IMG/VR virus record: IMGVR_UViG_3300024988_000006
Origin: a virus
DNA: 54,836 nucleotides
Reading direction: 5' to 3' (one strand)
A program made the position numbers and the translations under genes. Of this stretch, positions 1 to 54,836 are shown one piece after another. A model generated the notes under the pieces. The model saw only the letters and a program-made list of their open reading frames with translations. It made no database searches and was not told where the DNA came from. The stretch's first letter is position 1. Each line of letters starts with the position of its first letter.

Positions 1-2
1 TG

Positions 3-131
3 GGTGTTATGCATGGTTTACACAAACAAGCCCATCTTTCACCTAAAGAAATTGTCCTGACCGCCCTCGAAGGTGCAGAGGAATTCAGTGCTGGCGTTTG
101 TGGTCCATTTAACATCATGTCACAAGGGTGA
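3..131 (+). CDS. 3' end of an HslV/proteasome-beta-like (Ntn-hydrolase) phage protein, partial
   Basis: Not in the ORF track. Frame 3 is open from the window edge and reads GVMHGLHKQAHLSPKEIVLTALEGAEEFSAGVCGPFNIMSQG*. The ALE-x-AEEF...V-x-GPF end resembles phage HslV-like peptidases. Confidence 0.55.
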   Translation, partial: GVMHGLHKQAHLSPKEIVLTALEGAEEFSAGVCGPFNIMSQG

Positions 132-141
132 GGTATACATT

Positions 142-363
142 ATGGGCGAAAATGGTTGGCATACTGATGGCGGCAATACAAACTACGATATCGTTCTTGA
201 TTATGTATTGAGGAAGGGTGAGCATAAGATGCACATCATGCTCGACCCAAAATCTGACCGATATCATGCAATACGAGACCATGGACTCGAGCATTGGAAA
301 AAACACTACAAGTTAATAGCATCGGTTATATTAGTTCCAGAGATTATCATTCACGATTGTTGA
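142..363 (+). CDS. hypothetical protein
   Basis: ATG at 142 follows GAGG (130-133), directly after the upstream stop; preferred over the GTG at 73. Confidence 0.65.
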   Translation: MGENGWHTDGGNTNYDIVLDYVLRKGEHKMHIMLDPKSDRYHAIRDHGLEHWKKHYKLIASVILVPEIIIHDC

Positions 364-387
364 CATTTTGTTTATATTGGGTATAAT
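360..387 (+). promoter_or_regulatory. sigma70-type early promoter
   Basis: TTGACA (360-365), 16-nt spacer, TATAAT (382-387), upstream of a run of co-oriented small genes. Confidence 0.8.
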
Positions 388-420
388 GATTCTATCTTAA
401 CAACCATGTGAGTAAATACA

Positions 421-837
421 ATGCATTATACTTTTCAACCTGTGGTGGATACATCCAACGATCATACCATATTTTACGTGTTTCTCGCCATGGCAATTGT
501 TGCTTTGGTGTTTGTAATTTTGGATTATCTCAATAAAAATTGTAGTTCAACCACGGCGATCGTTTCAACCGTTATAATAACCACCATAATGGGACTTGGG
601 TGGAAAATATCCTACACACCCTACCACCCCGAAAACATTTCCGTTGTGGGGACATTCGTCAAATTTCAACCCGAAGGTTACAACGAACGGCACGGAAAAA
701 CACGCTCGGACGAACACTATATGTATGTTGTGTATAATGTTGAAGGTAAGTATGTAATACTGCTCGCTGATGAGGGCATGACGTATCCCTCACAAGCAGT
801 CCTTTATAAAAACAAAGGGGATTGTTGTGGAAAATGA
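421..837 (+). CDS. membrane protein with two predicted TM helices
   Basis: Hydrophobic stretches IFYVFLAMAIVALVFVIL and AIVSTVIITTIMGLGW. Confidence 0.7.
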   Translation: MHYTFQPVVDTSNDHTIFYVFLAMAIVALVFVILDYLNKNCSSTTAIVSTVIITTIMGLGWKISYTPYHPENISVVGTFVKFQPEGYNERHGKTRSDEHYMYVVYNVEGKYVILLADEGMTYPSQAVLYKNKGDCCGK

Positions 838-1024
838 AAATATCGTGTACAAACAATTGGCAGAGTTGAAGTTGGAAAATCGGTTATTGTCAGAACGCCT
901 TGCCATGATGACGAGAGCAGTAACTTCACGAGATACTGAACGAGCCGCATTGTGTCAGCAGTTGAACAAGCTTGGATTTTTACTAGTAAATGGCATAATC
1001 GAAAAACAGGAGAAACAACAATGA
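827..1024 (+). CDS. small coiled-coil hypothetical protein
   Basis: GTG start after GGGGA; tightly overlaps both neighbours. Confidence 0.6.
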   Translation: MENENIVYKQLAELKLENRLLSERLAMMTRAVTSRDTERAALCQQLNKLGFLLVNGIIEKQEKQQ

Positions 1025-1479
1025 AACGTGACTCGTTAAGCTGGCGCCTGGCTTCATATTATGGTCCCATTGATGATTGGAATAAATCCGAAGACATAAA
1101 AACAGACGTTTGTTCTTATGCTAGAGCTGTACTGGTTGGCGTTAAAAATGTTTTACTTATCTTGATTGCGCTTGCAGTTGTGTCATTATTTGTTGGTGAT
1201 TTTATGGCGTGGGTAGCTGCATCTATTACACTACACGATTGGATTCGCCCCAACGAACCCGCTGGACTTTTCATTGGGGCAATTTGTCTCATTGGTGGCA
1301 CTGCGTTCTTCATCGTGTGCAAAGAGAAATTTGTACCGATCATTCGGGATTATGTGAACCGAGACAAAACAACAGAAGATTGCAAGCAACACGAACCGAG
1401 CGTGCTTGCCCTTTGGTATAAGGGTATTAAAGAAAAAACATGCTTCACGATTACAATCGAGAAAAAGGTGGACCAATAA
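1021..1479 (+). CDS. membrane protein with two TM helices
   Basis: AGGAG RBS before ATG 1021; ATGA overlap; two hydrophobic segments. Confidence 0.7.
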   Translation: MKRDSLSWRLASYYGPIDDWNKSEDIKTDVCSYARAVLVGVKNVLLILIALAVVSLFVGDFMAWVAASITLHDWIRPNEPAGLFIGAICLIGGTAFFIVCKEKFVPIIRDYVNRDKTTEDCKQHEPSVLALWYKGIKEKTCFTITIEKKVDQ

Positions 1480-1712
1480 TGCCGCTCATTCCCGACAGAG
1501 TGTCTAAACACAACCCAAAAGATAGTGAACAGCTTATAAAGAACCAAACTGCCAAAAAAAGTTGTTTGGTTTGCGAAAACTTTAGAGCTTGTCATCCACG
1601 AACAAGTCTTTGTTACTGTACTGATGGTTCAAAAGCCGTTTTCCTGGATGCGGGTTGTTCTTCATGGAAACTTGATCCAAAACTGAAATCAATTAATACT
1701 GCAAGGGAATAA
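1479..1712 (+). CDS. small Cys-rich protein, possibly Zn-binding
   Basis: TAATG coupling; CLVC...C...CYC...C pattern. Confidence 0.6.
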   Translation: MPLIPDRVSKHNPKDSEQLIKNQTAKKSCLVCENFRACHPRTSLCYCTDGSKAVFLDAGCSSWKLDPKLKSINTARE

Positions 1713-1714
1713 TC

Positions 1715-1942
1715 ATGCATTTTGTTTTTGTGTGGACGTTTGGTGATGTTATTAGTTTGTTGGCGATTGGTTTAATTGTTCTTGTTGTGCTAATTGGATC
1801 CCTAAAGCAGTGGTTTAAACAAGCGCGATGCAAACACGATAACGTGCACGAAACGAGAGCTTGTGATGCAGTTTGTAGCCAGTGTGGCAAAAATCTTGGA
1901 TTTATTGGCACTTGGCGGGAACGTCACAAAACGGGAGAGTAA
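1715..1942 (+). CDS. small membrane-anchored Zn-ribbon protein
   Basis: N-terminal TM helix followed by CKH...C...CSQC. Confidence 0.6.
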   Translation: MHFVFVWTFGDVISLLAIGLIVLVVLIGSLKQWFKQARCKHDNVHETRACDAVCSQCGKNLGFIGTWRERHKTGE

Positions 1943-1944
1943 AT

Positions 1945-2148
1945 ATGTATTGGGGACCCAAAGAAAAAATAGCCACCAAGGAAAAAATAAAATTTGCAGG
2001 ACAACTTGCTGTTATTCCTGCAATATTTGTAACGATTGCAGCATATAACTGGTACGCAAATAATGCGAGTATAATCTCACCTGCTAGTATCTGTGCTGTG
2101 GCATTTGGTCTAGTTGCAATAGTTATCTACAAGCGAGTAATTCCATGA
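1945..2148 (+). CDS. small membrane protein
   Basis: GGAG RBS; two hydrophobic segments. Confidence 0.6.
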   Translation: MYWGPKEKIATKEKIKFAGQLAVIPAIFVTIAAYNWYANNASIISPASICAVAFGLVAIVIYKRVIP

Positions 2149-2366
2149 CAACAGAAAAAGAACTTACGCCTGATGAGAAAGCCGCACGATTTCGTGATAT
2201 GGCAAAAAGTATTAGTGCATCATTTACAACAATTAAGGGTAACCCTCTCAATCTCAACTTATTGATGGCTCACGTCGGCGCATTGTCTCTGGCTGTTGAT
2301 GAAATCCTCAACGAACTTGCCACCAAAATGGATACAAAACATGAATCTACACCAACTATTAATTGA
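2145..2366 (+). CDS. hypothetical protein
   Basis: ATGA-coupled ORF within the operon. Confidence 0.6.
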   Translation: MTTEKELTPDEKAARFRDMAKSISASFTTIKGNPLNLNLLMAHVGALSLAVDEILNELATKMDTKHESTPTIN

Positions 2367-2976
2367 CGAGCTTTCTTACGTGGATCCCGAGTGGGGTCCA
2401 AGAGTTAAACGCATTAAACCGTGGGCGGAATTTAAGCCTGTAATAAAAAGCCAACAACTTGATCTCGGATCGGTTCCAATGGAAAAGCTGTGGTTTTGGT
2501 CGGACCAACACTTTAACCACAAAAACATTATCAAATACTGCAATCGTCCGTTTGTGGATTGTCAGGATATGGAAGATAAGTTGATTGCTAACTATCTTGA
2601 TACAATTAAAAATGAAGATGATGTTGTTATTTGGGTTGGTGATGTTACATTCATGGGCGATACGTTTATGAATGATATTCTACGCAATCTACCCGGATAC
2701 AAGATTCTTATTATGGGGAATCATGATTTCGATCGTAGTGTTCCTCGACGGTTGGATTTTGATGAAATGCATAGTATAATTTCCTTACAAAATTTTATTA
2801 TCAGTCATCACCCTTGGAATAACGTTCCGAGTGGTTATTACCATATTCATGGTCACACTCATGTGCACAAGACTAACAATCCACTACACATTAACGTGTG
2901 TGTAGAAAATACGGATTATAGACCACGAAACTTTGTGGACATTTTAAACGAAGTATTGAACAAGGAATCTGAATGA
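2341..2976 (+). CDS. calcineurin-like metallophosphoesterase
   Basis: Motifs SDQH, VGDV, GNHD, SHHP and HGHTH. Confidence 0.9.
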   Translation: MNLHQLLIDELSYVDPEWGPRVKRIKPWAEFKPVIKSQQLDLGSVPMEKLWFWSDQHFNHKNIIKYCNRPFVDCQDMEDKLIANYLDTIKNEDDVVIWVGDVTFMGDTFMNDILRNLPGYKILIMGNHDFDRSVPRRLDFDEMHSIISLQNFIISHHPWNNVPSGYYHIHGHTHVHKTNNPLHINVCVENTDYRPRNFVDILNEVLNKESE

Positions 2977-4325
2977 GTGCAGCGGTAAAGGCAGTTGGGT
3001 CCGATTACATCGAAGACCAACGCAGAGAATTCTTTTTATACACCATTTCATCCCGAGCTATTCCGGCGATTACCGATGGGTTGAAACCGTCAGGCCGCCG
3101 GGTTTTGTGGACGGGTAGAAACGGAGAAAAGTATAAAACGGCAACCCTGGCAGGTGCCACGATGCCTATTCACCCCCATGCATCACCCGATGATGCAATT
3201 AACACGTTAGCGGCACCTTTTGGAAACAACATTCCATTATTTACGGGCATTGGCGCATTTGGAACAATGGTTTTACCAAACAGTTATGGTGCGTCACGTT
3301 ATACTTCCGTTAAGGTCTCCGATTTCACGAAGGATGTCGTGTTTAAAGACATCGAAATCATTCCAATGCAATCCAACTATGATGATACGTTAGAAGAACC
3401 TAAACATTTCTTGCCATTGATTCCAATTGCTCTTTTAAACCCCACTTTTGGTATCGCAGGTGGTTTCTCGTGTAATATTTTGCCACGGGATTTGGGTGAT
3501 ATTGTAACAGAACAAATCAAGTTTTTGGAAAAAAGAGAAAAGGCGATTGTTGAGGATAAATTACCTCGTTTTAACCCTACAAATTCGGTGTCACACCTCA
3601 AATACGAAGATCCCAAATCAGGAAACATGCGTTTTGTTTTTAATGGTACTTATGAACGTATTAATGGCTCAAGTGTTCGTATCACAAAACTACCATACGG
3701 TGTAACTCATTCCAAGTTTACCGATCATCTATCGAAACTAGAAGAACAATACCATATTGCAAGCTTTGACGACTTCTCAAAAGATGCGATCAATATTGTC
3801 GTTCGGTTGGGGCGAGGCAGCGTTGATAACATGTCGGAACAGGACATGCTAAAATTGCTTGGTTTGACTAATACCGAATCCGAAATCATGAACTTGTTGG
3901 ATTTTGATGGCACATCCATTTTAAATACCAACTTTCCTGATGTTATCAAGAATTTTACTTCGTGGCGGCTTGGTTATTATGTTAACCGTTACGAGCGGCT
4001 TCTGCGTTTGCTTGAAGAAGAAATGCAACGTTATCGTGATATTATTAAGGCAATCGCATCAAATGTGGGTGGGGTTGCAAAGAAAACGAAATCGCGTGGG
4101 GAGTTGATTGAGTTTTTGGAGGCTGTTGAAATTGTTAACACTGATTACATCGCCAATTTACCCGTATACAGGTTTACAGATGATGAGCGCATTAAAGTAG
4201 AAACCAAACTTGTGGAAGCAGCGGAAAAAAAGAAAGAATATCTCGACATCTTGTCTTCATCCGAAAGGCGTACTAAAATATACATCTCCGAGTTAAAAGA
4301 GGTTTTGAAAAAATATGGAAAATGA
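2973..4325 (+). CDS. type IIA DNA topoisomerase cleavage subunit (T4 gp52 / GyrA-ParC-like)
   Basis: RAIPAITDGLKPSGRR, HPH, ASRYT (catalytic Tyr), NYDDTLEEP, LLN...GIAGGF. Confidence 0.93.
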   Translation: MSAAVKAVGSDYIEDQRREFFLYTISSRAIPAITDGLKPSGRRVLWTGRNGEKYKTATLAGATMPIHPHASPDDAINTLAAPFGNNIPLFTGIGAFGTMVLPNSYGASRYTSVKVSDFTKDVVFKDIEIIPMQSNYDDTLEEPKHFLPLIPIALLNPTFGIAGGFSCNILPRDLGDIVTEQIKFLEKREKAIVEDKLPRFNPTNSVSHLKYEDPKSGNMRFVFNGTYERINGSSVRITKLPYGVTHSKFTDHLSKLEEQYHIASFDDFSKDAINIVVRLGRGSVDNMSEQDMLKLLGLTNTESEIMNLLDFDGTSILNTNFPDVIKNFTSWRLGYYVNRYERLLRLLEEEMQRYRDIIKAIASNVGGVAKKTKSRGELIEFLEAVEIVNTDYIANLPVYRFTDDERIKVETKLVEAAEKKKEYLDILSSSERRTKIYISELKEVLKKYGK

Positions 4326-4611
4326 AGTCTCGTACAGAACCATTACCCAACGTGGTTATATTCTATCAATGATAGACGTCCGTACTCTTCGTAGTAAATA
4401 CAGGTCTATTAATGAAGAAGTGACAACAGCATCGTTAAATAAACTTCCACAAAAGTTTATGATTAATCGCATTTTAATCGAAGAATTTGGCACAGATGCA
4501 ATGATTGATTATCACAAACAATGTGAGGAATGGGACAAAATGGAGCTCGAGGGTACGGGTGGAGAGTACTGGTTTATGAGTTCTGATGAAGACGAAAAGG
4601 AGAACTTATGA
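4315..4611 (+). CDS. hypothetical protein
   Basis: 98-aa ORF overlapping both neighbours. Confidence 0.6.
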   Translation: MENEVSYRTITQRGYILSMIDVRTLRSKYRSINEEVTTASLNKLPQKFMINRILIEEFGTDAMIDYHKQCEEWDKMELEGTGGEYWFMSSDEDEKENL

Positions 4612-4997
4612 AAAGTACTATTATTGCCATTATTGTAGCAGGTGTTCTTGTTGGTTGTGCGCCGTTTGGTGCTGTTAAAGATACCAACGAGTACGAACGG
4701 TATGTTGTTGTTGATTTGGTTGCAACTCACGCAAAAGAACAATGTGGTACGGATGCTGTTGGTTCGTATATCAAACAACTCCGCAACGAAACAGAGTTTT
4801 TAGAAATCTACACAAAACACATTCCGTATAACGAAGAATCACATAAAATTGCCTCAATTTTACATGACCAGGCTGTTGAACTGGATGAACGAAGCCAAAA
4901 AGGTATGTCAGATGAATACTGTAAGGCAAAAACAGAAATCATTAAACAGGGCGCAGAACGCGCAATGGAAGCCGTATTAACAAAGAGGACCAATTGA
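4608..4997 (+). CDS. lipoprotein
   Basis: Signal peptide with lipobox, MKSTIIAIIVAGVLVG-C; AGGAG RBS. Confidence 0.75.
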   Translation: MKSTIIAIIVAGVLVGCAPFGAVKDTNEYERYVVVDLVATHAKEQCGTDAVGSYIKQLRNETEFLEIYTKHIPYNEESHKIASILHDQAVELDERSQKGMSDEYCKAKTEIIKQGAERAMEAVLTKRTN

Positions 4998-4998
4998 C

Positions 4999-5241
4999 AT
5001 GTTTACTACTATTCAAGATTTACTCAACAGTAAGAACAAAGATGTTTTCGAAACAGCGGTGTATGCTGAACGGTTGCAAAATGAATTAAAAGCAGGTACA
5101 ATTACTCCTGACGAATATGAAGAGCTTTCCAACGATTTGTTGGATTTGAAAAAGATTGATGATTTGTCAGCAACAATTGAGCATAAAGCCGAACTCAAAG
5201 AGGCTTTTGACTTTTTGAGAACGTTTATTAAGACTGTATAA
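4999..5241 (+). CDS. hypothetical protein
   Basis: GAGG RBS; helical 80-aa ORF. Confidence 0.65.
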   Translation: MFTTIQDLLNSKNKDVFETAVYAERLQNELKAGTITPDEYEELSNDLLDLKKIDDLSATIEHKAELKEAFDFLRTFIKTV

Positions 5242-5249
5242 GGAAAATC

Positions 5250-5630
5250 ATGATTAACGATTTTGATTTTGGATTAGCGGATGATCCAAAATGGACACTT
5301 TCAAACTACAAAGTGCAAGAAACCACCGAAATTAAGTCGGATGGGACAGAGGCTGCTCCGATTGAGCGGTTTGCACACATCGTTGAAAAGCTAAAGTACA
5401 TCTGGGGATACCCTGAAGTCACGGTATATCTCGAAAGTTTGGTCGTTAATACCGACCCAAATCGTCCTACGCGGCAAGGGTTTGATCCTTCCGTGAAGAG
5501 TGATATTCTTTTTCTGTACAACTTGTATGTTGACCAGTTTTCGATTATAAATAAAGACAAAACTGCTACCTCACCATTTGCAAATAGACCAAATGCGCGA
5601 GAAAATGACGTTTGGGAATTTAGTAGGTAA
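5250..5630 (+). CDS. conserved hypothetical protein (HI...WG.PE...RQGF motif)
   Basis: FAHIVEKLKYIWGYPE...YLESL...RQGFDPSV resembles a small uncharacterised proteobacterial domain. Confidence 0.65.
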   Translation: MINDFDFGLADDPKWTLSNYKVQETTEIKSDGTEAAPIERFAHIVEKLKYIWGYPEVTVYLESLVVNTDPNRPTRQGFDPSVKSDILFLYNLYVDQFSIINKDKTATSPFANRPNARENDVWEFSR

Positions 5631-5634
5631 AATT

Positions 5635-5835
5635 ATGAAATCTTTTAGTGACGATATTGTAACACCAGAAGCACAAAACGAAGCAATTAAATTTGCCTTT
5701 GTTGCACAAAATGCGTTCATTTTGAATCAAGCCAACACCATCGTCAAGCGTGTAGCACAAATAGTTGCTATTAATATTTTGTGTACTGCCTGTATGTTGG
5801 GTGGTGTTGTAGCTTACTTGCATTATTTCAAATAA
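5635..5835 (+). CDS. small membrane protein
   Basis: AGGT RBS before ATG 5635; C-terminal TM helix. Confidence 0.55.
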   Translation: MKSFSDDIVTPEAQNEAIKFAFVAQNAFILNQANTIVKRVAQIVAINILCTACMLGGVVAYLHYFK

Positions 5836-5841
5836 ACTTCG

Positions 5842-6174
5842 GTGATAGTCGCTGCCACAACGCTTCTGTTTTTGATTCTGCTTCACAGATACAGATATGT
5901 GTTGTTGGCTGCCAGGCGGCAACTTTCTCTCGACAATCAAACCCCATCCAGCATAAAACTGCACATATCAGCAATGATTATATCCCCCTTTCAATTAGTT
6001 TTGGACACCATCTTGTTGGTTTTGACTATATTGGGAGGCATTCTTGCTGTATGCATGACCACATCACTCAATTCGTTTGGTCAAGTATTTGGTTACATAT
6101 ACGACCAAAAATGGATAAGCGACCAGAAAGAAGCATTCAACATTTTTAACAACGCAAAGGAGCAACAGAAATGA
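5842..6174 (+). CDS. membrane protein
   Basis: Hydrophobic ORF filling the gap in the operon; start uncertain. Confidence 0.5.
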   Translation: MIVAATTLLFLILLHRYRYVLLAARRQLSLDNQTPSSIKLHISAMIISPFQLVLDTILLVLTILGGILAVCMTTSLNSFGQVFGYIYDQKWISDQKEAFNIFNNAKEQQK

Positions 6175-6425
6175 GCAAGCATTACCATTCTTCCATAATG
6201 TTCGAAGTCACACGACTTATGAATGAAGTCAAGGAAATGGACACGGAAGAAGTTTTATCAACGCATGGCATCGAACTTAACAAAGACGGTACTGTTTTTG
6301 ATGTTATTAGTGAAAAAAGGTTTGACACACTCATGATGTGGGCCCAGTCAGTCGTCGACGAAGAAATTGTTAATAGTTTTCAACACATGCAACACAAACA
6401 ACGATTTGATGATGACTATATGTAA
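6171..6425 (+). CDS. hypothetical protein
   Basis: AAGGAG RBS; ATGA overlap. Confidence 0.7.
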   Translation: MSKHYHSSIMFEVTRLMNEVKEMDTEEVLSTHGIELNKDGTVFDVISEKRFDTLMMWAQSVVDEEIVNSFQHMQHKQRFDDDYM

Positions 6426-6454
6426 TAAAAAGGGCGTTAAACGCCCTTTTTATT
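6424..6454. terminator. bidirectional intrinsic terminator
   Basis: AATAAAAAGGGCG-TTAAA-CGCCCTTTTTATT between convergent genes. Confidence 0.85.
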
Positions 6455-6990
6455 TAACTGAAATCGGCAGCATTACAAAACTCATCTGCGAATGGTGATC
6501 GCGCGATTAACTGCACCACACACCTGGGTAGGTGACGATAAATTAACATATCAAACTTTCGATCATCCTTCATCGCCAACAAATGGTTTCGAGCTAGTGA
6601 CGAACTGATGATTGATAGTTCAGGCTCGTTTAACAAATACAAAACTTCGTCAATACCATACCCCTTAACGAACTGCTCGACGGATCGTTCATATTCCAAA
6701 TCCAGACCGTTGCGCACTCCACGAATCATAGTTTTGGACTTGTGTCTTTTGATAAATGATGAAATTAAATGCCCTTCTCCGAGGCCCATCACGCGAACGT
6801 TTGGCATGTCTTTGACCATTTGCACAACCATATCAAGACGATCGTGATGGTCGAACATATGTTTTTTATCAAGGTTGCTACAAACAACAACAGTTACTTC
6901 ACCAAGAAGTTTTTGGGCACGATTGATAATAGATAGATGTCCGTGCGTTGGTGGATCAAACGACCCAGTGATAATATTTCTATGCGCCAT
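6454..6990 (-). CDS. coaD: phosphopantetheine adenylyltransferase (PPAT)
   Basis: GSFDPPTHGH (T/HxGH), N-x-x-K-x-x-MF, IRGVRNGLDLEYE and ISSSLAR match CoaD motifs; start at 6990 or 6996. Confidence 0.85.
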   Translation of the reverse strand: MAHRNIITGSFDPPTHGHLSIINRAQKLLGEVTVVVCSNLDKKHMFDHHDRLDMVVQMVKDMPNVRVMGLGEGHLISSFIKRHKSKTMIRGVRNGLDLEYERSVEQFVKGYGIDEVLYLLNEPELSIISSSLARNHLLAMKDDRKFDMLIYRHLPRCVVQLIARSPFADEFCNAADFS

Positions 6991-7010
6991 ATTCATTTCC
7001 TGAAAATAAT

Positions 7011-7033
7011 AATGGGGCCATTATAGCCCCATT
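7011..7033 (-). terminator. hairpin / probable terminator downstream of nrdB
   Basis: AATGGGGC-N7-GCCCCATT inverted repeat. Confidence 0.55.
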
Positions 7034-7051
7034 TTAACCAAATATCAAGCC

Positions 7052-8047
7052 TTATTCAACAGCACCCCAAACATCATCCCAATCGCCTGTAAGAGCACCC
7101 TTCGAGTACGAGCTTTCTTCTTGCTCGAAAAAGTTCGAGTGGCTTGGGAGTACCAACATTTCATCAACCCAAGGAAGAGGGTTCTTTTTCTGTTTAAAAA
7201 TACCTTTCAACCCTAAACCAATCAATCGGCGGTCAGCAATGTATCGAATATAGGTATGCATGTCTTCTTTGAGTAGTGGTTGTTTAAATTCAGAACCGTC
7301 CATCACACCGTACGCAAGGTTAATGAATCCATCTTCTAATTCTACCATTTTCTCTGCAATGGTGTACAATTGAGATTTTAGTTCATCGGTCCATATATCA
7401 CGATTTTCCTTAATAAACTCGCGGAATAATTTTGTCATTCCTTCAACGTGTTTACCTTCGTCAATGATTGACCACGTAACGATCTTGGTCATACCAGGCA
7501 TCAAATTGTTGCGACCAAAATTGAGCAACATAACAAATGAACTGAATAATTGTAATCCTTCAGTAAAGGCCGATACGGCACACATCTGTTGAACAATATG
7601 GTTGTGGTCAGTACCCGAAATTTCTTTAAAAAATTCGTGTTTGTCTGCCATTTCCTTATATTTCATGAATTCGTCATACACAGAATCAGGAAAACCCAGC
7701 GTTTCCATAAGATGTGAATAAGCGGCAATATGCACCGCTTCACGGGCAGCGAAACCCAACAACATCATGCGTACCTCGGGTTGTGGAAATACTGGCAGAT
7801 AGTTGTCAATATATGCTCCAGCAACATCGATGTCGCCTTGTGTGAACAAACGAAGAATTTGAGTAAGGAAGTTCTTTTGATCTGGGTTAAGACGCTTTTT
7901 CCAGTCCCGCACATCTTGCTGCATCGGAACGATTGAGTGAATCCAGTGAATCTGCTCGTGTTCCAGCCACAATTTATATGCCCATGGATGTTGGAACGGC
8001 TTAAACGTATCCCGTTTATCAGTCAGCCGCAGTTTTTTCTTTACCAT
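7052..8047 (-). CDS. nrdB: ribonucleotide reductase class Ia beta subunit
   Basis: FTQGDIDV, EAVHIAAY (radical Tyr), FTEG, DEGKH, NFFE...Y; ATG 8047 follows an AAGGA RBS. Confidence 0.95.
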   Translation of the reverse strand: MVKKKLRLTDKRDTFKPFQHPWAYKLWLEHEQIHWIHSIVPMQQDVRDWKKRLNPDQKNFLTQILRLFTQGDIDVAGAYIDNYLPVFPQPEVRMMLLGFAAREAVHIAAYSHLMETLGFPDSVYDEFMKYKEMADKHEFFKEISGTDHNHIVQQMCAVSAFTEGLQLFSSFVMLLNFGRNNLMPGMTKIVTWSIIDEGKHVEGMTKLFREFIKENRDIWTDELKSQLYTIAEKMVELEDGFINLAYGVMDGSEFKQPLLKEDMHTYIRYIADRRLIGLGLKGIFKQKKNPLPWVDEMLVLPSHSNFFEQEESSYSKGALTGDWDDVWGAVE

Positions 8048-8729
8048 AATGTTTTCCTTTTTTGTTAGCTCCTGTGCCACCTTGGTATCCGTCCATTTTA
8101 CCCGGTACGAATCCTTCTGGTACTTCTTCAGGATAAAAATATTTGTGTACTACGCCGTTATTAAAAATCTTTTTATTTCTTGTGTTATTTCCGCTTGTGT
8201 TAGACTTTGGTGGTTTTAAATTCTCCGTTTTGGATCGCCCTCGTTTCCAACCGGCGGGAATATCAGCGGTGCCTTTTACCTTTAAATCATTATATCCATC
8301 CGTAATCCATATTCGTCCAAGTTGATCGTTGCGGGCACGTGTACTACGCACACTTGATGGTTCGTTCATTTTATACATCGTTTTTGGTAAAGATCTACCC
8401 ATCAACGCATTTGAAATCTTTTTTCTCGTTTCAGCCTTCACTATGTTTCCAGGAGGCGCCCCATCTAAACCGTTCTCCATTATAAGATTTGCCCACCCTT
8501 TAGAATCTACGATGTTATTAGCATCAGAAAATTCTTTAGCGGCTTCCGTTAACATATCGCAGTTTAAATACTCTCCAATAATAACGGTGGATACATCATT
8601 TCCGTGCTTGCGCAGATGTCGCAACCAATACTTCCCGGAACCACGGTAAGTATTTGGATTTCGGGTTGTTTTTCCAAAGTATTTTAGTCCTGTAATATTA
8701 TGCGTTTTTACGTAAAGGTAGGTAATCAT
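8019..8729 (-). CDS. free-standing GIY-YIG homing endonuclease with NUMOD-type DNA-binding repeats
   Basis: YLYVKTHNITGLKYFGKT...YRGSG N-terminus, ETRKKIS (NUMOD3-like), WITDG...IPAGWKRGR and FNNG...VPEGFVPG repeats; lies between nrdA and nrdB and overlaps the nrdB start. Confidence 0.88.
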   Translation of the reverse strand: MITYLYVKTHNITGLKYFGKTTRNPNTYRGSGKYWLRHLRKHGNDVSTVIIGEYLNCDMLTEAAKEFSDANNIVDSKGWANLIMENGLDGAPPGNIVKAETRKKISNALMGRSLPKTMYKMNEPSSVRSTRARNDQLGRIWITDGYNDLKVKGTADIPAGWKRGRSKTENLKPPKSNTSGNNTRNKKIFNNGVVHKYFYPEEVPEGFVPGKMDGYQGGTGANKKGKHYGKEKTAAD

Positions 8730-8764
8730 AAAAGTTCTCCTGCATCTATTTATGATTACCTACC
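8717..8764 (-). promoter_or_regulatory. translation-sequestering hairpin plus late promoter of the homing endonuclease
   Basis: Perfect 16-bp inverted repeat (8717-8732 / 8749-8764) covers the ATG, with the AGGAG RBS in the loop. A minus-strand CATAAATA (8747-8754) overlaps the upstream arm. Confidence 0.85.
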
Positions 8765-8775
8765 CGTGGGCGTAT

Positions 8776-10593
8776 TTAACCTTCGCACGCAATGCAAACA
8801 TCATCATTAACAATTGCTGTTAAGTCGATATCGTCTTCGATGCGCATACGGGCAACTTTCTGCGAAACCTTTTCGGTGTTTACCAACTTCTCGGTTCGAA
8901 CATAATACATTGTTTTAACACCCTTCTTCCAAGCAGCAAAATGAATTGCATGTAAGCGTTTGACGCTGATATCTGGACGAATAAAAATATTAAAACTTTG
9001 ACCTTGGTCGATATCTTGCTGACGATCAGCAACGTGTTCAACAGCCCACATCATATCAAGCTCCGGAGCGGTTTTGAATACGTCCTTTTCCAGATCAGTA
9101 AAACATTTTATGTTTTGAACACTTCCCTCATCTTGAACAATCTTCAGCCACGTTGCATCATAATCCTCACACTCACCAGCTTCGACTTTACGTTTAATCA
9201 TTTCATCAAGATATTTGTTCTTTTGAATAAATGTGCCCGACATCGTATCTTGGCGGAAAGCATTTGCACGCCAAGGTTCAATACTCGGAGACACATTTCC
9301 GCAAATTAGTGCGTTGGTAGCTGTTGGAGCAATGGCTTGCATGTGAGCAAATCGGAGTCCAGTACCCTCAAGTAGCAATGGTGAACCACGTTCGGCACCA
9401 AGCTCAATATTTACACGGTTCAGTGTGGCTTTAATTGTTTTGAAAATCTTGTTATTGATTGATTTTGCCATCACTCCCTCAAATGGCACCATCTTTTGCT
9501 GGAGGTAGGAATGGAATCCCATAACACCCAAACCAACACTGCGTTCTTCAACGGCCGATTTAATTGCTCGGGCCACTTCTTTGGGTGCGTTTTCGATGAA
9601 ATATGTTAAAACATTGTCCAACATCATCATCACGTCCTTGAAGAATTGGTAATTATCCTTATACGAATCCCAACGATCAAGGTTCAACGAACTCAAGCAG
9701 CAAACCGCTGTACGAAGTGCATCTGTCCAGAGAGTAATCTCACTGCAAAGGTTGGATTGGACTACTTTATAACCGTGTTTCTTTAAATAATCAGGAATTG
9801 TTTTATTGACGTTATCGACAAACATGATATATGGTTCGCCGCGCCCTTGCCCTGCCCTAAATTCGAGAATTTTTGTCCAAATTTCGCGAGCACTAACCGT
9901 TTCGTGAACTTTTCCACTAGTCGGGTCACGAAGTTCCCACGAATCGTCAAATTCTGCATCTTTCATACTAGCTTCAATAATATTCATAAAGCTGTCAGGA
10001 ATACTGACTCCGTAATGAAGGTTCAGACATTTACGCCGTTGGTCGCCGGTTTCTTTGCGCATATCCAAGAATTCCATAATATCTGGGTGACTGACATCCA
10101 AATACATAGCATACGCACCGCGACGCGTTGTGCCTTGTTTGTAGGCTAAACACGAATCGTCATACACCTTCATATGTGGAATAACACCTACAGATTTTTC
10201 GTCTTCGCCGCGAACAGCCCAGTAAACACCAACGCCACCGCCAAGCATACTTAGCCAATTTGTTTCAGCTAAACTGTCGACAAGACCTTTTTTAGAATCG
10301 GGCACATTGACAAGAAAACATGAAATGGGTAGTCCATTCGAATTTCTGCCCATCGAGAGAATTGGTGTTGCATAACCAAACCACAACTGGCTTGCGTAAT
10401 CATATAATCGTTGAGCGTGGTCTTTGTCGTTTGCGAATAATGCACTAACATATGCATATCGTTCTTGGGGGCTGGTCTCGCCATCCATCATATACGAGTC
10501 AGCCAAACGTTCTTTGCCGATGATGTCGAGCAAATCGTCACGACTAGGATCAATTTCAATTGAAAAGCCGCGAGATGTTTTATATTCTGCCAT
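8776..10593 (-). CDS. nrdA: ribonucleotide reductase class Ia alpha subunit (no ATP-cone)
   Basis: ATPILS, PISCF, GGGVG, SNLCSEI, VCCLSS, IAPTAT, KTMYY and C-terminal CIACEG. Confidence 0.95.
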   Translation of the reverse strand: MAEYKTSRGFSIEIDPSRDDLLDIIGKERLADSYMMDGETSPQERYAYVSALFANDKDHAQRLYDYASQLWFGYATPILSMGRNSNGLPISCFLVNVPDSKKGLVDSLAETNWLSMLGGGVGVYWAVRGEDEKSVGVIPHMKVYDDSCLAYKQGTTRRGAYAMYLDVSHPDIMEFLDMRKETGDQRRKCLNLHYGVSIPDSFMNIIEASMKDAEFDDSWELRDPTSGKVHETVSAREIWTKILEFRAGQGRGEPYIMFVDNVNKTIPDYLKKHGYKVVQSNLCSEITLWTDALRTAVCCLSSLNLDRWDSYKDNYQFFKDVMMMLDNVLTYFIENAPKEVARAIKSAVEERSVGLGVMGFHSYLQQKMVPFEGVMAKSINNKIFKTIKATLNRVNIELGAERGSPLLLEGTGLRFAHMQAIAPTATNALICGNVSPSIEPWRANAFRQDTMSGTFIQKNKYLDEMIKRKVEAGECEDYDATWLKIVQDEGSVQNIKCFTDLEKDVFKTAPELDMMWAVEHVADRQQDIDQGQSFNIFIRPDISVKRLHAIHFAAWKKGVKTMYYVRTEKLVNTEKVSQKVARMRIEDDIDLTAIVNDDVCIACEG

Positions 10594-10624
10594 ATTGTTT
10601 CCTTATTATTATTGTTTTATTTAA

Positions 10625-11032
10625 TTACACTACTAATTTATATGTAGGAATACCATGCTTTTTAAGGTACTCAATTCCATCGTCATTACGGTACACTTCA
10701 CCATAATATACTTCTTTTATTTTTGCATCAACAATTCGAGGAGCACACAGAATACATGGCGCTGTGGTGACAAACATGGTTGCTCCAACAGCCGATTCTG
10801 TGGATCGAGTTAATTTGCGAAGAGCATTATCTTCCGCATGAATTACTTCAACTTTGGTTACGCCGTCGCACTCACAACAGTTATCCTCACCTTTCGGTGT
10901 ACCGTTGTATCCAAATGCTATTGGAGAGTCATCCTTGACGAGAAGGCATCCTACTTTTCTTCTCGTGCAATGCGATAATTTTGCGTATACATGCGCAACT
11001 TCCATGTGCGCTATTTCATATTTTGATTTCAT
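10625..11032 (-). CDS. dCMP deaminase
   Basis: S-x-C-x-RRKVGC, GYNG, HAEDNA and PCILC Zn motifs. Confidence 0.92.
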   Translation of the reverse strand: MKSKYEIAHMEVAHVYAKLSHCTRRKVGCLLVKDDSPIAFGYNGTPKGEDNCCECDGVTKVEVIHAEDNALRKLTRSTESAVGATMFVTTAPCILCAPRIVDAKIKEVYYGEVYRNDDGIEYLKKHGIPTYKLVV

Positions 11033-11150
11033 TGTAGTTCTATTTATAGTCCTGTCTCAATGGAGCAATAACCCCATAATTTTGTTATATTTTTAAGACA
11101 ACATATTTACGATACAATATCATAAAATTTAAATCAATCGTTTTTTGATG

Positions 11151-11179
11151 TTGACCTCGGCGCACGTTTAATATAAAAT
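11151..11179 (+). promoter_or_regulatory. sigma70-type promoter
   Basis: TTGACC, 17-nt spacer, TAAAAT, upstream of the RNA ligase. Confidence 0.7.
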
Positions 11180-11211
11180 GTCCCCTATTATTGAAATTTA
11201 AAGGTTTAAAA

Positions 11212-12186
11212 ATGAGAAAGTTTACATCTATCGGACAATTCAGAAATGTGGTTGCTACTATTACCAACTACTACAACAAAATTCATTCCCCACATAAGAT
11301 CCCGACTCTCACGTTCATCGGAACTGTGAAGTTGCATGGTACTAATGCAGGATTACGGCGCTATCATGGAAAATTCCAGCCACAATCTCGTGAGCAGATT
11401 ATCGGTGTGGACAGTGACAATGCTGGATTTGCTAGATTCATTGCTGGTATTCCTGAGGACAAGCTAAATGCCTTGTTTGATCAGTTTTCAGCTGATCCCA
11501 ATGCCGACGTCTATTTGTATGGTGAGTGGGCTGGTAAAGGCATTCAAGACACCGTTGCGGTTGCTGGTCTCGATAAACATTGGGTTTTGTTTAATGCTAC
11601 CGTAAACGATAAGTACGTTGACATGTATGATTACAAGGACGTGTTTGATCACGATAACAGCATCTATAACATTTTTGAAATTCCGTATTACAAAATTGTT
11701 GTAGATTTCAAGAATCCTGCTCAAAGCATTCCCGAAATCGAACAGTTGACGCTTGCTGTTGAAGAGCAGTGTCCATGGGCGTTGAAGTTCGGCGTAGAGG
11801 GTATTGGAGAAGGTATTGTTTGGACGTGTGTAGAGCGGCCACATGATAGTGATTTGTTCTTCAAAACCAAAGGGACGAAGCACAGCAAGTCTAAAGTTCG
11901 CAAAGTTGCAACTGTTGACATCGAACGCGTGAATAGCATCAATGCTCTAGTGGACCTTGTAGTAACCACAGGACGTTTGGCGCAAGGGATCGATGTTCTT
12001 GTTAATCAAATGCACTTGGAACTTGATTCAAAAAATATGGGTGAGTATTTGAAATGGGTGGCAAATGATGTTATGAAAGAAGAAACTGATACCATTACAG
12101 AAAACGGTTTCGCATGGAAAGACATTGCAAAACAAGTCACCACCAAAGCTCGCGAATTTTTCTTTGCCAAAATGAATGAGTTTTGA
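11212..12186 (+). CDS. Rnl2-family RNA ligase
   Basis: Motif I KLHGTN, QSR, motif III YGEWAG, motif IV GEGIVW, motif V FKTK. Confidence 0.85.
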   Translation: MRKFTSIGQFRNVVATITNYYNKIHSPHKIPTLTFIGTVKLHGTNAGLRRYHGKFQPQSREQIIGVDSDNAGFARFIAGIPEDKLNALFDQFSADPNADVYLYGEWAGKGIQDTVAVAGLDKHWVLFNATVNDKYVDMYDYKDVFDHDNSIYNIFEIPYYKIVVDFKNPAQSIPEIEQLTLAVEEQCPWALKFGVEGIGEGIVWTCVERPHDSDLFFKTKGTKHSKSKVRKVATVDIERVNSINALVDLVVTTGRLAQGIDVLVNQMHLELDSKNMGEYLKWVANDVMKEETDTITENGFAWKDIAKQVTTKAREFFFAKMNEF

Positions 12187-12607
12187 AGTGAGCAAAACAC
12201 GTAAACTGTCAACTCACCAGCTGATTGGGGCGCCGCTCGATTGGGCGGTTGCCACAGCTTTGGGCGAAACTGAAGCAGATATGCCATTTGCGCAGTGGGA
12301 CACAAAAGCTATTGTTATTGATCATTACAATTTGCCGTTTTCAAATAGAACAGGCCGGACGTTTAGTCCTTCAACAAATTGGAACGAAGGTGGTCCGATT
12401 ATAAGTGCTTTGGGAATGGAATTTGTCCTCCAAGATGAAGAATCAGACGTAATATGGGCAATTCCTGCACGAACGATTTTAGAAAGAGTTAGGGCTAAAA
12501 AAGAGTGGCAAGGTTGTTATGGACCAACGCATCTTGTTGCTGCAATGAGGTGTTTTGTACTTAATGAATTGGGTGAGGAAATTGACGTTCCAGAGGAACT
12601 TTTATGA
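12176..12607 (+). CDS. NinX/DUF2591-family protein
   Basis: L-x-G-x-x-LDWAVA, FSPSTNW...GGPII and GPTHLVAAMRC. Confidence 0.8.
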   Translation: MSFEVSKTRKLSTHQLIGAPLDWAVATALGETEADMPFAQWDTKAIVIDHYNLPFSNRTGRTFSPSTNWNEGGPIISALGMEFVLQDEESDVIWAIPARTILERVRAKKEWQGCYGPTHLVAAMRCFVLNELGEEIDVPEELL

Positions 12608-13011
12608 AAATCAACACAGATCAATTGATTGGTTCTGCTCTCGACTGGGCAGTTGGACATGCAAACGGTTGGATAACGTACCCGACGGATTCGATTGAGC
12701 GCGGGTCAGTTTTCCACACAGACTCGTCCGTTGCGCCGTTCGGAAGAACAATAGACGTGGCTGAGTGGAAGCCATCAACCAATCCCGCTCAGGCATGGCC
12801 AATCATTGAGCGAGAAAGACTTAATTTTTTGGACAACGGAGACAGTATTTCCGCATACTATTCGCGTGGTCAAACTGTTTGCCAAAGATGGGGTGGTCCA
12901 ACGCATCTGGTTGCCGCAATGCGATGCTATATCGCATCCAAATTGGGTGATGAAGTGGATGTTCCCAATAACACAATCGGTGATATGCTACTGCGGATTA
13001 ACCAACGGTAG
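12604..13011 (+). CDS. NinX/DUF2591-family protein (tandem paralogue)
   Basis: LIGSALDWAV, WKPSTNPAQAWPIIERE and GPTHLVAAMRC. Confidence 0.8.
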   Translation: MKINTDQLIGSALDWAVGHANGWITYPTDSIERGSVFHTDSSVAPFGRTIDVAEWKPSTNPAQAWPIIERERLNFLDNGDSISAYYSRGQTVCQRWGGPTHLVAAMRCYIASKLGDEVDVPNNTIGDMLLRINQR

Positions 13012-13023
13012 GAGTAATTAAAA

Positions 13024-13881
13024 ATGAGTGAACAAGTGAATAGCGTAGGTGAGATGGTGGCGGCACGCACTTTCATCGACAAGAATGGTGGTTATCAAAC
13101 GATTAGAACTGGTGTCGATAAGGAGGCGCACGATGCCTGGCAACAAGTTACAAGCTGGGGCCTTAGCCGCGATGATTTTATTAGGCTGTCTTATTTCAAC
13201 GGCGACTTGGATAATGGTTCGGACGGAAGTAGCCCGGTAAATGGGTATGGAAATCATTCAAGTGATGTCGTCTATCGCGATGGTAATTCGGCGCTGACGC
13301 GGGATATGGTGTCCGAGTGGCTGTCCCACTATACAGCATTTGTTGATGGATACAGAATCCGAGCAAAGCAAGACGCAACACGAATCGAGGAGTTAGAAGC
13401 CGAACATGAGCAACGCAGGTCCGACCCCTATGCCCACTTGAAAGCAGCTGCGACTGATCCGACGAAGCAAGTGCAATTAATCGGTGTTTTACCCGTAATT
13501 CAATCGGGATGGCAGGATTCTGGATACCCCTGGCGGTGGAATTGGCCACCAGATTCATACGAAATCCGCGACAAGCCGGTGGCGAATACGCTGCCGGTGG
13601 CGTGGATCGGTTTTGATTCTGAGGGAGGAGCAGTCACAACCACCAAAAACCATGAGCGTATTGATCTTGAGCAACGTGGATTTGTGATGCACCCGCTTGG
13701 CTACCTCACCACACCCTCTGTATCTGCAAATAAAGTGCCGAATGAAACACAGGTGGCGGACGTTACGAAAGACGGGAGTGGGAGTGCCCTTCGGGAGACT
13801 CGCCATATTGCCAAGGGGCAATTGGAGTTCTTTCGTGAGATGAGGGCCGTTGGAGCACCCAAACCTGGAGAACAGTCATGA
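13024..13881 (+). CDS. hypothetical mosaic protein in a GC-richer patch
   Basis: AGGAG RBS; 285-aa ORF with a PVAW...PLGY segment typical of mosaic temperate-phage accessory proteins. Confidence 0.65.
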   Translation: MSEQVNSVGEMVAARTFIDKNGGYQTIRTGVDKEAHDAWQQVTSWGLSRDDFIRLSYFNGDLDNGSDGSSPVNGYGNHSSDVVYRDGNSALTRDMVSEWLSHYTAFVDGYRIRAKQDATRIEELEAEHEQRRSDPYAHLKAAATDPTKQVQLIGVLPVIQSGWQDSGYPWRWNWPPDSYEIRDKPVANTLPVAWIGFDSEGGAVTTTKNHERIDLEQRGFVMHPLGYLTTPSVSANKVPNETQVADVTKDGSGSALRETRHIAKGQLEFFREMRAVGAPKPGEQS

Positions 13882-14159
13882 GCGTGGAACAGAGAACACC
13901 AACCAATAGTCCGATCCTCACACTTGAGCGATTGCTTGCCGAGTCACAGGCACGGGAGGCAAAGCTACGCGACACTCTGAAACTCATTGAATCTGTTGGC
14001 CGTTTGGCATACAAGAAAATGGACGTTCCAGAGGCAGAACCTTTGTTGAATGGTCCGGCAGGCGGTCTGTTTTATGATACCAGTGAAAGACTCGTGGGAA
14101 TAGTGGCCATAGCAGCACAAGCACTTACTACCGTAAAGAGAGTGCCCGACAAAGAATAA
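13878..14159 (+). CDS. hypothetical protein
   Basis: GGAG RBS; ATGA overlap. Confidence 0.65.
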   Translation: MSVEQRTPTNSPILTLERLLAESQAREAKLRDTLKLIESVGRLAYKKMDVPEAEPLLNGPAGGLFYDTSERLVGIVAIAAQALTTVKRVPDKE

Positions 14160-14170
14160 ACGCAACCCTC

Positions 14171-14178
14171 AATAAATA
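14171..14178 (+). promoter_or_regulatory. T4-like late promoter box
   Basis: AATAAATA about 25 nt before ATG 14203; the same box recurs before structural genes. Confidence 0.6.
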
Positions 14179-14202
14179 CGGTTTTATTGATAAGGCACCT
14201 AA

Positions 14203-14667
14203 ATGAAATTGGACGAAATTGTAATTCATAAACTTGTTAGCAACGATACATTCATTGAGGAATTACGTGATTTGTTTGACAGAGCTGTTATGCCTGCATT
14301 TGTTGCAAAGATAATGGAGCTCAATTCGGGCGAAAACACTCCAGCGGCAGAACGCGAACGTCTTGTATTACGCGACGAAATTGCTCAAATTAAAGACATG
14401 CTCACAAAAACTTCGTTAAAACAATCAACAGGACGACAATTTATGCGAGGTAAATTAACTGAGTGGAAGAAAAATCACAAAAGAGCAAAAGATTTTATTT
14501 GGTCAGGTCGCCGAAACAAGGCCTTGACATGGAACAAGTACAATATCGATCTCTACAGTGGTAACGTAAGAGCTTACGGTGAACTGATGCAGTGGTTTAA
14601 AACAATGAAGTACAATAAATTTGTTGATAAAGACCTCGAAACGGGGATAATTACTCCAATTAGTTAA
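14203..14667 (+). CDS. putative late, head-packaged protein
   Basis: Late box upstream; MKLDEI N-terminus. Confidence 0.65.
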   Translation: MKLDEIVIHKLVSNDTFIEELRDLFDRAVMPAFVAKIMELNSGENTPAAERERLVLRDEIAQIKDMLTKTSLKQSTGRQFMRGKLTEWKKNHKRAKDFIWSGRRNKALTWNKYNIDLYSGNVRAYGELMQWFKTMKYNKFVDKDLETGIITPIS

Positions 14668-14678
14668 ATATCGGTTAA

Positions 14679-14911
14679 GTGTTGACTATAGCAGGCTAGC
14701 TTAAAAATGCGTCATTTTCTTTGACGAGCGTGCCCCCTGTGATTTAGTTTGGCAGTCGGGATAACCAAGCCCCGGAGAGCAATCTGTAAGTCGATTGTAG
14801 TTGGAGGATATAAGTGGCAAGCGGGAACAGCAAACTCGAGTAATGTTGTGAACCTTGTCCATTCCAATAACACAAACGCAAGCAAGTGCGAAGCTGAATA
14901 AGTCAACACCA
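14679..14911 (+). ncRNA. candidate structured non-coding RNA of unknown class (~230 nt)
   Basis: No credible ORF. Closing helix GTGTTGACT/AGTCAACAC, several internal hairpins with G-U pairs that form on the + strand, 3' ACCA followed by T-rich sequence. Confidence 0.6.
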
Positions 14912-14947
14912 TTTTATTAATGTTGTTTAAGATTGAGGCAAACGAAC

Positions 14948-15124
14948 ATGACTTCTGGCGAAAAGGATGCGTTATTGGCTCATCTAGAACTCAACTTTTT
15001 AATTTTGATAGACGCACACACAAAAGCAGGAAATATTGAAGAAGATTCTGTTGACGATATTTTGGAAGATGTGTATGATATTTTAAATGATCTGGACGAA
15101 GTCGTTTCACCAACAGAGTCCTAA
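14948..15124 (+). CDS. small acidic protein
   Basis: GAGG RBS before ATG 14948; D/E-rich C-terminal half. Confidence 0.55.
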   Translation: MTSGEKDALLAHLELNFLILIDAHTKAGNIEEDSVDDILEDVYDILNDLDEVVSPTES

Positions 15125-15180
15125 TCAATCGGCGGTGCACTAAGCACTATTTCATCAACCTCGCATGAGGAGTAGTAAAA

Positions 15181-15474
15181 ATGGCAAAACCAGAGTATAA
15201 TCGTAGTAACCGTAGCAATTCCAACGAGCGCGAAGCTGTTGATGTTCAACGAGTGGTTGATCACCTCAACCATGCATTCGCTGTAGCAACCAAAGATATG
15301 GGCAGGCCTGCTCGTGTGGCTGTGGAGGGGAGTGATGTTCTTGTTCCCAACAAATTGTACCAACTCCAAGTTGATTTTAGCTACATGATTAACGAGATTG
15401 TTCGTGGTCCTCGTTATATTGCACCAAAAATCATTGCAGACTGCAATGAACTGATTGCGAAGTGTAGCAAATAA
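15181..15474 (+). CDS. hypothetical protein
   Basis: GAGGAG RBS; ends before a terminator. Confidence 0.7.
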   Translation: MAKPEYNRSNRSNSNEREAVDVQRVVDHLNHAFAVATKDMGRPARVAVEGSDVLVPNKLYQLQVDFSYMINEIVRGPRYIAPKIIADCNELIAKCSK

Positions 15475-15489
15475 AGCAACCCAGTACCA

Positions 15490-15520
15490 TAAAAAAGAGG
15501 CCCGCCGGGCCTCTTTTTTA
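15490..15520. terminator. bidirectional intrinsic terminator
   Basis: TAAAAAAGAGGCCC-GCC-GGGCCTCTTTTTTA. Confidence 0.88.
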
Positions 15521-15937
15521 TGGAAAACCTATAAGAATTACTTGGCCTGTGAAATTGGTCGAAAACCTAATTTCAACAGTATTTGCGTCCAAAATTATTT
15601 CACTTTGTGGAATAATCTTTGCATATGTGCCGCCGCCATCGTCCACATAAGTAGTGATTTGTATAGAAGTAGTACCAAGATTGTGTGCAACCGTCCATGT
15701 CGTAGCTGGAGTAGACTGTAAGTGTTTGTGGGTTACCGTGCTGCTGTTCGGAGGCAATGAAATAGATTGCCACGATGATGCGTTGTTGTAAACATACAAA
15801 CCGTCCGTTGCTGGAACACCCGCATTTAAAAAGAAAAGTTCGCCGACATCAGGCAAAGATGGAAATGCACTTCCTGATGCAATGACCGAATTCAGTATTT
15901 CAGACCCTTCTGCAAGGTCGACGCCGTACATTTTCAT
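15518..15937 (-). CDS. virion accessory protein with a W-x-V-x-HNLG domain
   Basis: C-terminal TTWTVAHNLG...IIPQS domain shared with the fibre-cluster genes; late box upstream. Confidence 0.75.
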   Translation of the reverse strand: MKMYGVDLAEGSEILNSVIASGSAFPSLPDVGELFFLNAGVPATDGLYVYNNASSWQSISLPPNSSTVTHKHLQSTPATTWTVAHNLGTTSIQITTYVDDGGGTYAKIIPQSEIILDANTVEIRFSTNFTGQVILIGFP

Positions 15938-15973
15938 AATATGCTTACCCTATATGGTTTTTGTGTTTATTTT

Positions 15974-15985
15974 TATTTATAAATA
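15974..15985. promoter_or_regulatory. overlapping divergent late promoters
   Basis: The palindrome TATTTATAAATA gives a perfect TATAAATA on each strand between divergent genes. Confidence 0.75.
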
Positions 15986-15999
15986 TCAAAGGAGTGAAT

Positions 16000-16593
16000 A
16001 TGAGAATATCGGACATTTTACAAAACAAAAATACTGGCCCCTTAACAGAACACGAGCTGAAACTGTTAAAATCATGTACCCAATTTTTACACGAATCCTG
16101 TGGGCAACCATTATTAAAAAATCTATCACCAACATACAACAACTTTGCCAAAGTCAAGGTTCGTTTTCACGGGCGGCGTGACGCATTTATAGATACCTTC
16201 AATGAAGCCCTTGAAGACAAATTTAACGTGTCCAATTTACACCAGCGGGCCATATTTGCCAACGGTATAAAGTCATTTGCTGTAAACGAAGGCGCTGAAG
16301 CATTTTACATATTCCCCAAAAATGGGTACAACTTTATGTACAGCAAAGAAGTGGTCAACTCAAACGTAGAATACAAGCACACATTTGAGAACCTATTTGA
16401 GCAGTTTGGGGAGGATGGGGATCATGTTGCTACCATTGTTGCCGATTTGCTGCAATATACATACACGTCAGTGGCACTAAACGAAGGAATTAATGTAGGG
16501 GCTGAAATAATTTTATACAATGTACCCTTTTACTATGCAGTTAAACAATCAACGGTTGAAAATTATCAATCGTTGTTATCGTTATTGAAATAA
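16000..16593 (+). CDS. putative late, head-packaged protein
   Basis: AAGGAG RBS before ATG 16000; MRISDIL...LTE N-terminus; TATAAATA upstream. Confidence 0.7.
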   Translation: MRISDILQNKNTGPLTEHELKLLKSCTQFLHESCGQPLLKNLSPTYNNFAKVKVRFHGRRDAFIDTFNEALEDKFNVSNLHQRAIFANGIKSFAVNEGAEAFYIFPKNGYNFMYSKEVVNSNVEYKHTFENLFEQFGEDGDHVATIVADLLQYTYTSVALNEGINVGAEIILYNVPFYYAVKQSTVENYQSLLSLLK

Positions 16594-16635
16594 GATATTA
16601 TATATTTAAATTCATAATAACAAAGGAGATTGAGA

Positions 16636-16866
16636 ATGGCTCTCGATTATGTAGAACACGTGTTCGGTCCAGGTGAAACAATTCAGGCTATCATAAGAAA
16701 GAATAATCACATGGCCATGTCAAGCAAAATGTTACAAACATTAACTAATCGTTACAACGAACTCAACGAAAACAAAATACCTCGGCCGGGAGATAGGGTT
16801 AGAATACCACTATTTGTTGGATTTGTTGGAATGCCACAAAAAGAAAAGAGTTATACAAATGGTTGA
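16636..16866 (+). CDS. LysM-like small protein
   Basis: HVFGPGETIQAI...N...PRPGDRVRIP follows the LysM pattern; start at 16630 (TTG) or 16636. Confidence 0.55.
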   Translation: MALDYVEHVFGPGETIQAIIRKNNHMAMSSKMLQTLTNRYNELNENKIPRPGDRVRIPLFVGFVGMPQKEKSYTNG

Positions 16867-17203
16867 TATTCCTTTCGTTGTCGATGACATCATAATGCGT
16901 GTTGAACGCAATCCCGTTGCATGGAAGTATGCTAAATATGTGGCTAACGTGTGCTTTATTTTGGGTACATTAATGATGATTAGCCCACAGATTGCATCAC
17001 AATCAACATTACCGTGGAAGTTATACTTTGCGGGTAATTTGGTGTGGGCAGTCGATTCACTCTTGTTTAGAAACTGGGCATGGGTATTAATGGGTTCGTT
17101 TTTTGCGGGATGGGACGTACTTTTAATCATTACTAGGGTAATGGGTGTCGAGCTTTTGCCGTATTTTGCACCCGTAATTAAAATAATAGAGAAATTTATC
17201 TAA
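16859..17203 (+). CDS. membrane protein with several TM helices
   Basis: Multiple hydrophobic, Trp-rich segments. Confidence 0.65.
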   Translation: MVDIPFVVDDIIMRVERNPVAWKYAKYVANVCFILGTLMMISPQIASQSTLPWKLYFAGNLVWAVDSLLFRNWAWVLMGSFFAGWDVLLIITRVMGVELLPYFAPVIKIIEKFI

Positions 17204-17219
17204 ATAAGGAGAATAAGAA

Positions 17220-17507
17220 ATGGAAGTTAAGACGTTTAAATTTACAAATGGCGACGAAATCATGGGACGTGTTGTGGAGTGGTCCGATGATGTAACATAC
17301 AAGGTAGAAAAACCGAGAGGATTGTTACCCCAAAATATGGGGAATGGTCAAGTTGGTATTGCTTTTGTACCATGGGTCATCAGTAATCCAGATGGCGCTG
17401 TAGAAATTCTCAAATCAGCGCTCGCTATGACGCCTATGTCGCCGTCTAAAGAAATGGAAGATGCGTATCTTTCACAAACAACGGGTTTACAATTAGTGAC
17501 TGGATAA
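17220..17507 (+). CDS. Sm-like (LSm-fold) phage protein
   Basis: K-F-x-NGDEIMG...V-x-KP...IAFVPW...Y pattern seen in Sm-like proteins of T4-like phages; AAGGAG RBS. Confidence 0.6.
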   Translation: MEVKTFKFTNGDEIMGRVVEWSDDVTYKVEKPRGLLPQNMGNGQVGIAFVPWVISNPDGAVEILKSALAMTPMSPSKEMEDAYLSQTTGLQLVTG

Positions 17508-17510
17508 AAT

Positions 17511-18512
17511 ATGTCGGTTGTGGTTTATAAATGTGATACGTGCAAGCGCGAAATCGAACTCCCGCAAAATAAGCAGGGTATTGAAGTGGTTGGGCGTTGT
17601 ATCATTACAAGCAATTGTAAGGGTTCACTTGTACAAGAGGCTGTAAAAGCTTCTTATGTAAGAGGTAAACTACCTCCCGAAGACCCGACAGGCTTACAGG
17701 ACTGGACCCCAAGACGCGTCTTTTACAACCACAACCAAACTATTGCATCGAAAAAGTGGACAATTGACCACAATCTTGGCACCAACCCTTCGGTGCAAGT
17801 GTATGTTTACACAGTAGACAATCACCTTGTTGAGACAACACCACTTTCCGTAACATACACCAATCCTTATCAAGCTGTGGTTGAATTTCACGACTCTTTA
17901 ACGGGTGTGGCACAGTGTGTTGCTCGTTCCACAGCTACACAATCACAAATAACACCCAAATATGTGGAGACGAGTGTTGTCGCTCCACTAACAATAACTG
18001 GCGGTGATATTTTAACGATTGCTACATTAAGTACAGAAGCAGAAATAACACTTCATGCTCAATTTATATCACCCATCTTTTTTACACAAACAGCCGAATT
18101 AGAATTTGATTTTATCAGCAGTGAACCATCCTTCCTTTCGCCATGGCGAAATACACACAAATTGTTTATCAATGGTAAATTATACACCGTGAGAACAGCT
18201 GTAGTTAACTCTACCATTTTGAATAGCAACATCGATCCTGCATCGCCGTTCTATTTTAGTTATGTTACAACACAAGGACTAACCGTTCCTGTCGGTGGTG
18301 ATCACACAAATAGAATACGTCAGGGTGATATTTTTGTGTTATTGTCAACAGATCCATATGAATCAACAGATCGAACACTAACAAAAGTATTTGATATTAC
18401 GGATATCGATTCAGCCAATGTTGTAGCTTCGTCATATCAGTCTGAAGGCAATCTGTACATCAATGACAACATTCCTAGGTCGGTTTATCCTGCAATTAAG
18501 ATTGTCAACTAA
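17511..18512 (+). CDS. structural protein with an N-terminal CxxC...C-x4-C motif and a W-x-I-x-HNLG domain
   Basis: CDTC...CIITSNC followed by KWTIDHNLGTNPSVQVY. Confidence 0.7.
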   Translation: MSVVVYKCDTCKREIELPQNKQGIEVVGRCIITSNCKGSLVQEAVKASYVRGKLPPEDPTGLQDWTPRRVFYNHNQTIASKKWTIDHNLGTNPSVQVYVYTVDNHLVETTPLSVTYTNPYQAVVEFHDSLTGVAQCVARSTATQSQITPKYVETSVVAPLTITGGDILTIATLSTEAEITLHAQFISPIFFTQTAELEFDFISSEPSFLSPWRNTHKLFINGKLYTVRTAVVNSTILNSNIDPASPFYFSYVTTQGLTVPVGGDHTNRIRQGDIFVLLSTDPYESTDRTLTKVFDITDIDSANVVASSYQSEGNLYINDNIPRSVYPAIKIVN

Positions 18513-18520
18513 AGTTTTTG

Positions 18521-18549
18521 TTGCCATGTTGTATTGTAGCATCTATACT
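18521..18549 (+). promoter_or_regulatory. sigma70-type promoter for the helicase
   Basis: TTGCCA, 17-nt spacer, TATACT. Confidence 0.65.
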
Positions 18550-18577
18550 TTAGATACAACAAAAAATAATAAAATAT

Positions 18578-19903
18578 ATGAATACAGAAAAACAAAAATT
18601 ACTCATAGAGTATCTTATCTCGTCGCCTGATGTATTTGCACTGACGACATCAATCATCAAACCAACGTACTTTGATCCCGAGTTTCGGAATAGTATTAAG
18701 TTCATTCAAAGTTACTACAACAAGTACAATACCACACCAGACGTTGAACAAGTAAGAGCAGAAACAGATGTTGAGCTCAAACAACAAGCAATTTCAAAAG
18801 ATAAAATTGAATATTGTTCCAACGAAATTGAAGCATTCTGCAAAGAAAGAGCCATAACAGAAGCCATTTTATCTTGTCCGGAGTTGTTGGACAAGGGAGA
18901 TTATGGAAAGATAGAAACTATAATCAAAACCGCGATAACCACATCGTTGCATAGAAGTTTGGGGGTAAATTTTTTCGATGACCCCGAAAATATGTTAAAA
19001 CGGTTAGTGGATAGTCCTGCTATTCCGACTGGCTACGATGAGTTTGACGAAATCTTGGGTGGCGGTCTTAACAGACAACAAATGTTGTTGCTATCCGCTA
19101 ACTCGGGTGGTGGTAAATCGATGGTGATGGCTAATTTTGGCCTCAACTTGGCCGAAAGAGGACTGAAGGTTCTTTACATAAGTCTCGAGTTACCCGTCAC
19201 AATGATCTACAAACGATACATCAGTATGGTTACTGGCATATCACAACGAGACATTACATCACGGTCGAGTGAAGTTGTTCAAAAAATCAAACAAGCAAGC
19301 AAAATAACCGAGCAAATTGTTATAGAGCAGATGCCTGTTGGAACAACAGCAAACGAAATTCGAGCATTTCTAAAAGAATTTGAACTCAAATATGGTTACG
19401 TCCCAGATGTATTAATTGTGGACTATCTCGACTTAATGAGCCCGAACGAAAAGGTGTCGGCAGATAACGTCTTCGAAAAAGATAAGCGGTCTGCAGAACA
19501 ACTACGCCAAATTCTTATCGACTATGATATGATTGGCATAACAGCTTCACAACAAAATAGGGGGGCGGTGAGTGCAACAGATCTCAACCACAGTCACATT
19601 GCTGGTGGTATAAGTAAGATCAACACAACCGATACATATATGTCAATTATCATGACGGACACAATGAAAGCAGCTGGTGAAATGGCATGGCAATTTCTGA
19701 AAACACGTTCCAGCGACGGTGTTGGAAAAATGATATACCTCAAATGGAATAGGGTAGCACTACGGGTCGAAAACAGGGAACAATCTAAAGATTCGTTGAC
19801 ATTTAACAAGAAAACAGCAGATAATAAATCTACTGCGAACGATTCCAAGGACCCTAATCCGCAAGGTGGGGGTAAGGGAATTTTGGATCTTATTAAGCTG
19901 TAG
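18578..19903 (+). CDS. DnaB-like replicative helicase (T4 gp41-like)
   Basis: Walker A ANSGGGKS, YISLEL, Walker B LIVDYLDLM, TASQQNR and KTR. Confidence 0.93.
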   Translation: MNTEKQKLLIEYLISSPDVFALTTSIIKPTYFDPEFRNSIKFIQSYYNKYNTTPDVEQVRAETDVELKQQAISKDKIEYCSNEIEAFCKERAITEAILSCPELLDKGDYGKIETIIKTAITTSLHRSLGVNFFDDPENMLKRLVDSPAIPTGYDEFDEILGGGLNRQQMLLLSANSGGGKSMVMANFGLNLAERGLKVLYISLELPVTMIYKRYISMVTGISQRDITSRSSEVVQKIKQASKITEQIVIEQMPVGTTANEIRAFLKEFELKYGYVPDVLIVDYLDLMSPNEKVSADNVFEKDKRSAEQLRQILIDYDMIGITASQQNRGAVSATDLNHSHIAGGISKINTTDTYMSIIMTDTMKAAGEMAWQFLKTRSSDGVGKMIYLKWNRVALRVENREQSKDSLTFNKKTADNKSTANDSKDPNPQGGGKGILDLIKL

Positions 19904-19936
19904 TAAATAACTAACCATTTTTAAAGGAGAAACATA

Positions 19937-20248
19937 ATGGCTATTGAAGAAATTAAGGAATTGGATGTTGATGGTGTTAAAGTATTGGTTTCGGACCTTT
20001 CTGCCTCGCAACAGCGTTACGTGAAGGTTTATCAAGACACTCTTCAACAAAAAGCAGATGCAGAAGATGCCATCATTGGTTTTAATGCGGCTCTTCGTGC
20101 ACTATCTAACGATCTTGTTGTTTCGATTCGTGCCGATCGTGAAAAGGCTGCAGCAGACGTCGCCGCTGCTAGCGAAGTTGTCACCGATGTGGTCGATGCT
20201 CCCACAACACCTGTAGCTGATCCAGCCGGCGATACCTCCGCTGCTTAA
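19937..20248 (+). CDS. hypothetical coiled-coil protein
   Basis: AAGGAG RBS; VDG-x-x-x-x-V-x-DLS N-terminus common in phage small proteins. Confidence 0.7.
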   Translation: MAIEEIKELDVDGVKVLVSDLSASQQRYVKVYQDTLQQKADAEDAIIGFNAALRALSNDLVVSIRADREKAAADVAAASEVVTDVVDAPTTPVADPAGDTSAA

Positions 20249-20259
20249 AGGTTGGAAGT

Positions 20260-20565
20260 ATGTTAAAATCACACAAAATTAGTAATATTCGTTATACAAA
20301 AGATGAAGGTGAAACAACTGTACGCACAATTATTCCAACCTATGTGCCTGTACAGAACATCAAAGCACTAGACATTAGTGAGCTTACTGCCACGGAACGC
20401 CGAGATATGGAAGCACTCGTTGATGAGTATTACAACGACTATCTTCAGGCAAAAAAGGCAGCAACCTTTACTCTCGAAGATTGGCTCCACGCATCTGGGT
20501 ATCTTCACATGAGCACTAAAGTAAAGTGGCGTACTTTTAAAGCAAACAACGTCGAAGAAGTGTAA
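20260..20565 (+). CDS. WYL/SH3-like small protein
   Basis: IRYTK-x-x-GE-x-T-x-RTIIP...WRTFK resembles the WYL-type SH3 fold. Confidence 0.5.
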   Translation: MLKSHKISNIRYTKDEGETTVRTIIPTYVPVQNIKALDISELTATERRDMEALVDEYYNDYLQAKKAATFTLEDWLHASGYLHMSTKVKWRTFKANNVEEV

Positions 20566-20602
20566 TCACACAACTATAACAATAACAACTTTGTGTAAAT
20601 AC

Positions 20603-20633
20603 AAGACCCAGCCGTAGCGTTGGGTCTTTTTTT
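20603..20633 (+). terminator. intrinsic terminator
   Basis: AAGACCCA-loop-TGGGTCTT followed by a T-run. Confidence 0.75.
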
Positions 20634-20643
20634 ATCAAACACT

Positions 20644-20651
20644 AATAAATA
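20644..20651 (+). promoter_or_regulatory. late promoter box
   Basis: AATAAATA just after a terminator and before ATG 20677. Confidence 0.65.
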
Positions 20652-20676
20652 TCAGTAATAATGTTGGAGAAACCTA

Positions 20677-22191
20677 ATGAAATTTGCGCAGTTTTTCGAA
20701 AATAGTGCAGTAACCAAAAATGGACGGGTGGTCATGGTGCATGAAGGCATTGACCACATCGAGGCGTTGCCTATTGATGAGTTTTTACATGCTGTTGAAA
20801 ACCTTTCCGACTTTATTGCAAGTGAGAAGTTGGATGGCGCAAATTTGATCTTTGGTTTTGACGAGGATGATCGTTTCTATACAAGCAGAGAAGCGAAACG
20901 AGGTGGCAGATTCTACAAAGTAGAAGACTGGGAAAATAAAGCGGCCTGGAACGGATTTAAAAGTGCTCATTCGGCATTACAAAAGGTTGCTCCTCTGCTT
21001 CGCACAGTTATGAAAAAAGGTGATGCTACAGAATGTGAGATTCTGTTCGGTCGCCAACCAAATGCAATCGTTTATGGGTCATCCTATATTGCATTTCTTC
21101 GCATGATCATCGGAGATAATAAGGAACAACCCGATCAAGGCAAGATCAAACGGCTCACAAAGGTGATGGAGGGTGAGGTTGTTTCCGTCACCACCTCTCA
21201 CATCACTACTGATGATGGTATTAAACTCAAAACCGAAACAGTCGATCACACATGGAGATTTACATCAACATCCTTTATTGATGCTCACCACTTTAAAAAA
21301 GTTGATGTTAGTGGCGAATTGGAAGACTTGCGTAAATTTTTAGGAAAACTGAATCCAGCAGGAAAATTGGGTTTAACCAACGGCGAAATTATGTTGGTAA
21401 AACTGAATACTGTTCCAAAAAACATCAGAGATGAAGTTAAAACAGCTCGTGATGAAGTATTAACGTCAGTTGAGCACCAGTACAAGTTACCTATTAAAGA
21501 AAAACTACTTGATTCTATTATCAGAAAACTTGCACCAAGTTTACGTGATGTGGAAATCCATTCACACGAAGACACGGGTATTGAGGGTGCAGTTTTTATG
21601 AACCCATCCTCTTTAAAACAATTCAAAATAGTAGATAAGGACGTGTTTACAATTATTAATCGTTTTAATCACGCTATACGTGAGCAAATCAAAAATACTG
21701 GCATGGGTTCACCACGAATTCCTGGTAACGCATCACTCGGTATCGAAGGCGACATTTTTGGTAATATGCTACGTGATATCGCAGATGTTCTTGGAGCACC
21801 CGAATTTGGACAATATACAAATATCACACGAGCATTGCGGCAATATGCCGGTAATACTTCCGCAGAAACAACACGCAATTTATCACAACAGATTCCGACT
21901 CGCAACCCCCAAACTGCAAAAACAGGAGTCGTCCGTGCGCTAAATAAAGCATTAAAAAGTTTGGATTCAGCATTGTTAAAATACAACAGCGAGTGGAAAA
22001 ATTACAGACTCCACCTCAAATCGGGTCGTGAAATTGCCTTTACGGACGAAATTCACAAACGGACTCTAATGACTTTTGCTGAAGTTCGTCAAGAAATGAC
22101 TGAATTATTACATGGTGTGCAAAATGCAGATAGCGTTGAAGGCATTTTAACTGTATTGTACGGCCGACAATTACAAAGTATCCATAAATAA
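20677..22191 (+). CDS. ligase-fold (KxDG) nucleotidyltransferase-like protein, probably virion-packaged
   Basis: SEKLDGAN, YTSR, ECEILF, IEGAVF and FKIVD correspond to ligase motifs I, Ia, III, IV and V; MKFAQFFE N-terminus; late box. Confidence 0.7.
   Translation: MKFAQFFENSAVTKNGRVVMVHEGIDHIEALPIDEFLHAVENLSDFIASEKLDGANLIFGFDEDDRFYTSREAKRGGRFYKVEDWENKAAWNGFKSAHSALQKVAPLLRTVMKKGDATECEILFGRQPNAIVYGSSYIAFLRMIIGDNKEQPDQGKIKRLTKVMEGEVVSVTTSHITTDDGIKLKTETVDHTWRFTSTSFIDAHHFKKVDVSGELEDLRKFLGKLNPAGKLGLTNGEIMLVKLNTVPKNIRDEVKTARDEVLTSVEHQYKLPIKEKLLDSIIRKLAPSLRDVEIHSHEDTGIEGAVFMNPSSLKQFKIVDKDVFTIINRFNHAIREQIKNTGMGSPRIPGNASLGIEGDIFGNMLRDIADVLGAPEFGQYTNITRALRQYAGNTSAETTRNLSQQIPTRNPQTAKTGVVRALNKALKSLDSALLKYNSEWKNYRLHLKSGREIAFTDEIHKRTLMTFAEVRQEMTELLHGVQNADSVEGILTVLYGRQLQSIHK
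22183..22190 (+). promoter_or_regulatory. late promoter box
   Basis: CATAAATA before ATG 22215. Confidence 0.6.
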
Positions 22192-22214
22192 AGAAAACAT
22201 AAGAGGAATTTCCT

Positions 22215-23270
22215 ATGAAATTTATTAAAGAACTGTTGACCGATGGGGCCATGCCTGCCACAGTTATCAAACAAAAAGAAAAAATCCGTATGATGTCGGA
22301 CACAGAGCGCCGAGATTACTTCGCCGGTAAGGGTAAAGATGCTGCCCAGCGCATGGAACGTACACATGCTGTTAAGCCAGGAACATACACAAAATACTTT
22401 AATGATGTTGTTAAAGAGGATGCGGCCGCAGGATCTGTCAGCGGTGGAGATGTTGCCGGTGCTCGTGGTTCACTGTTTGGTGGACCGGTAATTAAAAGAA
22501 AAATTCCAAAAGCGGAAAAGGTTACCAAATTAAAATTTTCGCATGCTGCTAACTGGAATCTGCGTGAAAGCTTCATGGCTTCATTGTTAGAAGACGGTAA
22601 ATTCAACTCCGCGGATGTGGTATCCAAATTAACTGCGGCTGAAGAACAAGAAACCTTTGACAGAAACACGGTTCCGTTTGGTATCGAGGATGATAATGGC
22701 AACATTGTTAAGGTCTATGTTCGACCAGAACAAGCTGATGACTTTGAACGTGTTTTGGGCAGTACAGTGGCAGACACAGCCATAAATGGTAAAGAAATTG
22801 CAGAGATTTTGTTTAATTTGAAGGACAAATTTGATATCGTTCAAGTTGAGTGGCCTCCTCTTCCCGAAGATGAAGAAGAAAATGTAGAAATGTCTGGCAC
22901 GGAAGGCGATTTGGAAATGAATGATGCAGAGGGCGCTGCTGGAGCTGAAGGTGATATGGAGCTTGATAGTGAACAACCACCCGAAGAAGACTCTTCCGTG
23001 AAAAGTGCTCTCGACAAGGTTATCGACATGTTAAAGGCTGATGCGGAGGCCAGAAAAGCTGAAGCGGAGGCAAAAGAACAAGAAGCCAAAGCAAAAGAAG
23101 CCGAATATGCCGCAAAAATAGCCGACCAAAAGGTTAAATCTGAAGAAGAAGTGTTGGATATGGAAGCATATTACAAAGACAAAAATGATGAGCGTAAAGA
23201 AGCACAAAAATTAATGAAACTTGCCAAGTATAGACACGATTTGGCCAAAGATGCTGAAGAGGGTTTATAA
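22215..23270 (+). CDS. acidic coiled-coil protein, putative prohead core/internal head protein
   Basis: MKFIKELL start, LRE/LLE/VKE putative processing sites, E/D-rich linker and EAKA coiled coil. Confidence 0.65.
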   Translation: MKFIKELLTDGAMPATVIKQKEKIRMMSDTERRDYFAGKGKDAAQRMERTHAVKPGTYTKYFNDVVKEDAAAGSVSGGDVAGARGSLFGGPVIKRKIPKAEKVTKLKFSHAANWNLRESFMASLLEDGKFNSADVVSKLTAAEEQETFDRNTVPFGIEDDNGNIVKVYVRPEQADDFERVLGSTVADTAINGKEIAEILFNLKDKFDIVQVEWPPLPEDEEENVEMSGTEGDLEMNDAEGAAGAEGDMELDSEQPPEEDSSVKSALDKVIDMLKADAEARKAEAEAKEQEAKAKEAEYAAKIADQKVKSEEEVLDMEAYYKDKNDERKEAQKLMKLAKYRHDLAKDAEEGL

Positions 23271-23272
23271 TA

Positions 23273-23542
23273 ATGAGACCAACATTTAAATCGTTTTTGT
23301 TGAATGAAGATGCTGCGGCCGATGTATTAAATCTCCAAATGCAGTTAACACAATTGCAGGCAAGAAAGGCCAACCAAGACAAAACAATCGATACTCAAAT
23401 TATGAGAATTCAAAATTTGTTAGCTCAAAAACAAAAGTTGCTGGCCAATCAAAACAAGCAGGCTCAGGCACAAACACCACCTGCTGCACCAACAGCAACA
23501 CCGGCTCCTGGTGCAACGCCCAATGCTGGTCAAACACAATAA
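23273..23542 (+). CDS. putative internal head protein
   Basis: MRPTFKSFLLNE resembles the T4 capsid-targeting sequence; Q-rich coil and P/A tail. Confidence 0.6.
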   Translation: MRPTFKSFLLNEDAAADVLNLQMQLTQLQARKANQDKTIDTQIMRIQNLLAQKQKLLANQNKQAQAQTPPAAPTATPAPGATPNAGQTQ

Positions 23543-23552
23543 GGAGATTTAA

Positions 23553-23891
23553 ATGGCCGCTACATATACAAACGAAAACATCAAATTTGATGGTACATTA
23601 TATTCAGCTTATGTAATAGAAGTGGTGGGTGCTGACAAATTCCTAATTCCCGCTGAAAGCATGGACGCAAAAATTGCGGCCGATGTGGAGTTGTTAGATG
23701 TTGCTATTGGCCCGCTTCCAGCAGCAAACGGAGTTAATTTAACAAAAACTTTTATGCTTGACAACGGTACATCTTTCTATGATACTTATCATGCTATCAT
23801 TAAAAAAGTTGGCGCCTCTCCTGAACACGCATCGCCCGTAGATGGCGATATGAAGTATTGGAATGGAACTGCCTGGGTTCTTATCGTTTAA
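23553..23891 (+). CDS. small virion-associated protein
   Basis: AAGGAG RBS; ends in a MKYWNGTAW beta motif typical of fibre/decoration proteins. Confidence 0.6.
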   Translation: MAATYTNENIKFDGTLYSAYVIEVVGADKFLIPAESMDAKIAADVELLDVAIGPLPAANGVNLTKTFMLDNGTSFYDTYHAIIKKVGASPEHASPVDGDMKYWNGTAWVLIV

Positions 23892-23903
23892 TAGAAAATA
23901 TCA

Positions 23904-24566
23904 ATGACGTTTAATCATATTCCACTTCAGCTGGAAGAAATGAGCACGAAGGATGTAAAAGGTAAACGGTGGTATGTTACTCCACACGGAGACATGTATC
24001 CATCCATCACAACACTACTGAGTAATAAACCTAAACCACATCTGGAAAATTGGCGGAAAATGCTTGGTGAAGACAAGGCCGCCAAAGAAACTGCTCGTTG
24101 TGCCGACAGAGGCACATCTGTTCACCTTATGGCTGAACGTTTTCTTAATAATGAAGAAAATCCCACAAGGGAGCAAACAAACAAAAACATCAAACTGTTC
24201 AACCAAATCAGATTGGTGCTCAAGAACAAAATTAACAATATTCGTGCACAAGAAGTTCCTCTTTATAGTGATGTTTTGGGTGTTGCTGGTCGTGTGGACT
24301 GCATTGCCGAATATGAGGGGGTGTTATCTGTCATTGATTTTAAAACATCCAACAACAACAAAACAGAAGAAATGATTGAGGATTATTTGTTACAAGAAAC
24401 ATTTTATGCTCTTGCGTACTATGAATTAACAGGTGAATCCGTCCAACAAATTGTTACGATTATGGCTGTTGAAAAGGGCATTATGCCGTTAGTTTGGAAA
24501 AAACCCATCACTCCGTATATCTCACCCCTACAAAAACGAGTGACTGAGTTCTACAATTCGTTATAA
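23904..24566 (+). CDS. PD-(D/E)XK exonuclease
   Basis: YPSITT, RGTSVH, E...AGRVD...IDFKTS and Q-x-x-x-Y. Confidence 0.88.
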   Translation: MTFNHIPLQLEEMSTKDVKGKRWYVTPHGDMYPSITTLLSNKPKPHLENWRKMLGEDKAAKETARCADRGTSVHLMAERFLNNEENPTREQTNKNIKLFNQIRLVLKNKINNIRAQEVPLYSDVLGVAGRVDCIAEYEGVLSVIDFKTSNNNKTEEMIEDYLLQETFYALAYYELTGESVQQIVTIMAVEKGIMPLVWKKPITPYISPLQKRVTEFYNSL

Positions 24567-24569
24567 ATA
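24562..24569 (+). promoter_or_regulatory. late promoter
   Basis: Perfect TATAAATA before ATG 24586. Confidence 0.7.
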
Positions 24570-24585
24570 ACACAAAGGTGAAATT

Positions 24586-25515
24586 ATGAACGAATTTAAA
24601 GATATAGCTGAATTAACACAATATTTTACTAGTGGGCAACTTGCTGAGTTACCGGCCACTATTACCGTCGGTGATACTAAGTATACCTACTCCGAAGAAT
24701 ATCACATTGAGCTTCACGAAACTATTGAAACATCAAACAAACCCAAGTTTGCATTAATATACGAATCTGAAGATGGTATTAATTATGCTATTTTTGGGTG
24801 GAATATGGATAATAAGTTGCAAGCCATTCCTTCATCCGTACAAGTTGTTGAGCGTCCTCTTCACGAAATAGATAATCGCGATGTTGCACGTTCGTATGAG
24901 GAGAAAACTGTTGGCACGTCACTAGATATCATTCTTATGGGACTAAACGACAACCAACCAATCAAGTGTAAAGTTGATACAGGTGCTGAATTGTGTTCAT
25001 TAGACGCACAAAACATCAGAATCATTCCAAACCAATATGAAGAAGGGGAGTTAGTTAAATTTACCTTCAATGACAAGGTGTATACTGTCGCATTAAAACA
25101 ACAACAGGCTGTTCAATCTGCAGATGGTGGTGTTAAATATCGTCCCGTCATCTCACTAAGTGTTAAATACAACGGACAAGTATACTCGGAGGTTGATTTT
25201 AACTTAAATGACCGCAGTGATATGCCAGATCCTGTACTTTTGGGCATGAATTTTCTCAAAACATGTGACTTATTGATTGACCCCAAAAAGGAATCTTTGG
25301 AATTGGGTATAAGTGACGATAAAGAAATGCTCATCAAGCTCATCGAAGCAGCCCCAGCTTCACCATGTATTACAAACGATAAACAACCTGTTAACGAAGA
25401 CCAAATCAAACACTTTATCGAAGCTATGTATAACAATCCGCACATCTCATTTGCTGATATTATACGTCACCTGAAGTCTGATACCCTGAAGACACTCGAA
25501 TCCATGATGTTCTAA
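24586..25515 (+). CDS. retropepsin-like aspartic peptidase (RimK-associated 'ATP-dependent Zn protease' family) with N- and C-terminal extensions
   Basis: KVDTGAELCSLDA, RPVI and LNDRSDM...LLG-x-NFL. Confidence 0.82.
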   Translation: MNEFKDIAELTQYFTSGQLAELPATITVGDTKYTYSEEYHIELHETIETSNKPKFALIYESEDGINYAIFGWNMDNKLQAIPSSVQVVERPLHEIDNRDVARSYEEKTVGTSLDIILMGLNDNQPIKCKVDTGAELCSLDAQNIRIIPNQYEEGELVKFTFNDKVYTVALKQQQAVQSADGGVKYRPVISLSVKYNGQVYSEVDFNLNDRSDMPDPVLLGMNFLKTCDLLIDPKKESLELGISDDKEMLIKLIEAAPASPCITNDKQPVNEDQIKHFIEAMYNNPHISFADIIRHLKSDTLKTLESMMF

Positions 25516-25565
25516 ATACCTTGTAAACTCTAATATATAACTATTGGAGTTAAAGGAGAACCTGC

Positions 25566-26186
25566 ATGGAAGTGAAATCACCATTTTTAATCATTCAAGA
25601 TTTTGTATCACCATTATTGTGTGAGCAAATTATTGATGATTTAGAAGCATACGAGCCTGACGTGGATGTACACGGCAAACCCGTGAAAGCTATTCGTTCT
25701 AATGAACAATATGAAGCGATATTGTTTGAAAAATTGCAAACGGTTATTCCGACCATCGAAATGCATTATGGCATTACATATAAAGGCACCGAATCAATTA
25801 ATTTTGAATGGATTCCACAAGAAGCCCACGGTGATCCGATATGTGAAAATAGTTCATACCTACGTAAACAGTGGCTAAGAACACGCGAACGTGACTTGTC
25901 AGCAATGCTTTTCTTGTGTGATTACCAAGACAAAGTACCGTTTGATTCTGATTATGAGATTTATGGTGGAAAATTTGAATTTCCACAACACAGTTTTGGC
26001 TTTAATGCTCAACGCGGCACTCTTGTGGTGTACCCAAGTGATCCACACTTCATCAACGTAAATGCACCAGTAACATACGGGGATTTGTTTCAGGTAAGAA
26101 TGCAAATAACAGCCACTGCGCCTTTCATATACAACCCAAAAGATTTTCCAGGTGATTACCGTACTTGGTTTAAAGAATTTGTCTAA
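25566..26186 (+). CDS. 2OG-Fe(II) oxygenase-fold protein with degenerate metal ligands
   Basis: IIQDFVS...C, RDLSAMLFL-x-D, Y-x-GG-x-F-x-F and GTLVVYPS; the HxD and distal His are not evident. Confidence 0.7.
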   Translation: MEVKSPFLIIQDFVSPLLCEQIIDDLEAYEPDVDVHGKPVKAIRSNEQYEAILFEKLQTVIPTIEMHYGITYKGTESINFEWIPQEAHGDPICENSSYLRKQWLRTRERDLSAMLFLCDYQDKVPFDSDYEIYGGKFEFPQHSFGFNAQRGTLVVYPSDPHFINVNAPVTYGDLFQVRMQITATAPFIYNPKDFPGDYRTWFKEFV

Positions 26187-26188
26187 AC

Positions 26189-27631
26189 ATGTTTAATCCC
26201 AAAACCGGCGCAAAGCAAGTATACACGTCAATCACTATCGGTCTTGTTGTTGATACTAATGATCCACAACAAACAGGTAGATTGCGCATTATGGTGCCAT
26301 CATATGGCGATAGATCAGATGGGCCCACAAGTGATATTCCGTGGGCTGCATACATTGCACCATTTGGGGGCACACTAAACAACGATAATGCTACTCGTGG
26401 CACAGAACAAAAACCATCACATGGTCCAATCACATACGGTATGTGGAATATTCCAAAGGTAGGTGCTGCGGTTGCCGTAACTTGTATCGATGGTGACCCA
26501 ATGAGTCGCATATGGTTGGGTTGTTTACAGTCCGAAATGTTGGGACACACACTACCACATGGTAGATACAGCATTGACAATGGTTCTGAACCTGATGGGC
26601 CCCTCAATTCGCAAGAACAACCAATCCAACCTCTGTACGATAATTTAACAACAGCCTTTACTTCCCGCGCTGATAATTATGAATGGAGAACACGTGGTGC
26701 TGATTATAGTGCATGTGCCGTTAACCCACAACAATACGACATAATTAGCCAAAAAGCTGATGATAAAGATGTGTCATTTACAAGTAAAGATGGAAAAACG
26801 GTGGTAATTCGTCAAGGTTATGCACTGAGCCAAATTGAACCTAATATTACATTTCCTGATACGACAGGAAAGAATTACGATTCGCAAGTATATTCATGGA
26901 CTACCCCAGGATTTCACTCAATATCCATGGATGACAGGAAGGAAAACTGTCGTTTAAAAATGAGAACGTCAAGCGGTCATCAAGTTATCTTAGATGATAC
27001 AAACGAACGTATTTACATCAATACCGCAGAGGGTCGTAACTGGATCGAACTTGACCAAGATGGCAACATTGATATTTATTCTACCAAAAGAGTGTCAATT
27101 CGCTCTGAATCAGACATAAACTTTTCTTCAGATAAAACGATTAGAATGCACGGCAAAGAGGGAATACACATGTATTCTGGCAAAGAGGTTCGTGTGCAGG
27201 CTACGGAGGATATTCATGTAAAAACAGCTCAGAACCTTCGTGTTCATTCATCTCAGGATACAAAAATACAAGCTGATGGAGAACTTCATGCTAAATCCAC
27301 AGGCAGCAATTATATTGAAACAGCTGGAGACTTTAACATTAAGGCGGTTGGATTAGGAAAGATAACATCAACTGACATACTACACATGACAGGTAAAGAG
27401 ATTTACGAAACGGGCGAACACATCTATCATAATGGGCCCGTTGCTACTCTAGCAACTGATGCAACACCCGCTTCGGAATTGGATGCTTATTGGACCAATC
27501 GTGTACCATCTCATGAACCTTGGGGACGTTGTGTCACGTTGAATGATACAACACACGATCCAAAATATAGCTACGATGATCCTGCAATGGGCACGGATGA
27601 TAAGGTCCGCAATCCTAACTGGCGCCGATAA
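26189..27631 (+). CDS. baseplate hub/spike protein (gp5/VgrG-like, no lysozyme domain)
   Basis: OB-fold start G-x-VVD-x-NDP-x-x-x-GRLRI...IPWA, P-x-VG, SGHQVILDD, beta-helix repeats and C-terminal RVPSHEPW. Confidence 0.85.
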   Translation: MFNPKTGAKQVYTSITIGLVVDTNDPQQTGRLRIMVPSYGDRSDGPTSDIPWAAYIAPFGGTLNNDNATRGTEQKPSHGPITYGMWNIPKVGAAVAVTCIDGDPMSRIWLGCLQSEMLGHTLPHGRYSIDNGSEPDGPLNSQEQPIQPLYDNLTTAFTSRADNYEWRTRGADYSACAVNPQQYDIISQKADDKDVSFTSKDGKTVVIRQGYALSQIEPNITFPDTTGKNYDSQVYSWTTPGFHSISMDDRKENCRLKMRTSSGHQVILDDTNERIYINTAEGRNWIELDQDGNIDIYSTKRVSIRSESDINFSSDKTIRMHGKEGIHMYSGKEVRVQATEDIHVKTAQNLRVHSSQDTKIQADGELHAKSTGSNYIETAGDFNIKAVGLGKITSTDILHMTGKEIYETGEHIYHNGPVATLATDATPASELDAYWTNRVPSHEPWGRCVTLNDTTHDPKYSYDDPAMGTDDKVRNPNWRR

Positions 27632-27649
27632 ATTTATTTCTTACACGGT

Positions 27650-27657
27650 AATAAATA
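27650..27657 (+). promoter_or_regulatory. late promoter box
   Basis: AATAAATA before the gp25-like gene. Confidence 0.6.
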
Positions 27658-27678
27658 TACAGAACAACGAGAGATATT

Positions 27679-28095
27679 ATGGCCAGATACAAGGGATTTA
27701 CAACAATTAATTATGGTAAGTATAACTACGCCACTCCATCAACCCCCACGGATTTGAGTGGTCGTAGTACTGTCACCAACTTTAGTATTGTTGATATTGA
27801 TTTGGTAAAACGCGATCTACTAAATCACATATTTACACGTACGGGCGAACGTGTAATGATGCCCACATTTGGTACTATTATACCCGATTTGTTGTTTGAG
27901 CCTTTGGACGAGATTACTGTTTCACTCGTTGAGGAAGAAGTCGTCAAGGTTATTCAGTATGATCCACGTGTTGATTTAGTTAACATCACCACAAAGGCAG
28001 ACTATTACAAGAACGCAATTGTGGTATCTACTACATTATTATATGTTGAATTTAATATAACACTCGAATTCAACCTTAACATAGAATTTCAATAA
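27679..28095 (+). CDS. baseplate wedge protein, gp25-like
   Basis: LLNHIFTRTGERVMMPTFG...LFEP...YDPRV. Confidence 0.9.
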   Translation: MARYKGFTTINYGKYNYATPSTPTDLSGRSTVTNFSIVDIDLVKRDLLNHIFTRTGERVMMPTFGTIIPDLLFEPLDEITVSLVEEEVVKVIQYDPRVDLVNITTKADYYKNAIVVSTTLLYVEFNITLEFNLNIEFQ

Positions 28096-28104
28096 GGATT
28101 TACA

Positions 28105-31100
28105 ATGAGCGGAAGATTAATCTCGAGAGCAGAAAGTTGGGACAAAGTATACGAAGCGTTTCAAAACATAAACTTCGCAGCTTTCGATTACAATACTATC
28201 AAGTCGAGCATGATAGATTATATCAAGCTATATTTCCCAGAAACATTTAACGACTACATCGAATCATCCGAATTCATTGCTTTGCTTGAGTTGTTCGCCT
28301 ATCTCGGCGAACTAATGGCATACCGCATCGACGTAACATCGCACGAAAACTTCTTACCTACAGCACAACGGAAAGATTCTGTACTACGTCTCGCTAAACT
28401 AATTTCATACAACGCATCAAGAAACATTCCTGCGAGGGCAATGGTAAAAATTACATCCATTCGCACAACTGAAGTTGTATACGACTCACAAGGAAGAAAT
28501 TTAGCAAATAAGAAAATCGTTTGGAATGATCCAACTAATACTGATTGGAAAGAACAATTCCTATTAGTAATGAATAGAGTTTTAAAGCAGAATTTTGGGT
28601 CAGTTGCTCCAAGTGAGCGTATTCAAGTTCAGGATGTATTATTTGAATTGTACTCCGTAAACAATAATCCGATTAATAATGGTGTATTGCCATACTCTGT
28701 ATCGGTGTCTGGCCAGTCAATTCCGATGGAATTGGTCCCAGCATCTTTAAATGAAGACGGTCCTTACGAAAAGCGACCAGAAGTTAACTCAAGTTTCACT
28801 ATTTTATACGGGGCTGATGGCCTAGGTGACAGCTCCAACACAACTGGCTTCTTTGTTTTCACAAAACAAGGTACACTCAATCGTCAAGATTACACATTTG
28901 ATGGAATTACACCCAACCAAATCGTTGAAATCGGCAACACAAATATCAACGAAACGGACTTGTGGATTAATAATGTTGACCCAAACAACAATTTTCAAAT
29001 TATCAACACTGCCGACTCGAATTCGACATTGCGTGATGGTGAGTGGATACCTGTTGACGTATCCCATGCTCAAAACATCATTTTTAACACTAACATTGTT
29101 AGAAACAAATATGAAGCTGAAACACTAGACAACGATGACGTACGTATTATTTTTGGCGATGGTGAATTTGCAAACATCCCAAATGGAACATTCCATGTTT
29201 GGTACAGAACATCAGCAAATAGTGATGTTGTAATTCCTCAAAGTACTATTACAAACACCAATTCAAGTTTTGATTATCAAGATACTAATGGTAATGTGCA
29301 GACTTTTGCATTTACCTTCTCTGCAACCAATACTATACAGAACTCCGCACCGTCTGAAGATATAGAGCATATTCGCAGGATGGCTCCTTCTGTGTACTAT
29401 ACACAGGATCGTATGGTCAACGGTCGTGATTACAACACATTCATGCTTCAAGATTCATCTATCTTGAAGATGCAAGCAGTTAATAGAACATTTGCTGGTG
29501 AATCAAAATATGTTCCGTGGAGCGACCCAAGTGAAGCTTACGATAATGTTAAAATCTTTGGCGATGATTTGGCCATTTACTTCAAAACGCTTGAAATCAT
29601 TTTACCAACTATTTCTGCTGACGTAACATCATTAAAACTGGTTACAGATTATGTAGAACCATTGTTATCCAACCCCGAACTGTTTACCAATCGTTCCATG
29701 ACAGGTAATACGGATGCTGGCCGGGTTCGTTTTACTACTAACGAACGTAACAATATTGTTAGCATGCTTGACCAAACGGTTAATTGGCCCGTATATTTAA
29801 AATATGATACAACCATGAGTCCTGCTCAATGGGTTCCAATTCGTTTTTCAGATGTACCTAACACGAACAATCTCTTAAACCCCAAAGATGACCCAGCCGT
29901 CAGTGACTGGTTAATTTGGATTAACAAATTGCCATCTGGTTTATGGGAAATAACTTATAAGAGTACGCGTATTATTGCCGAAAGTCCTACAACACGCTTC
30001 TGGTTTACTACCGAAGGTCGTGTTATAAACTATGATACTAAAAATTCGGGCAATGATCTAATCGTGTTGCTGAAAGCTAATACAAACAAAAATATGGATG
30101 GCATTCGCACAGCCAATACTAACTATATCATTCTCAGCCAAGAAACAAATGATGTTGGATTGCCTGATCAAGGTTTACCAAATATCAACCAGTTGCGCAT
30201 TATTAATGAAGATTTAAATAGTGATGGCGTTCCGGATTTTCCAAATGGTATTCCGCTTTATGATATTACTAATCCGACCGTTACTGTATATTTGACGGCA
30301 ATTACTACATTTCCATACACAACGCCGCCATTGAAAATCAGTTTTATTAAAGGACAGGGTGATGTTAGTGTTTCTGGGTTGAATTCAGGAGAGTGGATTG
30401 AGGGTGATGGATCTACCTTTGACGGTGATGTTACAAATCAAATAACAATATTATCCAACACACTTTCATCGCCTTCGACAACGGTTACTGTACAAGAATA
30501 TGTATATTTCGGTCGTGATACAACAACTGATGCGTGGACAATTATAGAAGCAGACACAACCAACATGTTGAATTGGTATGCTGATACAAATCACTCCAAT
30601 TACAAACGTGAACACGGTAGAACGGGTATGAATTTCTTGTGGTTACACAAATCGACCAACTACAACCTGATTGATCCTGCTGCAACTAACATAATCGATA
30701 TGTTTATTATTACAAGAGGTTATTATCTAAACATTCGTCAGTGGTTGAGCGGTGCATTGCCGGCTGAACCCGCTGCTCCTACTCCACTAGAATTACGAAC
30801 AAGCTATTCCGCTTTGCTGGACAACAAGATGATATCTGACACTATCGTTTTGCATTCGGGTGCATTCAAGTATTTGTTTGGTGCAAACGCTATACCGGAA
30901 CTTCGCGCATCACTGAAAGTTGTACGTTCTGCAAATACTAATTACACCGACAACCAAATAAAGTTGAACATCATCGCTGTTGTTAAGTCATTCTTCGACA
31001 TTAATTTGTGGGAGTTCGGGGAAACCTTTTACTTTACGGAAATGGCTGCTGCAATACATGCGTCACTACCAACGGAAATCGATACAGTTGTTCTTGTTCC

Positions 31101-31239
31101 ACTTAATTCGATGAATTTCTTTGGTGATATGTTCCAAGTTAGTGCCCGCGAGGATGAATTATTCATGCCAGACATTACAGTTGACGATATTGAAATTGTT
31201 GATTCGTTAAACAGACTTAATATTAAACAAGGTTCATAA
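28105..31239 (+). CDS. baseplate wedge protein, gp6-like
   Basis: FDY-x-x-IK, FNDYIESSEF, ENFL-x-TA-x-R-x-x-SV-x-RLA...Y, IIFGDG-x-F, and E-x-IE-x-IR-x-x-AP...QDRMV-x-x-x-DY. Confidence 0.88.
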   Translation: MSGRLISRAESWDKVYEAFQNINFAAFDYNTIKSSMIDYIKLYFPETFNDYIESSEFIALLELFAYLGELMAYRIDVTSHENFLPTAQRKDSVLRLAKLISYNASRNIPARAMVKITSIRTTEVVYDSQGRNLANKKIVWNDPTNTDWKEQFLLVMNRVLKQNFGSVAPSERIQVQDVLFELYSVNNNPINNGVLPYSVSVSGQSIPMELVPASLNEDGPYEKRPEVNSSFTILYGADGLGDSSNTTGFFVFTKQGTLNRQDYTFDGITPNQIVEIGNTNINETDLWINNVDPNNNFQIINTADSNSTLRDGEWIPVDVSHAQNIIFNTNIVRNKYEAETLDNDDVRIIFGDGEFANIPNGTFHVWYRTSANSDVVIPQSTITNTNSSFDYQDTNGNVQTFAFTFSATNTIQNSAPSEDIEHIRRMAPSVYYTQDRMVNGRDYNTFMLQDSSILKMQAVNRTFAGESKYVPWSDPSEAYDNVKIFGDDLAIYFKTLEIILPTISADVTSLKLVTDYVEPLLSNPELFTNRSMTGNTDAGRVRFTTNERNNIVSMLDQTVNWPVYLKYDTTMSPAQWVPIRFSDVPNTNNLLNPKDDPAVSDWLIWINKLPSGLWEITYKSTRIIAESPTTRFWFTTEGRVINYDTKNSGNDLIVLLKANTNKNMDGIRTANTNYIILSQETNDVGLPDQGLPNINQLRIINEDLNSDGVPDFPNGIPLYDITNPTVTVYLTAITTFPYTTPPLKISFIKGQGDVSVSGLNSGEWIEGDGSTFDGDVTNQITILSNTLSSPSTTVTVQEYVYFGRDTTTDAWTIIEADTTNMLNWYADTNHSNYKREHGRTGMNFLWLHKSTNYNLIDPAATNIIDMFIITRGYYLNIRQWLSGALPAEPAAPTPLELRTSYSALLDNKMISDTIVLHSGAFKYLFGANAIPELRASLKVVRSANTNYTDNQIKLNIIAVVKSFFDINLWEFGETFYFTEMAAAIHASLPTEIDTVVLVPLNSMNFFGDMFQVSAREDELFMPDITVDDIEIVDSLNRLNIKQGS

Positions 31240-31293
31240 TAAGTAGTAGGTTTTCCTCTACCAATTAGGGGATTTGACAATTTGATGACGCCG

Positions 31294-31301
31294 TATAAAT
31301 A
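31294..31301 (+). promoter_or_regulatory. late promoter
   Basis: Perfect TATAAATA before the giant structural gene. Confidence 0.7.
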
Positions 31302-31339
31302 ATATGAAATATTGTTATTTGTGGGGAAACATTAGACAT

Positions 31340-34300
31340 ATGTCAAATTCAGATTACTCAAAGCCTAGAACCAACTTATACGACTTATTACCAAACGTTT
31401 TAAAAACAAAGGTTAATAAGTCGATTTTTGAGAATGTTCATAATAGATATCTTACCAAAACCGAGCTGGTTCCAGCATTTGGATCAGTAGGTAAACGTAA
31501 TCCTGGCGTTTTACACGATAACAGACTTCCTGAACCAACGGTTCATCGTCAAGCATGGCAATTACAACCACTGTTGTACTCAAAAATTGCTACAGTGGAG
31601 CACATTTCTTCATATCACGACATTCTTCAAGAAGCAGCACGTCTTGGAATTGATTTGGATCGTTTGCCAAAGTGGGGTAATGCCCTTAAATTCAATTTTG
31701 CACCTCCAATAAGCATTGATAAATTGGTAAATTATCAAGATTACTACTGGTACGATCCTGTAAATCACAACTCGTCGCCACAATACATCACTATTCGTAA
31801 CAATTGTGCCGTTGCCGATAATCGTCGTTTACAATTAGAAGCTCAATTGGACAGAGTTATGCGTAATCCAACTTCAACACCGGAAGAAATTGCTGCTGTG
31901 CAACAGGACGTTGACGCAGCAACCGTGCAACGTGATTGTGTGTGCTCAGGTGGTGGTATTGGTTGGGACAGGACGGGTTGGGATGACAGTGGTGGTGATT
32001 GGTGGTTAGGTTTGCCAACTGCACCGGACAATACTCCACCTAATGTGGGTGATACTTTTGTGTACTATGATACACCATCACAAATGGTTAAAGTTTGGTC
32101 GGCCACAGACAACAATTGGATTGATGCTGTTACGCCACTTGGAGTCTTTCCGTGGGATGCAGCAGAGACATGTGTTGCTCAAACAGACCCATGGTCACAA
32201 GAAAATAGATGGATTCACAAAAGCGCTATAAATGATAGCCTTGGTGGTTTAGTACGTCGAGCAGAAATGCCAATCATTGAATACAATTCGTTTATTGAAT
32301 TAAATGAATGGGTATACGTTACCCACCAATGGAAATATAGAGCTGACGATGTATCTGATTGGATAACCGTTGTAGAAACACCAACTGATTTGGAAATGGT
32401 TGTTCGTCATAATATTACCGTTGTTGACCTTATTAACAACGAAATCTACGTTAGTGGTGATTTAACCAGTACATTCACACCTGGATTTGTGTTTGCGATC
32501 AACGATCCATCCACACCTACGACTGAAGATACCTTGTGGACAGTTGTGGTAAGTGGTTTTGATAATATCAACAATCGTACTGCCGTCCAATTAGTTGAGA
32601 ACGTTTCGCCTATTTCAACTACTTTCAAAATCGTTCCAACTTCAACCACCAGTCTCGGGGATCAATGGAAGGGATTCTTCTTCCATTGGAGTTATGTGGG
32701 TGCCACACAACCCATTCCAACGAACAACCAATACGCTAACCCAAACGTAGTGTTCAGCGAAGCACTAAGTACTGTTTCTAATAGCACCATGTTCGTTGCA
32801 CCAGCACCCTTCTTGAATGGTGCCGATGTTATTCGCGTATATGTTGATGAAATTCGTCAATATGGTACCTATATTGAAGGATGGTATGATTCAATTACAT
32901 CCACATTTGTTGCGGGTGTTGGTCCTGATGGAATTCACTCTAATGCAATCGAATTCTTCAATGCTGTTAGTGTGCCTGCTACTGTTCACATCGAAACCTC
33001 GCCGGCAGCACTTAGTGATATCAACCACGCAGAAGTATCTGTACGTGTTGATACAAGCACGACATTCACGCCAGCAACTATTACACTCATCAACTATCGC
33101 CGTGTTGAACAGGTTAAAACTGAAACCAATCAGTATCCACTATTCAACATATTCAATGTTGATGGCACACCAGCGTTTAAAGCTAATTCAATTTTCACAT
33201 TCCAGGAAGCTGCTAATTATCCTGTTGATTTACGTATTGGTAAACGTATCATTACATCAAATTCAGGCAAAGAATTTTACTTTGAACAGCATCTAATTGA
33301 AGAAGATAACGGCAGACTGTACTGTTATAAAGACAACAGCTCAGTTGAAATTAATAATCCGGAAGGACTCCAAGCAATTTGGCGCAAGGGATTGAACGAC
33401 GAAGAGTATGTTCCTCGTTACGTAAACCAATACAGGTTGGCAGAAGGCGATGAGTATTATGATGCCAACAACGTTTTACAAACAACACACATTTTGCCGG
33501 GCGTGAGTGAAGATTATACTACAACTGGCGACTGGGAAGTTGCAGAACAACTGTATTACAATGTCAATCACGAAAACCGTAAAAAGTTTAAATTGACGGA
33601 TCTCGTTGCGCACTTTAATACCATTCTTCAAGCACAGCAACCAGACGCTACAATGTCGTTTTTACAAGACCAAACAGCAATCATTGGTACCTTGCAGGAA
33701 TACAACTTTGGTGTTGGTGGTTCCATTAAAGAATTTAATGATAGTTACGACACATTCTTGTCCGCTATGTATCAGGATTCAAACAACCCATTGTCTGTTA
33801 CTACATTTGCAAGCTCGCAATATGCCAACAACATCACATACTTGCAAGAAACCTTCTTAGCAGGTGCCGTTGACTATCTAAAGCGTGGTACAGCATTTTC
33901 TGAATTAAAATATATTTGGGATCAGGGCGCATACATTGCTGATGATATCATCACAGCCTTTGAGTTTAATGATGCATATGATTTCGTGTTTGGTGATTCA
34001 ACTACATATGATAAAAATAACACCGTTGATGGCAATGGTAACAAGGTTGGTATTAAAAATTGGATTGCAACTCTACCGTTCTTGAAATTAGCTGCCGCTG
34101 TCGAACCACAAAAATTAGTCGACCCTGCGCTCGGTATAAACAAGATTCGCCATCACGACGGTCATATTACAGACATCAATGTAGATGTGCGTACAATATC
34201 AGCCATCACAACTCAGTTGTTGGCTGAAACGGGTGGTGGTACAGGTACAGCCTTCCCAACTACCAACCTTGTGAGGGGTATGTATTTTAAACGGTCTGAT

Positions 34301-37300
34301 ACTAACACATTATACAGATACAATGTGGTAGATGTTGCACCATCCCCGCCGGGCATCATCAACCCAATCGGCTCATTTTGGTTAAACACCAACACAGATA
34401 CTCTATATATTCGCGATGGTTCCATTACGGGATGGAGTGTCTATGCAGGTTCACCTGAAGACGCATGGAAAGAGATTAACATTGCCGACCTTGTTGTTGA
34501 TATTGTTTTTGAAGCAGAGCAACGTTTATATAGAGCTGTGCCACCGTTTAGTGAATTTGCATTTGACTACGCAATGCTCGCTCCTGCTGGTGATACAGAT
34601 GAGCAACAAGTTTTTATTGATTATCTAAAAGCAGCATACGTAGATTTTGTTCAAAAATATCAACTTAACCCATTTGCGACAGATTACAACGCTGTTGATG
34701 CATTTACATGGAATTATGGTGGCATTGATTCCGCCACTATACCTGCTGGTCGTTATCCAACAGTAGCTTCTGGTACGGCAAAACCATGGGGTTCCAGATG
34801 GACTGTTATCTACAAAGAAATTTTTGGTACTTCATACCCTCATATTGAACCATGGGTTTTACAAGGTTACACTAAAAAACCAGTTTGGTGGGACGATGAA
34901 TACAAAAACATGACAGGCACTCGTCGATGGATTCCTGTTATGTGGTCAAATATCGCCGCTGGTATTATTCCAGCCGGAAAAACTCCGCCTGTTGGGACTG
35001 TTCCTCAATATACACATTTTTGTGTGAATATTTACAATACAACAATTGATGGATATGCTCCCGATGAACTGATTCCACCATATTACAGCAACGACGTTAC
35101 CCTTAAACAGCAAGCAATATTAAATGATGTGAGTTGGTTAACAACACTAACCACAAAAATTAACCCAACTGACATCGTTAGTAACAGCTCTTATGGTTTT
35201 GGTGATCAAGGGCCTGTTGAGCAAATGTGGCGCGAGTCTGTGGAATTCTTTTACGATATCGTAAAAGTTGCATTCAAGATGCAACCAGTTCGCTTCTTAC
35301 ACTACACCATGGGCTTTGAGTTCTATGATGTTGCAGGATTGCAGGTAGAAAAAACTTCCGGTAAGGTATTAAGTCACAAAGACATGGTGTTCCATGGCGA
35401 TTTAGTGAATAATGAGATTTATCAATCACCAGGCTTTGGTCAATGGTACACAAATTTCATTCGCTATGGTGCGTATGATATCAACACGTCAGACTTTAAA
35501 ACTAAATGGACTGAGTGGGATCCGACTCTCGCATATCAAACTGCGTCTTTCATTAATGCAAAATCTTTACAACTTGCTTCGAAGTATTTCCCTGTAACAA
35601 AACAGGATTACGCAATTACCACGAAAAAAACTCCAGGTTCTGCTGATTATTGGATCGATTCATTGTTTGTGACAACCAACAAAATTGGTGCATGGCGGAC
35701 ATTTAACAACACCAAAATTCCAAGTGGCACTGGATACGATTGGGAATTTAGAGTTGAAACCGCTTCGCCCGTCGGCCGGGATCTTCATTATTATAATGTA
35801 AAAAATTACCAGTTTACGGTTGATGTTAACACCAATATCTGTACAACCGCCGTTGGTTTACCATGGAATGATTCGACCTTCCCTGAAACCAACACATGGG
35901 TTACAGGAACAGCAGTATTCATTAGTTCTACTGTCGCAAATCCAGGCGGGGTAAACGATGAGCGCGTATACTTCATCATAAAGGACGGCAACAATACCTT
36001 CAAATTAGCCGATTCATTAACAAATGCCGAAGAAGGTATTGCAATTGATATAACAACTACAGGTCTTGGTGATTTGTTTGTTGGTGAGGTTCAACAGCAC
36101 TTTATGGTGTCAAACGGCACTTTTGTAAACGTTAATTGGGCCCATTATAAGATGGATAAACGGGCCCCCAACACTATTCAGGCACCTTATATCATCCGTG
36201 GCGTTCAGAATCTTATAAACTTTGTTGATGGTTATGCAGAATACTACAAAGATCAAGGTTTTGTGTTCAACGATAACGAAGAAATCACTGAACTTGATGT
36301 CGATACTGGCAAACCATTGAGTTGGTCTGTTGAAGTGGATCGTTTAATTACCCGCATTTACACTGGTCTTGGCGAAGTCAATCAGATAGTGAGTTACGAA
36401 CAGCCAGGTTCTGGTCCATATACTACAACTGGTAGTGCCTCGTGGATCACAAGACAAAATAATATTGCGGCATATCATGAGGTTAATCCTTTCCGAAACA
36501 ACATCTGGTTCAACAATCAGGTTGGTGTGGTTTCCAATATCGTTTCGGGACCATTTGATGTTGTATCTGCTGTTCCACTCATCTATGACGCTACAGGTGT
36601 TGGTACAACATCTGATAAAGTATTCATCTATCGTGAAGATTCAAAGTGTCACATAACACTCGCTAGTTTGAGCGGTAGTGTATATGATGGTGAAAATGAT
36701 CAGCCACGCCCATATACAGACTCACACATGAGCGGTGTTCATATTTTCGTGGACACATATGAACATATCGTGTTGTTTAATAACTACACGATCGATGGCA
36801 ATTTGTTGTATGATGCATTCATTGGATTGAACGTTGGTAAGTTGAGTGTTGAATTCGAAAAACACACTCATCAGACATTTAGACCAAACGTTGGCGGATA
36901 CTTCCTCAACGACAATCAGTTAGTACAAAACATGGAGTATAGTATCGAGAATATGAAGTATTATTACGATACTTACATCGTCAATGAAACTGCTGACTAT
37001 CTTGATTATGCTCGTGCCTTATTGGGTTATGAAGATCCAACTTATTTGGATCAGCTTGGGGTAGGTTCGAAATCTAAATTTGTATTCTGGAAGGGTATGC
37101 TACAACACAAGGGATCTGTAAACTCGATCAAAGCATTCATTAATTCCCGTTTGTTTGTTGATGCAAAAATTGATGAGTTTTGGGCATACAAAGTTGCAGA
37201 ATATGGTAATATCGATCCACCATACTACCCAGAAGTGGTGCTTAAAATGGACGATGTTTTCAAAAATGAACTTCGTTTACATTTTACTACGTCCGAAGAT

Positions 37301-39598
37301 GATTTGGAACAAACATTCAAAGCCATCACCTTCGACGACGAAACACGTTGGGTGAATTTGCCAGATTTAAAAGCACAATTAGGTGTTTATCGTAACCAAC
37401 GCTATGGTTGGGACTTACCTGTATGGGATACATCAACAGGTGTTGAGTGGGATTCGGCCTTCCCTGGAGTTGAAAACCTGTTTTTCGATGCAGAATATAC
37501 AGACCGTACCGAAATTACGCCAACTGATGAGTATGTTCGTTTAACAACATCATGTGATGGTGTTAGTATTATTGCCAATAATGGTACCGAATCATTGACT
37601 TTAACAGGTCTAAATGCCATTGTGCCCATTACCTTGCCATCATTTACCTATCTTCCAGGTACAAATAATCTGGATGTGTATTTCAATGGTGTAAAACTAG
37701 AGCCAACGATTGGTTACACCGAAATAAACACCACAACCATTCAGTTATTGGTGAGTGGTATTGGTGATGTTGAAATCATTAAACGTCCTGCTAGACTTGT
37801 CGAACGTGTTAACTACGAGCGTGTTAATAGCTACGTTATTCGTTTGCTACCAATTGCTTCTCTCGCTGAATTTGGTAACTTAACAATCTACACAATTAAC
37901 CCCGCTAAACAGCTCCAAAATGCTGGAAGATTGGTAGATATTAAGTCGCGGTCGGTTGTAACTGACTTACCTATTTGGGATCCTATACACGGGCATCAGT
38001 ACCATAATGCCATCAACGTGGTTGATTTAAAAAATGATGATGATATGGCAATCTACAGCACCACTCAAGATGATGTGGTAGATCCTACACACATTTGGAA
38101 TGCTGCTCAGGTAGGTAAAGTTTGGTTAGATACGAAAAATATGGAGTACATCCCATATCACGATACAATCATCTTCCCCAACATCAATGATAGAGTTACA
38201 TATTGGGGTAAATTGGTAGAGTGGAATGATGTTAACATGTATGAGTGGACAGAATCTGATGTCATTCCAACCCAATGGGATGATTTGGTTACGTCTCAAG
38301 CCGACGATTCCACCATTCCACAGAATGATAAACTTACTGGCACACCAAGAAAGGTATTATACAGAAGAACTCGTCCTACTTCAAATGACGATTGGGGTAG
38401 TTGGAGCGCTGTGTCGAAGCCAGGCTATCCGTCAAATCCAACAATGGTTGTATATGGTTATATTGATAACACTACTTCTTATGCACTTGACACCAGCTTT
38501 ACTGGTACTGATGGTAGCAAGGTTGGTGTGTATCTCAATGGTATATACAAAGGTGATGTTATTGTTGCTAATCCACTTGGCAACAATCCAACAATTGATA
38601 TTAGTAGTATCATTTCAGTAGTAAATAATTATGATACCGTTACAATTATAGAACAATTGCACGTTCCTGCCGAAGAGACTTCCGTTACAACATTAAGCAC
38701 ATCAACAGATTTGGTAGAATACATCTATAACACGCCGTATTCACAGGTAGACACCATTAATAATGTTGGTGTGGTGACGTCCACAAAATACTACTTCTGG
38801 GTTAAGAATAAATCAAATGTAACAAACAATAGAGTTTACTCATTGAATGATGCATTTGCACAACTAATTTCACCAGATGTTGCGTATATGTTCTTCCAAC
38901 ATTTCATTCCAGTAACTGAGTCTATGCCTAACCATTATGCACAAGTAATAGTTCGTGGTATTGCTAACCGCATTACAGCTGATAGTCGCTTCAAGATCCG
39001 TTTTACAAAAGACTATTCCATGCGTGACGAAGTAAGTGTAAAAGATAGTACGTTTGCTAGAAAAAATGTTCACCAAGAGTGGGCTATTTTCAGACAACAA
39101 CAGGAATCTGCAATTCCGCGTTACTTGTGGAACAAGGTAACTGAGGCTGCTACTGGTCATCCATTAACTAAAATAGATGATACACACTACACAATGGATA
39201 CAACAGCACTGATCCCTTCATTGGAACGTACACACTACGACCAAACGCATGGTACTTCAACAAGGATAGGCCTTGGTGACGATCAAGCTTTTTCGGATAA
39301 GACAATGACACTAAATACTATATTAGAAGAAATACAAAATCCGAACTACGATTTGTATCCAATTAGTAGAGAAACATTTTTTGCAACATATTCGTTTGAT
39401 ACTGACGAAAACACCAAGGCCGCAATGGATTATATCTATAATTCGTTCCCTTATGCTCATATCAACAGAATATTTTTCTCCGTCTTGTACGATGCGTTGT
39501 CGTTACAGGCTGAATATGTTGATTTGTTTAAAACCTCAACAATTGCGCTACACGGCGTTAGATTATTTGAAACCGCTGACAGGGTAATAGATGACTAA
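31340..39598 (+). CDS. giant (~2750 aa) virion structural protein, probably baseplate-associated
   Basis: Follows gp25/gp6; PPISIDKLVNYQDYYW, W-x-x-x-NRWIH and YKVAEYG blocks; beta-rich; start at 31340 (GGGG RBS) rather than 31304. Confidence 0.8.
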   Translation: MSNSDYSKPRTNLYDLLPNVLKTKVNKSIFENVHNRYLTKTELVPAFGSVGKRNPGVLHDNRLPEPTVHRQAWQLQPLLYSKIATVEHISSYHDILQEAARLGIDLDRLPKWGNALKFNFAPPISIDKLVNYQDYYWYDPVNHNSSPQYITIRNNCAVADNRRLQLEAQLDRVMRNPTSTPEEIAAVQQDVDAATVQRDCVCSGGGIGWDRTGWDDSGGDWWLGLPTAPDNTPPNVGDTFVYYDTPSQMVKVWSATDNNWIDAVTPLGVFPWDAAETCVAQTDPWSQENRWIHKSAINDSLGGLVRRAEMPIIEYNSFIELNEWVYVTHQWKYRADDVSDWITVVETPTDLEMVVRHNITVVDLINNEIYVSGDLTSTFTPGFVFAINDPSTPTTEDTLWTVVVSGFDNINNRTAVQLVENVSPISTTFKIVPTSTTSLGDQWKGFFFHWSYVGATQPIPTNNQYANPNVVFSEALSTVSNSTMFVAPAPFLNGADVIRVYVDEIRQYGTYIEGWYDSITSTFVAGVGPDGIHSNAIEFFNAVSVPATVHIETSPAALSDINHAEVSVRVDTSTTFTPATITLINYRRVEQVKTETNQYPLFNIFNVDGTPAFKANSIFTFQEAANYPVDLRIGKRIITSNSGKEFYFEQHLIEEDNGRLYCYKDNSSVEINNPEGLQAIWRKGLNDEEYVPRYVNQYRLAEGDEYYDANNVLQTTHILPGVSEDYTTTGDWEVAEQLYYNVNHENRKKFKLTDLVAHFNTILQAQQPDATMSFLQDQTAIIGTLQEYNFGVGGSIKEFNDSYDTFLSAMYQDSNNPLSVTTFASSQYANNITYLQETFLAGAVDYLKRGTAFSELKYIWDQGAYIADDIITAFEFNDAYDFVFGDSTTYDKNNTVDGNGNKVGIKNWIATLPFLKLAAAVEPQKLVDPALGINKIRHHDGHITDINVDVRTISAITTQLLAETGGGTGTAFPTTNLVRGMYFKRSDTNTLYRYNVVDVAPSPPGIINPIGSFWLNTNTDTLYIRDGSITGWSVYAGSPEDAWKEINIADLVVDIVFEAEQRLYRAVPPFSEFAFDYAMLAPAGDTDEQQVFIDYLKAAYVDFVQKYQLNPFATDYNAVDAFTWNYGGIDSATIPAGRYPTVASGTAKPWGSRWTVIYKEIFGTSYPHIEPWVLQGYTKKPVWWDDEYKNMTGTRRWIPVMWSNIAAGIIPAGKTPPVGTVPQYTHFCVNIYNTTIDGYAPDELIPPYYSNDVTLKQQAILNDVSWLTTLTTKINPTDIVSNSSYGFGDQGPVEQMWRESVEFFYDIVKVAFKMQPVRFLHYTMGFEFYDVAGLQVEKTSGKVLSHKDMVFHGDLVNNEIYQSPGFGQWYTNFIRYGAYDINTSDFKTKWTEWDPTLAYQTASFINAKSLQLASKYFPVTKQDYAITTKKTPGSADYWIDSLFVTTNKIGAWRTFNNTKIPSGTGYDWEFRVETASPVGRDLHYYNVKNYQFTVDVNTNICTTAVGLPWNDSTFPETNTWVTGTAVFISSTVANPGGVNDERVYFIIKDGNNTFKLADSLTNAEEGIAIDITTTGLGDLFVGEVQQHFMVSNGTFVNVNWAHYKMDKRAPNTIQAPYIIRGVQNLINFVDGYAEYYKDQGFVFNDNEEITELDVDTGKPLSWSVEVDRLITRIYTGLGEVNQIVSYEQPGSGPYTTTGSASWITRQNNIAAYHEVNPFRNNIWFNNQVGVVSNIVSGPFDVVSAVPLIYDATGVGTTSDKVFIYREDSKCHITLASLSGSVYDGENDQPRPYTDSHMSGVHIFVDTYEHIVLFNNYTIDGNLLYDAFIGLNVGKLSVEFEKHTHQTFRPNVGGYFLNDNQLVQNMEYSIENMKYYYDTYIVNETADYLDYARALLGYEDPTYLDQLGVGSKSKFVFWKGMLQHKGSVNSIKAFINSRLFVDAKIDEFWAYKVAEYGNIDPPYYPEVVLKMDDVFKNELRLHFTTSEDDLEQTFKAITFDDETRWVNLPDLKAQLGVYRNQRYGWDLPVWDTSTGVEWDSAFPGVENLFFDAEYTDRTEITPTDEYVRLTTSCDGVSIIANNGTESLTLTGLNAIVPITLPSFTYLPGTNNLDVYFNGVKLEPTIGYTEINTTTIQLLVSGIGDVEIIKRPARLVERVNYERVNSYVIRLLPIASLAEFGNLTIYTINPAKQLQNAGRLVDIKSRSVVTDLPIWDPIHGHQYHNAINVVDLKNDDDMAIYSTTQDDVVDPTHIWNAAQVGKVWLDTKNMEYIPYHDTIIFPNINDRVTYWGKLVEWNDVNMYEWTESDVIPTQWDDLVTSQADDSTIPQNDKLTGTPRKVLYRRTRPTSNDDWGSWSAVSKPGYPSNPTMVVYGYIDNTTSYALDTSFTGTDGSKVGVYLNGIYKGDVIVANPLGNNPTIDISSIISVVNNYDTVTIIEQLHVPAEETSVTTLSTSTDLVEYIYNTPYSQVDTINNVGVVTSTKYYFWVKNKSNVTNNRVYSLNDAFAQLISPDVAYMFFQHFIPVTESMPNHYAQVIVRGIANRITADSRFKIRFTKDYSMRDEVSVKDSTFARKNVHQEWAIFRQQQESAIPRYLWNKVTEAATGHPLTKIDDTHYTMDTTALIPSLERTHYDQTHGTSTRIGLGDDQAFSDKTMTLNTILEEIQNPNYDLYPISRETFFATYSFDTDENTKAAMDYIYNSFPYAHINRIFFSVLYDALSLQAEYVDLFKTSTIALHGVRLFETADRVIDD

Positions 39599-40817
39599 TC
39601 AAATAGATCCAGTACAAGGTCTGGTAGATTACACACTAAACGTAAAACCATTCCATAGTAAAATTATTGAGGTTCTTGTTGACTACATTCATAACGATTT
39701 GGTAGGTGTGACTGTAGTCGATACTATGAATTTCAAACTATCGGTAGATGCAAATTACACCCCACTGTATTGCACCACTGCAGGTTATGGTATAGGCCCT
39801 TATGGGGATTACTATACAGCTGGACAATCGCCAATACAATTCAATATCTTATCAATAAACACCACAACAAATGTGTTCACAGTTGGTGGAGATTTCCGTC
39901 CTTTTGTAAACGTAGGTAACAGTATATCAGTTCGTAATTCTACAACACACATTAATGGTGAGTGGGCCGTATCATCAATATCTTTTGATGCTATTACGCA
40001 CATCACTACAATGGATGTTAGCCACGTCATGGGCGGTACAACCGACGGAATAATTACTTCTGCTTCTGCCGCAACTTATCCAATCGTGCGTGTAGACGTA
40101 ACAAACAAGCTGTTTGTTATTAACAGTAACTTTTCATCAGATTTTTCTGTTGGTGATATTATCAGTGTTGGTGATTCGTCTGATAATGATGGTAACTGGT
40201 CAGTAACATCAGTATTCTACCATCTTCTCGAAGACACTACCATTTTGGGTGTCGAATTTGATTCGATGACAAGTTTAGTTGCGCCTGCAGATGGAAACAT
40301 TACAGTATACACACAATCCAATTTTGATTTACCGGAAGAATGTCCATCCATTTCTCCTAATATGGCACGTGCCACATTTGCTGAAGAACTTGACTTTATT
40401 CTTGGCGATACTTTGTGGTTTAGAGATTACATTAATGTCGACATTCTTGAACCATCCGGCATTGTGCCTTGGAGCGGAGAAATATATGGTTGGGATATAG
40501 CTGGTTATAACACGGAGTGGCCATCCTTTATAACAATGGTAGAGAACATGACCGATGCGGTTGGTGTTAATGTGTTAGATGCAGTCGATGTTGGTGATTT
40601 AGTAGCCATTCCAAACATGGGCCAATATGCGATTGATGATATTGGTTGGGATGCCTCAATGTGGGATAGTGGTTTAGGAGTGGAATGGGATCCTGATTTT
40701 GCTCCTGAAGTAGAATTACAGTCTGTTCAAACAGCTATTACGGACACAATGCAAATTGTGGGTGACCTAGCAAACGCGTTCGATTACCCATATTTTGACG
40801 TGGGTACATTCGATTAA
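39591..40817 (+). CDS. virion structural protein with an internal domain duplication
   Basis: VKPFHSKI N-terminus, two ~75-aa beta repeats and GWD/FD-rich motifs. Confidence 0.72.
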   Translation: MTNQIDPVQGLVDYTLNVKPFHSKIIEVLVDYIHNDLVGVTVVDTMNFKLSVDANYTPLYCTTAGYGIGPYGDYYTAGQSPIQFNILSINTTTNVFTVGGDFRPFVNVGNSISVRNSTTHINGEWAVSSISFDAITHITTMDVSHVMGGTTDGIITSASAATYPIVRVDVTNKLFVINSNFSSDFSVGDIISVGDSSDNDGNWSVTSVFYHLLEDTTILGVEFDSMTSLVAPADGNITVYTQSNFDLPEECPSISPNMARATFAEELDFILGDTLWFRDYINVDILEPSGIVPWSGEIYGWDIAGYNTEWPSFITMVENMTDAVGVNVLDAVDVGDLVAIPNMGQYAIDDIGWDASMWDSGLGVEWDPDFAPEVELQSVQTAITDTMQIVGDLANAFDYPYFDVGTFD

Positions 40818-40837
40818 TAGAGGTAACAACCAAATTG

Positions 40838-40871
40838 CATAAATAATAGAAATTTACACCAATAATAAATA
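40838..40871 (+). promoter_or_regulatory. two late promoter boxes
   Basis: CATAAATA at 40838-40845 and AATAAATA at 40864-40871. Confidence 0.6.
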
Positions 40872-40899
40872 TTATAACACATAAAGGAACAACATAGAC

Positions 40900-41868
40900 A
40901 TGAAACTACCATTTCGACAAGGGATAGTACGCTATCAGACCGATATTGCGAACAATCCCATTTTTTTACAGAAATCTAATGGTGGTCAAAATATCGATTT
41001 GTATGTATCACCTGACCCAACTATCGTAACTTTTGCCCAAGGTTCTTCAGATTACTTGTTTGAAGAGCGTAAAACCGTCCCCCAAGCATGGGGTCCATTT
41101 GTTTCTGGCCAAGATTATTGGTTATATTGGGATATTGATATGTTCACGGGTGCTCGAACATTTGGCGCCACACAGCTTCAACCAATATACTCAGTGGCCG
41201 AACCACATCATCCTCTTAATGACCAACATTGGTTTGATAAATCCAAGAACAAAATGTTTGTTTGGAATACAAACAAATGGTTTGAAAAGGTTAGAGTGTT
41301 TGCATGCAAGTATGAGGAAGGATCCGTTATTGTTTCCTATCCAACGGGTTCACAGGCTAGCATTTTACAAACAGTATATGCAGGTTACTTGTTGTTTGAT
41401 GTGGATGACAAACCAATCAAACAATGGAAACGAGATCAAACTGGTGAGTTTCTCACGACAGAATCAAAAATTATCACACACTCCTCCAAAATGTCAACCA
41501 TTGTGCTGGAAGCGGCCCAGGTTGTTGCAGAAGCAGCGGAAAACATCCCTGCTTGGTCGCTAGTGTGTTATAAGGGTTCCGATAAAATTGGACTTGCTTC
41601 ATATACTGACCAAATTCGACCAGCAGCTGGTTTAACGTATGAAGATTTATATGTTACAGAAATTGGAACATTCTACACATCAGGCTACATCACCAACAAT
41701 AACTGGAATTGGACAAATGCGCCGTCTACCCCATTGTTTTGTGGAGTTTCAGGTCAATTAACAACTACAGTGCCACAGGTGGGATCAATACAACGTGTGG
41801 GCATGATCGTGTCAAACGATACTATCTACCTCGATTTTGGTCCTCACATCGTTTTGGATGAGTCGTAA
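40900..41868 (+). CDS. virion structural protein with a C-terminal capsid-cement-like beta domain
   Basis: Late context; C-terminal AAENIPA...G-x-I-x-N-x-x-WNW...G-x-LT...QRVG pattern. Confidence 0.68.
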   Translation: MKLPFRQGIVRYQTDIANNPIFLQKSNGGQNIDLYVSPDPTIVTFAQGSSDYLFEERKTVPQAWGPFVSGQDYWLYWDIDMFTGARTFGATQLQPIYSVAEPHHPLNDQHWFDKSKNKMFVWNTNKWFEKVRVFACKYEEGSVIVSYPTGSQASILQTVYAGYLLFDVDDKPIKQWKRDQTGEFLTTESKIITHSSKMSTIVLEAAQVVAEAAENIPAWSLVCYKGSDKIGLASYTDQIRPAAGLTYEDLYVTEIGTFYTSGYITNNNWNWTNAPSTPLFCGVSGQLTTTVPQVGSIQRVGMIVSNDTIYLDFGPHIVLDES

Positions 41869-41870
41869 TC

Positions 41871-42179
41871 ATGGCTAATCTAGTACCTTTACATATTGAC
41901 AAAGACACTGGTAAGATAGTTGCCAGTGACAAGGGCGCCGGTCAAGTGCCTATTGGTGGCGCCTTTGGTTATGTACACCACCAAACTACTACTGCAAACA
42001 CGTGGACCATAACACACAATGGACATACCAACAATGTTATATGCCAAATTTATGATAATAATTACGATCTAATTTTATCTGACAATTTGCACATTGTAGA
42101 CATAAATACTATAGAGATTGCTTTTGGTGCGCCTCAAGATGGCTATGCTCACATCATAATGTTTAAAACATTACCATAA
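41871..42179 (+). CDS. small W-x-I-x-HN domain protein
   Basis: YVHHQTTTANTWTITHN. Confidence 0.72.
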   Translation: MANLVPLHIDKDTGKIVASDKGAGQVPIGGAFGYVHHQTTTANTWTITHNGHTNNVICQIYDNNYDLILSDNLHIVDINTIEIAFGAPQDGYAHIIMFKTLP

Positions 42180-42200
42180 TAGTGGATTAGAATACAGACA

Positions 42201-42434
42201 ATGAAAATGGAAATTTACAAAACAAGCGACATTATTCTAGCAGCGTGCCTCAAAGTACACGGATACGAATTAGATTCTATCAAGAAAACGGAAAACGGTA
42301 AAGGTATATTCATTTTCAAGAATGTACCGAGTGACTATCTTGCACAGTATGATTTGGGTAAAGTTTTAGTCGAACCTGTCAATTTTAACAACGCAATCAA
42401 GCAGTTAACGACTTCAGTAAGAAGAATGGTATAA
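42201..42434 (+). CDS. DUF5659-like small protein
   Basis: YKTSDIILAACL-x-x-x-GYEL...F-x-F...VEP pattern. Confidence 0.6.
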   Translation: MKMEIYKTSDIILAACLKVHGYELDSIKKTENGKGIFIFKNVPSDYLAQYDLGKVLVEPVNFNNAIKQLTTSVRRMV

Positions 42435-42437
42435 CAT

Positions 42438-42445
42438 CATAAATA
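42438..42445 (+). promoter_or_regulatory. late promoter box
   Basis: CATAAATA upstream of the fibre gene. Confidence 0.65.
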
Positions 42446-42508
42446 TAGTAACAAGCAAGAGTTTTCCGTAACACAACTAAAACCGGTTCATTTTAAGGAG
42501 AAAAAACA

Positions 42509-45196
42509 ATGAAACTCAATGGTAATTTAACACTTAATGCCTTAGGTGCTTCACAGATCGAAAATGCTGTGCTAGAGCGCATTACAGGTGCACTTCCAAC
42601 CGTACAGGCTAGTGAAGCAGGTCGTATTATCTATCACACAGATGATTCAACATTCTATTTTAACAACGCCACATCGTGGGTTGCCTTCGCAACTGGTGGT
42701 AGTGCTACTGCCATTCAATCCGAAGTCGATGCCATCGAAACTTCGTTAGGTACTGGTATCAGTGCTGCTGGTGCTTTCGTTGGTGCCTCCTTCACTGGTG
42801 TCGCCTCAGGTGCTACGAGCTTCACAGATGCAATTAACTTAGTTGCCGCTGCTGTTGCTGGCAAAGATGCGTTATCGGAATTAGTTGATGTTAATACAGG
42901 TACTGCCAACGCCAATGCCACTGATGGACAGTCGCTTGTATATGATACAGCAACTTCGAAGTGGATCAACCATTCGTTGGTTCTTGCTGATGTTACCGAC
43001 ATCACTGCAACTGCTGCAGAAGTTAACGTTTTACAAGGCATTCCAGGCACATTAACAGCAACCGAATTGGGTTATGTTGATGGTGTTACTGGTCCAATTC
43101 AGACCCAATTAGATGGCAAACAGCCAATTGACACCACTTTAACTGGTTTAGCTGCTTTGGCTGGTACTGGTATCGTTGTTGAAACTAGTGCTGATGTTTT
43201 CACAAACCGCACATTAGTTGCTCCTGCTGCTGGTATTACAATCTCCAATGCTGACGGTACTGCAGGTAACCCAACTCTTGTTCTTGCAAACGACTTAGCT
43301 GCATACGAAGGTTTAGCTACAACTGGATACGTTGTCCGTACTGGTGACGGTACTGCTGCAACTCGTGCTATTGCTGGTGGCGCCGGCAACATCGTTGTTA
43401 CCAACGGTGATGGTGTTTCTACAGATACACACGTTGATTTGGCACCTATTACTCAAGGATCAACCGGTGACTTTGTTAAAGTTACTCTTGATGGTTATGG
43501 TCGCGTAACTGGTAACACTGCTGTTGTTACTGCTGATATTACTGCATTGGTTGATGCAACTTATGTGAAAATTACAGGCGGCAACATGACTGGTGGTCTC
43601 AACATGGGTGCAACAAACACCGTTACAGGTCTTGCTGCCCCATCTAACGTATCCGATGCTGCAACAAAAGCTTATGTCGATGGTTTAGTTTCTGGTGGTG
43701 CTACATGGCGTAACCCTGTTGTTGGCCCTAACTTGGTTGATATCGTCGCGGTTGCTAGCCTACCTGGCACACCAAACGTTGGCGATGGTTACATTGTTAC
43801 GGACACATCGGGTGGTCATACAGCTGGTGACTTTATTGTTTGGACCGGTTCTGTATGGAACTTAGTACAAAATGTGGTTGCTGGTAATCGTTTCATCATC
43901 ACTGGTGAATCTACAGCCACTATTGGTACTACCCTTGATGGTATGTTCAATGCTAACGATTTGATTCAATATGTGTCCGGCGCTTTTGATTCTGCTGGTT
44001 CATGGACAACTCCTGAAGGTCTTGCTGGTACAACATTGCCACAAGGTACGACCGTTCTTTGTGATGATCCACAATCATATCACTTCGGTCACTCGTATCT
44101 TTATGATGCTTCTGGTAACCACTGGACCGAAATTGCAGGTCCAGGCTCGATTGGTGCTGGTACAGGTTTGGCTTATTCTGGCAACATTCTTAACGTTAAC
44201 ATGGGTGCTGGTATTGTTCAGTTACCTACTGATGAAGTTGGTATCGACCTTTATAACGGATCAAACAGTGCTTTAATTCTTACCACAGATGGTACTACTC
44301 ACACAACCGTAACTGGTGCTAAATTGTACTTGCGTCTTGATGCTGCTGGTGCTCTTGCACAAACATCATCAGGTTTAAAAATTGATGCTGCTTCGGTTAC
44401 CAATGCAATGTTAGTACAACCAAGCGTTGCTGTAAATGGCGACACTGGTTCTACGACATTACCTCTTGGTGATACTCTTGAAATTAAGGGTTCTTCGGTA
44501 CAAGGTATTGTAACATCTGTTGCCTCTTTGAGCAACGTTGAAACGTTTACCATTACTGCTTCTGATGCTTCTTCTTCACAGAAGGGTGTTGCTAAGTTTG
44601 TTTCCCCAACCTTCACGGTTACATCCGGTAACGTTGATATCGCAACTGCTGGTGTTTCTAACACAATGTTGGCAAACAGCTCGTTCACAGTATCTGATGG
44701 TGCAACACCACAAGGTATTAGCTTGGGTGGTACATTAACTGTTAGCGCTGCTGCAGGTACAGGCGTTGCTGTTAATACAACAACTACCGACACCATTACA
44801 ATCTCTGGTATTGATGCATCCACAACCGTTAAAGGTGTGGCAAGCTTTGATGCTGCTCAGTTCTCGGTCACAGCAGGTGCAGTTAGCTTGAATGCAACAT
44901 TGGGTGATTTGACTAACGTTGATGCAACAACTGCTGATGTTACAACTGCTGGAACAATGTTGGTGAATGATGGTACTAACTACAAGGGTCGTAAGATTTA
45001 CTACTTGTACACTGGCGCTTCTAACACCACTCACGTTGTTACACACAGCTTGGGTCAGAAGTACTGCAACGTTACTGTTGTTGATAGCACTGATGAAGTT
45101 ATCATCCCACAAAGCATCACATTCAACTCTGCTTCGCAATTAACTGTTGTTTTCAATACAGCAATTGCATGTACAGTTGTTGTAATGGGTGTGTAA
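42509..45196 (+). CDS. fibre-like protein (G/A/T/V-rich), 895 aa
   Basis: LSELVDV, ELGYVDGVT-x-x-IQ-x-QL-x-x-K, GNPTL, VTLDGYGRVT, DAATKAYVD and A-x-x-x-x-KGVA-x-F fibre motifs; C-terminal H-S-LG domain; strong RBS. Confidence 0.8.
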   Translation: MKLNGNLTLNALGASQIENAVLERITGALPTVQASEAGRIIYHTDDSTFYFNNATSWVAFATGGSATAIQSEVDAIETSLGTGISAAGAFVGASFTGVASGATSFTDAINLVAAAVAGKDALSELVDVNTGTANANATDGQSLVYDTATSKWINHSLVLADVTDITATAAEVNVLQGIPGTLTATELGYVDGVTGPIQTQLDGKQPIDTTLTGLAALAGTGIVVETSADVFTNRTLVAPAAGITISNADGTAGNPTLVLANDLAAYEGLATTGYVVRTGDGTAATRAIAGGAGNIVVTNGDGVSTDTHVDLAPITQGSTGDFVKVTLDGYGRVTGNTAVVTADITALVDATYVKITGGNMTGGLNMGATNTVTGLAAPSNVSDAATKAYVDGLVSGGATWRNPVVGPNLVDIVAVASLPGTPNVGDGYIVTDTSGGHTAGDFIVWTGSVWNLVQNVVAGNRFIITGESTATIGTTLDGMFNANDLIQYVSGAFDSAGSWTTPEGLAGTTLPQGTTVLCDDPQSYHFGHSYLYDASGNHWTEIAGPGSIGAGTGLAYSGNILNVNMGAGIVQLPTDEVGIDLYNGSNSALILTTDGTTHTTVTGAKLYLRLDAAGALAQTSSGLKIDAASVTNAMLVQPSVAVNGDTGSTTLPLGDTLEIKGSSVQGIVTSVASLSNVETFTITASDASSSQKGVAKFVSPTFTVTSGNVDIATAGVSNTMLANSSFTVSDGATPQGISLGGTLTVSAAAGTGVAVNTTTTDTITISGIDASTTVKGVASFDAAQFSVTAGAVSLNATLGDLTNVDATTADVTTAGTMLVNDGTNYKGRKIYYLYTGASNTTHVVTHSLGQKYCNVTVVDSTDEVIIPQSITFNSASQLTVVFNTAIACTVVVMGV

Positions 45197-45211
45197 TTAA
45201 GTAAGTGATTG

Positions 45212-45238
45212 GGGCCTTTGGCAACAAGGGCCCTTTTT
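45212..45238 (+). terminator. intrinsic terminator
   Basis: GGGCCTTTG-GCAA-CAAGGGCCC followed by TTTTT. Confidence 0.8.
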
Positions 45239-45302
45239 AAAGGGGTTTTATAGACAGACTCTTTTAAAAATACATCACTTCACCTACTTATGGGGACATC
45301 TC

Positions 45303-45908
45303 ATGAAACACTATGGTAATATTGACTTAAACGACAACCTAATGCAGCGGCTCGTGTTTGAAATGGAAACAAACTTTCCTTCAAATGCTGCTGCTGGACG
45401 AATTGTATTTAAAGATAAACGTTTATATATTTGCGCAGAAATTGTAACAGGTTTTCCTGTTTGGATTCCCCTAACAAACGAAATCGATACATTTGTATAC
45501 AAACAAGAAACTATTGCAACAACATGGACACTTACACACAACCTTAATACAGTGAATCCGATTGTGCAGGTATACGATTCTAACCGGTCACTAGTGATTC
45601 CAAATGAAGTTACAATCGTTGATAATAACACTGTTGTTGTATCATTTACTTATCCTGTAGCTGGTAGAGCTGTTGCTATGTTTGGTGATAGTTTGATGGG
45701 TGCTGGTAAGTCGCTAACAGCTTTTACCTATACACAAACATCACCAAGTGATACATGGGTAGTCGTTCATGATTTGGGATATTATCCCATTGTGCGCGTA
45801 TTTGTTGGTAATGAGGAAATACAACCAGCTTCTGTGGTGCACGATTCAATATTTCAAGTGACTATTACATTTACGTCAGCCCAAGTTGGCATTGCAAGAC
45901 TGGTTTAA
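45303..45908 (+). CDS. fibre-accessory protein with two W-x-x-x-H-N/D-L domains
   Basis: TTWTLTHNLN and DTWVVVHDLG repeats; N-terminus resembles the genes at 15937 and 42509. Confidence 0.75.
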   Translation: MKHYGNIDLNDNLMQRLVFEMETNFPSNAAAGRIVFKDKRLYICAEIVTGFPVWIPLTNEIDTFVYKQETIATTWTLTHNLNTVNPIVQVYDSNRSLVIPNEVTIVDNNTVVVSFTYPVAGRAVAMFGDSLMGAGKSLTAFTYTQTSPSDTWVVVHDLGYYPIVRVFVGNEEIQPASVVHDSIFQVTITFTSAQVGIARLV

Positions 45909-45918
45909 GGAGAGATAA

Positions 45919-46161
45919 ATGGCAACAGCATACAATACATCAGTGACAGCAACCAACGGATACACCTTCACACAGGATTCAGCCAGCACGACATGGAACA
46001 TTGTTCATTTGTTAAATACTACCGCGCCTGTCGTGGATTGTTGGGTGGATGTTGGTGGCGTTATGACAAAAATTATACCCGATGTGGTTGCAGTTGTTGA
46101 TGCGTCCACACTACAAATCACATTTACTACACCATATGCTGGTAAAGCATACGTAGTTTAA
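45919..46161 (+). CDS. single W-x-I-x-H domain protein
   Basis: YTFTQDSASTTWNIVHLLN; AAGGAG RBS. Confidence 0.72.
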   Translation: MATAYNTSVTATNGYTFTQDSASTTWNIVHLLNTTAPVVDCWVDVGGVMTKIIPDVVAVVDASTLQITFTTPYAGKAYVV

Positions 46162-46173
46162 CAGGAGATCGTA

Positions 46174-46389
46174 ATGTTATCATACAATCACACTCAAGTC
46201 GTACCAGCAACCGTGTGGACGGTCGTTCACAATTTTGGCACAAGTGCTGTAGCAACAGATGCGATTATAGTGACCGGAGGCAACCAAGAGAAAATTTTAC
46301 CTGCAAACGTCGTTATGACAGATAGCAATACTTTAACCATCATATTTTCTACCAATCAAACTGGTACCGCTCGTGTGGTTAGTGGCTAA
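46174..46389 (+). CDS. single W-x-V-x-HN domain protein
   Basis: YNHTQVVPATVWTVVHNFG; AGGAG RBS. Confidence 0.72.
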   Translation: MLSYNHTQVVPATVWTVVHNFGTSAVATDAIIVTGGNQEKILPANVVMTDSNTLTIIFSTNQTGTARVVSG

Positions 46390-46414
46390 GGGTTTCAAAC
46401 CTTCCATATAAGCT

Positions 46415-46422
46415 CATAAATA
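46415..46422 (+). promoter_or_regulatory. late promoter box
   Basis: CATAAATA before ATG 46449. Confidence 0.65.
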
Positions 46423-46448
46423 TATAAAACATATTCGGAGAACCCACA

Positions 46449-47561
46449 ATGAACCAAAATTTACCACTTGAAGTTAAAGGTCATGTAAAAATTGTTGATG
46501 ATTTAGGCAACGTTTTACTTGATAAAGATAATGCCGTCCACCCTCAAAATATGGGTCGCATCATTGCGCGCGCATTAGCCCGCGAAGATAACTACTACAT
46601 TCACAGAATGGCGTTTGGTAATGGTGGTACCATAGTCGACGCAGCATTTCAAATCACCTATCGCACACCAAATGATGGTCAATCACCTGACACTGCGGCG
46701 TGGCGTTCTGCTCTTTACAACGAAACGTATTCTGAAATTATCGATGAGTCCAATACATCTGTTGGCGTAGATCCATTTGCTCCTGGTGCATCTTCGCCTT
46801 CGCACGATCCAGCGGGCGTTGTTGGGGTTCGTAGTAGTAAAAATTCAGCAAACGCTCTCCAGTCGATTGTGACTATTAATGTCACACTCAATCCATATGA
46901 ACCTGTAGGGCAGAATGCAACTGATTTAACACAAACCAACACCGAGAGTAACTTTACTTTCGACGAAATTGGTCTTTATACAACTGGTGCTGCTCATCAA
47001 GCAACAGCTGGTTATCAGGATGTTAATGTTGGAGGCAGAATCGCTACAGACGATACAGGCCTTGCACAAAATACCGATTACAACTTTGGTATCATTGTTA
47101 ACGGTGGTGGTGTTCAAAACTTCACCATTAATACCGGCGTGGGATCGGGCGTCTCGGGACAAATTCTTTATGGCGATCTTGTAAACATCCTTAATTCGGG
47201 CACAACCAATATGGTTGGTGCAACAGCTCTTATTGATGATCCAGCAAATCCAAACATTATCACATACGGTATGCTTCGTTTCCTAAACAACAACGTCGCT
47301 ACAACTATTCAGCCATCCACAATCCAGATCGTTGATGGTTCTGCTGATCCACAATGGTTGTTCAGCGCACTTAATGTTTTCAGCAATCTTGAAAACGCCA
47401 TTGATGGTCAGTTAGAAGGTGATGAAGATAATGCTGTTGACCCAACACGTGAAGGTGAACGGTTGTTAACACATCTTATTTTCAGCCCTGTGTTGAAGAG
47501 TGCTAACCGCACACTATCAATCATCTACACTCTCACAATTTCTGTTGCAAGAAGTGTTTAA
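46449..47561 (+). CDS. virion structural protein (baseplate/tail-associated)
   Basis: VKGHVKI...NAVH, MAFGNGG, FDEIGL and LTHLIFSPVLKSANR blocks typical of large-myophage structural proteins. Confidence 0.72.
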   Translation: MNQNLPLEVKGHVKIVDDLGNVLLDKDNAVHPQNMGRIIARALAREDNYYIHRMAFGNGGTIVDAAFQITYRTPNDGQSPDTAAWRSALYNETYSEIIDESNTSVGVDPFAPGASSPSHDPAGVVGVRSSKNSANALQSIVTINVTLNPYEPVGQNATDLTQTNTESNFTFDEIGLYTTGAAHQATAGYQDVNVGGRIATDDTGLAQNTDYNFGIIVNGGGVQNFTINTGVGSGVSGQILYGDLVNILNSGTTNMVGATALIDDPANPNIITYGMLRFLNNNVATTIQPSTIQIVDGSADPQWLFSALNVFSNLENAIDGQLEGDEDNAVDPTREGERLLTHLIFSPVLKSANRTLSIIYTLTISVARSV

Positions 47562-47574
47562 ATAACAGTAAATG

Positions 47575-47641
47575 AAAAATCCCACTTCGGTGGGATTTTT
47601 ATTTGTGTGACAATAAAAAGGAGGCTAACGCCTCCTTTTAT
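47575..47641. terminator. tandem terminators between convergent genes
   Basis: AAAAATCCCAC-TTCG-GTGGGATTTTT and AAAAGGAGGC-TAAC-GCCTCCTTTT. Confidence 0.85.
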
Positions 47642-48042
47642 TACTTCTTACCGCGTGGGGCAGGTGCTGCTGTTTCTTCTGCTACGCTGTCAGGAACAAC
47701 GTGCTGAACTGGAACACCAACTCGGCCAGTACCAAACGGAACTGTAACACCAGATGCAGTACGGACTTTAACAAGTTGGTTAAAGTAAAGCAGAGCATTG
47801 ATACCATTACCAAGTGTAATTTGACTCATAAGGTCCCAAAGTTCATAAAGACTTGCATTGCGGTTCATAACAATATTACGAAGGCGCTGTTTGTCGATCA
47901 TGTCCAAAGTTTGAATTGGGAAGTAATATACGTCACCAGTAGGAAGACGTTTAAGAATGGCACACTCTGTAAGTACACCATCTTCAAGTTCTAACCACTC
48001 GATGTGGTCACCAAATTTTCCTTTAATTGCTTGTGTTGCCAT
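47641..48042 (-). CDS. conserved hypothetical phage protein
   Basis: AAGGAG RBS; minus-strand TCTAAATA at 48085-48092. Confidence 0.72.
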   Translation of the reverse strand: MATQAIKGKFGDHIEWLELEDGVLTECAILKRLPTGDVYYFPIQTLDMIDKQRLRNIVMNRNASLYELWDLMSQITLGNGINALLYFNQLVKVRTASGVTVPFGTGRVGVPVQHVVPDSVAEETAAPAPRGKK

Positions 48043-48120
48043 GTTAAATCTCCTTTAAAAACACGTTAATTGGTTAGGTGTTAATATTTAGAATATTAAA
48101 AAACGGGGGTACCAATCGTT

Positions 48121-48963
48121 TTACACGGGAGTGGCTAGGGCTACCAATGCAGTTGGGTCTATATTATTTTGATTTATAATAGCTCCATGTATCGACTGTA
48201 CACACGGATTTGCAATATTTAGAGAATTCAAAAAGGAAAAATTTATCAAATTTCCTAATGCAGATGCAATTACAGCAGCTTCTTCTGCAATTTTAGTTGC
48301 GAAGGCGGCAATAGCAGTTTCAATGGAGGATACTACATCTCCAATGATACTAGTGATGCCTCCCAAGGCACTACCTATTGTGGATAAAATAGAACTACCA
48401 AACGGACCAGCAATCGCGGCAAAAACGTCCTTAACAGTTGATATTACACTACCTATTATAGTGCTAATTGTTCCAAATAAGGGAGAAAGTAGTGTGCTGA
48501 ACATATCATAAATGGCGGTTGCCACACCACCTATAAAACTTCCAACTTCTTTTAGAGTTTGAAAAGCTAAGGACATTAAATTATCACAATCATTTGTAAC
48601 AACAGGTGCTGGTTGTCCCGCTAAGGTGGCATCGATTGCAGTTATGCGTTGATTTGTTTGTGATGCAGCATTCATCAGCGGCAAATCAGTTCCGATGCTA
48701 GATATTTTAGTAGACATGTGAGATTGTATTGTCGTAATTAGTCCCCCCGATGGGTAGGTTGGGTCATTAGTTGCGGCGTCAAAGCAAGATAAATCAAGTG
48801 GGTTTGCAAGAGGATCAAAATCGGGGGATGAAGTGTACATGCTGGATATAGACGACTTGATTAGTTGTAGTTCGCTGCAACCGGGCGCTGAAGGATCCAC
48901 AAACAACGAATTTGGATCAGATATTGGCAGAGTTGCTGCCGTTAGCATATTACTTACCGACAT
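48121..48963 (-). CDS. hydrophobic/amphipathic protein downstream of PAAR
   Basis: AAGGA RBS; long G/S/I/A-rich amphipathic helical region. Confidence 0.68.
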   Translation of the reverse strand: MSVSNMLTAATLPISDPNSLFVDPSAPGCSELQLIKSSISSMYTSSPDFDPLANPLDLSCFDAATNDPTYPSGGLITTIQSHMSTKISSIGTDLPLMNAASQTNQRITAIDATLAGQPAPVVTNDCDNLMSLAFQTLKEVGSFIGGVATAIYDMFSTLLSPLFGTISTIIGSVISTVKDVFAAIAGPFGSSILSTIGSALGGITSIIGDVVSSIETAIAAFATKIAEEAAVIASALGNLINFSFLNSLNIANPCVQSIHGAIINQNNIDPTALVALATPV

Positions 48964-48973
48964 AATTATTCCT

Positions 48974-49270
48974 TTAATTTACTATAACATTTGGTGAACC
49001 AGATACAACAACATACGGTCCACAATTTGTACCAGCATCACCAACTCGGTGAGCAGCTGAATTTTCATGGAACACATTTGGTGAACCTGTAAGAGCGATG
49101 GTTGGATGACCACAACTTGCTATACCAACTGTACCTACAATACAGGACGTCAAGTTGTTTGTTGATACGCTTTCCGCCCCGCTAGCAAAAACGGTTACAT
49201 ATGGTACTGGTGTGATGTGACACGGACAAACACCAACTCCTATATCACCAACTCTACTTTGTGCTGGCAT
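48974..49270 (-). CDS. PAAR-like spike tip protein (gp5.4-like)
   Basis: SRVGD...CPCH, SCGH...GS-x-x-V, HRVGD...CG...SGSPNV. Confidence 0.9.
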   Translation of the reverse strand: MPAQSRVGDIGVGVCPCHITPVPYVTVFASGAESVSTNNLTSCIVGTVGIASCGHPTIALTGSPNVFHENSAAHRVGDAGTNCGPYVVVSGSPNVIVN

Positions 49271-49297
49271 AATTTTCCCCTTTAATTACTCATTTTT

Positions 49298-49313
49298 GAT
49301 AAATATATTTATA
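49298..49313. promoter_or_regulatory. paired late promoter boxes on opposite strands
   Basis: GATAAATA (+, 49298-49305) and TATAAATA (-, 49306-49313) within the palindrome ATAAATATATTTAT. Confidence 0.68.
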
Positions 49314-49336
49314 GCACAAATAAGAGGTTGCACATC

Positions 49337-49744
49337 ATGTCATCATTTTTCAAAAAATTCAATTTGCTTACACTACGCGATTGGGCATTATTCGTTGCTG
49401 AAGTAGCAGATGCTTGGCGTCTCGCTCCAAGAACCTCCATATCTGCATATGCTTATCTGTTGTGGTATACAATTGAATGGTTTATGAAGTTGCCTAACCC
49501 TACCACACAACAAACAACGCTTGTGTCAATTGTTGCTGGCCTTGCTGCCGTAATATTTGCTTTCTACGTTAATACTGGTCGCAAATGGAATTCAACACCA
49601 GATTATGTGTCAAAAGATACGTCAGAACAAGAAAGCAATATGGATAAGGACGCAACTCTTAAAATAATCAACGATAAAGTTGACCAACTATCAGCACAAA
49701 TTACACAATCCGTTGCTGATAGTATTCCGTCCAACGAAAGATGA
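49337..49744 (+). CDS. late membrane protein, holin-like candidate
   Basis: Two hydrophobic helices with W-R-x-x-PR and FY-x-x-TG, charged tail; late box upstream. Confidence 0.55.
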   Translation: MSSFFKKFNLLTLRDWALFVAEVADAWRLAPRTSISAYAYLLWYTIEWFMKLPNPTTQQTTLVSIVAGLAAVIFAFYVNTGRKWNSTPDYVSKDTSEQESNMDKDATLKIINDKVDQLSAQITQSVADSIPSNER

Positions 49745-50665
49745 TTAACGGCTTAACAGCGGAATAAAGTTTTCCAACTGTTTTGCCACGTTTTTGAGTT
49801 CATATTTACCCAAAAATCGCAAAAAGTGAAAATGTGAGTATTTTCCACAGTTTTCTATCTCGTGTTCAATCACTTTCTCAATTCGTTTCTTGATTACTTC
49901 TGGTTGTGCCGACAAATCCATTAGCATTCGATTCTCTTCGTACAAATCACCAACCGTAAAAGTCTTCGATTCTTGGTTTGTCCACGTTTCTCTCATCAAA
50001 TTAATTCGTTTAAACGTGTCTGTATAAGCTTCATCTATCTTTGTTTTTCTAACACGTGGATAGGCGGCCTGAACGTTGTCTCCAACGTCCCCTCGAATAC
50101 ACTTCTCAAACAAAAAGTATTCGGCATCACCGTTCCAGTCATCAAGTGTCCTATCCTTCCCTGTTGTTGGGTCTATAATACGTACGTTAGAATATTTCAA
50201 CAATTGCATCATATCCTTATCCGCAGTAACAACCACAACTTCGGTATCTGGAACGTCACCATGCAGTTGGCAAAAACCTGCTATTAAATCATCAGCCTCC
50301 AAACCATCTCCAGCCAGACACGCAATTGCTGTATGTTCACGCATTAATTGTTCGAAATCGTTGATAAAGCCCTTAAAAGCTTCGTAACGTTGTTTTTGAC
50401 TTGGAGTCATGTTCTGGCGGCGCTGGCCTTTGTACAGTTTGCCGGAAATACACAGTTCTGATTGGGTATAAGTTTTGCGCCAGTTACCTCTATCAAACGC
50501 AAAAATAGCCTTTGTGGGATTGATCATCTTGTGATATTTGTTGAGCGTTTGCAACGATGCATGATACGCCAACGGAATCAATTCATCGGTTGGTGTTTTT
50601 GCATGAACATAGAACGTTTTGTGTAAAACGTTACTCATGTCGATTAATAGGAAAACGTTTTTCAT
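49745..50665 (-). CDS. rnh: T4 RNase H-like 5'-3' exonuclease / flap nuclease
   Basis: LIDMSN, FD...WRK...YK-x-x-R, EADDLIA, TADKDMMQL and GD-x-GDNV. Confidence 0.88.
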   Translation of the reverse strand: MKNVFLLIDMSNVLHKTFYVHAKTPTDELIPLAYHASLQTLNKYHKMINPTKAIFAFDRGNWRKTYTQSELCISGKLYKGQRRQNMTPSQKQRYEAFKGFINDFEQLMREHTAIACLAGDGLEADDLIAGFCQLHGDVPDTEVVVVTADKDMMQLLKYSNVRIIDPTTGKDRTLDDWNGDAEYFLFEKCIRGDVGDNVQAAYPRVRKTKIDEAYTDTFKRINLMRETWTNQESKTFTVGDLYEENRMLMDLSAQPEVIKKRIEKVIEHEIENCGKYSHFHFLRFLGKYELKNVAKQLENFIPLLSR

Positions 50666-50668
50666 GAT

Positions 50669-50932
50669 TTAAACAACGACTTCCCAATCTTCGGCGAGCA
50701 TGTCACTCTGAGAACAAACCCAAGGAACGACGCGGTCATCGGCCGTCTTCATGTCCACATGTGGTTGATAATTGATTTCGGTTCCTGTGGGGTAGATGCC
50801 CAAAAGGGGAGGACGATTTACCTGAAAAGTGCTACCTGGCACAAGAAATACAAACATTCCTTTACCGTTCCAACCTGAGCGTGCTACCTTCTTACCTTCT
50901 TTGAGTGCTGCTACTGCTTGTCCAAAATCCAT
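50669..50932 (-). CDS. tad2: DUF2829 / Tad2-like anti-defence signalling-nucleotide sponge
   Basis: MDFGQAVAALKEGKKVARSGWNGKGMF...VPW-x-x-SQSDMLAEDW is the DUF2829 signature. Confidence 0.82.
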   Translation of the reverse strand: MDFGQAVAALKEGKKVARSGWNGKGMFVFLVPGSTFQVNRPPLLGIYPTGTEINYQPHVDMKTADDRVVPWVCSQSDMLAEDWEVVV

Positions 50933-50944
50933 TATTATTTTCCT

Positions 50945-51226
50945 TTATTCGTAGTCTGTTGTTTGATTTTCCTTCATCCGCTCAATTAGATGTTGGTACA
51001 AATGTGCAATCCATTTCTGTACAATTGCTTCTTCTGTGGTGCCTGTGTAACCATTTTTCCTTAGATGTTCAACAAAAGCAGCATTCCAATCAAGTTCGAT
51101 CTTAATACCTTTTGTTGGGTCAACTTGTTCACCAACAATTTCTACCCACGGATTATTGCTGTTTTTTTCTTTTATTTGCTGTTTATCTGTTGTTTCTTTT
51201 CTGAACGATTTTAAAAAACCAAACAT
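50945..51226 (-). CDS. conserved hypothetical protein
   Basis: PWV...ELDWN-x-x-F...L-x-x-x-GY-x-G...EE-x-IV-x-x-W pattern seen in T4-like phages. Confidence 0.7.
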   Translation of the reverse strand: MFGFLKSFRKETTDKQQIKEKNSNNPWVEIVGEQVDPTKGIKIELDWNAAFVEHLRKNGYTGTTEEAIVQKWIAHLYQHLIERMKENQTTDYE

Positions 51227-51229
51227 AAT

Positions 51230-51502
51230 TTATCCCTTTACATCAACCCTAATGTGGTCAATATTATTGTTGCTATCACGTTCTATTATCCACACATACT
51301 CTGGTGGTGTTGTGTGGCTAGGCACTGGCTCAAAAAATTGTGAATATCCAACATACACAATGACATCATTTACTGTGTCGTGCACTGTGTCCACAACAAG
51401 AACGTATTTCATTATTGCTAATACTTCTGATGGGTGTTGTTGTATCAACGTAATTGGCATCGTAAAGGACCCAATGCGTCGAGAAGTCACAATATTTTCC
51501 AT
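51230..51502 (-). CDS. hypothetical protein
   Basis: ATG 51502 follows AAGGG; fills the operon. Confidence 0.6.
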   Translation of the reverse strand: MENIVTSRRIGSFTMPITLIQQHPSEVLAIMKYVLVVDTVHDTVNDVIVYVGYSQFFEPVPSHTTPPEYVWIIERDSNNNIDHIRVDVKG

Positions 51503-51512
51503 ATTTATACCC

Positions 51513-52217
51513 TTAAACTCGAGGCAGAACGTATATGTCCAAATCATTCACGCTGATTTTTAGTGTGCCTTTTTGACCAACATAAAAGCACCCATCAGGA
51601 TTTTGTTTAAACAAAGCCAGTAGAGTTTTTACAGGATAACGATTAACGAAACTAACATCCGTTGTGTCTCCAACTGGCTCTGCTGATGTGGTGAAAATGT
51701 TAGAGAAAACATCATTGTTACTATCCGCCAACTCGAATGCAACGCCGCTTTCGTTGCTGATAATTGTTACAGTGTCAGCTCCCATTGCTGTTTGACCACG
51801 AGCGAGTAGAGCCACAGCTTCTGCATTTAATGGAACGCGATATTTTGCAACATCATTTACTTGTTTTGGCGCGGAAATTGTTGCGATGTTTGCACATCTA
51901 TAGTCAACTTTAATACCACTAGCTTTCATATTTAACGATACAATTTGTTCGTCTCGGTCAGATTGTACTGGTGTAACTTCAAATCCTTCACGATTCTCCA
52001 CAAGAGACAAACGATCTGTGAACACATTAATGCGATTGATACCCAATGAGCTAAATGGTAATTGTGGGATATTGTTGGTTTGACAAATAACAACTGTTTT
52101 GTCTTCATCCATTGCTCTCACAACAGATTGTTCGATGATGATTCCATCAATGCCGATGGATGATGCTGTTTTAACTACGTTTTTGATGTAGTTAATAATA
52201 GGTGCTTCTAATTTCAT
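51513..52217 (-). CDS. DNA sliding clamp (gp45/PCNA-like)
   Basis: 234 aa with an alternating beta/alpha two-domain pattern and C-terminal G-x-L-x-I-x-V...YVLP; lies in the polymerase operon. Confidence 0.68.
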   Translation of the reverse strand: MKLEAPIINYIKNVVKTASSIGIDGIIIEQSVVRAMDEDKTVVICQTNNIPQLPFSSLGINRINVFTDRLSLVENREGFEVTPVQSDRDEQIVSLNMKASGIKVDYRCANIATISAPKQVNDVAKYRVPLNAEAVALLARGQTAMGADTVTIISNESGVAFELADSNNDVFSNIFTTSAEPVGDTTDVSFVNRYPVKTLLALFKQNPDGCFYVGQKGTLKISVNDLDIYVLPRV

Positions 52218-52265
52218 TATTATTATCTCCTGTTAAGGCTTTTCTATTATATTACGGATTGACTT

Positions 52266-52670
52266 TTAAAAAGTCAACAACTCTTTTGTCATTAACATTT
52301 GTTCCGGTTGCTGATTATCCGCTATTTCCTGGATGATAACATTCGAATGCATCATCAACCATGCCGCTGCAATGTGACGATGACAAAAATCTGTTGATTT
52401 TTCATAACACAATAAAATGCTATTGTTTGGTATGTTTTTAACCAGATTTGTTACATTGATATTACGAGATTTGAGTATTTCCAAATATGCTCCTGTATAT
52501 TCACGTTCGGTTAATATCCCCGCTTTATAGGCTATGACAATATCCCACGTGGGGGCGAGTTCGCGCAAATATGAACCTACGTACCACGGTGGTGGGCGAA
52601 CACTTATAGCGAATGCCCGGGGATCTTTACCAAATCTGGCATAATTGGATGTAAATAACATCTTGGTCAT
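52266..52670 (-). CDS. DUF488-family protein
   Basis: FTSNYA, IS-x-x-PP-x-W, LAP-x-W and LLCYE...FCHRH. Confidence 0.78.
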   Translation of the reverse strand: MTKMLFTSNYARFGKDPRAFAISVRPPPWYVGSYLRELAPTWDIVIAYKAGILTEREYTGAYLEILKSRNINVTNLVKNIPNNSILLCYEKSTDFCHRHIAAAWLMMHSNVIIQEIADNQQPEQMLMTKELLTF

Positions 52671-52671
52671 A

Positions 52672-54836
52672 CTAGAAACTCAATATATCATTTGTCAAGA
52701 CCGTTTGTCTTGTTGGGACTTCTTGTTTAATCGCTTTGAAAATATGTGATAGGTTATTGTCAATTAGTTTTTCTGCATGCAGTGCTCTATCTACCACATA
52801 ATTTTCTGTGAACCAATGCGGAATAATTTCAATATCGGTAGGTAGTGCAATAGACTTGAACTTACCATACGTTTTATTCAAATAAAATACTTTGATTTTG
52901 GTGTTTGAAATGATCATCGGACTTTCTTTGTCACCAAATTGCTCCAAACACTCATTATAATGTATGCTGGCCGCTACGTGACCCGGCAACCATGCATCAG
53001 CACCGTAAATTTTATACTGTTGGGTATAATCTTCAACCTTTTTCACACCTTTTGGTAAACCAATATCGAAAACATCCAAATCCTTCACCACACCATCTCT
53101 AAATTCAATAACATATTGTTCAACATCTGTCCATTTCTCGTTCGACAGAATCATCATGATGGTTTTTTCCAAAAACTTTTGAATCGGTTTCGGTGTGGTG
53201 GTCTTTTTCATTTCGAGACCCATTGTTTTTAGTTTATCAACAGAGTGTCCATCCAAATCAACAAGATGCAACACATAACGTTTTTTATCCACAAAAATAC
53301 CACGATCCGACACAACTTCACGACCCGATTTGATGATATCATCAAATCCTGGATTGCACAAAAATGCCTCCTGCATGAATTTTTGGAATGACTTGTTTAC
53401 CTTATCTGCCACCGTATCTGCAATCAAAATTGCTTCTTCTTTATTAGATGCGTGTGTTTTAAAGTATACCGAGTCCGTATCACCATAAATGACAGATTCC
53501 GCAGGGAATACACTTCCGTTTTTAACAAACGATTCCACATCCAACGGCGGATCGATGTTGTAATTACCATCCAACAATTCTGCAACTTTACGTACTTGAT
53601 GACGAAGAATTGCTCTGCCCGTACCCGTAGTGCTTTCACCCATACGCAGATCAAAGAATCTGAAATGATAATTGGTTAATGCACCATAAGCAGAGTTCAA
53701 TTTAATTTTGTACACATATTGAAGGCGGTCATAATAAGTTGATTTGTCCATCAACTCTTCATACAACTCCATATTACCGTCTTCTTTAGCTTTAATGGCC
53801 TGTTCATACATAACATTTTTTTGTTTTTGGTAATCTTTACGCTGCTTATACCAGTTAGCCAGAATTGTTGGAACGATACCTGGCTTATTTTGGTCAAATA
53901 CAGTGCCATATCCTGATACTGCCCACTTATGTGCTTTTAGAATTGTACGCCATTCGTCTGCAGTACGTTCTTCTGACTCACCTGTGTCGTATTCAAATAA
54001 TAACATAGCCATGGACCCTTTAGCAATCTCATCAGCAGCCTTAATTTTTTCCGCAAACTGCCCAATAAGAGTTTCTGGTGAAATGTTAATGCTTCGAATA
54101 CTCGATGGATACAGACTGTTGATGTCGATCGACCCAATCCAATCATGCATACCGATTTGAGGATATAAAACGTACGCCCCTTGAATAGAACCGTCTGGTT
54201 TTTCCCACCAATCTGGCACCTTAACATCAAGTTCGTAATGACAATAGTTAACAATTGCCAAGTCCGTCAGTTGTAACGTACCAAACACATGTTTAAATTG
54301 TGCTGTAGATGTATGACACATCACGTTTGCTAACGCCACATAACCCAACTTGTCCTCGAAACCACGAAGAATTTCTGTATCTCGAATGTTGTATCGAATA
54401 AAGTGGTTAAAATTATTCACATATAATGTTGCTAATGAGCCTTCATATTCCAACTTTGGCAAGTGTGGTAGAAATTCATCTGCAATGGCTTCCAACTTAT
54501 ACGAAGCACGTTGTGACATTTCGTACTTTTTGAATAGGTCCATATAATCAAGGTGAACTCGACCAGAAAGGTCGGCAGTATATTGAATATTCCCGAAAAC
54601 TTCAACTTCACGATACTTAGGTATTTCCGCACCCGGAAATGACATCTTGCGCAAGTAGCTTTTACCCAACTTCAGCTCAATACGTTTGCATATGTACGGA
54701 ATGTCGAAGAAATTACTGTTCCACCCACTCAATATATCAGAATCTTCAAATTCTGAGAGCATGTATATCAACAATTCCTTCTCGTCTTTACAAAATACAA
54801 CTTCGGATAACTCAAGCAACGATTTGTCAAACTCAC
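52672..54836 (-). CDS. family B DNA polymerase (gp43-like), 5' end outside the window
   Basis: ExoII GWNSNFFDIPY, ExoIII YNIRD, DINSLYPS, KIKLNSAYG, YGDTDS and KKRY; the frame stays open to the window edge. Confidence 0.95.
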   Translation of the reverse strand, partial: EFDKSLLELSEVVFCKDEKELLIYMLSEFEDSDILSGWNSNFFDIPYICKRIELKLGKSYLRKMSFPGAEIPKYREVEVFGNIQYTADLSGRVHLDYMDLFKKYEMSQRASYKLEAIADEFLPHLPKLEYEGSLATLYVNNFNHFIRYNIRDTEILRGFEDKLGYVALANVMCHTSTAQFKHVFGTLQLTDLAIVNYCHYELDVKVPDWWEKPDGSIQGAYVLYPQIGMHDWIGSIDINSLYPSSIRSINISPETLIGQFAEKIKAADEIAKGSMAMLLFEYDTGESEERTADEWRTILKAHKWAVSGYGTVFDQNKPGIVPTILANWYKQRKDYQKQKNVMYEQAIKAKEDGNMELYEELMDKSTYYDRLQYVYKIKLNSAYGALTNYHFRFFDLRMGESTTGTGRAILRHQVRKVAELLDGNYNIDPPLDVESFVKNGSVFPAESVIYGDTDSVYFKTHASNKEEAILIADTVADKVNKSFQKFMQEAFLCNPGFDDIIKSGREVVSDRGIFVDKKRYVLHLVDLDGHSVDKLKTMGLEMKKTTTPKPIQKFLEKTIMMILSNEKWTDVEQYVIEFRDGVVKDLDVFDIGLPKGVKKVEDYTQQYKIYGADAWLPGHVAASIHYNECLEQFGDKESPMIISNTKIKVFYLNKTYGKFKSIALPTDIEIIPHWFTENYVVDRALHAEKLIDNNLSHIFKAIKQEVPTRQTVLTNDILSF

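What the first reader, a model, noticed from the sequence alone, without database searches (positions are those of the whole stretch)
14663..14920. Candidate ~230-nt structured ncRNA with a tRNA-like ...ACCA end and repeated AGCAA loops
Seen in the sequence: this is one of the very few long gaps without a credible ORF in a densely coding genome, and it folds extensively. The closing helix is GTGTTGACT (14679-87) / AGTCAACAC (14901-09). Read as GTTGACT/AGTCAAC it is a 7-bp acceptor-like stem followed by A-CCA (14908-11) and then a T-rich tract. Other helices are TAGCTT/AAGCTG (14697-702 / 14891-96), CGTCA/TGACG (14710-26), GCAGTCGG/TCGATTGT (14752-59 / 14791-98) and TGTTGTG/CAATAACA (14844-72). 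Three hairpins carry (A)GCAA in or at the loop: AGA-GCAA-TCT (14776-85), CGGG-AACAGCAAA-CTCG (14822-38) and CGCA-AGCAAG-TGCG (14877-90). The G-U pairs only work on the + strand. A late-like GTTAAATA box (14663-70) sits just upstream of the 5' stem. Inference: a phage-encoded structured RNA, possibly a protein sponge or decoy, a tRNA-mimicking nuclease decoy, or a partner of the nearby Sm-like or WYL-like proteins. I do not recognise it as tRNA, tmRNA, RNase P, SRP or a group I/II intron.
Basis: partly seen in the sequence, partly recalled or inferred. Interest (0 to 1): 0.78.

Follow-up and report, generated by a model that had tools for sequence, protein, structure and literature searches.

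The report
Orphan folded RNA candidate, jumbo phage
A gene-free, GC-rich 280-base gap in one jumbo phage could encode a folded RNA closed by a 9-base-pair helix, but it has no relatives anywhere we could search, is missing at this spot in related phages and does not look like a tRNA, so it remains an unproven candidate.

Summary
The gap 14668-14947 of a 346-kb bioreactor jumbo phage is non-coding: all six frames score negative on codon usage. It is GC-rich for a spacer (46% over 14679-14911 vs 23-40%) and closed by a 9-bp helix. Folding beats shuffles only modestly (z -2.0 to -2.7; -1.2 without the closing arms; minus strand -0.3). The AGCAA repeat is not significant after correction. The ACCA is half-paired, there is no T-arm, and the late box is off-consensus. 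Rfam and ARAGORN find nothing. No homologue was found by BLAST, pattern scans or a covariance model over 61 related phage records. The element lies in a 2.75-kb insertion missing at this locus in the five closest relatives, so covariation could not be tested. Both closing arms equal the clade's -35 promoter word, which supports a real rival: a chance fold between promoter relics. Best reading (about 45%): a lineage-specific structured RNA co-transcribed late behind an orphan 154-aa gene, probably a protein-binding decoy or scaffold, and not a tRNA mimic. The scan had not seen this sequence on other DNA.

The parts
14679..14911 (+). candidate structured RNA (233 nt; 231 nt if cut at G14681)
   Evidence: non-coding in six frames, GC 46%, MFE -69.6, z -2.0 to -2.7
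14679..14687 (+). 5' arm of closing helix P1; also equals the clade's sigma70 -35 word, with no -10 box downstream
   Evidence: P 0.96; 14-nt identity (14676-89) with an early promoter of relative L083
14901..14911 (+). 3' arm of P1 plus CA; ACCA only free if the 5' end is cut at G14681; on the minus strand again a -35 word without a -10 box
14710..14726 (+). 5-bp hairpin with 7-nt U-rich loop, stable under both energy models
   Evidence: P 0.96
14757..14774 (+). 4-bp GC hairpin with 10-nt loop, followed by a weak GNRA hairpin 14776-85 (P 0.4)
   Evidence: P 0.94, kept
14742..14899 (+). Turner-model long arm (helix 14742-50/14891-99, P 0.97) making a tight three-way junction with P1; not kept under Andronescu parameters
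14813..14863 (+). irregular hairpin whose 6-bp apical stem 14827-32/14844-49 (P 0.98) caps an 8-nt palindrome (14834-41) flanked by AA on both sides; possible dimerisation loop
   Evidence: dimer role is inference
14665..14670 (+). late-promoter-like TAAATA, off-consensus at -1 and overlapping the stop codon of the 154-aa gene
14172..14178 (+). consensus ATAAATA late box of the 154-aa gene; likely source of read-through transcription
   Evidence: motif as in phage CBB (PMC5259590)
14203..14667 (+). 154-aa orphan gene, real (12 synonymous vs 7 non-synonymous codon changes between strains), no homologue
12187..14947 (+). lineage-specific insertion (two NinX-like genes, 285 aa, 93 aa, 154 aa, candidate RNA) between the RNA ligase gene and the 58-aa gene
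   Evidence: ligase abuts the 58-aa gene in five relatives
15487..15523 (.). first hairpin terminator downstream (perfect 18-bp inverted repeat between convergent genes); none directly after the candidate RNA

Best explanation
The gap encodes a lineage-specific, roughly 230-nt structured RNA that came in with a 2.75-kb insertion. Shown: it is non-coding, GC-enriched, folds better on the + strand and can close with a 9-bp helix. Inferred: it is transcribed late, mainly by read-through from the consensus late box of the 154-aa orphan gene and perhaps from the weaker box at 14665. Host RNases would trim it back to the closing helix, which protects both ends. Speculative: the stable RNA works as a protein-binding decoy or scaffold, most likely with the orphan 154-aa protein whose C-terminal half is basic, and may dimerise through the palindromic loop at 14834-41. 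It is not a tRNA mimic.
For: All six frames score negative for codon usage, unlike every gene in the same insertion, so it is not a small or recently decayed gene. GC is 46% against 23-40% in other spacers. z is -2.6 on + and -0.3 on -. Known RNAs of a relative score -1.1 to -2.9 in the same test (GOLLD, tmRNA), so a modest z is no argument against it. P1 is robust in long contexts and in both energy models, and a 9-bp arm pair at the gap's start has p 0.017. The clade makes large ncRNAs: GOLLD and permuted tmRNA in G032, and a 236-nt abundant ncRNA in PA5oct (PMC7318152). The palindrome gives a -12.7 kcal/mol duplex.
Against: There is no homologue and no covariation. The element is absent at this locus in the five closest relatives. 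Without the closing arms z falls to -1.2. The central fold changes with the energy model. The box at 14665 is off-consensus and no terminator follows directly. Both arms of P1 are the clade's -35 word. Genes of the same insertion reach 43-51% GC (four of five), so the GC content may only reflect foreign origin. The partner protein and the dimer are untested.
Confidence: 0.43

Rival explanations
1. A functionless or merely regulatory spacer left by recombination. The closing helix is two facing copies of the clade's -35 promoter word whose -10 boxes are gone, and the rest folds by chance.
For: Positions 14676-89 are identical to an early promoter in L083. 8 of 39 such sites in relatives carry a -10 box, against 0 of 20 and 2 of 17 for shuffled control words. 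Relatives have a minus-strand -35 word 17-50 nt upstream of the 58-aa gene, where the 3' arm lies here at 38 nt. z without the arms is -1.2. No homologues exist.
Against: Neither arm has a -10 box, yet both 9-mers are intact. The closest relatives have no promoter at this junction. 280 non-coding nt at 43% GC is unusual in this dense genome.
Confidence: 0.35
2. A cis-acting mRNA element: a structured 3' UTR of the 154-aa gene or 5' leader of the 58-aa gene that sets processing, stability or differential expression in the late transcript.
For: It lies between two same-strand genes with no terminator until 15487. P1 is followed by a U-rich tract and the RBS of the 58-aa gene.
Against: The 58-aa gene has no such leader in any relative. 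The fold is large for a simple stabiliser.
Confidence: 0.15
3. A tRNA-mimicking decoy ending in CCA, in the manner of T4 RNA C or D.
For: A cut at G14681 gives a 7-bp acceptor-like stem with free ACCA. T4 rnaD also ends in CACCA without a clear T-loop.
Against: There is no T-loop or cloverleaf. A and C of the ACCA pair with the 5' extension. There is no tRNA cluster in the window, unlike T4 rnaC/D. Given the helix, the extra CA costs only about 1 in 16.
Confidence: 0.05
4. A small protein gene: the 66-aa minus-strand ORF 14912-14712 or the 50-aa plus-strand ORF 14749-14901.
For: A minus-strand ORF was called in two JGI assemblies.
Against: Codon log-odds are -7.4 and -5.7, there is no RBS, and the 66-aa ORF has no homologue. 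It was not called in the other assemblies.
Confidence: 0.02

Closest known systems
T4 stable RNAs RNAC and RNAD (rnaC, rnaD; species 1 and 2; PMC9697503)
   Same: Small phage RNAs of unknown function, classed as late; rnaD ends in CACCA.
   Different: They are 139 and 119 nt long and sit in the tRNA cluster; rnaC has a full T-arm. The candidate is 233 nt, has no T-arm, has no tRNA neighbours and shows no sequence or model similarity.
PA5oct ncRNA001 (236 nt; Lood et al. 2020, PMC7318152)
   Same: Same broad jumbo-phage group, same size, ORF-free; that RNA is 2-5% of phage reads.
   Different: No sequence or model match. It sits behind a sigma70-like promoter and ends at a terminator; the candidate has neither.
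GOLLD, ROOL and raiA-type ornate RNAs (GOLLD is Rfam RF02032)
   Same: Phage-borne, multi-junction RNAs with GNRA loops; GOLLD occurs in a related phage. Loop-loop oligomerisation of such RNAs is from my own knowledge.
   Different: No Rfam hit; the candidate is shorter and has no conserved family behind it.

Membership tests
tRNA / tRNA mimic | 7-bp acceptor stem with free NCCA | tested here: inconclusive
   Possible only if the 5' end is G14681; otherwise A14908 and C14909 are paired.
tRNA / tRNA mimic | T-arm with TTCRA loop next to the acceptor 3' strand | tested here: not met
   No such motif on either strand; ARAGORN and Rfam negative.
T4 RNAC/RNAD-like stable RNA | lies in a tRNA cluster and is processed with it | tested here: not met
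   No tRNA in the 55-kb window, unlike T4.
T4 RNAC/RNAD-like stable RNA | discrete stable RNA during infection | not testable with these tools
   Needs infection RNA data.
tmRNA (standard or permuted) | alanyl acceptor with G3-U70, T-arm and tag frame | tested here: not met
   ARAGORN and Rfam negative here, while both detect the permuted tmRNA of relative G032.
RNase P RNA | CR I and CR V forming P4 | tested here: not met
   Motifs absent; no Rfam hit at E <= 10.
SRP RNA | S-domain helix 8 loops | tested here: not met
Group I / group II intron | P7 R and S elements, or domain 5 | tested here: not met
   Motifs absent; the element does not interrupt a gene.
CsrB / CrcZ-type protein sponge | repeated ANGGA loops or AANAANAA tracts | tested here: not met
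   None inside the element on the + strand; the AGCAA repeat is not significant after look-elsewhere correction.
Conserved structured ncRNA (any family) | homologues with compensatory base changes | tested here: inconclusive
   No divergent homologue found, so covariation cannot be counted; the second strain is identical here.

The most novel reading that the evidence does not exclude
The 154-aa orphan protein and the 233-nt RNA form a newly acquired late-expressed ribonucleoprotein module of no known class. The RNA dimerises through a retrovirus-DIS-like palindromic loop and may be packaged into the virion and delivered with it.
Probability: 0.1. Interest if true: 0.75.

Novelty: new member of a known kind. 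Interest (0 to 1): 0.33.

Why it matters
Jumbo phages make abundant non-coding RNAs whose jobs are unknown (T4 RNAC/D, PA5oct ncRNA001, GOLLD). A recently inserted RNA paired with an orphan late protein would show that such RNAs move as accessory modules and could be tested as anti-defence decoys. Without a homologue or a transcript, this one cannot yet be told apart from a spacer that folds by chance, so its value is as a lead.

Tried and rejected
No G000 genome is held, so paralogues elsewhere in the 346-kb genome could not be sought. blastn against phages and plasmids found nothing. Four pattern scans of viral contigs and one of metagenome contigs returned only the same phage or chance hits; L100 and several kinase genes looked similar and were checked and rejected. 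The single-sequence covariance model R1 found nothing significant in 61 related records, 9 of them complete. It did recover the positive control, but such a model is weak for distant homologues. nhmmer over 1.5 Mb of relatives found nothing. A weak CM hit in G032 (E 0.21) lies antisense to a 551-aa gene. The PA5oct ncRNAs do not match. Sequencing runs: no RNA holder listed. Strain identity over 14434-14942 is not evidence of selection: it includes 234 nt of coding sequence, and another 1.8-kb block (15645-17482) is identical too. The single-sequence fold of the 154-aa protein was unusable (pLDDT 45), and the Atlas gave no hit. One bioRxiv paper could not be opened and one script timed out.

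Full report
Context. The window is part of a 346,032-nt contig from an ENA metagenome assembly; runs holding the region are labelled bioreactor or wastewater. Its helicase is about 36-44% identical to those of RsoM2USA, XacN1, Xoo-sp13, Atu_ph07 and PA5oct, so it is a jumbo phage with T4-like replication genes. TAAATA boxes are enriched about 15-fold upstream of genes relative to coding sequence; an ATAAATA late motif is reported for phage CBB (PMC5259590). No whole genome was held.

Is the gap real? Yes. Between the 154-aa gene (ends 14667) and the 58-aa gene (starts 14948) there are only four small ORFs. They score -5.7 to -17.3 bits on a codon model on which all 14 control genes score positive, and they lack an RBS. 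All six frames of 14679-14911 are negative (-0.17 to -0.33 bits per codon), while every same-size piece of neighbouring genes has a positive frame. The 66-aa minus ORF has no homologue. GC is 46%, against 23-40% in other spacers, although four of the five genes in the same insertion are 43-51%.

Does it fold? Of 50 random 233-nt pieces of the window, 6 reach -2.1 and none reaches -2.5. Removing the two 9-nt arms drops z to -1.2, so much of the signal rests on boundaries chosen after the fact. GOLLD and tmRNA pieces of a relative score -1.1 to -2.9 in the same test, so the test neither proves nor excludes an RNA. Four elements are robust under both energy models: the closing helix P1, the hairpin 14710-26, the hairpin 14757-74 and the hairpin 14813-63. 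The Turner model adds helix 14742-50/14891-99 (P 0.97) and a tight three-way junction; the Andronescu set rearranges the middle.

All motifs are where stated. AGCAA occurs three times, 51 and 52 nt apart, but some 5-mer does so in 84% of shuffles, and only the first copy is a loop. The ACCA is half-paired unless the 5' end is cut at G14681, and there is no T-loop. The box at 14665 contains the upstream stop codon and has T at -1, where 69 of 86 upstream boxes in G032 have A. The 154-aa gene has a consensus box. No terminator follows the element; the first one is at 15487-15523. The 95-aa neighbour is Sm-fold (3BY7, TM 0.79) but is a core gene present in relatives that lack the element at this site.

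Known families. Rfam (gathering threshold and E <= 10), ARAGORN and motif tests for RNase P, SRP, group I and II introns, tmRNA, CsrA and Crc sites are all negative. The same tools do find GOLLD, a permuted tmRNA and tRNAs in the related genome G032. T4 rnaC has a T-arm, and both rnaC and rnaD lie in a tRNA cluster. PA5oct ncRNA001 has the same size but no similarity.

Conservation. In five close relatives (58-aa protein 65-78% identical) the RNA ligase gene abuts the 58-aa gene with 0-1 nt or an overlap between them. More distant relatives have a short promoter spacer or other small genes there. So 12187-14947 is a lineage-specific insertion. The 154-aa gene is an orphan but a real gene (12 synonymous, 7 non-synonymous codon changes between strains). 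A second strain is identical across the element, which is uninformative because the two strains are mosaic. BLAST, five pattern scans, nhmmer over 1.5 Mb and a covariance model over 61 records found no homologue. Most of those records are fragments and the model comes from one sequence, so absence elsewhere is not shown. Covariation could not be tested.

A rival origin for the helix. Both arms read as the clade's -35 word. Positions 14676-89 match an early promoter of L083 letter for letter, 8 of 39 such sites in relatives carry a -10 box, and relatives have a minus-strand -35 word at a similar distance from the 58-aa gene. Neither arm has a -10 box here. Two facing promoter relics would make P1 for free. 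Against this, intact arms with both -10 boxes missing fit selection on pairing at least as well.

How it most likely works. I put 43% on a lineage-specific structured RNA. The non-coding state, composition and folding potential are shown. Late read-through from the 154-aa gene's box and trimming back to P1 are inferred from the layout. A decoy or scaffold role with the orphan protein, and dimerisation through the 8-nt palindrome at the tip of the most stable hairpin (duplex -12.7 kcal/mol), are speculation, and the palindrome was noticed after the fact. The rivals are a chance-folding spacer between promoter relics (35%), a cis-acting mRNA element (15%), a tRNA mimic (5%) and a small gene (2%).

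Verdict. The gap and the closing helix are real; the tRNA-like and AGCAA-sponge readings are not supported. If it is an RNA, it is an uncatalogued member of a known kind, the small jumbo-phage RNAs of unknown function. Earlier scan notes had no look-alike sequence. They describe several better-supported jumbo-phage RNAs with real T-arms or covariation (unchecked notes), which this one lacks. Interest 0.33.

Noticed in passing
G032:C1:253693-253888 (minus; loci L262/L263): A GC-rich, ORF-free stretch of about 196 nt behind a perfect sigma70 promoter, just upstream of the GOLLD gene, with no Rfam hit; a possible second uncatalogued RNA (z only -0.8).
   Followed up: partly
G032 (IMG/VR 3300021514_000002, 363.5 kb): This complete relative carries GOLLD, a permuted tmRNA and two tRNA-like genes with a CUA anticodon, one of them inside the GOLLD hit.
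   Followed up: no
window 17220-17507 (+): The conserved 95-aa protein has an Sm/LSm fold closest to the marine metagenome protein 3BY7 (E 2e-9 by profile, TM 0.79); it is a core gene of this phage clade.
   Followed up: yes
window 11191-12186 and 12187-14947: The junction between the PF09414 RNA ligase gene and the 58-aa gene is an insertion hot spot: 2.75 kb here, about 600 nt with two small ORFs in L174, nothing in five closer relatives.
   Followed up: yes
window 12176-12607 and 12604-13011: Tandem NinX-like (PF10765) paralogues about 36% identical.
   Followed up: no
window 13940-14119: A second strain lacks 180 nt inside the 93-aa gene, so this gene is dispensable or decaying.
   Followed up: partly
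window 15051-15079 (+): A good sigma70-type promoter inside the 58-aa gene probably drives the 97-aa gene; relatives place this promoter at the end of the 58-aa gene.
   Followed up: partly
window 15487-15523: A perfect 18-bp inverted repeat forms a two-way terminator between convergent genes.
   Followed up: no
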